Assembly: GCF_032062105.1 (NCBI RefSeq)
Contig: NW_026933134.1
Span: 186,001 to 250,000 of the forward strand
Length of the DNA: 64,000 bases
Origin: Saccostrea cucullata
Taxonomy: Eukaryota
Direction of reading: 5' to 3'
Each line of letters starts with the position of its first letter. The first letter of the stretch is position 1. The translations under genes were made by a program, and so were the position numbers. The notes beneath the pieces are model-generated. The model was given only the letters and a program-made list of their open reading frames with translations, did no database searches and had not been told where the DNA came from. Positions 1 through 64,000 of this stretch are shown in pieces.

Positions 1-69
1 ACAAATTCTAGTTTTCAGTATATTTTTATTAGATCTTGTATGTGTAAATACACAATACATTTTTATGTA

Positions 70-1410
70 CAGTCGTTTGGTCAGTTCCGGATTTTGGCCA
101 GTTCCGAATAATTATTAATTTAAGGACTGATAATTAATAAATTGAATGGTGTAAAAATAAATTGATTTCTATGGTAAGAAGGCTTATTTATCAGTGTTTG
201 AATTATGTGAAGTTTTGATTTTTTGCCCTCGGTTTGGTTTCGTTATCGTACATGAAACAGTCGACATACTTTTACAACGCAACAAATCTGAATCACCGCG
301 ACGCGCAAGTCTGCAGAAAAACCTCTGTAGATACATTAATTTTTCACATAAAACCACGTTCCAGGTATCAAAAGTAAGTTTGATATGTACTCTAACATAT
401 ACTAAAAACTTGTCAAAAATAAATATTTAGAGCACTGGAAGATATCGAAATATTTACGTGTTCTTATTTTACCAGTTCCGAATACCCATTTTAAACACTA
501 TCATAAATTCACTCTTCGTTGTTTTCTTCATTGTAAACGTGACTTAGTATACCCCTGCTTGAAAAACAGGAAGGGGTATATAGTAATGGGATGTTTGTCC
601 ATCCATCCGTCTGTACGTCCGTCCGTCTGATATGCTCTGGGGTATCTATTTCTTATCCGCAACCCCTCTTCTACCACTGAAAGAAGTTTAATGAGGCTTT
701 ACAGAATTTAATGAGTCTTTCACAGAATCTTTGTTTAACAGTACCAAAGTGCATCTATTTTATTTTTGGATCAGGCACATAATTCGGGCTCCCTGAGAAA
801 AACATAGATACTGCCATTCTTTGTAATATTGAAAGGTATATCCATCTCTTATCCACAATTCCTCCTATACCACTGAATAAGACTCAATGATACTTTCACA
901 GATTCTTTATTATATTGTGACATTGTGACTTTTTATTTTACTTTTTGATCTGACTTATTTCGGGTCTCCCAGAGCAAAACATGGACTTTGTCATAATTAA
1001 TCATAAAGAAGGTGTGGGGTATCATTAAAATGAGCTCAGTGCCCACAGTAACTCTAGTTTCTCTTCAACCTCTGGAAATACAAATAATTTATTGGTAAGC
1101 AATTAATTTAACTTTTCTTATGCATGCCAATGGATAACGTCTGGGACGTATATTTTTTAATTTAAGGTTGAATTGAATAAGAATCTCTAGGTTATTCGGA
1201 ACCCGTCGGCTTATCCGTAACTGGTAAAATGGACACCTATGGTAACTTGCGAAATAATTTTTTTGGAGGGAAGGCTGAACTTTTATAAACAATATTTAAT
1301 TCCACAAGTCATCGAACTACCTTGACAAAACACTTAGATTTTGAAATGATTCCTATTATATTTATAGCACCGCCGAATCGGTTTCTTATTTGGAACTGGT
1401 CAAATAACTG
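70..1410. mobile_element. Non-autonomous Tc1/mariner-type DNA transposon (CAGT...ACTG, TA TSD)
   Basis: TA|CAGTCGTTTGGTCAGTTCC at the left end and GGAACTGGTCAAATAACTG|TA at the right end form an imperfect TIR. There is no ORF, and a HINE is nested inside. Confidence 0.65.
547..1059 (+). mobile_element. HINE/CvA-like (Helentron-associated) non-autonomous element with two internal core repeats
   Basis: 5' hairpin TATACCCCTGC...GGGGTATA, a (GTCC)n-type microsatellite, two degenerate core units (ATCCGCAA.../ATCCACAA...) and a 3' GGGGTATCAT...CACAGT...CTCTAGTT end. It is homologous to 59550-59920. Confidence 0.75.
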
Positions 1411-1543
1411 TATGCATTGCTTTAAAAGGGAAAACAACAACTAAATCACTACGCACAACTAATTACACAACAATGATTTATAACCAACTTTCCATTAAAT
1501 AAAGAATGAAAGTTCTTTACCATGCAATATGACTGGTATTTAA

Positions 1544-3880
1544 CAGGTCGGAGAGAAATCGGGTATTATCCGTGAAATCGCGTATAATACCCGATATAGG
1601 GTATCGTTGAATCCGCGAAATCGGGTATTCCGTGCAACTTTCTTTAAAAACAAAAGAATAAAGGAACGGCGCATTATGACAGTTACTGTTACTTGTACAT
1701 CAGTATCTTGTGGATTTATTTTTGTTAAACCTAATTCATACGGTTGTCAAATAAGTTTAAAATCACACGACAAACACTGCTGGGGTAACAAAGAGGACAC
1801 AATGGCGTTATTATTTTTCAATATAATTTCTAAAGACAAATAACTACACTTCGTTTGTCTTTATTTCCCATTAAAGTATTCCATATACTTAATTTTCTAA
1901 TTTGTGCACTATTCACAAAATGTGAAACTTTAAAGAAATTAAACGACTAACGCCGTGTTATGTATTTTTACTGAAAAAATGTATGGCGTCCCTTTCACGT
2001 GAAATATAAATTATTCCTAACAGTTAGAGAGTACAGTATAAGCGAGTCATAATTGTATATCTCTGCCATAATAGAATACCAAAGTTATTATAAAGAAAAA
2101 AATAATAAGATTAAATAAATACCCACTGGAAAACAGGTTGAAGATAGGTAATTGAAGGTGTATCTTTTTTATGTCAATTTAGCATGGAAATTTTTATTCA
2201 AAGACACCGTAAATTTTTTTGTTGCATTTTAATCGATACAAGATATGCTATTTTTTTCTTTAATTTATGCATTTGTGTGAAAATTGAGAGCGAGAAGTCA
2301 TATGAACAGGATTTCCTTATTTTTTTTGGGGGGGGGGGGGAATAAAAGTCAAATGTGTACATCTTTTCACGAGCTTATAAAACATTGAATTTCTCAATAT
2401 AGATCGAGATACAGTCATACTGAAATATGAATTACATAGTCAAAATTTCACATTTCTTATAGTTTCTACGTTTATGAATATGTTAATGAACAAACTGAAA
2501 TAGCGGAGTGTTCAAATGCCTTGGAAACTCTTGTCTTACTTTTTGGGAATATAATTCCTCATCGGACATTAAAATTTCATAAAAATTGTAGCCACTTCCT
2601 TTCTTTATTATACTATTTGAAAGACAGGGTAAATTTTACCTCTTTACCTTCTATATTTTTCTTATATCGCTATCTAATACCTCATTATAATATGCGAATA
2701 CAACGCACTATCTGATTGTTTCTAGTTCTAAACAATATGTCACAGTTTTCTTTTAGTTATTTTATATGTGATACTTATTACTCCTGGCAATAACTTTTCC
2801 TTATACTCATCTATAATGAAAAAATGTGTTAAAAAAATAAACATGAATTCTAGTTACTTGTAGTCTCATATTGTGTTAGAAAATAACAGGTTGCTTTTTG
2901 TTTACCTATATAATTTTTATTTGATGAATAAATCTTCTCTACAATTAAAAATATATAACCAAGTTTAACCGACCGTGACATTTAAAGAGAGGTCACTTGG
3001 ACACATGTAGAACACAGTCGAGGTTGTTTTGTCAGAGGTGGTCAAGAAGCCTTTAGCCCCCCTCCTCCCCCCCCCCTTGAAGTCGCCAAGAAATGGTAAA
3101 ATATTGTTGACTTAGCGAAATTAAACGATCAACAGTTATGTTTTCTCATAAGCTGTATTCCTGAAACTATTACTGTCTCTGCTAAAATGCTGAAGACATA
3201 TTCTGCAAATATGTATGAATGATTAAAAAAAAGATTTTCAAAAAAAAAAAAAGAAAGAGTTTTTTTAGCCGAAATTTTAGACATTTTTATCATTACATTA
3301 TTTAGACATTCATAAATAAATTTGATTTTATGCACAAGATGAATGTGAAAGTAATTAATGACGCATAATTAGATACGATAGACAGTTCCTTGTTTATACA
3401 TGGCATCATATCTTGTGTGTGAAATGTGTTTCCGTATAATTTGATTTATTTACAAATTGTTCATGTTTGTCGTGTTGATGTGGAATTATTATAAATTCCC
3501 GAATTCTGATACTTTACCATTCTGTTGTGCTGGGAATGAACATGAGGAAGATGCATATACTTTCAATGTTATGAAAAATATAAAGCAAATCGAACGCCTT
3601 TTTGTGTGCAGATCATGAAATGTACTGACCTCCACGGGTATTTGTTGTCCTGAGCGCATTAATCTTGACGCCCAAATTCTTACTTGGCTAGTGATACCTT
3701 TAGAAAACATGGGTATCTAGATGAACGTTAACTCGGCAACATGTGCCATCCCATTGTTGAAGTTTTATTAGGTGATTACACCTCCTATACCCGATTTCGC
3801 GGATTCAACGATACCCTAATATCGGGTATTGTACGTGATTTCACGGATAATACCCGATTTCGAGTATTCTCTCCGACCTG
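1544..3880. mobile_element. Non-autonomous DNA transposon, ~85-bp TIR, apparent 5-bp TSD TTTAA (superfamily unassigned)
   Basis: CAGGTCGGAGAGAA...AATCGGGTAT (1544-1630) is the reverse complement of 3787-3880. TTTAA flanks both ends (1539-1543 and 3881-3885). Confidence 0.8.
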
Positions 3881-4240
3881 TTTAAAGTTACTACATGCCG
3901 TTACAAAATAAGCAATACGATTTAATAGATATTATTTAGAACTCAGCATTTTTAAATTCTTTACTTTCTTCTATTTCAAACACAAAAGGTTTAGGAATGG
4001 AATAGACTGTATTTCAATTCCCTTATTTTTCCACACTAGGCAGTTTTGTCAAAATTTGACAACTCCATAAATTGTGTTAAATACTGGTAACAGAGATAAT
4101 GATCTATGTGAAAAACACATCTTCCATACAAAACTTTATTATGTTGCTTGTGTAATAAAAATTGATTGGCATGATTGTATAATATCAACATATGACAATA
4201 TTGTCAATATTAAAACAAGCTTTGAGTAGTCTTAAAATTC

Positions 4241-7200
4241 TCATGATGTTACACTATCATAAAACCCTCGACAGCATCGGTAGACTTTGTCATACACATC
4301 TTGGAAGGCTTGTATATCATCACTCTGTTAAAGTCAAAATAACATGCTACATTTCTACTAGGAACTCAAAGAATTTATAAGGATAGCTCTTTACATCTTT
4401 TTCAATTATTTTGACAACCTGCTTTTTAAATTTTTATTAAGAGAATTTGTATAAAACCTTCAACATGAGGAGAAATTGCAGTGGCCTTTAACTTGACATT
4501 CAGATTTATCAATTAACAACAGTTATTTCAGTTCATATATCCCAATGAACTTGAAATAAAATACACCACAAAATCAGCCACATCTGCTTTATATTTATTA
4601 TGTTTCCAAAATAAATAAGATTACTTCAATTTTTCTATCCCTCAAGTTTCCTTGATTAAATGAGATTGATGAAATCCTTGTAACATCAACTTATGTGTGA
4701 GAAGCCTGTCTTGGTTTAAAAACTGATTCTTCTCAGCAGTGAAGGGAATAATCTGGGAGACATAAACACCATAAGCAGGTGAAAGGAAATACCAGAATAT
4801 CACTTTATTACATGTAAATTTCATAGTCATTATAATGACCTTCTTAGCAAATATAAACATACCACTTTGGTGTATTTTGGCTAACTTCTGTCAAACCAAT
4901 TGTTATGTCTTTGTTCTTGCAATAATTTGACTATGGTTTGTTCCATCTACCAAATCAATACATATTTAGGGTTCACAGCGGGTGTCACCTGTTAACAGGG
5001 GATGCATACTCCTCCTAGGCACCTAATCCCACCTCTAGAATTTCCAATGGTCTGTGTTATGCCCAGTTCACAGAATTGAATTGTTTGTAGTTTTTTTTTA
5101 ATTGAAACACTGTTTGTTATCTTCACCTTTTTCATTCAGTACAAAATTTTTAAACTTAAAAAAAAACATAAACATGGAAATACATGTTTTATTTCAATGC
5201 TATATGATTCCTTAGTTGGTGGATAATTTGTATTAGGTTTCTATGTATAGAGGAACATAAATGTACACTTCTTTAATTTTTTCTGGACAAAACGAACTGG
5301 GAGGAATTTTCTGACTTGCTTCTTTCACTTACTTACATTATAAATAATATTAAGATTTTAACTTACATAATAAGGATCCTCTACATATGTCTTACTGCCA
5401 TCTGTGTCATAGTCACCAAACATAACCAGCTTAGCTCTACAGTTCTTAGGTTTCAAATCATTTAAATCACTGAAAATAATGTTTTAAAAAATGTACATGT
5501 ATAAAATGTATTCTGATAAAATGCTATAGTTTTATAGTATAGTAATGCTATGCTCTTTCTCTCAACACCTACCACTACCAGATTGTCATGATGTTTTGCC
5601 CATCATAATATTTTTTTTCTCTTTTGTGGAAACCAATCACTCTTACTGATCCATTAAACAATAAACAAATTCTTTTAAAGTTATTACATGTAGTTTAGTT
5701 CAAAGGTAAACTCTGGTCAGAGTAGAGTGCAAGGTTACAGTTTCATTTACTGAATGTGTCTATTTCTTTACTTACCCCATATTATCATCATCCATACCAA
5801 CTATGTAATCAAAGTCTGAGAAGTCTGCAGTTCTGATCTGAGAAAAATAAAACGCAACCATTTAGTAGGCCAGGTTGATTATCTCCAACACCATTTAATA
5901 CATATACATATATAAGTATAAAGACATCAAGAAAAACGTAATGAACAGAATTTAAACCAAGTGAAGCAGACAAAAAAATAAATTTTTAAAACCAATGCAA
6001 ATCAGTTTTTTTAGAATACAATTACATGTACATACAAATTTTTATTGTGGATTTTTTGCCTCTATATTACCATATTTCATTTCAAATTGTCCTAGATATG
6101 TGAAATTATGTTTGCTTTATTAATATATATATGGGAAAGGCATATATTAAATTTAGAAAACTTTGCCACATTGAGTAAAAGTTTATATTTAATGCATTAT
6201 GTTCAAATAAATAGTGCAACACTAAACGTACATTGGCAGTCATTCTACGAGAATCATAATTTTTCTTTTCCGAATATCATTGTAAAAAATCTTTGGGCAT
6301 GTTGGGTTGGAGCATAGAGTGAAAAAATGGTCTGACAGGTAAATGGGTTTTTTTTCTAAGGCCTAAATATCTAATTACTAGGGATGTCAATTTTACTCGG
6401 TCAGCTTAGTCGAATAGTCGGATGCTTTAGTCGAACGATAGTCGATTATTCGTTTAATTCTAAAATAATTTTTCATATCATTTTCATTGTTTGTCTTTTA
6501 CCGACTAGTTTACAATATTTAATCTATGTTATCACCATTATACAACGAATATCTGAATTGTTAACATGTACGTTATACAATAAAAACTGTACATCAATAA
6601 GTACATGTACCCAGTTTATTTAATTTCAGAATTAATATATTAGCTGCACATTTTGTCTAAATGCAGAATATCAAACGCTCATATTTGTCCTTTCTTTACA
6701 TAACGGTAGTACATGTACCCCATACCGTATTTGGCCGAGTATAATACGCATTGATGTAAAATACGCACCCCCCTTTTTGAGTCTGAAACTGGGGAAAAAA
6801 ACGCAGTTCGGATGTATTATACGCAACAGAAAAATTTACCAAGCGATGTTCTGAACTATGAAAATCACGGTAATTTGTTACGAAAATCGGCGCGAGGATT
6901 AGGTGTCAAAAATTTACTGAACACAATTTTTTTAAAATACACACTTTATAACTTTCTCTTAATCCTGACATTCCGTATCTCGGCAATCTGGAGAAAATTA
7001 TTTATTCATTTATTTCAACAAAGCACAAGATAATGTTGCGTAAAAGTATTAACAGATTTTTTTAAAGAATAGTTACGGTGATTTTGAAATTATGCGTCGC
7101 CATATTCTTAGATGAAATAATTTTATTTTAACAAAGCAAGAGATATTGTCGAAAGTTTTATCAGTTGTCATATTTAATTTTGGTTCTAGATAATCATGCT

Positions 7201-10200
7201 TAAAATTATCTTACATTATTTTAACAGGAAACGAAATTGAAACATCAAAGTATTTATTTATTTAACAAGACTACGATTTTCCTCTTCTGAATCTTCGCGG
7301 ATATCTTATTTTCTAAATGATACCACTTTTATTAAAAGTTTTAGCATAATTTATATTTCATTTCTCAACTCTCAATTATTTAAACAAGAGGCCGATAAGT
7401 ATAAGATAAGGTAAAATTACATTTAACAAGTGTTTAATTGTTTAACTGCCGTAATCAACACATGCTCACCATGCTCAAACATACCAAAGGTCATAAACCG
7501 ACCCCCAATTTTTAACAAAGAAAATAATCACAGCAATTAACATGGCAGTAAATAATCAGTGCTCTAACTGTAAAAACATTGCTTTGGAGTCGGTAGACAA
7601 TTAATTGCCCCGAGGGGTGTTGATAGGTAATTATCATTTGACCAGCGCACGTGTGTCACAACATTGGCTTCCTTTCATTGGGACGTATTGAGGGGTGTTA
7701 ATATTGTTGTAGATTATCACTGAGTTATTTTAAACCTAAAATTAATATTTATTTTGTTGTATTTCATTAAAAAATGATTTATTACTTTGTCTGGCAGATA
7801 AGGTGCATGTGCACTTTCATTCCGGAAGCACGTGACATAGCTATGAGTGAACGTCTAAAAATAACATCGGTAATGGCGGCCTCCTCGGAGACAATCAACA
7901 TGCAGCTCAAATTACTTTTTACTTACTTTTTCATGTTATTTGGGCATAAAAAGATTATGAAAGTGACATTTATAAGAAGCATACCTTCCAACAATAACTT
8001 TCCGAAGTTTAAAATATGGCAATTAACAAAAGAAATTGCATGTGTCTCTAAGTAATACTACGGTATGTACGTACCATGGCCGTTTTTCAACTGAAAGAAA
8101 AACTTGTCAAAATCCCATTGTGATGTAAAATACGCATCCCTTTCTCACAGAAATTTATTTTAGGAAAAAAGTGCGTATTATACTCCCCTAATTACGGTAA
8201 TTGAAGCCAATTTCTACGTGTCCGTCAATGATCTTTAAAGGTAAACAATTAAAAAGTGTTTCTTATAAAAACAAAGAGAGCGAGAGCTTGGGATAAATTT
8301 TAATAATGAACTTTTGTGCAAACAATCAATGATTGTATGAAATTAATATCAGGAAAAGAAAACACGGTTTAATTACTTTCATAACTGACCCAAGTTGACA
8401 TTAATTTATAATTTTGTAATTGCTGTTTAATTAGAATTCTTTCTGAATAGTTGTATCACGTCAAATCTTAGTTTGAATCTACAAAACTTTACAATTGCCC
8501 TCTTCCTTTAAAACAGTAAGAGGTAGACAATCAATAATAATCATGTTTGTGATTTTTCTTTCCCACTCTGCTTTTTTTTTCATTTTTGCGGAGACATTAC
8601 TTTAGGAAAATTTCACTTCAAGACTGTGTATATGTTTGACTGATTCGGCATGTGAAAAATCATGTTTGACATTACATTGCTTTGCAGATTAAAAGTTCAG
8701 ATTCACATAACCTCGATAAAACTGTTTAGTGACCTTTTTTAAGCTATACCAAAACTGTAGATTTTGAAGACGTTTGCCGAACATGCATCGACGTACATGT
8801 ACATACTTTGAGCAGTTATACCATACCCTTAATTTTACATATCAAAATATTGATCTGTAAATAAATGAAATGGGCAAATATAAGTTTATTGCCTTGAATT
8901 CAAAATTACTTTGATGAAACACATTTTTAACGAATAACCGACTAAAGAAATTTTAGTCGATAGTCGGTACCGGTATGATCGAACGATAGTCGAGTACTCG
9001 AATATTCGTTGACATCCCTACTAATTACCTGTCTACACTTGTGGCTGTAAGAGGTGATGCCGTTTTTCTGTAGTGTTCTGGTTGTTCTTTTGTCTGGATT
9101 TTTCCCTACATGCATATCTATAATCGCAGCACTGTCTACTTTCCACTGAAAGAATAGTACAAGCAATGACAGAAAAAAAATATTACATTAAGTTTACGTG
9201 GATCTACTTTCTTCACTCTAATTTCTGAGCTGTATCTAAACCTTCAAAATATTGCAACGTTGATCTTGTTGTTTCACCTGTCTAACACCATATTTTCAGT
9301 ATATAGTGTACTGTGTATTTATAATTTTCTTAGCAGTGTAGATTTAATGAACATCTTTAACGGTTTATATACTTCTTTTTTTTTATGGCATATTCTTTAT
9401 AGTGTTCTTGCATGTCTGTCAACTTAATCAATCTTATCTGATAATTAGATTATGATGCTATATACTTCAAGATATTGATTAACTAAGTTTCCGATTTAAT
9501 AAAACTGTACACTTTACATGTACATTACTTCTACTGTTGTAATCCAACATTCTAGAGGTTCAATGCAAGATGCGTGATACAATGTACTTTTGACAAAGTG
9601 CTGTGTAACAAGGTATGTAAGGAACCTAGGGACATTAAACTAAGGTTTTTATATAGGCCTACTTATAGAAGTACTGCTGTCCATGACATGCATCCTGATA
9701 TTTAGAAGTGATCACTGTATAATAACTAAACAAATGCACTTACTGAATCCCTTTCTCCTTTCTTTTCTAATAAGTCTACAAACAATGCCTCTGAAATGGG
9801 TGATCTACAAATATTACCTGCAATATCAAATAAAACATAAATTTGGCATGTCTTTAAGCACATAATTTTTGAAATATTTATGATCTCTTTATATAGTAGT
9901 GTGACAGTGTATGTTATTGCGGCCTAACAGCAGGTAAATGAAATGCAAATTTTAAAGTTATTTTAATGAAACAAAAGCATTCCGAATCCTACTTATTTTT
10001 AGCATCTTTGTTGGCCGAGAGTTTCCGATTCCAAATCTACTGTACAGGTAGTTTTAATTTTTCAGATTTATCTGCCAAATATTTTGTTGTAAATAAAGTA
10101 GATTTCAGATCAGAGACCCTTGGCTTAAATAAAGATGATTTTTTTTTGTTGAGATCATCTTTCCTTTTCTATTAAAGAACTTTTCACAATAACTCTGATT

Positions 10201-10496
10201 TGTTAAGAACATATCACTTACATATCAAAAAAAAATAGCATAGGTCACAGTGCAAGTTTTTAAAAGGTAAATCATTATTTCTTGATAGACCCCCAGGCCC
10301 TGTGCTCTGTGCATCATCAGATCATTGCATCCATGGACGCATTTTTATTTCATAAAGAATATGTCTAAACTTATCATTTATCTATAACTGATATTTGGAC
10401 CAACTGACTTTCTTATCAAATAAAGCACAATAACGCTGCTAACGGCTTTTGTATTGACATACCCAGGCAAATGAAAAGGACAGACTTTTTCGCCAT
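4241..10496 (-). CDS. ACP1: Low molecular weight phosphotyrosine protein phosphatase (LMW-PTP), 6 coding exons, 157 aa
   Basis: Exons 10463-10496, 9744-9817, 9029-9145, 5776-5837, 5367-5469 and 4241-4324. All have GT-AG boundaries, compatible phases and total 474 nt. Translation: [24 protein letters not shown]...WKVDSAA...DFSDFDYIVGMDDDNM...VEDPYY...VYRCCRGFYDSVTS*. It contains the LMW-PTP P-loop CLGNICRS and the general-acid DPYY loop. A candidate AATAAA lies on - at 4135-4140. Confidence 0.96.
4480..5135 (+). mobile_element. Decayed Penelope-like retroelement 3' fragment with internal inversion, in ACP1 intron 5
   Basis: Remnant RT motifs FNLTFR, IYPNELEIK.TT.S..SA and DYFNFSI on +; SPAYGVYVSQ and LLTHKLMLQGF on - (4642-4800); the family's conserved GGGGATGC..ACTCCTCCTAGGCACC motif at ~4975-5040. 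Confidence 0.7.
6379..9020. mobile_element. Non-autonomous hAT transposon in ACP1 intron 3 (TAGGGATG TIR, 8-bp TSD CTAATTAC)
   Basis: Termini are TAGGGATGTCAA...TTGACATCCCTA (Ac-like) with subterminal TAGTCG repeats. A perfect 8-bp TSD lies at 6371-6378 and 9021-9028. Confidence 0.9.
6725..8197. mobile_element. Non-autonomous Tc1/mariner-pogo-type element (CCGTA termini, TA TSD) nested in the hAT
   Basis: TA|CCGTATTTGGCCGAGTATAATACGCA and TGCGTATTATACTCCCCTAATTACGG|TA, with subterminal TGATGTAAAATACGCA repeats at both ends. Confidence 0.82.
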
Positions 10497-10738
10497 TTTT
10501 AAACCTCGGGATCGAGGTTACGTTGAATAGACACCGATCCCGATGTTTAATGTAAAGCACAATTTTAGGCGTATTCTTAATGTTTTCTTAATTTAAAAAT
10601 AATCTTTAACTGTCTTGAAAAATTTTGTTACCATACTAAAAAAATCACCAGTCCTTTTTCTCGTCTTTTTTTTTTTCGTGATGCTGTAAGCTAAAAATTT
10701 GAAGGCCGCTTACAACAAAATTTACATTGACAACAAAA
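10497..10738. promoter_or_regulatory. Compact bidirectional promoter/5'UTR region between ACP1 and TMEM237, with an X-box (RFX)-like motif at 10627-10640
   Basis: The two start codons are only 242 bp apart on opposite strands. GTTACCATACTAAA resembles the RFX X-box GTTNCCATRGNAAC typical of ciliary gene promoters. Confidence 0.6.
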
Positions 10739-13700
10739 ATGTCGGACACTGGAGCAGATCCACCGAAAAGAAGCAAAAAACTTCCACCAATTTCATTTGA
10801 GGATGGAGAAGAACCGAAGAAACCTGTTAAAAAGAAAAAGAAGAAGGTTCCAAGCACCGAGACAAATGGCACAACCTCCCCGAGATCCGATGAAACACCC
10901 ACAAAGAAAAAGGTGGTGAAAAAGAAAGAAGGAGAAACATCAGATAAACCAACACCAAAGAAACGTAAGAAACCAGCAACTACAGAGGAAAGCGAAGCAG
11001 ATCCCACTTCTGCTCGAAGTGCAGCAAGTAAAGACGAGGTAGGCATACATTAATAGTTCATGAAAGAAAACTGAACGAAATAAAATTCTACAGAGGATGT
11101 GTTCATACATGTTTCAGGAAATAAACATTAAAATTTTTTAGGCCTAAGTGCATTTAAATCGGTAATTTTGTTATTGCATTATTTAAATGAAACTGAAGGA
11201 TGTGAATGTGTCTGGGAGTTTTATCTTGTAAAGCATGATACCTTTTGATAAGGACTTATTTCATCAAATTTCATTGACAGACAATATTTAAATTATTGTA
11301 GCAGTGTTTAAAGTGGCCAGGTGTTGTGTTTTAAATAGTGAGGCCATGCTCCTACTAGCACTAGCTAGTGTGTTAACCCTTGGAATGACTTTACTTTAGA
11401 GTGTTGGATTTTAAAACAGGGGTTGTAGTGTCGCCAAAGGCGACTAATCGGTCATATCATTTATATTTGAGATCACTGTTAATTCTGTGAAAAAAATTTT
11501 ATTTCTGTGTGATTTGCTTGACAGTTTTGTCCATAATAATAACAGGAGGTTGCATTGTTAAAAGTTTAGCTTAAAACTTGTTTAAAACTTAGTTTTTAAA
11601 CAAAGTTTTTAACCTCATTTTCTGAAAAGATTAATAAATATTGTTTATTTATGGAAAAAATTGACAAATGTTTATATACAATATCAAGTATATTTGCATA
11701 TATATTAATTGTCAATTTTTTCTTGATTTTTGGCATTCTTCCATGTAATTTTCTCAAACCAACGAAATGCCATTAACATGATTAAAGCTGAATTATGATC
11801 TTGCAAAAATTACAGAAACAACTGATTTATTAACTTATCTAAAAGAACGAGTCACTAACCCTAATTTCTCGGATGGTATGCAAGGACTAAGACATGTAGA
11901 CAAAATCTTCCAGGCAGATGCTAGACTAATCCTAATCTGTCAAATAATGTGCAAGGACTAACCCTAATCTCTCGGATGGATGGGAGACTAACCCTAATCA
12001 GTCGAATACTTGTGCAAGGACTAACCCTAGTCTATCAGGTGGGTGCAAGACTAACCTTAATCAGTCGAAAAGTGTGCAAGTTTAACCCTTATCAGTTGAG
12101 TGACGTAAATGTATTTCAAAGTCCGATGAAAAAATATATTAAAATCTGGGGACCGGTAAAGTAAAGTCTACCCAAACCCTTTAGCTCAGTTGGTAGAGCG
12201 TTGGGTTTTCAATCTGAGGGTTGTAGGTTTGAGCCACAGTGTGGACACCCCCTAGTTAATCGATCATATTGGCACCCAACTACAAAACCCACATGGTGAG
12301 TGGTGTTTATAGAGTCTTGTGTGTGAGATTTCTTAGGGGGTAAGAAATCTCAAGAAAAAAAGGGGAAGTGTAACAGAGTTTAAAGTGGCCAGGTGTTGTG
12401 TTGTAAATAGTGAGGCCACACTCCTACTAGCACAGTGAGGCCACACTCCTACTACCACAAGCTAGTGGGTTAACCCTTTAGCTCAGTCGGTAGAGTGTTG
12501 GGTTTTAAATCTGAGGGGTTGTAGGTTCAAACCACAGTGTGGACACCCCTAGCTAATCGGTCATATCATTTACTCTTTGTTTGCTTATCACTGTTAATTC
12601 TGTGTTAAGATTCATTTTATTTCTGTGTGATAATGCTCTGACAGTCATGACCATAATAATAACATGAGGTAGCACTGTGTCATCCAAGCAAATTCTAAGG
12701 TAGTAAAATTCTGGATTTTCAGAGGGCAATCAGGGCATGTCTGTGCTTTGGCATTTGGGAAACCTGGGATTAAATACAATTGATAAGAAATGTATATATA
12801 TAATATCAACTATTTGTGCATGTATTAATTGAACTAAATTTTACATGTCTTGATTTTTGTGCATGTATATTTTCTCTCTCCAAGGATGTTACTGGAAGCA
12901 AAGCAAGTCTAATATCAAAAGAAACAAAAGGAAGTGGAACACCAAAGAAGAAAGTTAGAAAGAAGAAGAAGCCAGCCTCTACCACCGCCACACCGAGAGA
13001 GGATGATGAATGGGGAGATACACTCACAGCTGAGTTACAAACCATACACGAAGATGTTGTGAGTCCCAAGAGTAAAAAAGAACAGGATGAGGTCCTTCTT
13101 CATCCCTTCGCTACAGAGGCAGCAGTTCTAAAGAGTCAGCCGCTAGAAAAACTTTTCATAGAGACAGATAGTAAGTTTTTATAAAAGTGTAAATATATTT
13201 AATTTTGAAGAGATTTGAAGGATTAAAAGAGATTTATTAATCAGTGATATTTATTAATTTGTTCTTATTTTGTTAATCTAAATGCCTGTAGAAAACTCAA
13301 AAACCTTACTTTCATCGCATTGTAATTTTTAACCTTCATGCTGTCTATTAATTAGGTTCACAGTCCCAAATTACATCTTTGGTTGCTTTCATCAAATGTT
13401 CAACTATATAAAATTACTTGTTCTTTCCCACAGGTGGATTTAAAGGAGAGAACAAAGTGAAATTTGCCAAGAAATGGGCAGAAGAGGAAGCTATCCGAGA
13501 ACTAGAAGCCGAACAACCCGTGGAGTCCACCATCCTGTTTGCGATTGGAACACACAAAGTTTTTGTGACATTCTGTTTGTTTTTACATGGACTGACTGCA
13601 GGCATTTCAATGTGGCATCTGACAATGACCTACATATTGCTATATTTCTCATACATTGACTTTTTGGAGCACTATAGAATTTTAGCTCTTCCAGTCCAGT

Positions 13701-15265
13701 GCATGTTTTATATTCTTCTGGTGTTGTGTACAGTTTCAGCCTGTGATAGGTAAGAATCCATTTGCAAGATATAATATAAAAGTTATATACCGATGAACCA
13801 AAGTATTTTAAAAGTTCATAGTTGAAATCATTTTATTCAATGGATAAATTTAGGTTCTCCCATGGTTTTGGAAATGAATATTATCAATTGAGTTTTTTCT
13901 ATCCCCGAGCCTTGATGAAGGCATAAAAAGCACACAGTTAAACAATTCATATCCAACCACAAACAAATGGAAGTTATTTTTTATTACCTGTTTTACGTAT
14001 AACTATTACTTGTTTTACACTTTTTATATGTGAATCTTTTGACCACATCACTTTTTTGCCAAAAAAGGATACTGTATAAGTGGAAATTTTAGCGAGACAA
14101 AAATTTAGCGATTTGCCTGTAAAAACTGGTGTTTTATTTTTATCGAGATGTAATTTTACAATCTTAAAATACTCTCTAAAGAAGCTATTACAAAGAAAAT
14201 GCAATTAATTTTTACCGATATTCTTTTTTAGCGATCTCAACACCCTCGCTAATAATGCCAAAATTAAATCCTCGCTAAAAATTCTGCTTTAAGTATATGG
14301 TATGTCCTATCTGTTGCTTAAGAAGTCACAACTTTTAACACTAAAACTGATTTAAAGCATTATTTTCTATTTCAGATTTGATATTGGACGTCCCACACGT
14401 AGATTTGTCCTCCAGTCTTTCACATTACAGACAGGAACGGTGTCTATTATCATCTACTTTGTAGCTTTAATTCTCAGTCTGTGTATGGCTAATCTAGAGG
14501 ATAAAATGAATCTGTACAACAAATACCCTCAGCTCTGGGTAGATGCAAATGTAAGTATAATTGAAATAGTGTCATTAATTTATATTTTATCTAAAAAAAT
14601 GTGTATTTTATTGATGTGAGGAAAACATTTTTATAAACTCTCAGTTATTATTGCTTTCAAAATTTTACTACCCAAACAGTGTATCTATGAATTTCATAAT
14701 GGGGCATTGACACAGTGTTGAAGTTTAAATTCATCCAAAAAAATTTGTAATTCCACTTCTTTCATGTTGAAAGAGCATTTGAGACCAATATATTACAAAA
14801 GCTTGATTTAAGCCTTCCTTAATTTGACAATTTTCAAAATTATGAATTGATTGACATGTATATCTTGCACTTTCACAAGCTTGAATTTATCCTCAACATG
14901 TAAGAAAATACAAGTGTGTTCATGGACGCCTATTTAACTTCTTCCTCAGCTTTGACAAATTGGAGATTTCTTGCCAGCTGTTTTGTCGGAAGTCCCTTAT
15001 TCTTTTTAAAATAATTGTTGTTTTAAATTGCAATTGAAATATTACTCTGGCCATACCTTCTTTCCAGACCAATCAAACACTTTCATCAGCTGGTGACGAT
15101 ATATCAACCTGGAGGGACATCAACACAGCCCGTTGTTGTATGGCGATATTAGCTTGGATCGTCCTGTCTATAACTGCCTCCACAGACAGACTAACAGACA
15201 ATCTGAGGGCGGGAGATGATGAATTTCTCGAAGATGTTGAACTTGGAACTCAACAGAAAGTGTGA
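10739..15265 (+). CDS. TMEM237: Transmembrane protein 237 (ciliary transition zone, JBTS14 orthologue), 5 coding exons, 424 aa
   Basis: Exons 10739-11038, 12885-13170, 13434-13749, 14376-14550 and 15068-15265, with GT-AG boundaries, consistent phases and 1275 nt in total. A Lys-rich disordered N-terminus precedes four hydrophobic segments. Motifs FLHGLTAGISMW, YRILALPVQCMFYILLVLCTVSACDRFD, IYFVALILSL and W..IN...LAWIVLS match the TMEM237 family as I recall it (human HGFLAG...STISAFDR...LYFTALILSL). Confidence 0.93.
11297..12682 (+). mobile_element. TRIM-type non-autonomous LTR element with tRNA-like sequence in its LTRs (Helenus-like), in TMEM237 intron 1
   Basis: Full LTR TGTAAC...TGTGTCA at 12369-12682, degenerate LTR at 11297-11562 and partial LTR at 12175-12268. 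PBS-like TGGCACCCAAC at 12270-12280 and PPT AAGAAAAAAAGGGGAAG at 12352-12368. The LTR carries an A-box (TAGCTCAGTCGGTAGAG) and a B-box (GGTTCAAAC). Confidence 0.72.
11855..12095 (+). repeat. Degenerate ~33-bp minisatellite with CTAACCCTAA core
   Basis: About 7 units of the form GTGCAAGGACTAACCCTAATC... Confidence 0.75.
14072..14300. mobile_element. Short TA-flanked MITE in TMEM237 intron 3
   Basis: TA|CTGTATAAGTGGAAATTTTAGCGAG at the left, inverted CTCGCTAAAAATTCTGCTT...ATATGG|TA at the right, and internal TTTAGCGA/TCGCTAA repeats. Confidence 0.55.
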
Positions 15266-16364
15266 TTCAAGTGCCTTTATCTATTTATTATTTTTGTCAA
15301 CCTAATATGCTAAGTGCTTCTTTTTTTCAATATAGATCTGAAATAACTCTTTTTTACATTACAATTTCTGTTTTATATATCATTTATTTGAGGAGAGATT
15401 AGGATCATATAATTATAAGATAGTTCCCATCCCGGACATGGTTATGAGGAGGATGAGATGTGAATTAAAAATTTAGTAAGAGCAATGTGAAACAATTAAT
15501 TAAAAAAATATAAAATATCAAGAAAAAAAAATAAGAATAGAACCAAGAAAATAGTACATGTAACGGTTTATCTCTGTGGTATTAGAATTATTTATTGTAT
15601 GTACAGGAATTATTTTTGTTCAAAGATATTGTTTGAATGACATTTTCTCTTATTTATTAACATATTTTTGGTTGTAAAAAAAGAGAGGTTGTAGCAAAGG
15701 GTTTTAATTTTTATGTATATTAATTATTGTTTTATCATAGGAATTTTTTAAAGCACCTTGTATTTAGTTATGTACCGTAATTTTCTTCTTCAAGAATGAA
15801 GCTTAATATAAACAACTTTAATGTTTTATATTATTTTCATATTCAATAACAATTTTGTTTCAAACTAGAATAACAAATGTTATATATAATGCATAAGAAG
15901 ATGTTTCTCAGATTTTTATACAAATCTTCATTGCTAGTAAAATGTTTAAAAGGATTGCATTTCCCTAATTTTTTTTTTTACCAATTCTTACTAGCAGAAT
16001 TCTTTTAGTATTACAATACATGTAATTTCCGTACTCTGAATGCATTTAACTGATTCTTTTTGTGCCAACTTGTGTTTGATGTTTTAATAATGCATTTATT
16101 TTACATATTACAGTCTTTCACTGCACAGTTACATGTACATGTATCAGTCAGGCGAAGAGAGAAAAAAATATACATGTAGTTAATAACATTCCTTGTAAGG
16201 GAATTACACATACCATAAACTTTCATGTTCATTTGAAGCAATCTTTGAAAACTTAGATTGCTTTTAATGCTAGCAGCATTCATTATTAGAAGTTATGATA
16301 AATTACAGTTTTTGGAAGCCGGCTTGCATGGACAATTTTCATCTTAAATACATCAGTTACTTGC

Positions 16365-19024
16365 TCAATCAAGTGATTCAAATGTTTTAATGGCATGTTG
16401 AAACGACTTCTTAAATTCCTCATAGTCTTTGTTGCCAACAGGAATCATTAATTTCTCAAAACATGTCATGGCTTCTGGTTCCTTCTGCTGTGGGTTGGCC
16501 ATGATGAATTCAGCATTTAGTTGCTCTTGGCTCACAGATGGACTGGCTAGTCCAGTGATAAAATGGTAAAGTGCCCTTGCTTCTTCATCTACAAATGAGA
16601 TCATTGGATAGTAATGGTTTTGTAATCGGTAAATTGTTGTGATTTACTTTTTTGACACATTTGTTGTACAGTATGCTTTAGCCCTCATGGTGTATCATGC
16701 ACATTGTCATTTGCAATATTGAAATCCAAATGGTTGGATATGATTTTTTTTTCTGTTGTAATATAATCCAGTTGAATGTTCTATGAGGTCTTGAGTCAGA
16801 CCAGAAGCAACATTTTGGAATACAATACTTGGTGCAGAGACATACAAAGTTTTTGTCAATATTTAGTCGAAAATGAGATGAACAGTGACATAATTTTACC
16901 ACGATTAGAAGTGTGGACTCACCATTTATCTCATTAACAGACCGTATTGCATAATCCTTGGCCTTTTGTAGCTTATCATTGACAGCATTTAAGCCCTCCA
17001 AAGCAGGAAGCAATATTTTCTTCAGATATTCTTTATTAATAGAGTATTCTTCAGAATGAACAAAAAGGGGCTCTAGCAAAGATACATCCTTCGTTTTGTC
17101 CAGAAAATTCAAATAATTAAGTCCTTTCATCAGTGCATCTATTGCTGGTCGTCTCTCATCAATAATGCTGTATTTTATCAGCATTTGGATTAGTTGTTCT
17201 CTGCTTTTCATCTGCAATGTAATATGTGAACGATGTTAACAGTACACGCCGTTACGACTCATAGTGTTTTGCTACAAGGAGGTGAAACTTACGTTGAAGT
17301 GTTTGCCCGCTGGCCAGCCAATGTGCCCCACCACATTCCCTTCTTCACTTTGAATGACGTCATTTATCTCGTCATCGGTGCTGCACTTTAAGAGCTATCA
17401 AGGCAGATTTAAAATTATTAACCAGGGAAATAATTTAATCATATGAACAATTTGCATAGACACTGCGCATCTTAATTAGTAGTTAAAATACATCACTGTA
17501 GTATATAACAGTATATGCTTACATACATATACATACGTAAAATCATGGGAGAGGACTCTAAATTTTTGGAACTTGTGTCCAATCACTTTGACAAGTATTG
17601 TCAATGAAATATGTTCAAAACAAAGTTGAGCAGATTATACTTTCCTTTACCAATGTACAAGTATATGAACATTGTTTCATTTACATTAAAAATAGGCTCT
17701 ATTTCGTAATTTTTTACCAAATTAAAAAATATAATTTTATATTATAAGTACTTGATCGACAAGGTATTTCACTTCTGGATTTGGAATGTCTTCCACGGTA
17801 AGATACTGCTCATAATCGTCATGTTCTACCATGAAATGAAACAGTCCGGGATTTAAGTACGGAAATCCACAATCAAAATTCAAAATGGCTTCCACTATAC
17901 CAATACCAACCGCAGTCAAGTCGTCTAATCTGTCCTGTGAAAAATTTGGCACCAGTCGAGGAAAATTACCAATAAAGAGCCCCCTGTCTCTGATGGCTTG
18001 TAGGAAGAAAGTAGAGTAAAACTCTCGTCTGAAGCCACCTCCATCATAGTCATATTCCCTGGAATCATCAAAGACAATCATCAGCACCTCGTGACGAATG
18101 GTAGCACTTTTTCTCCGGATTTCACTGGCTTTGCCTTTGTAGTGTGACATTGCCGTTGTGAACATGTCCGATTTCTGGACTTTGAAGCATTGTCTGATCT
18201 GTTCTCCGCCTATTATGTGTTCCAGAATGGGTCGGATTTTTTCTTTGTACATCCAAAAATCTGAAAAGTAGAATTCATAAAATTAATGTTATCGAAGATA
18301 TGAATTTGAGACTTTCAATTCCCTTTTTCTATGGTTGTATCAACTTGTGTATATATTCGAATCTCGGTCGCGACTGAACCAAGTCAAAATAAGAGGTGCA
18401 ACTGTTCCTTCGCCAAGCGCTCGGCGCTTTGAAGTAAAAATTGCAAATCCTTCGGCTGAGACCTTAAAATGAGGCCTTTGTCACGGTAGGCATTGGAACG
18501 ACAAGGAACGCTCACTGCTCAATGGCCCTGAGTGCCGAGTTAAGGTTTAAATTTGAAGTCCTTTATCGGTATATTGTGACACCTCTACATGAGTGAAAAA
18601 TTCTACAACTGACTTACAATCAATCTACATGCATGCATAGAACTGTTTTCTATTTGATCACTTTTTAAAAGAATTATTGAATGTCATTGAAAAAGAATAC
18701 CTAGAGTTTAGCCATACAAAAACGTCACAAGCTAGATCTTCAATTTAATGTTTGTTGAATAAAAAGAATCTTGAGTAATAATGGCAATTTTTGTATCCAT
18801 GTTGCTGAATACTTACTTGCACATGTTGGAATATGGGCAACATCAGCAACCCTTTTAAACGCAGCCTGTAATTGATATCAATTCATTTCATTTCAATATA
18901 TTTTCAGCGTAGAATTTATATTTTGATATTGAGATTACTATAGCAAGTAATAATAGTGAAGAAAAAGTTACACCTGAAATTTCTCGCTGGTTTGCTGGGA
19001 ATGGGAACTGGTCTCGCCACCCAT
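16365..19024 (-). CDS. Small HECT-domain E3 ubiquitin ligase (G2E3-type HECT-like, HECT-only), predicted N-myristoylated; paralogue A, ~407 aa
   Basis: Exons 18974-19024 (MGGETSSHSQQTSEKFQ, in-frame TAA upstream), 18817-18865, 17752-18260, 17293-17394, 16923-17211 and 16365-16588; phases are consistent and total 1224 nt. It has the HECT N-lobe motif DYDGGGFRREFY, the C-lobe FITG and the catalytic motif PEAMTCFEKLMIP, plus a near-terminal Phe. The first donor (GTGTAA) is weak. Confidence 0.85.
18355..18620 (+). mobile_element. tRNA-derived bivalve SINE (Meta/Deu-domain type) in an intron of HECT paralogue A
   Basis: B-box remnant TTCGAATCTC followed by CTCACTGCTCAATGGCC...GCCGAG...TAAATTTGAAG...CATGAGTGAAAAATTCT. 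Related fragments occur at 38330-38540 and 50135-50760 (-) and 50830-51110 (+). Family assignment is from recalled consensus. Confidence 0.65.
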
Positions 19025-20346
19025 CCTTTATCTGATCCTAAGTCTGTCTTGCTCAAACCATGTAAGTCAACGGTTTTTTTTTCTCTTAAAAACATGAAAA
19101 AGGTATCTGTTATTTGTTAATTTAGGTTACGACAAGATAAACTGTCATTGTTTGTTCAGATGCAAAGGAAGATACCCAAAGACTTCGTTCCCATAATAAC
19201 AACAAAATATCTGTAGTGTTTTAAGAAATATATGCACAATGATGAAGTCGGTCCTTAGGATTTTAGGTCTCGTCTGAATGATGACATAAGAATTATAAAT
19301 CTCAGAGGAGGTAAGAAAATAAAGCGGTGCACGATTCATTCAGCTAAAACATTTTAAACAACCATATACTCAATAATGGAACTTCATTCTTAGTTATCTT
19401 TCATTGGTGGTAATAAACAGATCTGTACAAAATAAAGATAGACGACGATAAACAATTTACCTTTAAAAATTTGGTGTAGTCATGCAAAAAACATTGTTCT
19501 ATTCTTTTGGGGGGAAATATGAATAACATTGAGTATTTGAATAGAATTAGCTTGTTCTATTGATTAGCAGAAAAATCATGGATATACAGTAAATGCGGGT
19601 ATGCACACCTACCTCTTTTTAAAATTGTGCCATTTTAAAACGTCTCGCTCTATAATTCCGAGCAACAGTAACGGATAAACACATATCCAGAAAGTTTATT
19701 GATTATTCACGAAACTACTCCAATATCTTTCGAGAACATGATATCAAAATGGTTTAAATATCTCAAAATCATTTTTAGGGGTATATTATTGCGCGTTTTA
19801 ACAGGTTTTGGCAAGTTGCCGCGCAGAATATATTAAACTTCCTATCTTGCACAGAACCTCTCTTAAAGCTAATTTACGAGTTGGAGACTTTGGCGTAAAC
19901 ACAGCGATGGGTGACAATGTTTGATTTAAACAACGTTAACTTTGCCTCCATTTTTGTTTACGACCTGGTACGTATCTTCGTTTGATGTCATGTATATTGC
20001 TCCTTTTCGGTGGTTTGGTTGGTACGACTGTATATTTCCTCTATAAGGTATCGTTCAGTGACCAACAATGTATTTATGAATATCAAACAAAAAGTCTTCA
20101 GTTAAAAATGAAAATGACAATAAACTTTGCTTTTGTTCCTTGTTGAATAGTGTAAAATTTATTTGATTTATATACACATGTATACACATACCGGGGTTCT
20201 GACAGAAGCATCAATGGTAAGAGTTGTGTTGAAAACAACTTTTCTTTTTTGACCAAAATGTCATCCATTTCCTATGTTTAACTGGTTGCCCATTTTCTAG
20301 GCATTTCAGAACAAACGAACCGAATTTACATCTAAATGATGAAAAC
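19025..20346. promoter_or_regulatory. Shared divergent promoter and 5'UTR exons of the two HECT genes
   Basis: The ATGs are about 1.3 kb apart and face away from each other. Candidate UTR splice sites are a + donor GTACGT at ~19968, a + acceptor at 20300, a - acceptor at ~19108 and - donors at ~19460 and ~19612. Confidence 0.5.
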
Positions 20347-23300
20347 ATGGGAGGAGGTCAAAGTGTATCAAAACAGGAAGTCCCACCAGGTGAGTTAACT
20401 TCCACACACCTATAAAGATGTAATTGATACCACCGCCAATCCAGAAGGGGGTATCACTTGTAATAATGAAAATGATGAAGATTACGATCAGTGATCGATC
20501 AAGATAATCTGTAAACAGGGCATAAAACACGGACCGACCCCTGGAAATTCCAGAAATGGGATCATGTGCCTAAGGGGAGTAAGCATTCCCTGTCGACCGG
20601 TCCCCATTAAACAAAGGCATAACAATAGCCTGGGTATAGAACATTGCAATTCATAGGTTGAATTTGCCAATAAGGTAATTATATCAAAAATAGAATGTAT
20701 GAAATGCTGACTTTGAAATCTCTGTAACACAACTTATTTATCAGTAGCCAGAAATATGCAAATACATATCTAGTACTCAAAACATCTTCTTGAGTGAAAG
20801 ATATTTGGGGATGTAAACCCATATACAGATGATTGCAGGATATTACGATATGAATAAGAAAAAAAACCTTAAATTCATCTCATCATTCATTCAGATTAGT
20901 TGTTTGTTGGCCCTTATTGCCTATAGTCAGCACAGCATCCATATAAGAAACAGTTGTTGCAGACCCTGTGGCTTCCTTTATTTCAAGCTCCCTGGGATAT
21001 ATCAAGTCTTCATAAAATTAAAATACGAATTCTGAATGTCATGTTGAATGCCACAGCAAGTGTTTTCCCTAAATCTCGATTGGAAAATTTTTAATAATAT
21101 ATTCTGCTTCAAAGGAATTTAAAAACAGGCGGCGAATGGAAAAGCATGTTTTTTGCCCATGGACAACATTCATTGACTCTAAAGACTAAATACGCAAATG
21201 TTGTCAATCAACTCAACTTCAGGATATAAATTTGTGTGTAGAATCAGAGACTAATTTTGTTAATGACGAAAAACAAGTGCTTGGCACTCGTGAAAATATA
21301 TTAAAAAAAAATCCTGTCCCACTTATGAAATAAATTCCATATTCATCTTTCCTCTATGTATTCTTCATAGACTGGATTTTGTAACAAACTGTTCGAATTA
21401 AATGGGCACTTTTTGTGCTCCTTTGTTATGTAACTTGTTAATAAATTCCAACGAAGCAGAATTACTTCAAAAACTTTTACATGAAAGGCGAAAAGCATTA
21501 TGACCTTTAATTTGACATTCAGATAATTTATATCGTCAATATTTTATCACTTAACAATAGTTCTTTTCATACATGTACATATGTCGACTTGATATATCCC
21601 AAGAATTTGAAGTAAAAGACACCAACGAGTCTGCCACATCTGTTTCATTTTCGGATGCCTAGCTGACTATAGACGATAAGGAACACTAACAACTAAACCG
21701 TATGTCAAACGAGATGACTTCAGCTTTTCCATCGGCAACTTTCCTTATCTACCAGATATGTAGTAATATTCCAATTTAGCCTTCTTGTAGAGTTTATGTC
21801 ACAGGCACTTGTTTCTGTAATAAATTTTTGACCCATAGTATAATAATAACACAAGGTAAAAGCATTACACCCAGTACCCCCTTTAATTGCGCTCATTTAC
21901 ACTTTCAGAGTCCTGAAATTTAACTGTTTATACCTATGTTTTATAATTTATCTACACAACCATATCTGACATCCTTGTCTTTGTTTTCTTTTAACTCCGT
22001 AATCAGCTTCAAAACTCTACTCGCCGAGTGGAAAGTGAAACTCAACCATAGATATATCTCGGGCAAAGAATTAGACCTCGAATTTGATTGGCTAAAAATC
22101 TGTGTCTTAAATTACACCGGGAAAACATCGTAGTGTTTTTATGGAAAATAAGAGACCATGAAATTTTATTTATTCAATGCAATATTAAAATCTGGAATTG
22201 AATTTTTAAACCCACACATTCTTTAATTTTTCTCTGTGCCCGAGATTAGCACATACGGTTTAGTTCGACTTTTCTACTCGGCGAGTAGAGTTTTGACGCT
22301 GTTTACGGAGATTAAAGAAAACAAAGACAAGCAAGCCATATATGGTTGTGTAGATAAATTATCGAAGATGACATACGTATAAACAGTTTGCCACTGCCTT
22401 TTCTCTGAAAGTGTAAATGAACGCGATTCTAAGGGAGGGGGATACTCCGTGTAATTTGGAGTTAGATACCTTGTGTTATTATTATACTATAGGTTAAAAT
22501 TTATTCCCAAAACAAGTGCCTGTGCTTTATGTCCCCCAACTTATTCGCCGCTGAAGAACTTGTTCTGAATTCGATGTAACATTTAAAGCAAAACATACGT
22601 TGATATTAAATGAATATCAATACCATCGTTTAAGTTTCATTATTTCGTAAATTCTATTGTCGTTATAATGACCTTGTTAGCAAATATAACATATAATTGG
22701 GTAATATTTAGCTGAATTGTTGCATGAAAATGTAATCCCTTTGTTTATTATACCAGATTTGAATGTAGTTGGCATTGTATCCTTGATCAATACATATAGG
22801 GCTCACGGCGAGAGTTACTGGTTAATAGGGTATCTCTCTCCCCCTAAGCACCTGATCCTACGTCTCAAATATCTAGTGTTCATGTTTTGTACCCTCTTTA
22901 TTACAATTTTTTTTGATAGATTTTTTTGTATCGATCACTGATTTTTTATATTTAGCTTCATCTAATAGAATCAAGAGGTAGCATGTATATTTGATCATCT
23001 GTATGATCGATGTTCTGACTACGTACCGGTATATTATTGATAAAAAGTCCTATCACATTCACACTAGCACAATGTGGGCTTGAAAGATTCCCTACATTAT
23101 TAATGTGTTCGTTGCAACCATATGGAAATGTTGTATCTAGTTCCCTGTTCTTGTATTTCTATGGGCATCTTTGTCTGTGGAATTGATAACTAAAATTTAG
23201 ACTGTAAGTCGGATAACATAATGTATTTTTCCCCCAAAATTCTAAACGTCTATGGAAAAAAGAGTGGACTGGCAAACTGAAATGTTTATAAAGATGTAAG

Positions 23301-26300
23301 TAGCTCCCATTAATTATTTCAAACCTATGCCCCGACATTCTCTTTGCACGAGAGAACAAATTTGTTTTCCAATATGAATCAGTCCACAAAGAGAATACTC
23401 AATTTTTAATAAATATTTAATAACATTTTATGCTATAAATTTTAGAATTTTTAAACCAAATGATAAAGTTACAAAATTTGGGGTGAGATAGGAAAGGTTC
23501 TTACCGGTTTTAAGTATTGTTGTTTTATCTATGTTTATAATATAAACTACACATAATAATGCACAAAAATTATTAATCCTTTTAAATCACACAGGAAAAA
23601 CTCGTTGGGATGGAGAAAACCTCTTTGGGAATGTCTAGTTATAGACTATAAGATGATTGGAAAAGCAAAAAAAAAAACCTGCTATTTTGTCTTTTATACG
23701 TCGATGTTGTTCAAGTATATGTTTACAGAAACGATAACATCCATTACAATGAAAATAGCATATGAGTCTAGAATCAAATATTAAAGCAGTGAAAATATAG
23801 CCAAATCAAAAATATTGTTTTTTCTTTTTTGGCAGTTTCACAGGCTGAACATCAAACTTTTCAGACAGTGCTAGAAGATTTGCTTCGTAAACAGATTGGA
23901 AAAAGAGTTATTCTAAAAGTTGATCGGTCGCATCTTCTCCAGGGTGCATTTTCACATTTCAAAGTCAAAGGGAGCGAACTAAGTCCTCTGGATGTCAAGT
24001 TATATACAGAAAGCAACGAAGAACCCTATACAAACTTAGGAGGTCCAAACAGGGAATTTTTCACTCTAATTCTTGAAGAATTTAAATCTCCCCAATTGGA
24101 CATGTTTGAGGGTCCTGGAAGCTACCTTTTACCAGTAAACAACAGAAAAGCGCTAAATGGAGACATGTTTTATTTATTTGGGAAAATTTCGGTTCTTTCG
24201 ATAATTTCTGAAGGTCCGGGTTTTCCATATTTTCCTCCGTTTTTGGTGAGCTATTTGAGGGATAGAGAATTTGAACACGAACTAAGTAGTTTGTACATAG
24301 TGAATACATACCTGACTGATTATATTAACCAGGTAACTTACATGTTTCATTTCAAGTTTTCAAGTTTCAAGTTTTTATTTAAGACAAAGACCCCAACTGG
24401 GGTATATGAATACAAATAACACAAGTTTTTTTTACATATAAACAAGAATGCATGAAAGAATGAGTGGTACTAATGTTATTTACATGTACAATTCACATGT
24501 ACGAGGGTTGTCCCGTAAAATCGTGGACAAGTTGTCTACTTTGAAAAATAATCATCACTGCGTTCTGAAATTTTCACCACTTTTTAGTAGATAAATTATG
24601 AATATACATAGCAAATTTCAAACAGATATATGCATAGGTAAACAAATTGTGATATTTTATGTTATGTACTGTATCGCCCTACGGCGCACGGATGATAACG
24701 TCAAAGTTAAAACAGCGTCAAGTTTCATCTTTGCTAAACTTTTGGATAAGCCCCACTTAAATTTAGAAATTTTATTGATTTACATATGTGAGTATCTATA
24801 ACCAGTTAAGAAACCAAAAGGCAAAATCTTCTGAATATTTATTAGCAAGTTACAGACAGTATTCTCACCATCATTCAACTAAAAGAGAATCTCACATCGA
24901 CGGTCGACAGTGACAGTGTCCTTTGCTATAACAAATGGCAATATGTTTTGTACTAGACACGAAGACTTATTAAGAAAACTTGCATTTCATTTATATACTA
25001 AAGATTGAATATTTTTCATATTTTCTTTCTTCTGTATTCATTTAAAGTCTCTTAAGGCGTCATTACAACATCCTAATCTATCTGAACTGCTCTCCGGTGC
25101 GGTTCATAAAAAGTCGCCATTTTTCGTGTATTGTGTTTATTACTTTCCCATTTCAGAAACTGCCAAAAATTAACCAAAATGCCTAAAAATTTTTAAAAAG
25201 ACGACAGAATTGATTAAGGAATGGAATTAGGATAATTTTCATCCTAATCTTATGTATTGAAAACTTTTGTTACGAATTAATACTTATGTCTTCTCTAATA
25301 CAACCTTGCTATTTTTACCGTGCGCCGTAGGACCTTACCTTGGGCACATTCAAGCAGAATAAAATCTTTATTTTTGAATATATATTATCAAAAACATTAT
25401 GATTCACTTAAATATGATGAATAAACATTTACTGAAAATTTCAGCTTAATGCACCCATTACTTTTAGAGAAAAACGCTTTGTCCACGATTTTATGGGACA
25501 ACCCTCGTATAGTTCAAATAATAAAGTATAGAAGGCCCCTGCTTATACAAAAAAAAACTATATGTATTTATAACATTTGTTAAATAGTAGTTTTGGTATT
25601 ATTATCAATATATTACTGACAATAAAATTTTACAAAATTTGGCGAGCCCAAAAATAACTTTAGTATCCTTACAATTTAATAAGTCATGAAATTTCATATT
25701 AAAATAAATCTAATGAAACGCGCGCGCGCGCGCGCGCGCGCGCGCGCGCGCGCGCGCGCGCGCGCGCGCGCGCGCGCCCGCGCGCGCGCGCCCGCGCGCG
25801 CGCGCGCCCGNNNNNNNNNNNNNNNNNNNNNNNNNNNNNNNNNNNNNNNNNNNNNNNNNNNNNNNNNNNNNNNNNNNNNNNNNNNNNNNNNNNNNNNNNN
25901 NNNNNNNNNNNNNNNNNNNNNNNNNNNNNNNNNNNNNNNNNNNNNNNNNNNNNNNNNNNNNNNNNNNNNNNNNNNNNNTATTTTTATTACCAAGTTTCTG
26001 CATTTCTTTATTCATTTAACTTTTTTCTTAAGTTTACATTGAACCGTTTCAGAAGGTAACTTGTCATTGCAATAAGTTAATACTTTTTAAGTCATTTTAA
26101 AGTAAAAAAAAAAATCAGTCTTCCATATGGCTATTCTGGCTATTCACGATGTAACAAACCAGTCACTACTTTATTGCCATTGTTATATTTTAAAAAGGAA
26201 CTGATTTATTGATTTAATAATAATTTATGACATTTTTTAAGATATGTAATGCAACTAGCCAAGAAGACCTGGACAGAGTCATTAGCGAAGATGAAGAACG

Positions 26301-27902
26301 ATTCATGGAAAACTGCGGTTGGGCGCGAACTGATATGGTTACAGTAAGTATTTTTTCTCTTCCACATCAAATTATAATTATCCTTTAAAGGTTTTTTTTG
26401 TAACTGAGTGTACAATTAAAAGAAATACAAATGAATTTTTTAAAAAAAAGAATTCGGAATCTGTTTTATTTTTATTTTTTAATGTCATTTCAAGTATTAC
26501 AACGACAAAATTTTATTCTTAAATGTACAAACATACATTTTAGATGTACACAACAATGACATACACCGAGAACTGTGATTTGATACATGTAAACAATATA
26601 ATAACAACATAATTTAAAAATAAATATCACAGTAAAGGATAATAATGGTGTTATGGTCGGAAATAACAACGATATTATAATGCTGCAAAGCCACTGAAAT
26701 GACATTACAGTTATAAAGCTGATTAATAAGCATGTAGCTGTCAGGAGCAATACACATACTAAAATACAGCTTTCAAATTCATGTAAAAATCATTAAAACC
26801 AATATTAATGTCAACTTCTTTTTTTATTATTATAATATGTAGTGTAGTATAACACATAACTAACGAGAAAATAACTATTGCTAAAGAAGTATTGATATTC
26901 AAGTAAATATTCCATCATATTTGGGTTTTTTTTTTAAATTAATCTATTTTCTAAAAGTATGTGAGGAAAATTTTACGATCATTTGAAAAAAATGATGTGA
27001 ATAAACAATGAACTGTGAGAAAATATTGTCATTTTAGCTAAGCAAGCGTATGATGTACGTTCAAACTCTGATTCGATGGGAGCTGTTCGACAAAAGAAGA
27101 GACGTGTACGACCAACTGAAGAAAGGTTTAAATGTGTTGAATTTTCTTGATCGTACAAAAGATCTGCAGGACTTCGAACATTTGTACATGTGTCGAAGCA
27201 AGCATAAAACAACAGCTGACTATATCAAGAAAAAGTTATTACCGGAAGTAAAAAGATTACAGCCACAAGACAAGGAAGAAGAAGACGCAAAGAAGTTTAC
27301 GTTAAGATGTCTCAAAGATTTGGAAGGTGATTGCTTTTGTTTTCTGTTTTAGTTTATTACACTAAAATTCAATCTTTCAATTCTTACAATTCTTAAAAAA
27401 CAAGTTTCAATTCACAATTCAAAGTTTTTTTGATAAAAAATTGTTCAGTTTAACATGTTTACATGTATCAGTAAACTGTATCTGACGGGTCGCAAGGGGA
27501 TGCTTACTTCTTCATGGCACCTGAGCCTACCTCTTAATTTCAAGAGGACTATTTTTGCTCTTCTACCATTTTGTATTGTACCAATAGATTCATTCATTTC
27601 ATTGCAGTTTCTTGTCTCATATTTTGTTATGAAAATAATGTTTAAATTTTATAGATGAAGAGGCTGCACATCTGTTCCAATTCATTACGGGTCTTGATGA
27701 TTTACCAGCTCAGGAACTTCCAATAGGCGTAGAGTTCAACAGGTTTAACCGTGCAGCAGAACTTCCGGAGGCAATTACTTGTGTGCAAAGACTTATTCTT
27801 CCTCTTGGAAACAAAACGAAACTTCAGCTTTACTCATCTTTCGACAAGGCCCTTCAATTTGGTAGAATAGGATTTAGCGAAAAAACAAGTGCGAGCAAAT
27901 AG
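20347..27902 (+). CDS. Small HECT-domain E3 ubiquitin ligase (G2E3-type HECT-like, HECT-only), predicted N-myristoylated; paralogue B, ~392 aa
   Basis: Exons 20347-20389 (MGGGQSVSKQEVPP, donor GTGAGT), 23836-24332, 26242-26343, 27038-27326 and 27655-27902; phases are consistent and total 1179 nt. Motifs are LKVDRSHLL, NLGGPNREFF, GPGFPYF, FITG, LPEAITCVQRLILP (catalytic Cys) and IGF near the C-terminus. The internal 102-nt and 289-nt exons have the same lengths as in paralogue A. The link from the first exon is inferred. Confidence 0.85.
21495..22960 (+). mobile_element. Decayed Penelope-like retroelement fragment interrupted by a MITE
   Basis: RT remnants FNLTFR, LSLNN, IYP...VKDTNESATSVSF, KRDDFSFSI.NFPY and SNIP, then GVYV/[insertion]/QLIR and YNDLVSKYN. 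The conserved 3' motif is at ~22800-22870. Confidence 0.7.
21800..22524. mobile_element. Fold-back MITE with ~230-bp TIRs and 8-bp TSD (P-element-like CA...TG termini)
   Basis: CACAGGCACTTGTTT...AAACAAGTGCCTGTG, with long inverted arms (21800-22030 vs 22270-22524). TSD is GTTTATGT/CTTTATGT (1 mismatch). Confidence 0.8.
24502..25507. mobile_element. Non-autonomous mariner-type element (CGAGGG termini, TA TSD) in an intron of HECT paralogue B
   Basis: TA|CGAGGGTTGTCCCGTAAAATCGTGGACAA and TTGTCCACGATTTTATGGGACAACCCTCG|TA. Confidence 0.88.
25719..25810. repeat. (CG)n run adjoining an assembly gap (probable artefact)
   Basis: About 45 CG units, directly followed by Ns. Confidence 0.6.
25811..25978. 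other. Assembly gap (168 N) inside intron 2 of HECT paralogue B
   Basis: Run of N characters. Confidence 0.99.
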
Positions 27903-30900
27903 ACATACAAATATATTTCAAGGGGTGTTGAGAGCAATGCATGTATACGAGTAAATTCTTTGCAATGCTTGAATTCAATATTTAGCTTGTTTATTATTTT
28001 TATATTTTTGGGGATGGTTGTTGCAGTTAAGCATAAAATAAACGCTACTTTCAAGGGTGAAGCAGTATTTTATTGATGACGATATTTTGAAGTTTTGAGA
28101 GGCAATAAGAAGAAAGAGGTTTGATTTGCAATCAATGATTAGAAAATAACATCTTCGTTTTCACTGAATATTTTACACTGAATATTGCATATTCTGGTTT
28201 ATCAAAACAGAATTTATTTCAAATCTTTATTTCTAGAATGAAAATAAAAGATAACTGTCTCCTTCTTCATAATAACACGTTGTACCAGTTTGTACAAGTA
28301 ATTTATAAAGATCTATGAAATACAACACAGCTGGAATTAATTGAATTTTTTTCAACATTTGTATTACATGTACAATTTTAACAAGTGGCCAACTTTTTGG
28401 ATCTGCAAGGAAATGAAGAATTACTGTATTTTCTTAAAGTGTAGAATACAAAATCAAACTTGAACGATTCCTATTCCAATTACTGTCAGATTTTCTAAAT
28501 TAAAATCAGCAAAACTGGGAGTCAGCTGAAGATAGCTTACACTGAAGATGTAGATATAGGTTACTGAAAAAGAAGTTTTGCTACAATCGTATCAACAATC
28601 TCGTTGTGAGGTAAGTTTACTATTTAATTGTCATTGGATTACTCCGTTCTTCATTTAAAGACAAAGGACTTTATGCTGGCATCATAACCCAACTTTGTGT
28701 TTAAAGAGACCCGTGTCTCTCAATGTATTTGACTTTTAAGCATGGTTGCCCTTCATAATATGTTAAAGTTACATGTATGTTAAATGATAAAGGTACTCCG
28801 GTATTACACGTACATTTATATATTTCAGTGAAAAAATTCTAAAATTATAGAGACTGCTTCTTAAAGTTACGTAGAAGAATTGACAATAGGTTATTGAGCA
28901 CAGTACGTGATGTTTATATGATAAAATGCACAATTTAAAGATACTATGGTATGTTCTAATTCTTTTAAGAATTATTAGTGTTATGAATTAATCATTCAAT
29001 AAGCAGTCTCATCATTATCTAGTTATTTAGGTCTGTAAAAAAAACTAAAGAACATAATCTTTAACACAACATGAGCATTGTGCATTTTACAATATTTTTT
29101 AAAAATGCATACGGCAGAACTTCAGACTTTATGGAAAAGAAAGACGCCATTTTTTAATGTGTAGTAAGGAGTGTACATATTTGTTACATTGTTGTAGCTC
29201 TTGCTGTATTTATTAGATTCTTCTAATCATCTGTAAAACTATCGATGTTAAATTTATTGCGTTAGTTTGTAAGAAAAAAAAACGATGACCAAATTGACTT
29301 TCTGCGTTTTATTGGTATTATTTTCTGTGTATAGCATTGTCCTTCCACGAACTATTTGTTGTTGACAAGTTTGTATTTTTGCAAGGTCATTCCTTCCTTT
29401 CTTTCAAATAAGAACATTTATGTGTTTAACTACATGACTACATGTTTAACCAGACTTAATAATTATAATTCTACAAGGTCAAATTGAGCAGCGGAACTGC
29501 CCTGGGCAATCACGTGTTTGCAAAGACTCAAGGTTTTTTATTCTAATCTTAAAATGGAAAGTGTCTGATATATAAATATGTGTGTATTTATTACCATCAA
29601 CATAATTGCCTCTAAATTTCGTCCATTTTTGGCAATTTATATCTTTGGAATGGATGAAAAACAAGATATTCATCAAAACATTGCATGCATGACAGTAAAT
29701 TGAGGGCCTTTTGCAAAAAATGCAATAACATCTGATAAATGTGCATGCAAATATTTCCTCGTCCACCTGCATTTTTGGAGATGTATGGTTCTTCATATTA
29801 TTTTGACAGATGTGGAAAAGAAACTGACCGAATTTTTCCACATATGCGTAGTCATTTAACAATGTGAAAAATGAGCATTGTTATTCCGTATAAATGGTCA
29901 TAAAGAAGGAACTACGAGCAAAGATTGAATAATGAAAAGATAAAAGGGGTCCTCTATGATTTGTAAAAAAAAAGATGAAAAAAGAAGAAAATCAAGAAGA
30001 AGCTGATAAAAATTGTAGATCTTTTAAAGAAAATGAAACCTTCAACAGAACCGGGTAGTTTTATCAAGGTGAGATATGTAGAATACCGGGTACAAGAAAA
30101 CATTTGGATCTAACAAGTTGTAGATAACTTTGTAAAACATGGTTCATTTTGTGAATGGTCTCATTTTATTTGTGTGTTATATGATAATACAGTACAGAAT
30201 AAAATGATACAGGTAATTAAAATGCTTTTATGACCCATTTTGTTGCACATTAAAAAAACATTTTAAAAAGTTTTGCTGGCAAACAAAAGATATGGTATTC
30301 TTTTTAAAATTACTCTTCATTTTATTTTCATTATTTATATTCCATTTTCTAGTACTGTATTAAGATTCTCTTCTTCTTGTACGAATTGCAGCGACTAGAT
30401 GTATGCTTTGATTTAAGTTTTCATATAATTGCTGTGGAATTTGGCATGTTTAACAGTGTATAATTACAATATATGGAGATATGCCAAGATTCATACATCA
30501 ATTAAAGTATGTAAATTAACCGAAATATGAATTGGAAGGTTTGGTATGAAATTATTATTTAATGTCTCCAATATGTTCAAATATTTGCTTAGCACGAGAT
30601 TGACACTTTCATAAGTTTCTGAAACTTGGATTTATAACAACATGAAACCCACAACAATTCCATGAATAAAAAGAAAAACTGAATTTTATTTCCGCCTTCA
30701 ACTTAAAGTGTTTTATTGTATCCCTTTTTAGTTATTTTGCCGAAGGTATAAATTCTTCTTACTCTTAATCTTCCTTCACACATAGTTAATTAACCTCTTG
30801 CTTAAAATATGTGACCTTAGTTGTGAAGACATGTAAAAAGCAGAAAGGATTTTAGGCAAAATGGACCTTATTTAAAACCTTAACGAATGTAACAATTTTC

Positions 30901-31397
30901 ATTTCTATGAAGTGAATTATGGTTAATTAAGATAGTTAAGGAACATGAACATTTACATTCATCTAAGCATTTTAAAACTACATTGTGCTGTATTCAGGCT
31001 GCATTACGTAAATTTTTGTTGTTGCATACATGTAACAGCATTCCGGAAATGCAAACTGCAAAGGTTAAATTTATTTGGATTCAACCTAACTGAATATTTC
31101 ATTCGTCTATTCAAATATTTACAAAATTGATTGTGTCTACAGTTCCGTAAAACACTTCCCTCATTAAATTAGGTCAAGTTCCATCACTTTTGATCTTGTA
31201 CTTTGAACTAACAAGAATCAAGGTGATTCATCACATATTTAAAAAAGAAATCTGTTTTCATCGTAGGGGATATTTAATTGAAATAAATGAAGATATATCT
31301 TTGAACTTAAATACTTTGCAATATTTGAAAATTCATTAAACCTTCTCCGATAACACTTCTTTTTCAGCTGCAAGTAGAAAGGAAGAAGGGTATTCCA

Positions 31398-34300
31398 TTT
31401 AAAGTCAGCTGAGGCACTCAGATGACCTATTGCTATCTGTTCTCGTCCGTCTTCGTGCGTCGTTCATGCTCGCTTCGTCGTCTAACATTTGAACATTTTC
31501 TCGTAATCCACTGAACCAATTTCAACTAAATTTGATATTTTGCATCTGTGGGTGAAGGGGAACAAAACTGTAAATTCATGGCCCATCCCCGGGCACTGAA
31601 GGATGGGGAAAAACCTCTTATATTAATGCAATCTTTAAATTGTTCTTTCTCCTGCACATCAAGCAGTTAAACTGTTGGCATGATTGTAATTAGCAGTGAG
31701 TCCTCAACCAAAATTATTAAATTCATGGCCCCAGAGTCAAGGGTTTTATAACGCTACGGCGGGGATTTATAGATTATATAGTGAACGTGCATTAATTCTT
31801 TGAAAATCTTCTTCACTGCTTCTGGGTTTTAAAACAACGAACTTAATGTATAGATATGATGAAGCAATTGTGTCTCTTCCAATAGAGCGAATTTCATGGC
31901 CCTTGGATCAGCTCCCAGGTAGCACAAAACATTTTCAAAACATTTTATTGGTGTTGTAAAAAGGTTTTTTCGAAACATTTCAGACTAAACATTTTAAAAA
32001 CATTTTTAAAACATTTCCTCTTCTCTTTATAACATTTTAAAAACATTTTTAAAATGTTTTCAAGAAGCTTATAATTAAATCCTTTTGAAACATTTTTATA
32101 AAATGTTTTTGAAACGTTTTAAAAATGTTTCAAAAGGTATGTTTTACTTTCAAATATCAAAGATTTTTATATAACGTTTTAAAAACGTTCTAAAAACATG
32201 AAATGAAACATTCCTTTCCCATAAATCTGAAACATTGCATGAGTACGTTTCTGAAACATTTGGAAGGAACGTTGTCAATTTAATGTTTTTGAAACATTCT
32301 TAATTCATTTAAGGAAAATTTTTCTTAAAATTATTCTAAGGGTATGTATAGCTTCAAAATATTAAAGATCTTATAAAACGTTTTAAAAACGTTCTTAAAA
32401 CATGAAATGAAACATTCTTTTTCTGTAAAACGGAAACATTGCCCTTACGTTTCTGAAACAATTGTAAGGAACATTTTAAAAATATTTTTAAAACATTCTT
32501 AATATCGCTGTTAGTTATAAACATTTAATTCCGGATATTTTTCGGCCTAGGCAGTGAAAATGTTTATTTAAAACATTAACTAAAATAATTATTTTCTCTA
32601 CAATTCAAACATTTTAATTATAGTTTTTGTAACATTTTTTGAAACATTTTCAAAATGTTTCTGAAACATTTATGTAATTGCGGCACAATTGAATTCATCT
32701 ATTAACTTTAAGAGTATGTTGTGAGAATAATTTTAGAACATTCAATTTAATGTGTTTCCTTTTTTTAAAGACTTCATTTTTCATCGCTGCAACATTTTTT
32801 TAATGCTATTTTCAAAATGTTCTTAAAAGTTCAAATAATGTATGATTGCGATTTTCCTAAAATTATAGTTTATGAAGAAAAAAAAGAATATATAGAAAGA
32901 ATAGTGTTGAAATGAGGAATAGTAATTTTTTAATTGAAAGATTTTTTCCGGTATTTTATAATGATTTCTAGCTTTGGCTTATTGATTAAACAGACATTTA
33001 TAAAGTCCTTTAATTAAAACAAATCAAAAAATCAATAAATGAAAGGATAGGCAAATACAAAATTTAAAATATAAATAAATGTATAAAATCATAAGCATTT
33101 GATAAAACTCTTATTTAAAAAAATGTTCTTCATCAAATCTGTGATCCACTCCCAGGATTTTACTCTGAAGCATTAGATAGGGATTGGCACACTGGTCAGT
33201 TTCAGTGTCATGATAACCTATTATGCAATTTTCCTGCTGGGCAGCGCGTTACAGAGTATAGTGGTTTGCTGCTTATCTAGGCCAAATTTTGAATTCTGGT
33301 AAACAAGATGTGCGCGCTTACTCCGTGCCGATTTGAATGAGAAGACTTTGCACCATAAAACCACAATAATAACCTCGGGATTTATTAACTTTGAATGGTA
33401 AGAATTATTCCTATATCATAGACTTTAAAAGATCATTTAAAAATGACTTTTATACTACCAGTGCACGATCAATAACTTTGTACAAATGTATGTAGCATAC
33501 GTATGTATTTGATTTGAATATTTCATTCTTAAGGCAACACAATTATATCCTTGATTCAAGTATTCGTTGTCTTTATGAAATGTTTTAAAATCATCAAACA
33601 ATATCATGAATATGTTGATTTAAAAATGAAATTTCTTTACAGCATGGTGTTGATTGCATCATCCGTATTTTCAAATTCCAACATTCAAAAGACCCGCCTT
33701 TGGTGAAGGCAAAGGTGTACGTAAATACTATTACTCTTCGATAATATTGTCATAGTAACTATTATTCTGCTTTTTTCAATGCAAATGAGGAAAGAACTTA
33801 AATTTGTTATAATTATTTAAAATATTTTTTGTATATTTTCATTGATTATCTTACATGTAAGATACATTAGATGTAGAACGCTGATACAAACACAATTTTC
33901 CTTATCTTTACAGGTTGTGCTATTCTTTCCGAGGGGCAGATTCCTTATCAGCCTTTTCAGTGTATGTGATTCTAACTAAGTCTTGGGGATCCGCCTCTGT
34001 GTTCGACCTATACTGTGAACATAGGATTTCTGTGATTCTGTTCTTTTAAAATTCAGTGAATGGATTAGACGCCGTTTTCACCCTTTAAAAACCCGGTGAC
34101 TTGAAAGAAAATAAATTAAAACTTGTACCGAGAATGGAATTTAAATGTGATTAACATTGATTAACATATTGAATATGGGTTTGTATTAAAGGTTCAAAAA
34201 TTAAATATAATTTGTGTTTATTTCTTTTAAAATATAAATATATCATTATTTAATTAGAAAAGTAAAATTTCAGTAAAAATACTTTTGTAACCTCGACGTG

Positions 34301-35020
34301 AATGTTTTGAAAACGTTTTAAAAACCAAACAAATTAAATGTAAAAAAAAAATTGAAAATGTTTTTGTTACATTTTATAACAATGTTATGATAACATTAGT
34401 TGAAATATTTTGTAAAATGTTTTAAAAACATTTAAAAAACCATACAAAATCACGTGATTATAACATTGTTCAAAAATGTTTTTGTAACATTTTAAGAAAA
34501 TGTTCCAGAAAAATTTGCTGAAATATTTCACTAAAATGTTTTAAAAACGTTTAAAAAACCATACAAATTCACGTGATTAAAACATTATTGAAAATGTTTT
34601 TGCAACATTTTAAGAAAATGTTCTGACAACATTTTGCTGAAATATTTCACTAAAATGTTTTAAAAACGTTTAAAAAACCATACAAAATCACGTGATTAAA
34701 ACATTTTTAAAAATGTTTTCGCAACATTTTGAAAATGTTTTAAAAACATTTTAAAAATGTTTTTGTGTTAGCTGGGAGGGGCTCTATTGTTAGGTTGGGG
34801 CTATACAATAATGTATTAAAAATGCAAAAATTCTTTGAACATCATCTTCTATGCTTCTGGGTATTAATCAAGCTAACTTCATATATAGATTTGATGAGCA
34901 AGGGTAGTTCCTCCAAAATTAGTATCTACATGGCCCCAAGGTCAGGGGTTCATGTCTTAGGTTGGGCTCTATTGATTATATAGTGAAAAAGCATTAATCC
35001 TTTGAAAATCTTCTTCTCTG
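31398..35020 (+). mobile_element. HINE/CvA-like element with degenerate tandem satellite units, split by a 2.9-kb insertion
   Basis: Head ...CAGCTGAG...CTCAGATGACCTATTGC...CGTCCGTC. Repeated units AAATTCATGGCCCC...GAAAATCTTCTTC occur at 31570-31910 and resume at 34780-35020. Confidence 0.7.
31914..34776. mobile_element. Non-autonomous CACTA/EnSpm-like element (CCCAG...CTGGG termini, massive subterminal repeats)
   Basis: TIR CCCAGGTAGCACAAAACATTT / ATGTTTTTGTGTTAGCTGGG, dozens of AAACATTT/AAATGTTT motifs at both ends, ~119-bp tandem units at 34340-34740 and two ~205-bp units at 32150-32500. The TSD is ambiguous. Confidence 0.75.
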
Positions 35021-38000
35021 ACTCAATCAAGGTATAACAGAAGCCATATTACAATTAATTATGTTTTAAAAAGTACTGGCTTGTTTACTCCTATAAAATA
35101 ATTAAAGAAAAATAAAAGTACTCCGCACATTCGATACCACACCAAGTTTACCATGACATATGCTCCTGAGAAATGATATCCTTCTTAAACTCATGTTTGA
35201 ATGTTTACATTAATGTACCACATGGCCAATTTCCTCTATTTAACATACGTTAGATGTCAATACATTAGGATAGGTATGTTCCAGAGAGGCACATTGCTCC
35301 TCATGTGAGCAAAGTTCAGTGTTACACTCCGATCAGAACGTAATTGGGTCATTTTTTTTATTTTATACCAAGGTGACATCTTGTCAACGGTACGGAATTC
35401 TCCAGAAATGTCCCAACAAGGGAATCTTGATAAGTCAATGACTGTGGAGGCAATGACATTGACAAATCTTCAAAAAATGCTAATGTTTTCAGTCAGACAG
35501 AAATGGTAGTTACAGACGTATGTATACAATTTATCTTACTTTCTCATTAGTGACAGTTCTTTTTTTATCAATTAGGGTGCTGGGATGCATACAGGGTTTT
35601 GCACTTAATATCTATTAAAACATGATGATAAAAAGTCTCATCAGATAGTCTATTCCGTTTAACTGTATGCAAGCTGGCTAATTACAATTTCCAAAATATT
35701 CTCAAGATATCAAATGAATTAACAAAGAAAGAAAAATTAACATTTATTGCAAAAAAAAAAAATTGAACATAAATGTCATTCAGTGACTTCATGTTGAACA
35801 ACGTCTAATTGTTCTGGAAATAATTCCGTTTGCCTTCATCTTTTTTTAATGTTTTTAATATTTCAATGCAGATCACACGTGACAAGTGAAGAGAATGCTG
35901 TGGATCATGTGCATAATATATTCTACTGAAATTTGATTTAATATAAAAATACTAGAACTTGAACTCATATATTCAGTTGTGCGTATTATATTATTTTCAA
36001 AAATGAAAAAAAAGATTTAAAATGATACGCTACCAAATTAGATATTTTTCTAATACACCTGTACAACGAATGGGGTTCTTAGTCAGTAGATGTACATGTT
36101 CTGATGATTCTATAATTTGTACCTCAGAAGTCATTTTTGACAGATCTTTTCATTATGATAACAAGTATGTGGTTAAACATAATTTTTGTTTAGTTCAATA
36201 TTTGTTTTTCATTATATCTTGGAAATAAAGTAACCATTGTTCCATAAAATTAAACGAATAATTATCAATTGCCGTTCATATTTATTTAAAATTAATAGAT
36301 CCCTCTTTCTTTTGATATAGAATCTGAGGTATCTCGAAAATTGGTGCAGAACAGTCAGTACCTTCACTTCTTGACCGTTCTATGTAACTCTTCGCCTTCG
36401 GAAACCTTCTGTTTATTATTTTTTGGTATATGTTAAGTAACTTTCTTTTATTTACTTTTTTTGGCTGTTGCTAGACTCGAATTTAGGAATATCTTTGAAA
36501 ACGGTAGCCTGATTAATTATTATAATACCTATAACAATAATTTTTATACTTTATATCAACAGTATGAATCTAAATTTGAGAGAAAGAGATGAATTGTTAG
36601 ACCATAATTTACACACTGAATTGTCGATGGATTTTCCCCGATCATGACAAGGAGCAAACGGCGGGTGTGAACGGTCGGCAGGGGATGCTCACTCCTCAAT
36701 AGCACCTGATCCCACCTCTGATGTTTGGAGTTCCGTATTTGCTATGTTCCTACTTTGTGTTGTTTTATGGACTTTTGATCTTGAATATTGTTTGATATCG
36801 CCATATATTTCATGCAATAGTATTTCTTTTTAACCTGCCTTTTTATACATGATGCATATCCTTGTACAAGAGTAAACCAAAAGGAATTATGATTCATTTT
36901 CGGCGACGATCTGTTATAAGGTTGACATTAATAGAGACTTGAACCTGGCATTTATTCCCAACCATGCATTCTTCTGAAATTGATGTTAGAGAGTTACAAA
37001 AGTACAATAAGTACATTTCTATAAAATGTAATTTTCTATAGTTATTTAATACGCCTACATTGAAAATTAAAACAAGATGTCTTTCTTGCAAAGAAAGCAT
37101 ATTAAAACTTTGAATTGCTACCGGTAGTTTTGAGGTATCTTTTAGTTTAGTGGTATTAGCTGTATCTATGCCATTGTGTTTTAGTGAAACTGTAATGTAT
37201 TTTAGTGTGTTTTCAAGGTTCCCCAATCGTTCTAGAATCTATCCCTAATAATTGATATTTGCTCTTTTCTCTCAAATGACATTCATCGTTTAATGAGCTT
37301 GAATAACAAAACTTCTTGATTTTTCAGTTCGAATCATTTAGCGCGTCTTAAATTTACACGTGCTATTCTTTCAAGATACCAATACTCTCATCCAAATTCT
37401 CTGTTTAAGTCTAAGAACCTGTTTCTGAGTACACTTTCTTAAAATCAATTATAAGGTACTGAGAAACTCTTTGAACTTCAGCAGCTAAAACAAATATCTT
37501 GGGCATAAATTCCTCACATAAATATCTATGTATACAATTAATATTTTTTCTGAATTTACAATCTTCCCATAGAGAAATAACAAAAGTAAAATACTTCGCT
37601 CGTCTTCAGAACTCTCTAAGAGATATTTCATTCAATTTACTGAACAGCCTCTCTCTGTATTATTATAAAATATATGTATGTAGTTAATTTGCACTTAATA
37701 TGCATCCGAAAATACATTATCCTAAAATGGAGAAATATTTCTAATTATGTTCAGGCTATCTTAATAAATTCGATGTTCTGTATAAAATATATATGAAACC
37801 TATTTACTTATACATTTATTCAGTATATTTTTTTCTTTTGTGATTATCAAAGTTATATATATTTAGACAACAATTTATCGTCCCTTTTTGAACTTGTGAT
37901 ATAAACGTCATCATAAATAAATTAGGTGTTACTCTAACTGACACGGCCTGACTGGTCTCCCACGGAGTATATCGAGCAGCTAATTTCCTGTCACTGTTTC

Positions 38001-40929
38001 CTTTGCAAGTTTATTTATAGATCTTTGACATCTTTTTTGAGAAAAAAATTCTTGCCCTTGGTTTTTGGCAAAATATGTAAACAAAACTGTTGTTGGTTCG
38101 TTGAACTGACAGTTATTTGTTTGTGCCTTTTGTTTTGATCAAAATCACTGAAATGAAACAAATTAAATAGTAGTTAAACTACATGTACATACAGATATTT
38201 CTTCTTCAGGAATCTTTTATGACTTCAGTATTCTACTTTGGTTAAACAAGTATAACCAATGGGTTTCCTATGCAAGATTTAGAAATAAAATCCGCGAAAG
38301 ATGTTTTTGTTTGTTTATTTTTGAAAGTTCTTTTCGAGAATTTATTTATTTATATCGAGAAGTAAGCACCATTCTGGTGGAGGGTTGCAAACTTAGAGGT
38401 AAACTCGGCACTCAAGGCTTTTAAACACTAGATTTTTTTTTTTTTTGCATGCCACTCCCCGCAGAGGGATTCGAACACACAACATAGGTATTTCGCGACA
38501 CTAGAGCACATGCTGAAACCATAGTAGCTCCACTTGGTTAACCGACGATTTTTATATGAATTTAAAAATCTGCCTTTATCATGTTGATTCTATGTTGGCA
38601 AAAAATCAAAATTTTTAAGATACAAAATATGTAAGAGTATCATATATTTCTTCCTTTTTATAGTGTAATTTTCATGGCTAAATAAAAGAAATTTGTAACT
38701 TTAATCAAGTTCTGTAAGCGTTTGATTAATTAAATATCTGTTCACCTGCAAATTGTTTTACAAGATTAGTTTAAACTACAAAACATGAAACATATGATCT
38801 CTGACATAGTCTTAATCTTATTTGCATTATAAGAAAGGCGCAAAAAAAGAAGTGCAACATCATTTAGGATTCGCATACCACATGATTACTAATTCAAGAA
38901 AAGTTAATATGTGAACAAAGATTTGCGAGATATGTTAATTTCTGTGTACATGTTCTGTTTCAGCTAATGGTTAACACAATTGTCTAAAATGGTTTCAAAC
39001 AAATGATGGCGTCTATCAGTAAACTGTCAAACAATATGACAGGAAATCTTAAATTACAAAACCAAGAAAATATATTTCTCTCCAAAGAAAATATATTCCT
39101 TCCCAAACATGGCTTATAATCAAGGTGGTATGTAAACAGACGGATTCTCCTTCTCCTACTTTTGTTATGAGGAAGAAATGGATATCAAATGTTATTTGAT
39201 TGATTTATTGAAAACTTCTTAAATAATTTATGCCTGTATTATGCAGGTAAGTCAGAACACATTGAAAAAGCCCATTTTGTGTAACCTTACTCAAACATAT
39301 TAGAAATTAATTATTATTCAACAATTTTGAAAGAAATAACTTTCATGACAGTAATCTTTATAAAATAAACAGAATCAGACAATTGAAGCTTATGGGGTGA
39401 CCATATGACCAAAAGAGAATCTCCAACCTTCAGTGCTTTTAAAAATTTCAATGCAACAAATGTCTTTCGAGAACTTGACCTTTATACTGAAATATGAAAT
39501 ACATATACCAGGAACTTATATGTTATCATATTTAATCTTGTGTGTAACTGAAAATTAGTTTGATAAAACCTTTTCAGAAGCAGATCGAATCACTTTTTTC
39601 CTCTTTATGCAGAATGTTGAATATTTTTAAATACATCAGCATAGAATACATGTACGTGTCAATAACTACAAATACTATATAATATTCCCCAAGTATTTTC
39701 AGGAATCGGAAATATACTAACGGCTGCAGTTATATAACAAACAGAATGAAATCATCTCAGACCCATCTCTATTCTAACATGAAAATGGAAAAAGGCTCAC
39801 TGTGGGTGTGCCCGTTCAACAGGGGATGCTCTCTCCCCCCTTGCATCAGATCCTACTTCTGGGATATCTACAGGTCGATGTTTTTACCTTGTTTATACAT
39901 TTCTACTGTTTGATGATTCATTTTCTAATCAATCAGTGATCGCTTTTTCATTTTGTAGAACAATCATACATATATACCATACTATCCTTCCTGATCATAA
40001 AATACGGTCTACCGAAGATCCTTAAGGTAAGTGACATTCGAAGCGAAGGTTTGCATTTATTATGGTTATACTCGACATGATGAATTAGATCAAAAATGTT
40101 TACAAATACACCCGAGTTCAAAGATATCCAACTGAACTACATTTTCGGCTTTGGACTTAAAAAAAGAACAAAGTTACCATAACTGGCACTTTGTTCATTC
40201 ATAAACGTTCTCTCTAAGTAAAGTTTCGAAAATTATAAATAACATTGAAAGAGAAAAGAAATATTTACAAGAACATATTTTTTTCTGTTATTCGTGATCA
40301 ATAAAATGTACTAAGCATCTACGATAATGACATTTTACTGAGAAAGAAAACGACTTTTCTAGCCATATAACTCTCAGGTAACCTTCACATTAATTCTTAC
40401 ACAACATGGTAGTTAAAAAATAGAAAATGTTATTGCATTTATTAGACTGAATTTGGCGGACATTTTCGGTGATTTTATGCAAAAAACTAATGAAATATGA
40501 GAAAAAATAAAGTAATTTGCACATTACACTCAAAGAATTTGCTTTTCCGCCTGAATTTATTTAGATCTATATTAATTACATGCATATTTGTCAAATATTA
40601 CCTCAACGTTTATCTTAAATTAAAAAAACTCTTTCAACAAATGTTTGGAAATTAAATAAGATAATAATAAACCAATTCACATTTAGTAAATGTTAGTTTG
40701 TCTTGAATTTAGTTTGTTTACATGTAATTTCTGTGAATATTGCTTTTTCACTGTCGAGAAAAGTGATGGTTTCACTCGTGATAATTGCACCCGAGTAAAC
40801 AAAAGGTCACTATACCAGGAATGTGAAGCTAAAATGGTTCAAAGTTGAAGAGCCATAATTTCATTTCAAGTGGATCATAAGATTCTTGACTCTAAATCAG
40901 TCTTTAATTTATGATGTAACAACCATATA

Positions 40930-42278
40930 CGAGGGCTGTTCAATAAATAATGTCCTCAGTGCTCAGAAAGAAGCAAACGACGCTTTTCAATGATTTAGTC
41001 TTCATGATTTTACTTATTAATCTCTTTTAATTCAAACATATGTCCGTAACATTTTTTATCCAATTTCTGATTGTTTTTAGAACTCATTTTTGGGTATGAC
41101 CCTTAGTATACTGGAAAATGGCAGATCCAATAGTTTTCTGGACTTGTTTTTTTCCTTTTGAAAGGTGTTTTTTTCAAGTTTGGAAATAGAAACAAGTCAA
41201 AAGGTCAAAGATCTGGCAAATATTGTTAATGTGAAAAAACAATAACTTTCTGTTTATCCCAAAAACCCCTTTACTCTTCAGGGCATGTGGGTTTGGACGC
41301 TGTCATGAAGAAATTTAATGTAGTGGATTTCTGATTCTAGGTCCTTCCTCTAATAAACCTTTCGATTTTTTTGCAAAAAAAATGCTTTCTAGACTCCTTC
41401 ATATATTAAACTGTCTCCCCGAATACGAATTTGAACAACAATACACCAGTAGTATTTAAGAAAATTGCATATAAATCTGTCTTTGTGCTCTTGCAATTCT
41501 TTGCTTTTGTCAGACCTTCGCCGTCTTTATCAAGTACATCTTATAGTAAATTTTGTTTTGATGATTTTTAGCAATAGATCCATGTTCCAATATCTGTTTG
41601 AATATCAAACAAACGTGGATAACTACAATTACTAATAATTTAAAATAATTGTTAAGACTTTCGTACACACTGTCGTTTTCACTCATTTTTCAAAATATAG
41701 GATGACCTTTGAGTACCAAGCCTTTTTACTGTCAAACGTTTCTTTAAAAAAGTGTTTATTACTCCCGATATGATGTCTATCAAATTTGCTATGTGTCCTG
41801 AAGTCAATCATACATAATCAAATATTATTTTTTTGAAAATTGGCAAACGGTACATTAGTTGTTATAATTTTTGTTGGCAAGGAGGGTACCCATTTTTGAT
41901 GCCCATTATATAATTTTTTTATCATTGAAATTCACCTGCTCATTTGTCTATAGAACAGGCATCGGTTGCTGTAAATGATACATATTTCAGTGAATATTTC
42001 TTTGGGATTTTTAACAAGTTTTACAGCAGCTTTAATGTAACCTTTATTTTCACTCTAGTTTACTGATTCTTTACCATTCATTTATAATGCAGTGTCTCGA
42101 AAAGCCCTTGTTTCCCAGCTTCTCACGATGAAACTATGTGATGAAAAGTGGTCACATAAACTGTTATAAATTCAGTAAAGATTCAATAATGACTGAAAGT
42201 CAAGTTTAATGTCATAATATTATGATATCTGTTTTGTATGCCATACAGTTCAGGACATTATTTATTGAACAGCCCTCG
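40930..42278 (-). mobile_element. Full-length (1.35 kb) mariner element with decayed transposase pseudogene
   Basis: TA|CGAGGGCTGTTCAATAAATAATGTCCT TIRs at both ends. Minus-strand remnants are DIQTDIGTWIY (cf. TGDETW), FLHDSVQTH (cf. LHDNAPAH) and YLPDL*PFDLFLFPNLKK (cf. YSPDLAPSDF), with stops and frameshifts. Confidence 0.88.
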
Positions 42279-44739
42279 TAATTACACAAATAAAGCTTCT
42301 CCATTCACAGACTTAAAGAAAGTCAACTGATCAGCAACAAATATAATTAAGCTGTATTTCAACATTCCGCATAGTAGTAGAAACAAGTGCATAGAACCAA
42401 AATGACCTTGAACATGGGAAGATATGGGTATTTATGTGTATATTACATAGTTTTGACAGGAGAAATATAAAAAAAATAGTTAAAGATAAAGAAATCTAAA
42501 ACAATATTCCTAAATTAAAAATAAAAAATAACTTTGAAATATTTGACATAGAAGAAAGTCTCTTTCATGAACTTCAATTCAACATACCGGTAAATATATA
42601 TCGATGACACTTTTAATTATCAATCCACAATTTTCGATTTCATTCCTACATGTACAATAATTTGATTTATATTTTTGAACTCAATATGCACCATAGAGTA
42701 TGATATATCTGTTTCATATTTAATTATATCACTAGAAAAAAAACAACCGGAAGACTTTAACTTTTCTATTGATAACTTCATTAATTTATGCCACAATAGA
42801 CCCTTATCACCTGCAAATGAAGTTGTTTTTTCTAAGTTGATTCATTATGTAACAGCATGCTCTTCGTCAGAACAATATCTAGAATGAGGCAAACAATCAA
42901 AAACCGAGTTGATCAAACAAAGATATAAAGCGAGAAGTGTCTGTTTTTCAGTCACTGTAGTCTATACAGTCATGTGCAATAGTCTTTTCAGCCGATACAA
43001 CATACCTTCAAGCATATTGCTGACTGACGTTTCCATACAAGATATGCCATTTTGAACATACTGAACTGTCTATTGATGTTTTCCTTTGCTCGATCAAGAC
43101 AAAGAATATATGACGGTTGTGACTGGTCAAGAAAGGGATGTATGTTCCCCATCTCTGATTTATTTAGAGGTTTTGTTTGCTTTGCTCCCAATTTTATATT
43201 TTATCAATGGGCTTTTGAGCTTGTTTTTTTTTGTTCGTTATCTCCATATTTCATAAGCATAAAAATACATTTTCAAAGGACTTTAATTTTAAAAGAGGGG
43301 AGAAATGATGGAGGATTAATAATGTCTTTATAGATTCTGTTATACATTATTGTTTTCTAATTCTTATCATATATCAATTGGATCATAATGAAATATGCAT
43401 ACAATTTTCATCAAATTGTTATTATGTACATATGCGCTATTAACAAATAATATTAGAATTCCGATATGTTTAATATTAAAAAACCTAACATTCGGTATTG
43501 AAAACATAAGCCAAGATCCAATGATAGCTTACGTTTGTTATTTAGGTTAGTTAATCGACCATAGAAAATTGAGAAATGCTGACTTTAAACCAGGTCGGTA
43601 AAATCCCTGTAACATCAATTTATCTATCATATGCATGTTTCGGTTTAAAAATTAGTTGTATAAATGAGGAAAATTGAAGACGGAAATATCTTTTGTAATA
43701 AAATTTAGTTCATGGTTGGGATTTTTTGTCAATAGTTAATAATACTTCCAAATATAGAGCAGATGTTGCAGACTCTGTGGAATCTCTAATTTCTGCTTCA
43801 TAGGTATATAAATATATAAATACCCTTATGACATAGCACAATTCCTGCCCAATGAAATTTCCAATGTTTTTTTTTTTTTGAAAGACCTGTCCTTCAAAGG
43901 TAATATTACAAAAGAGCTGTGAATAAGTAACTCCGGCATCTTTTTAACAGCAACTTCACATTATGTTTCTGTATATTTTTCACAGGTTATTTTTTCCTAA
44001 ATCAAAGAAATCTATATCTTGGTACCGCAGGTAGGAAATTACCATATATCCTGGAATAACCTATGTCGGTGGTAAAAAGGAAATTAGCTTCAAAAAATTC
44101 TTTATGAGAGGAATGGATAGAAACTGAATGCAGATTACTTTCAAGGTTTCTATCATTTAATATTTAAGTTATTTTGAAAAAAAAAACTTCAGTCAAAGTA
44201 AACAAAAGGTATATTAGGACATTATGTTCAGGTATATACTTGTACCTACTTTAATTAAGCTTGATTCAACAAATTTTAACAAACAATGATGATCATATCG
44301 TTAATATTTCTGTTTATGTTCGTAGACTAGTTGTTTATACGTAATATGCAAGCAATATATGTATTTTTTATAATAAGTAATTGATTCGTACTAAACTATC
44401 TTGTGATTTATATTCGAAAAAAATTGTTATTCATATCTAATGCAAAAAATGAGTTTCATATTCGATAATCTTGTGTTAATGTGCGATAATTGTGTGATTA
44501 ATATGCAATAATATTGTAATTTATATGCCAAATTATGTTGTTTTTTATGAAAATTACCAACTCGGTATAGTGACAAAATAAACTCCAAAGAACAAGTTTA
44601 TGAAGAACAAATAATTTTTGATGAAAAACAAGATTTGGAAATTGGGAATACAAATTACAAGATCTCGGCTTTAAATGAAAATAAAAATAACGGGTTCAAT
44701 AATACAAATAACAGGATTTTGAATAGAAAAGTAGAGTTC

Positions 44740-45220
44740 TGTCAAATACAACCTAAGATTGGTATACAAATGCTACATTTTACACGTCATAGATCAAGTA
44801 CATACACCTATATCAGTGAACCAGTAATATTAGGCTTTCTAAGAGTTTTTAAATAACTTTAATACAAAGTATTTAATTTTTTCATTTGCTAGAGGAAAAG
44901 AGTCATCTTGTTCAGAGGCAAGACAGAACATAAATTCAGAAGTTACACAACTCTACAATTAGTAAACATAACAAACAATTATAAAGCTTTTACAGACAAA
45001 TCATTTCTCTTTCCTCAGTGCGAGTGTTTAGATATTTGCACTAAAATACACCTCCCACAAAAATGAACTTACTGGAGTTGTCCTTCAGATTTCCCACAGA
45101 TAATTCATTTTTATCCAGACTTGTTTTAAGCATAGTTTTAAAAATTTCTAAATTGGTATTTATATTAACCCCAATGTAAAGAAACAGATTAGGATCCACT
45201 TTGACTTTAAAATATATATG
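44740..45220 (-). mobile_element. Highly decayed LINE (CR1/L2-like) RT C-terminal fragment
   Basis: Minus-strand FLYIGVNI resembles the (F/Y)xYLGV RT motif, followed by a PIL.. remnant near 44760. Confidence 0.35.
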
Positions 45221-45254
45221 CAATCATTACACCAATAACCTTCATTTTAGAGTT

Positions 45255-46270
45255 CCTGATTTGAAGCATTCGACAGATTGAACGAAAAGGATGGAGAAAA
45301 AATATTCTCAAATTCCTATTTTTACCTTGACCTTTCATGTAGAAATTTGATTCAAGTCATATAATGATATTCATAATATAAGCTAAGGAATGGACCAATT
45401 TTTGTAAACATGTACATGTAATAATATTTGACAAATTGATTAATCAATAGACACCTGGACAAACGGAAGGGGTACATGAACACTTTTGATGCTAACAAAG
45501 CTGGGCTGGTCCCAAGAAGAACTTTGCACTTGCTTTGAATAATTTAAGAATATAATGCAAAAATGTAATGAAATCACTTTGCTTACATGCAAATCAATGT
45601 TATATCATATAAAAACGATACATTTAAGACGCAAACTTGTTTCAAGGTAAAGCTGTACTTAAATCCAGAAGTTAAACAATTCATATTAAGCACCATAATA
45701 CTTATGATGCTAAAAATATTGCTTATACACAAAATACTTTTCTCTTTGATCGGTTCGAGTGTTAAGATATTTACACTGAAATACATCTATAGAAATGAAC
45801 ATATCGGAACCTCCCTTCAGATTCTCTACACTTAATATATTTTTTTTATCTGGACTTCGTTTTTTTTATTGTTCAAGAATAGGGGCCATTTTGACCTTGA
45901 CATACCCAGGTATATCCAATCATTACTCATACGAAGTTGATTCTAGGGTAACTGATTTGAAGTATTCGACGGATTTGACGAAGAGAAGGAAGAAAAAATA
46001 TGCCCAGATTCCTGTTTTTTACCTTGACCATTCAAGTAGAAACTTGAATCAAGTGATACCTCTTTAAGTAAAGCGCAGGGTTAATTTCGGCAATCAGGAC
46101 TGATTGATGAATTAAGAAATGGACAATTAGAACTAGAACGGAATTTAGAGTATGATTACTTCTGCCAACGTATAGAGCTGGGATCTAATTTTGAATTTGC
46201 TTTCAATTTTTTAAGAAAATAATGCAAAAATTAATTTGAAGAAATTTGTAATCAGTTTGCTTACATGTAT
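45255..46270. repeat. Degenerate direct duplication (~700-bp period)
   Basis: CTGATTTGAAG.ATTCGAC...TTTTTACCTTGACC.TTCA.GTAGAAA.TTGA.TCAAGT at 45256-45358 and 45952-46055, and AATGCAAAAA...TTTGCTTACATG at ~45555 and ~46220. Confidence 0.65.
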
Positions 46271-48956
46271 GCATATTGCTTTGGAAGAAAAAATGTGTAA
46301 GATGCTAAGTTAACTGCACAGTGTACAAACAGTGCATAGCATTTTTCTTTGTGATTTACATATTTATGAGATATTCGATTAAATTTTATTCTGTACATGT
46401 ATTAATGATGTAAAATAAAGACATCAATGTATAATTAGTAAAAATAACGGGAGAATGCATTCACAGTTTTCAAGATTTAAATCTACACGTTTTCGGAAAA
46501 AAAAACATACGTAAATAACCCATTCGAGAAAATCTTAATGCTTCTATTATTTTATTTCGAAAACAATTACCACAAAAATTCATCATAAATGTAAATTTTG
46601 AAATTCAACATAATGACAGGTCATTCGCATGTCAACTTTAGAAAAGGTTAAACAAACTACGCATGCGTACGACTTTAAAAAAGGTCAAGAGTTCCAGACG
46701 ATTTTTTAAATACGATTCTCTCTTTTGGAAAAGGAATGCAATAGAAACAGCTTTTTTTTCGCATCTCAGTTACAGTGTAGTCTACCATACATCGTGAAAC
46801 TGGCCATGGCCAGCCGATCCAATTTTTACAAAAATACTGAACTATGAAGTAAATAGCCATTTCTTGATTTATTACACGACATAAATCATAAGCATCAGCA
46901 ACGACAACAATTGCATATGAGAACATCTTTAATCACACAGGCGGAGAAATTTGTGATTTCTAGGGTCGAAAAAGACGCTTTTTATCGCCTCCAACGGGAA
47001 AGAGTGAACAGAGATAAATTAATATACAGGCCCCGTCATACAGCAAGAGGCTAAACACAAACATTTCCGTCTTTAGTGCATAACATTTGTAATCCTCCGA
47101 AGAAACCTCTTGGTGGTTTTCATATGTCATATTATAAATTTACATTGCAAATTACTGTAAGTGTGATTTAATATATTTTAAATTTTTCAGTCCTGTTTTG
47201 GCACCAAGTATCTGTCAAGAACATGACAAGTTAATTTTTACAAGAAATGTATTGTACTCTCACAACTTTTTCTCTTATAGGTAGTCATAAATCATCTCTA
47301 TTTTAGCACAAAGTGCTTGTGTGTTATAATGGCTGTATTAATTTTGTAAAATTATGAATACCTTTACTTCAATTGAACATTGTTTTTCGACGATTTGGGA
47401 AATGAATGATAATGTTTTCCACAATTTTACGATTTTTTTTTCTAACATACATGTATGCACTGAATTTAATAATTTTAGAGTTTATATTGACGTGATCTGG
47501 ATTAAAAACTAGGTTCATTTTATCTTGTAGTAATCGATACTTAAAATGTTTAACATTTTACAAACAACGCCTTCCTTTACATATGCTGCATTTCATAAAT
47601 TCCCGTTACGTTGATGATTTCATTTTAAATATGATTTAAAGTTGCCACTTCTTGCTGAAAATACTTTTTATGGCCCATTGTCCCAACAATTCTACAATTT
47701 TAATGGAGATTGGAAGATTATTTTTTAGTTCAGTTTCCTTGATTGACTTACAAAATAATAATATCATAACCTTTAGGAATATTTTTACAAAAAGACATTG
47801 TACCAAAGAAATAATTTGTCGCAAAACCATGCAAGTGCCGCCATTCAAGATAGGAAAGATGTCTCCTGTCTACAGTTTCCAAATTTGTAATCGCATATTA
47901 TTAAAAGGTATGCAATTTGTTGGTGACTTATTAATTTCTTCAATATTGAATTCATGTATGCAAACACTCCAATATTTTTTAAAGATCCAGTCATTTCAAG
48001 CACACACAAAATAACTTTCATGGAAAGTTCTCAAAGAAATTTTAAATGTGCTATGATTAATCAAGGACAATGTCTTAAAAACAAAGCCATTCCTAATTTT
48101 AGTTCGAAGGTCTTAAATTGATCCAAGTTCTTATTTTTTTCCATCTTATTTTTATACACACACATGTTATTAGACAAAAACAAAGTATCCAGAAGGAACT
48201 GTCACAATCCACGGTGATTATCCAACAATAATTTCACGGCATTATGCATCTTATATCCAATTTACACAAGATAAAGTCTTTCTTTACTACGTACCAAAAA
48301 CTAAAGTCATTCATACATGTATTTAGGCTCTTTTTTTTATAAATAGCCCAAGAAAATGTGTTAAACGATTACGTTTGAAATGAATAATCAATACACAAAT
48401 TATACTCCGGATGATAAGAAAGCATCTATGTTTTGTTTTTTTAAACATTTTTAACAAACATTTTTTTGCCATTTATGAGAATCAGAAGAGTAAAGATACC
48501 AAAGTTGTTCGAGTCAATCCGTTTTATCTGCTCCTTTCTACTCCCAACTTTTATACATCTAATGCTTCTTTTTATATATGACCTAATTAGAATTACAGCT
48601 GGGCCAATTAATCTTTCTGATAATTCTGTATCCTAAAATATATTTTCTTATCTTTCATATCCGCAGGTTTTAAATAGTTTTGCAACCTAAAAATGTCATA
48701 ATAATCTAAAAATGGAAAGGATTTATGCAATTTAACACCTTTTATAGTTAAGACGAAATTTATGTGGTTTGCAACTTTTTTTCATATTCAACTGACAAAT
48801 GAAAATTTCACGTGATTTACAAATTATACAGGGCTATGAATTAATTGTCATATTTGCTTAATAAAGTCTAAAAACTTGTCAGGTGTTATATATAGTTTCT
48901 AAGAGTCTGAAGTTTCCGTACCAATGATATGTACCGTATGACCTCCAATATATAGA

Positions 48957-49310
48957 TGACCATGAAAAGGTTTTCGTTCTATGAATTTTAAAAAACGCTA
49001 TATAAAAACTACACTTTTAGAATAAAAGAGCTTATATAACAGAATCGACCGATGTTTGATAATTTTTTTTATTGCTCGACTTTACACTTGAATCACTCGT
49101 TTTAATGAATTAGTGATGTCGTTTGATTATCATATTAAAGAGTAAAGCCACTTGGTAACGCCTCAAATTCTTGAATATTCTATCTGACCATGAAAAGGTT
49201 TTCGTTCTATGAATTTAAAAAAGCGCAATATAAAACTATACTTTTAGAAAAAAGCGCTTATATAACAGAATCGACCGATGTTTGATAATTTTTTTTATTG
49301 CACGACTTTG
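48957..49310. repeat. Two-copy direct repeat of ~125 bp (period ~229 bp)
   Basis: TGACCATGAAAAGGTTTTCGTTCTATGAATTT...CAGAATCGACCGATGTTTGATAATTTTTTT at 48957-49083 and 49185-49309. Confidence 0.85.
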
Positions 49311-50287
49311 AGACATGCGAATTGTGCCGTTCCAATTTTTAGGACCTTCCCAACAAGTTTAAACATATCCAAGAATTAAGAATACAAAAGATCCAAAATA
49401 CAAAGAAAAAGTACAAATTATTGTTAAATAGTGTTTTGTCAAAAATATTCAGAAATGGGGAACTTTAATTTAAAGCAAATACTCATTTTACCAGAATTTA
49501 TTCACCTTTTACGTCATTAAATCAAGTACTGGTAAAGGTCGTGCCTATATTTCTCATCATAGCAAAGCCTTTCCGTAACCCCCAGGCTAAGTGAAATATC
49601 CTCCACTGAGTATATCTATATTTGGCGTCTCTATGGATATACATTTTCAGAAAACGACTCACAAAGGAACACTGCACATTCAAGAACTGCCTAAGTCCAG
49701 ACAGTGATCAAATACTGCACAACTACCTCTTCAGAATAAATTGATGTGTGCAATAATTAACAAGTGAAGGACACAGAGTGTTTTACCGTTACTTCTACCA
49801 TAAGTGCCATAAGGAAAAAATTGGCTTCCTTCTTCTCTAGTTGACCAAAACGTATTTTAGTCAGCAGATTTTCATTGAAGACACGTATTAATGGAATTGT
49901 ACCTACTTTCAATGTAGAAAGGTCATATAGCATTGCTGACAAAAACTTTGTCTGAAGAACAGTTAGGCCTACTTCCGATAGAATTTGTACGAGGAATAAT
50001 GAAAACGTGTAAAACTTATGCGTTTAATTGTTAATGAACTTTATATTAATCATAGAAGTATTTTACTGTCTGTAGTTTTTTGTAACAATTTTGTGATAAA
50101 AAGATTATTTGTTATCTTGTAATTTGTCTTTTTTTTACGTTCCTTACGAGAATTTGTGCGCTCATATCGAGACGCTACTTAACTTGTCGTTGGAAGGCTG
50201 CAAATTTGGATCAGGTCCTATACTCGACACTCAGGATTAAGTAGAAAAACCTCTGGAAAAACCTTTTGCCCTATAATATACGACGGC

Positions 50288-50290
<3 letters not shown>

Positions 50291-50377
<87 letters not shown>
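50291..50377. repeat. (TA)n microsatellite, ~43 units
   Basis: Perfect TA dinucleotide run. Confidence 0.97.

Positions 50378-50380
<3 letters not shown>

Positions 50381-64000: not shown

Follow-up and report, generated by a model that had tools for sequence, protein, structure and literature searches.

The window analysed here is a stretch of 64,000 nucleotides of Saccostrea cucullata (contig NW_026933134.1, positions 186,001 to 250,000). It holds two expressed, intact, multi-exon paralogues that are transcribed divergently, minus-strand gene A, coding for 404 aa, and plus-strand gene B, coding for 392 aa, with start codons 1,323 bp apart. Their exons are given below in window positions. 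The RNA contigs cited come from four public runs (X1, X3, X4 and X7), are unstranded, lack 5' ends and are 2–7% diverged from the window.

19614–19852 (minimum extent), minus strand: gene A non-coding 5' exon; RNA contigs of runs X1, X3, X4 and X7 join 19614 to 19031 or to ~19107 (longer form of the next exon).
18974–19031, minus strand: gene A start-codon exon, seen in RNA contigs; ATG 19024, coding 19024–18974 = MGGETSSHSQQTSEKFQ; alternative acceptor extends it to ~19107; donor CAG/GTGTAA.
18817–18865, minus strand: gene A second coding exon, 49 nt, AAFKRVADVAHIPTCA plus one base; RNA contig joints 18864/18973 and 18260/18817; AG/GT borders.
17752–18260, minus strand: gene A exon 3, HECT N-lobe, 509 nt; acceptor 18260 from RNA contigs; frame closes.
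17293–17385, minus strand: gene A exon 4, 31 aa, CSTDDEIND...; homologue of gene B 26242–26343, conserved in C. angulata.
16923–17211, minus strand: gene A exon 5, 289 nt; length and phase match the gene B exon.
16365–16588, minus strand: gene A last exon, HECT C-lobe, PEAMTCF; Cys373 codon 16463–16461; stop 16367–16365.
19863–19967 (minimum extent; from 19671 in one contig), plus strand: gene B non-coding 5' exon; GT..AG joints 19967/20310 and 19967/20302; donor CTG/GTACGT.
20310–20389, plus strand: gene B start-codon exon; ATG 20347, coding 20347–20389 = MGGGQSVSKQEVPP plus one base; alternative acceptor at about 20301–20302; donor CAG/GTGAGT.
23836–24332, plus strand: gene B exon 3, HECT N-lobe, 497 nt; joint 20389/23836, GT..AG, runs X4 and X7.
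25811–25978, no strand: assembly gap in the gene B intron 24333–26241, after a (GC)n run of ~95 nt (~25720–25810).
26242–26343, plus strand: gene B exon 4, 34 aa, ICNATSQEDLDRV...
27038–27326, plus strand: gene B exon 5, 289 nt.
27655–27902, plus strand: gene B last exon, HECT C-lobe, PEAITCV; Cys353 codon 27780–27782; stop 27900–27902.

Small relics lie just downstream, B-like at 29476–29529 and A-like at 28457–28549.

The structures of genes A and B are beyond chance because every one of the ten introns has GT-AG borders, the two reading frames close, intron phases are common to the paralogues and each has a 289-nt exon of the same length and phase. RNA contigs from the four runs contain the gene A joints 19614 to 19031, 18974 to 18865 and 18817 to 18260, while the first gene B joint (19967 to 20310 or 20302) is present in three runs (X1, X3, X4). 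An earlier note on this DNA had placed a tiny first coding exon in front of each HECT region. For gene B (20347–20389) the joint to 23836 in two runs bears this out. The gene A exon (18974–19024) is also confirmed by RNA contigs, but the note had missed the 49-nt coding exon that follows it: the 51 nt of the first exon would run out of frame onto the phase-1 acceptor, and 51+49=100 nt restore the frame. The 49-nt exon has a counterpart of 82% identity in C. angulata DNA and an equivalent segment in A-type proteins of other bivalves, and the preceding MGG exon is conserved in C. angulata as MGNDNSTQSQQPSEKFK. Exon 3 of gene A shares 79% identity with the C. angulata A orthologue and 28% with its gene B counterpart; exon 3 of gene B is 89% identical to Saccostrea echinata P0166.

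Both start codons follow in-frame stops in the spliced leaders. In gene A, a TAA (19030–19028) lies directly 5' of ATG 19024, whose second codon is GGT, and none of the several ATGs in the non-coding 5' exon is in frame with the main ORF. In gene B, both leader forms contain an in-frame stop, and the next in-frame ATG 3' of it is ATG 20347 (second codon GGA); the out-of-frame upstream ATGs at 20336 and 20339 (−11 and −8 from the ATG) open a 30-codon overlapping uORF. The in-frame stops exclude longer N-termini, and upstream coding exons are absent, as the note had expected.

The note had also described a divergent region of about 1.3 kb. Divergence and ATG spacing hold, but non-coding 5' exons of both genes lie inside this interval, so the promoter region must be much shorter than 1.3 kb. 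These exons reach at least 19852 (A) and at least 19863 (B), one RNA contig spans 19671–19967, and the 5' ends of the two genes may abut or overlap. Divergent transcription of A and B, in each case by way of a non-coding first exon, most likely starts from a short region common to both, and the two genes may be co-regulated.

The assembly gap does not interrupt the coding sequence. The corresponding intron of gene A contains no exon, the Crassostrea mRNA contigs L006 and L007, whose 391-aa B ORF is unbroken and whose 5'UTR has in-frame stops, join the flanking exons directly, and the Saccostrea orthologue P0166 reads ...DYINQICNATSQ... across them, exactly as in the window exons. This continuity of orthologue mRNA and protein indicates that the gap holds no coding sequence.

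HECT ligases are usually described as large proteins in which N-terminal domains choose substrates and locations. The A and B proteins begin ~12–25 residues before the HECT fold, and the description of each gene as a bare HECT domain is upheld by profile and structure comparisons. The window C-lobe exons were scored singly against Pfam HECT (PF00632, gathering cut-off 23.9 bits) and full-length proteins were scored on orthologues. The last exon alone reaches 24.1 bits in gene A (profile positions 225–300 of 306) and 34.6 bits in gene B (E=2.2e-8, positions 230–303 of 306); the 390-aa Crassostrea orthologue P0001 reaches 66.9 bits (E=3e-18, positions 2–304 of 306) and the A-type P0066 41.9 bits (positions 21–305). 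At E<=0.01, HECT is the sole Pfam family in nine of ten homologues, P0066 adding a sub-threshold DNA_ligase_A_N match, and Pfam found no N-terminal PHD/RING-like zinc fingers in P0001, P0009 or P0066. An AF2 model of P0001, which is 82% identical to the window protein, has a pLDDT of 82.3 and a pTM of 0.77, and its top 50 Foldseek matches are all HECT domains (probability 1.00) over 380–420 columns, HECT crystal structures aligning along its full length. The model folds into one complete bilobal HECT domain, the only domain of the protein, with ~12 disordered residues in front (residues 1–12 in the model).

The catalytic cysteine, reported as intact in both genes (PEAMTCF and PEAITCV), aligns in phmmer with that of Rsp5 (LPEAITCVQRLILP against LPKSHTCFNRVDLP) and is invariant in 20 A/B sequences, in line with a predicted ubiquitin-ligase (thioester) activity of both proteins. 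A competing reading, possible but clearly the less probable, is that these proteins, carrying myristate or another N-terminal mark, have a HECT-like domain that no longer transfers ubiquitin and act as membrane-proximal scaffolds or ubiquitin/E2 binders. RefSeq names the Crassostrea orthologue after G2E3, the proteins group in the tree with G2E3-like sequences and not with canonical HECTs, and HECTs in the PDB are matched at only E ~1e-6 to 1e-7. A passage in PMC3673628, citing a 2008 study, describes the G2E3 HECT domain as non-functional. Where canonical HECTs have a His before the Cys (xHTC), the A/B proteins have Ile or Met, and pteriomorph A-types (oyster and mussel sequences, window gene A among them) no longer carry the C-terminal GF motif. 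Against this, B-types retain a C-terminal G-x-G-F tail, the model has both lobes of the HECT fold in full, and the Cys with its P-x-x-x-(T)-C...P-L-G-N block is (nearly) invariant in both paralogues, which separated before the Solemya split. If the domain had no catalytic role, such invariance in two ancient paralogues would be difficult to account for.

The N-terminus is the second conserved element. Both window proteins, 15 database orthologues and the C. angulata A orthologue match PROSITE PS00008, the pattern G-{EDRKHPFYW}-x(2)-[STAGCN]-{P}. The earlier note had named loss of Gly2/Ser6 from orthologues as evidence against its proposal of myristoylation. Of 22 full-length A/B proteins, drawn from Ostreida, Mytilida, Pectinida, Arcida, Unionida and Solemyida, 20 retain Gly2, but position 6 is looser. 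It is Val in P0165, Asp in the B proteins of Solemya and of the Tegillarca type, and Pro in an A protein of Mytilus, and these residues put their sequences outside the PS00008 pattern. S. cucullata RNA contigs carry a 3-nt deletion at 20350 that gives MGGQSVSK, with Val at position 6, and this allele does not match the pattern either. In Mactra and Dreissena the predicted A-types begin with MS... and MN...; the tiny first exon could have been overlooked in these predictions. Among 150 cluster representatives of the wider family the motif is confined to the A/B clade, and the other 146 start with MG nine times (~6%). These patterns are consistent with putative myristoylation of Gly2 and a possible membrane localisation of both proteins.

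It seems rather improbable that Gly2 is instead kept for N-terminal stability (a Gly N-degron) or translation-start context in soluble minimal HECT ligases. A G at +4 is Kozak-preferred, so the Gly2 signal could be partly translational, yet Ala, Val, Asp and Glu codons would also supply it. Position 6 falls outside the set preferred by N-myristoyltransferase (NMT) in several orthologues and in the species' own transcripts, but is Ser, Thr, Ala or Gly in most sequences, while flanking residues vary freely and residues 7–25 are not alignable. Stable membrane binding of myristoylated proteins usually needs a second signal, and neither Cys3 nor a polybasic stretch is conserved among A/B orthologues. 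The soluble reading must also account for a dedicated tiny exon, encoding little beyond the motif, that both paralogues have retained.

Every named close relative of the A and B proteins is from a bivalve, in agreement with the note's proposal of a lineage-specific family, which appears to be confined to bivalves among named sequences. A- and B-type orthologues occur in Solemya, oysters, mussels and unionids. In the tree, the bivalve A/B/X proteins form their own clade (support 96/95), within which both the A clade (98/96) and the B clade (100/97) contain Solemya; more distant matches are fish G2E3-like, cnidarian, sponge and amphioxus proteins. Judged by this tree, the A/B duplication is ancient and predates the deepest bivalve split sampled (Solemya). 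That the ORFs are decaying or mis-assembled copies and the genes artefactual, as the gap inside gene B and the relics downstream might suggest, is contradicted by two intact ORFs, spliced transcripts, stop-free matches with 79–89% protein identity to Crassostrea and Saccostrea orthologues and the intronic position of the gap, and is most improbable.

We consider it probable that genes A and B are expressed, intact and anciently duplicated bivalve minimal HECT ligases of the 'G2E3-like' branch that are myristoylated on Gly2 and transfer ubiquitin near a membrane. The N-terminal form in the family is Met-Gly-x-x-x-(Ser/Thr/Ala/Gly) in a short disordered peptide before the HECT domain. The initiator Met would be removed and N-myristoyltransferase would acylate Gly2 co-translationally; the lipid would then keep the HECT domain near a membrane or serve as a myristoyl switch. 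There the catalytic Cys would take ubiquitin from an E2 and hand it to nearby substrates, with proximity or partner proteins substituting for the absent substrate-binding domains. The immune or quality-control roles that the note put forward as plausible find no support in these results.

Known systems share parts of this arrangement. In NEDD4-family ligases a C2 domain directs the protein to membranes and WW domains recruit substrates. This family (Rsp5, NEDD4, WWP1/2, Smurf) is the best structural and sequence match to the A/B catalytic domain and also acts at membranes, although Foldseek identity to the bivalve protein is only 15–19%; the putative N-terminal lipid would stand in for both C2 and WW. 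The phmmer alignment of gene B exon 3 to E6AP begins at the first helix of the HECT domain (residues 10–123 against E6AP 508–624, the start of that domain), and the AREL1 HECT domain aligns to orthologue residues 25–383. Unlike the ~390-aa bivalve proteins, E6AP and AREL1 are large (>800 aa), with long N-terminal regions. The concept of an E3 tethered by a Gly2 lipid anchor, putative in A and B, has a counterpart in N-myristoylated RING-type ligases such as ZNRF1/2 and MGRN1. The catalytic class differs, RING proteins acting as scaffolds and HECT proteins forming a thioester. No description of a myristoylated HECT ligase came up in a full-text literature search. In the classification of Grau-Bove et al. 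(2013, PMC3673628), Class IV covers G2E3 and GL-Metazoa. G2E3 and 'G2E3-like' proteins have a highly divergent HECT domain in common with the A/B proteins, which lack the PHD/RING-like zinc fingers and the N-terminal region of G2E3, and the Met-Gly motif is specific to the A/B clades. With its own clade, no zinc fingers and an A/B-specific Met-Gly, the family bears the G2E3 name as a label of similarity and not of orthology. The database label of the Crassostrea orthologue, named after G2E3 without its defining zinc fingers, is corrected accordingly.

As far as sequences indicate, a HECT-only protein with an N-terminal Met-Gly motif has been kept in most bivalve orders sampled, a combination not found in the literature searched. 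Two paralogues that since before the Solemya split have comprised nothing beyond a catalytic domain and a lipidation motif would represent a natural 'minimal' HECT. If this is true, they would allow a test of whether membrane proximity alone specifies HECT substrates, and at ~390 aa they would be a compact, tractable model for HECT catalysis. A bolder extension, which we regard as unlikely, is that these would be the first lipid-anchored HECT ligases, with the myristoyl group, and no protein-interaction domain, setting their substrate range because it keeps the bare HECT domain at a membrane surface, and with A and B cooperating, for example as a heteromeric ligase or an E3/regulator pair. Cooperation, if true, would explain the adjacency of the genes in oysters, mussels and a unionid, and the putative shared divergent promoter in oysters and unionids. 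The note had asked whether the head-to-head layout is conserved; it differs between species. Pecten maximus has no HECT neighbour within 10 kb, and in Mytilus trossulus three genes are co-oriented in tandem. The layout is retained in Crassostrea and Potamilus: the A/B pair of C. angulata is divergent with ~950 bp between CDS starts, and one Potamilus contig carries A on the minus strand (690047–709403) and B on the plus strand (722984–737117), also divergent.

The window carries two paralogous HECT genes head-to-head, gene A on the minus strand (404 aa) and gene B on the plus strand (392 aa), with ATGs 1,323 bp apart. Their models were rebuilt by inspecting splice sites and six-frame translations and by comparing the two paralogues with each other. 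Frames were checked exon-wise by script, database searches used one window exon at a time, and the fold was taken from P0001, a 390-aa B-type orthologue (A-type and B-type denote bivalve orthologues of gene A and gene B).

Coding exons of gene A and gene B (window coordinates)
19024-18974, minus strand: gene A coding exon 1
18865-18817, minus strand: gene A coding exon 2 (49 nt)
18260-17752, minus strand: gene A exon 3 (large exon)
17385-17293, minus strand: gene A exon 4
17211-16923, minus strand: gene A exon 5
16588-16365, minus strand: gene A last exon
20347-20389, plus strand: gene B coding exon 1
23836-24332, plus strand: gene B large exon
26242-26343, plus strand: gene B exon 4
27038-27326, plus strand: gene B exon 5
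27655-27902, plus strand: gene B last exon

All introns are GT-AG, a stop codon ends both frames, intron phases agree between the genes and each has one 289-nt exon; a pseudogene or artefact reading is excluded. Exon-by-exon identity between gene A and gene B is just 28-38%, so their duplication is old, and the window proteins are 79-89% identical to Crassostrea and Saccostrea counterparts, which points to an ostreid oyster as the source.

The description of both products as essentially bare HECT domains with an intact catalytic Cys is borne out. The last exons of gene A and gene B each pass the Pfam HECT threshold alone, and the gene B large exon matches residues 508-624 of the 875-residue E6AP, where its HECT domain begins. 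Its closest relatives are proteins of ~390-400 aa in which HECT, spanned over essentially the whole profile, is the sole Pfam family above threshold; P0001, for example, covers profile positions 2-304 of 306 (E=3e-18). The AlphaFold model of P0001, which is 82% identical to the gene B large exon, has a pLDDT of 82 (alignment of 20 family members), with residues 1-12 disordered and the first helix beginning at residue 15; in a Foldseek search against the PDB its best 50 matches are all HECT domains, over ~400 aligned columns. The Cys of PEA(M/I)TC lines up with the Rsp5 catalytic Cys; like a family-specific P-L-G-N block, it is invariant across the family.

RNA contigs from four runs in three studies cover window positions 18001-24000, including both first-exon junctions, and both genes are detected in all four runs. 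The contigs are 2-7% diverged from the window sequence, which indicates a different individual or a close relative. They confirm the tiny MGG first coding exons proposed in the earlier note through the joints 18974 to 18865 in gene A and, in two runs, 20389 to 23836 in gene B. The gene A joint, followed by 18817 to 18260, also revealed the 49-nt exon that the earlier note had missed. This exon is essential because the large-exon acceptors of both genes are phase 1; in gene A, 51 nt alone are out of frame and 51+49 nt fit. Direct splicing of the 51-nt exon to 18260 was therefore rejected, as it would yield a 24-codon uORF. C. angulata DNA contains the 49-nt exon at 82% identity, and the A-type proteins of other bivalves have a counterpart.

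Non-coding exons lie further upstream. That of gene A covers at least 19614-19852 and is spliced to 19031, or to a longer form of the start-codon exon that extends to ~19107; that of gene B ends at 19967 with a GT..AG join to 20310 or 20302. The two are ~10 bp apart (19852 vs 19863), one contig spans both, and the transcripts may abut or overlap; the contigs carry no strand information and lack defined ends. An in-frame TAA lies two codons upstream of the gene A ATG, and the gene B leader has, in both spliced forms, an in-frame stop, with 20347 as its first in-frame ATG. Since in-frame stops precede both ATGs, hidden upstream exons encoding long N-terminal domains, which would have refuted the proposal, are excluded. 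Two out-of-frame ATGs, at -11 and -8 of the gene B start (window 20336-20349), begin a uORF of 30 codons that runs across the main ATG. The -8 ATG recurs in Crassostrea mRNA contigs (L006 72-82; L007 83-93), so this predicted uORF start may be a conserved regulatory feature.

N-termini of A-type and B-type proteins
Window gene A: MGGETS
Window gene B: MGGGQS
C. angulata A: MGNDNS
C. angulata B: MGGQQS
C. gigas-type: MGGQST
Saccostrea: MGGQSG
Mytilus B-types: MGQTSS, MGQPQS, MGNSDS, MGNETS
Scallops: MGND(P/Q)S, MGNEAS
Potamilus: MGNSQA (B), MGTHAT (A)
Other A-types: MGAAQS, MGNKAS, (M)GNKES

The expectation that orthologues keep both Gly2 and Ser6 holds for the glycine, present in 20 of 22 full-length A/B proteins, and only partly for position 6, which is Val in the database orthologue P0165, Asp in Tegillarca-type and Solemya B proteins and Pro in one Mytilus A protein. 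Gly2 is missing from the A proteins predicted in Mactra and Dreissena, possibly through an overlooked first exon. Both window proteins and 15 database orthologues match the PROSITE myristoylation pattern; among the other 146 cluster representatives of the wider family, nine (~6%) start with MG, all of them without a match to the pattern. RNA contigs from three runs lack one GGA codon (window 20350-20352) and read MGGQSVSK rather than MGGGQSVSK, which shifts Ser from position 6 to 5 and places Val at 6 inside the putative motif; the deletion is a length polymorphism or a species difference. Residues 7-25 are unalignable between bivalve orders. The only conserved content of the micro-exon is M-G-x3-(small), kept in both paralogues since before the deepest bivalve split sampled, and this is strong comparative evidence that Gly2 is functional, most simply as a predicted N-myristoylation site. 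Retention of Gly2 for a purpose other than lipidation is the second rival to that reading. No conserved Cys3 or basic cluster provides a second membrane signal in the A/B proteins, so attachment to membranes could be weak or regulated; alternatively, the lipid could act as an intramolecular switch.

A myristoyl tag on a bare HECT domain would place ligase action close to membranes, and we regard the whole chain, that the A/B proteins are myristoyl-tagged minimal HECT ligases working near membranes, as somewhat better than an even proposition. The main rival is that their HECT-like domain is catalytically inactive. The HECT of G2E3 is reported as inactive in work cited in PMC3673628, the His preceding the catalytic Cys is replaced in the A/B proteins, and the C-terminal GF motif is absent from oyster and mussel A-types; against this, neither the Cys nor its surrounding loop varies in either paralogue. 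The immune or quality-control roles put forward in the earlier note are speculative.

An exhaustive HMMER search of 1.84 billion representatives with the gene B large exon yielded only 230 relatives. Named family members are all bivalves, with A-types in Potamilus, Mactra, Dreissena, Mytilus (two genes) and Solemya. The family may be absent from gastropods and cephalopods, neither of which occurs among the named NCBI matches. In a maximum-likelihood tree, midpoint-rooted for drawing only, a bivalve clade (96/95) comprises A (98/96), B (100/97) and a third group, X, without the MG start. The protobranch Solemya is present in both the A and B clades, so the A/B split is older than the deepest bivalve split sampled. 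Weaker matches are generic metazoan G2E3-like proteins (fish, Clytia, sponge, amphioxus), and their cluster look-ups returned mostly unnamed metagenomic proteins. These matches fit the divergent 'Class IV' HECT group, G2E3/GL-Metazoa, of Grau-Bove et al. (PMC3673628). The bivalve proteins lack the zinc fingers of G2E3 and are thus not its orthologues. Gene predictions for the family already exist in related genomes, where they are uncharacterised and in part wrongly labelled. In full-text literature searches neither a myristoylated HECT ligase nor the bivalve A/B family was described, and searches on the oyster locus id and on G2E3-like genes in oysters gave no relevant result.

Conservation of the head-to-head layout extends to C. 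angulata (CDS starts ~950 bp apart) and the unionid Potamilus (~13.6 kb apart), but in Mytilus trossulus an A, a B and another A gene (439, 400 and 406 aa, in that order) follow one another on the same strand, in tandem (CM071710.1, 21762490-21787428), and Pecten maximus has no HECT neighbour within 10 kb. Linkage of A and B is therefore ancient and divergent orientation is not universal. The 439-aa Mytilus trossulus prediction has 30 extra residues before an internal MGNKES, where the real, shorter start probably lies. Beyond gene A in C. angulata DNA (L005, 67-5163) are genes for TMEM237 and a low-molecular-weight phosphatase.

N's at 25811-25978 interrupt the gene B intron 24332/26242 after ~95 nt of (GC)n (window 25720-25810), which probably caused the assembly gap. 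A concealed exon is ruled out: the equivalent gene A intron is 366 nt with no exon inside, the Crassostrea contigs L006 and L007 join the gap-flanking exons end to end, and the Saccostrea echinata orthologue P0166 reads across that junction exactly as the window exons do, so no coding sequence was lost. Own-genome searches with gene A exon 3 and gene B exon 5 (1.17-Gb assembly, best candidates scored) found only the two window genes and no large paralogue expansion.

Instead of a third HECT gene, the window holds just relics 0.6-1.6 kb downstream of gene B, probably remnants of a decayed partial duplicate. One (29476-29529, plus strand; AAELPWAITCLQRL) is 78% identical to the gene B catalytic loop over 18 aa, with a stop codon directly before it; the other (28457-28549, minus strand) is a weak gene A exon-3-like fragment (E=0.002). 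Rfam and tRNA scans of window 16000-28500 and the gene A intron gave no match, including at 18401-18600 in that intron. RNA-contig depth over this segment exceeds that of the flanking exons by 2-3 orders of magnitude (up to ~32,000 in X3, a public RNA run); the segment most likely represents an abundant interspersed repeat present in many transcripts. Gene B intron 1 attracts numerous short RNA contigs with 90-95% identity and loose ends at 21000-22800, and contains inverted similar ORF fragments at 21944-22111 (minus) and 22227-22379 (plus); this signal is repeat or transposon debris, not gene B exons.
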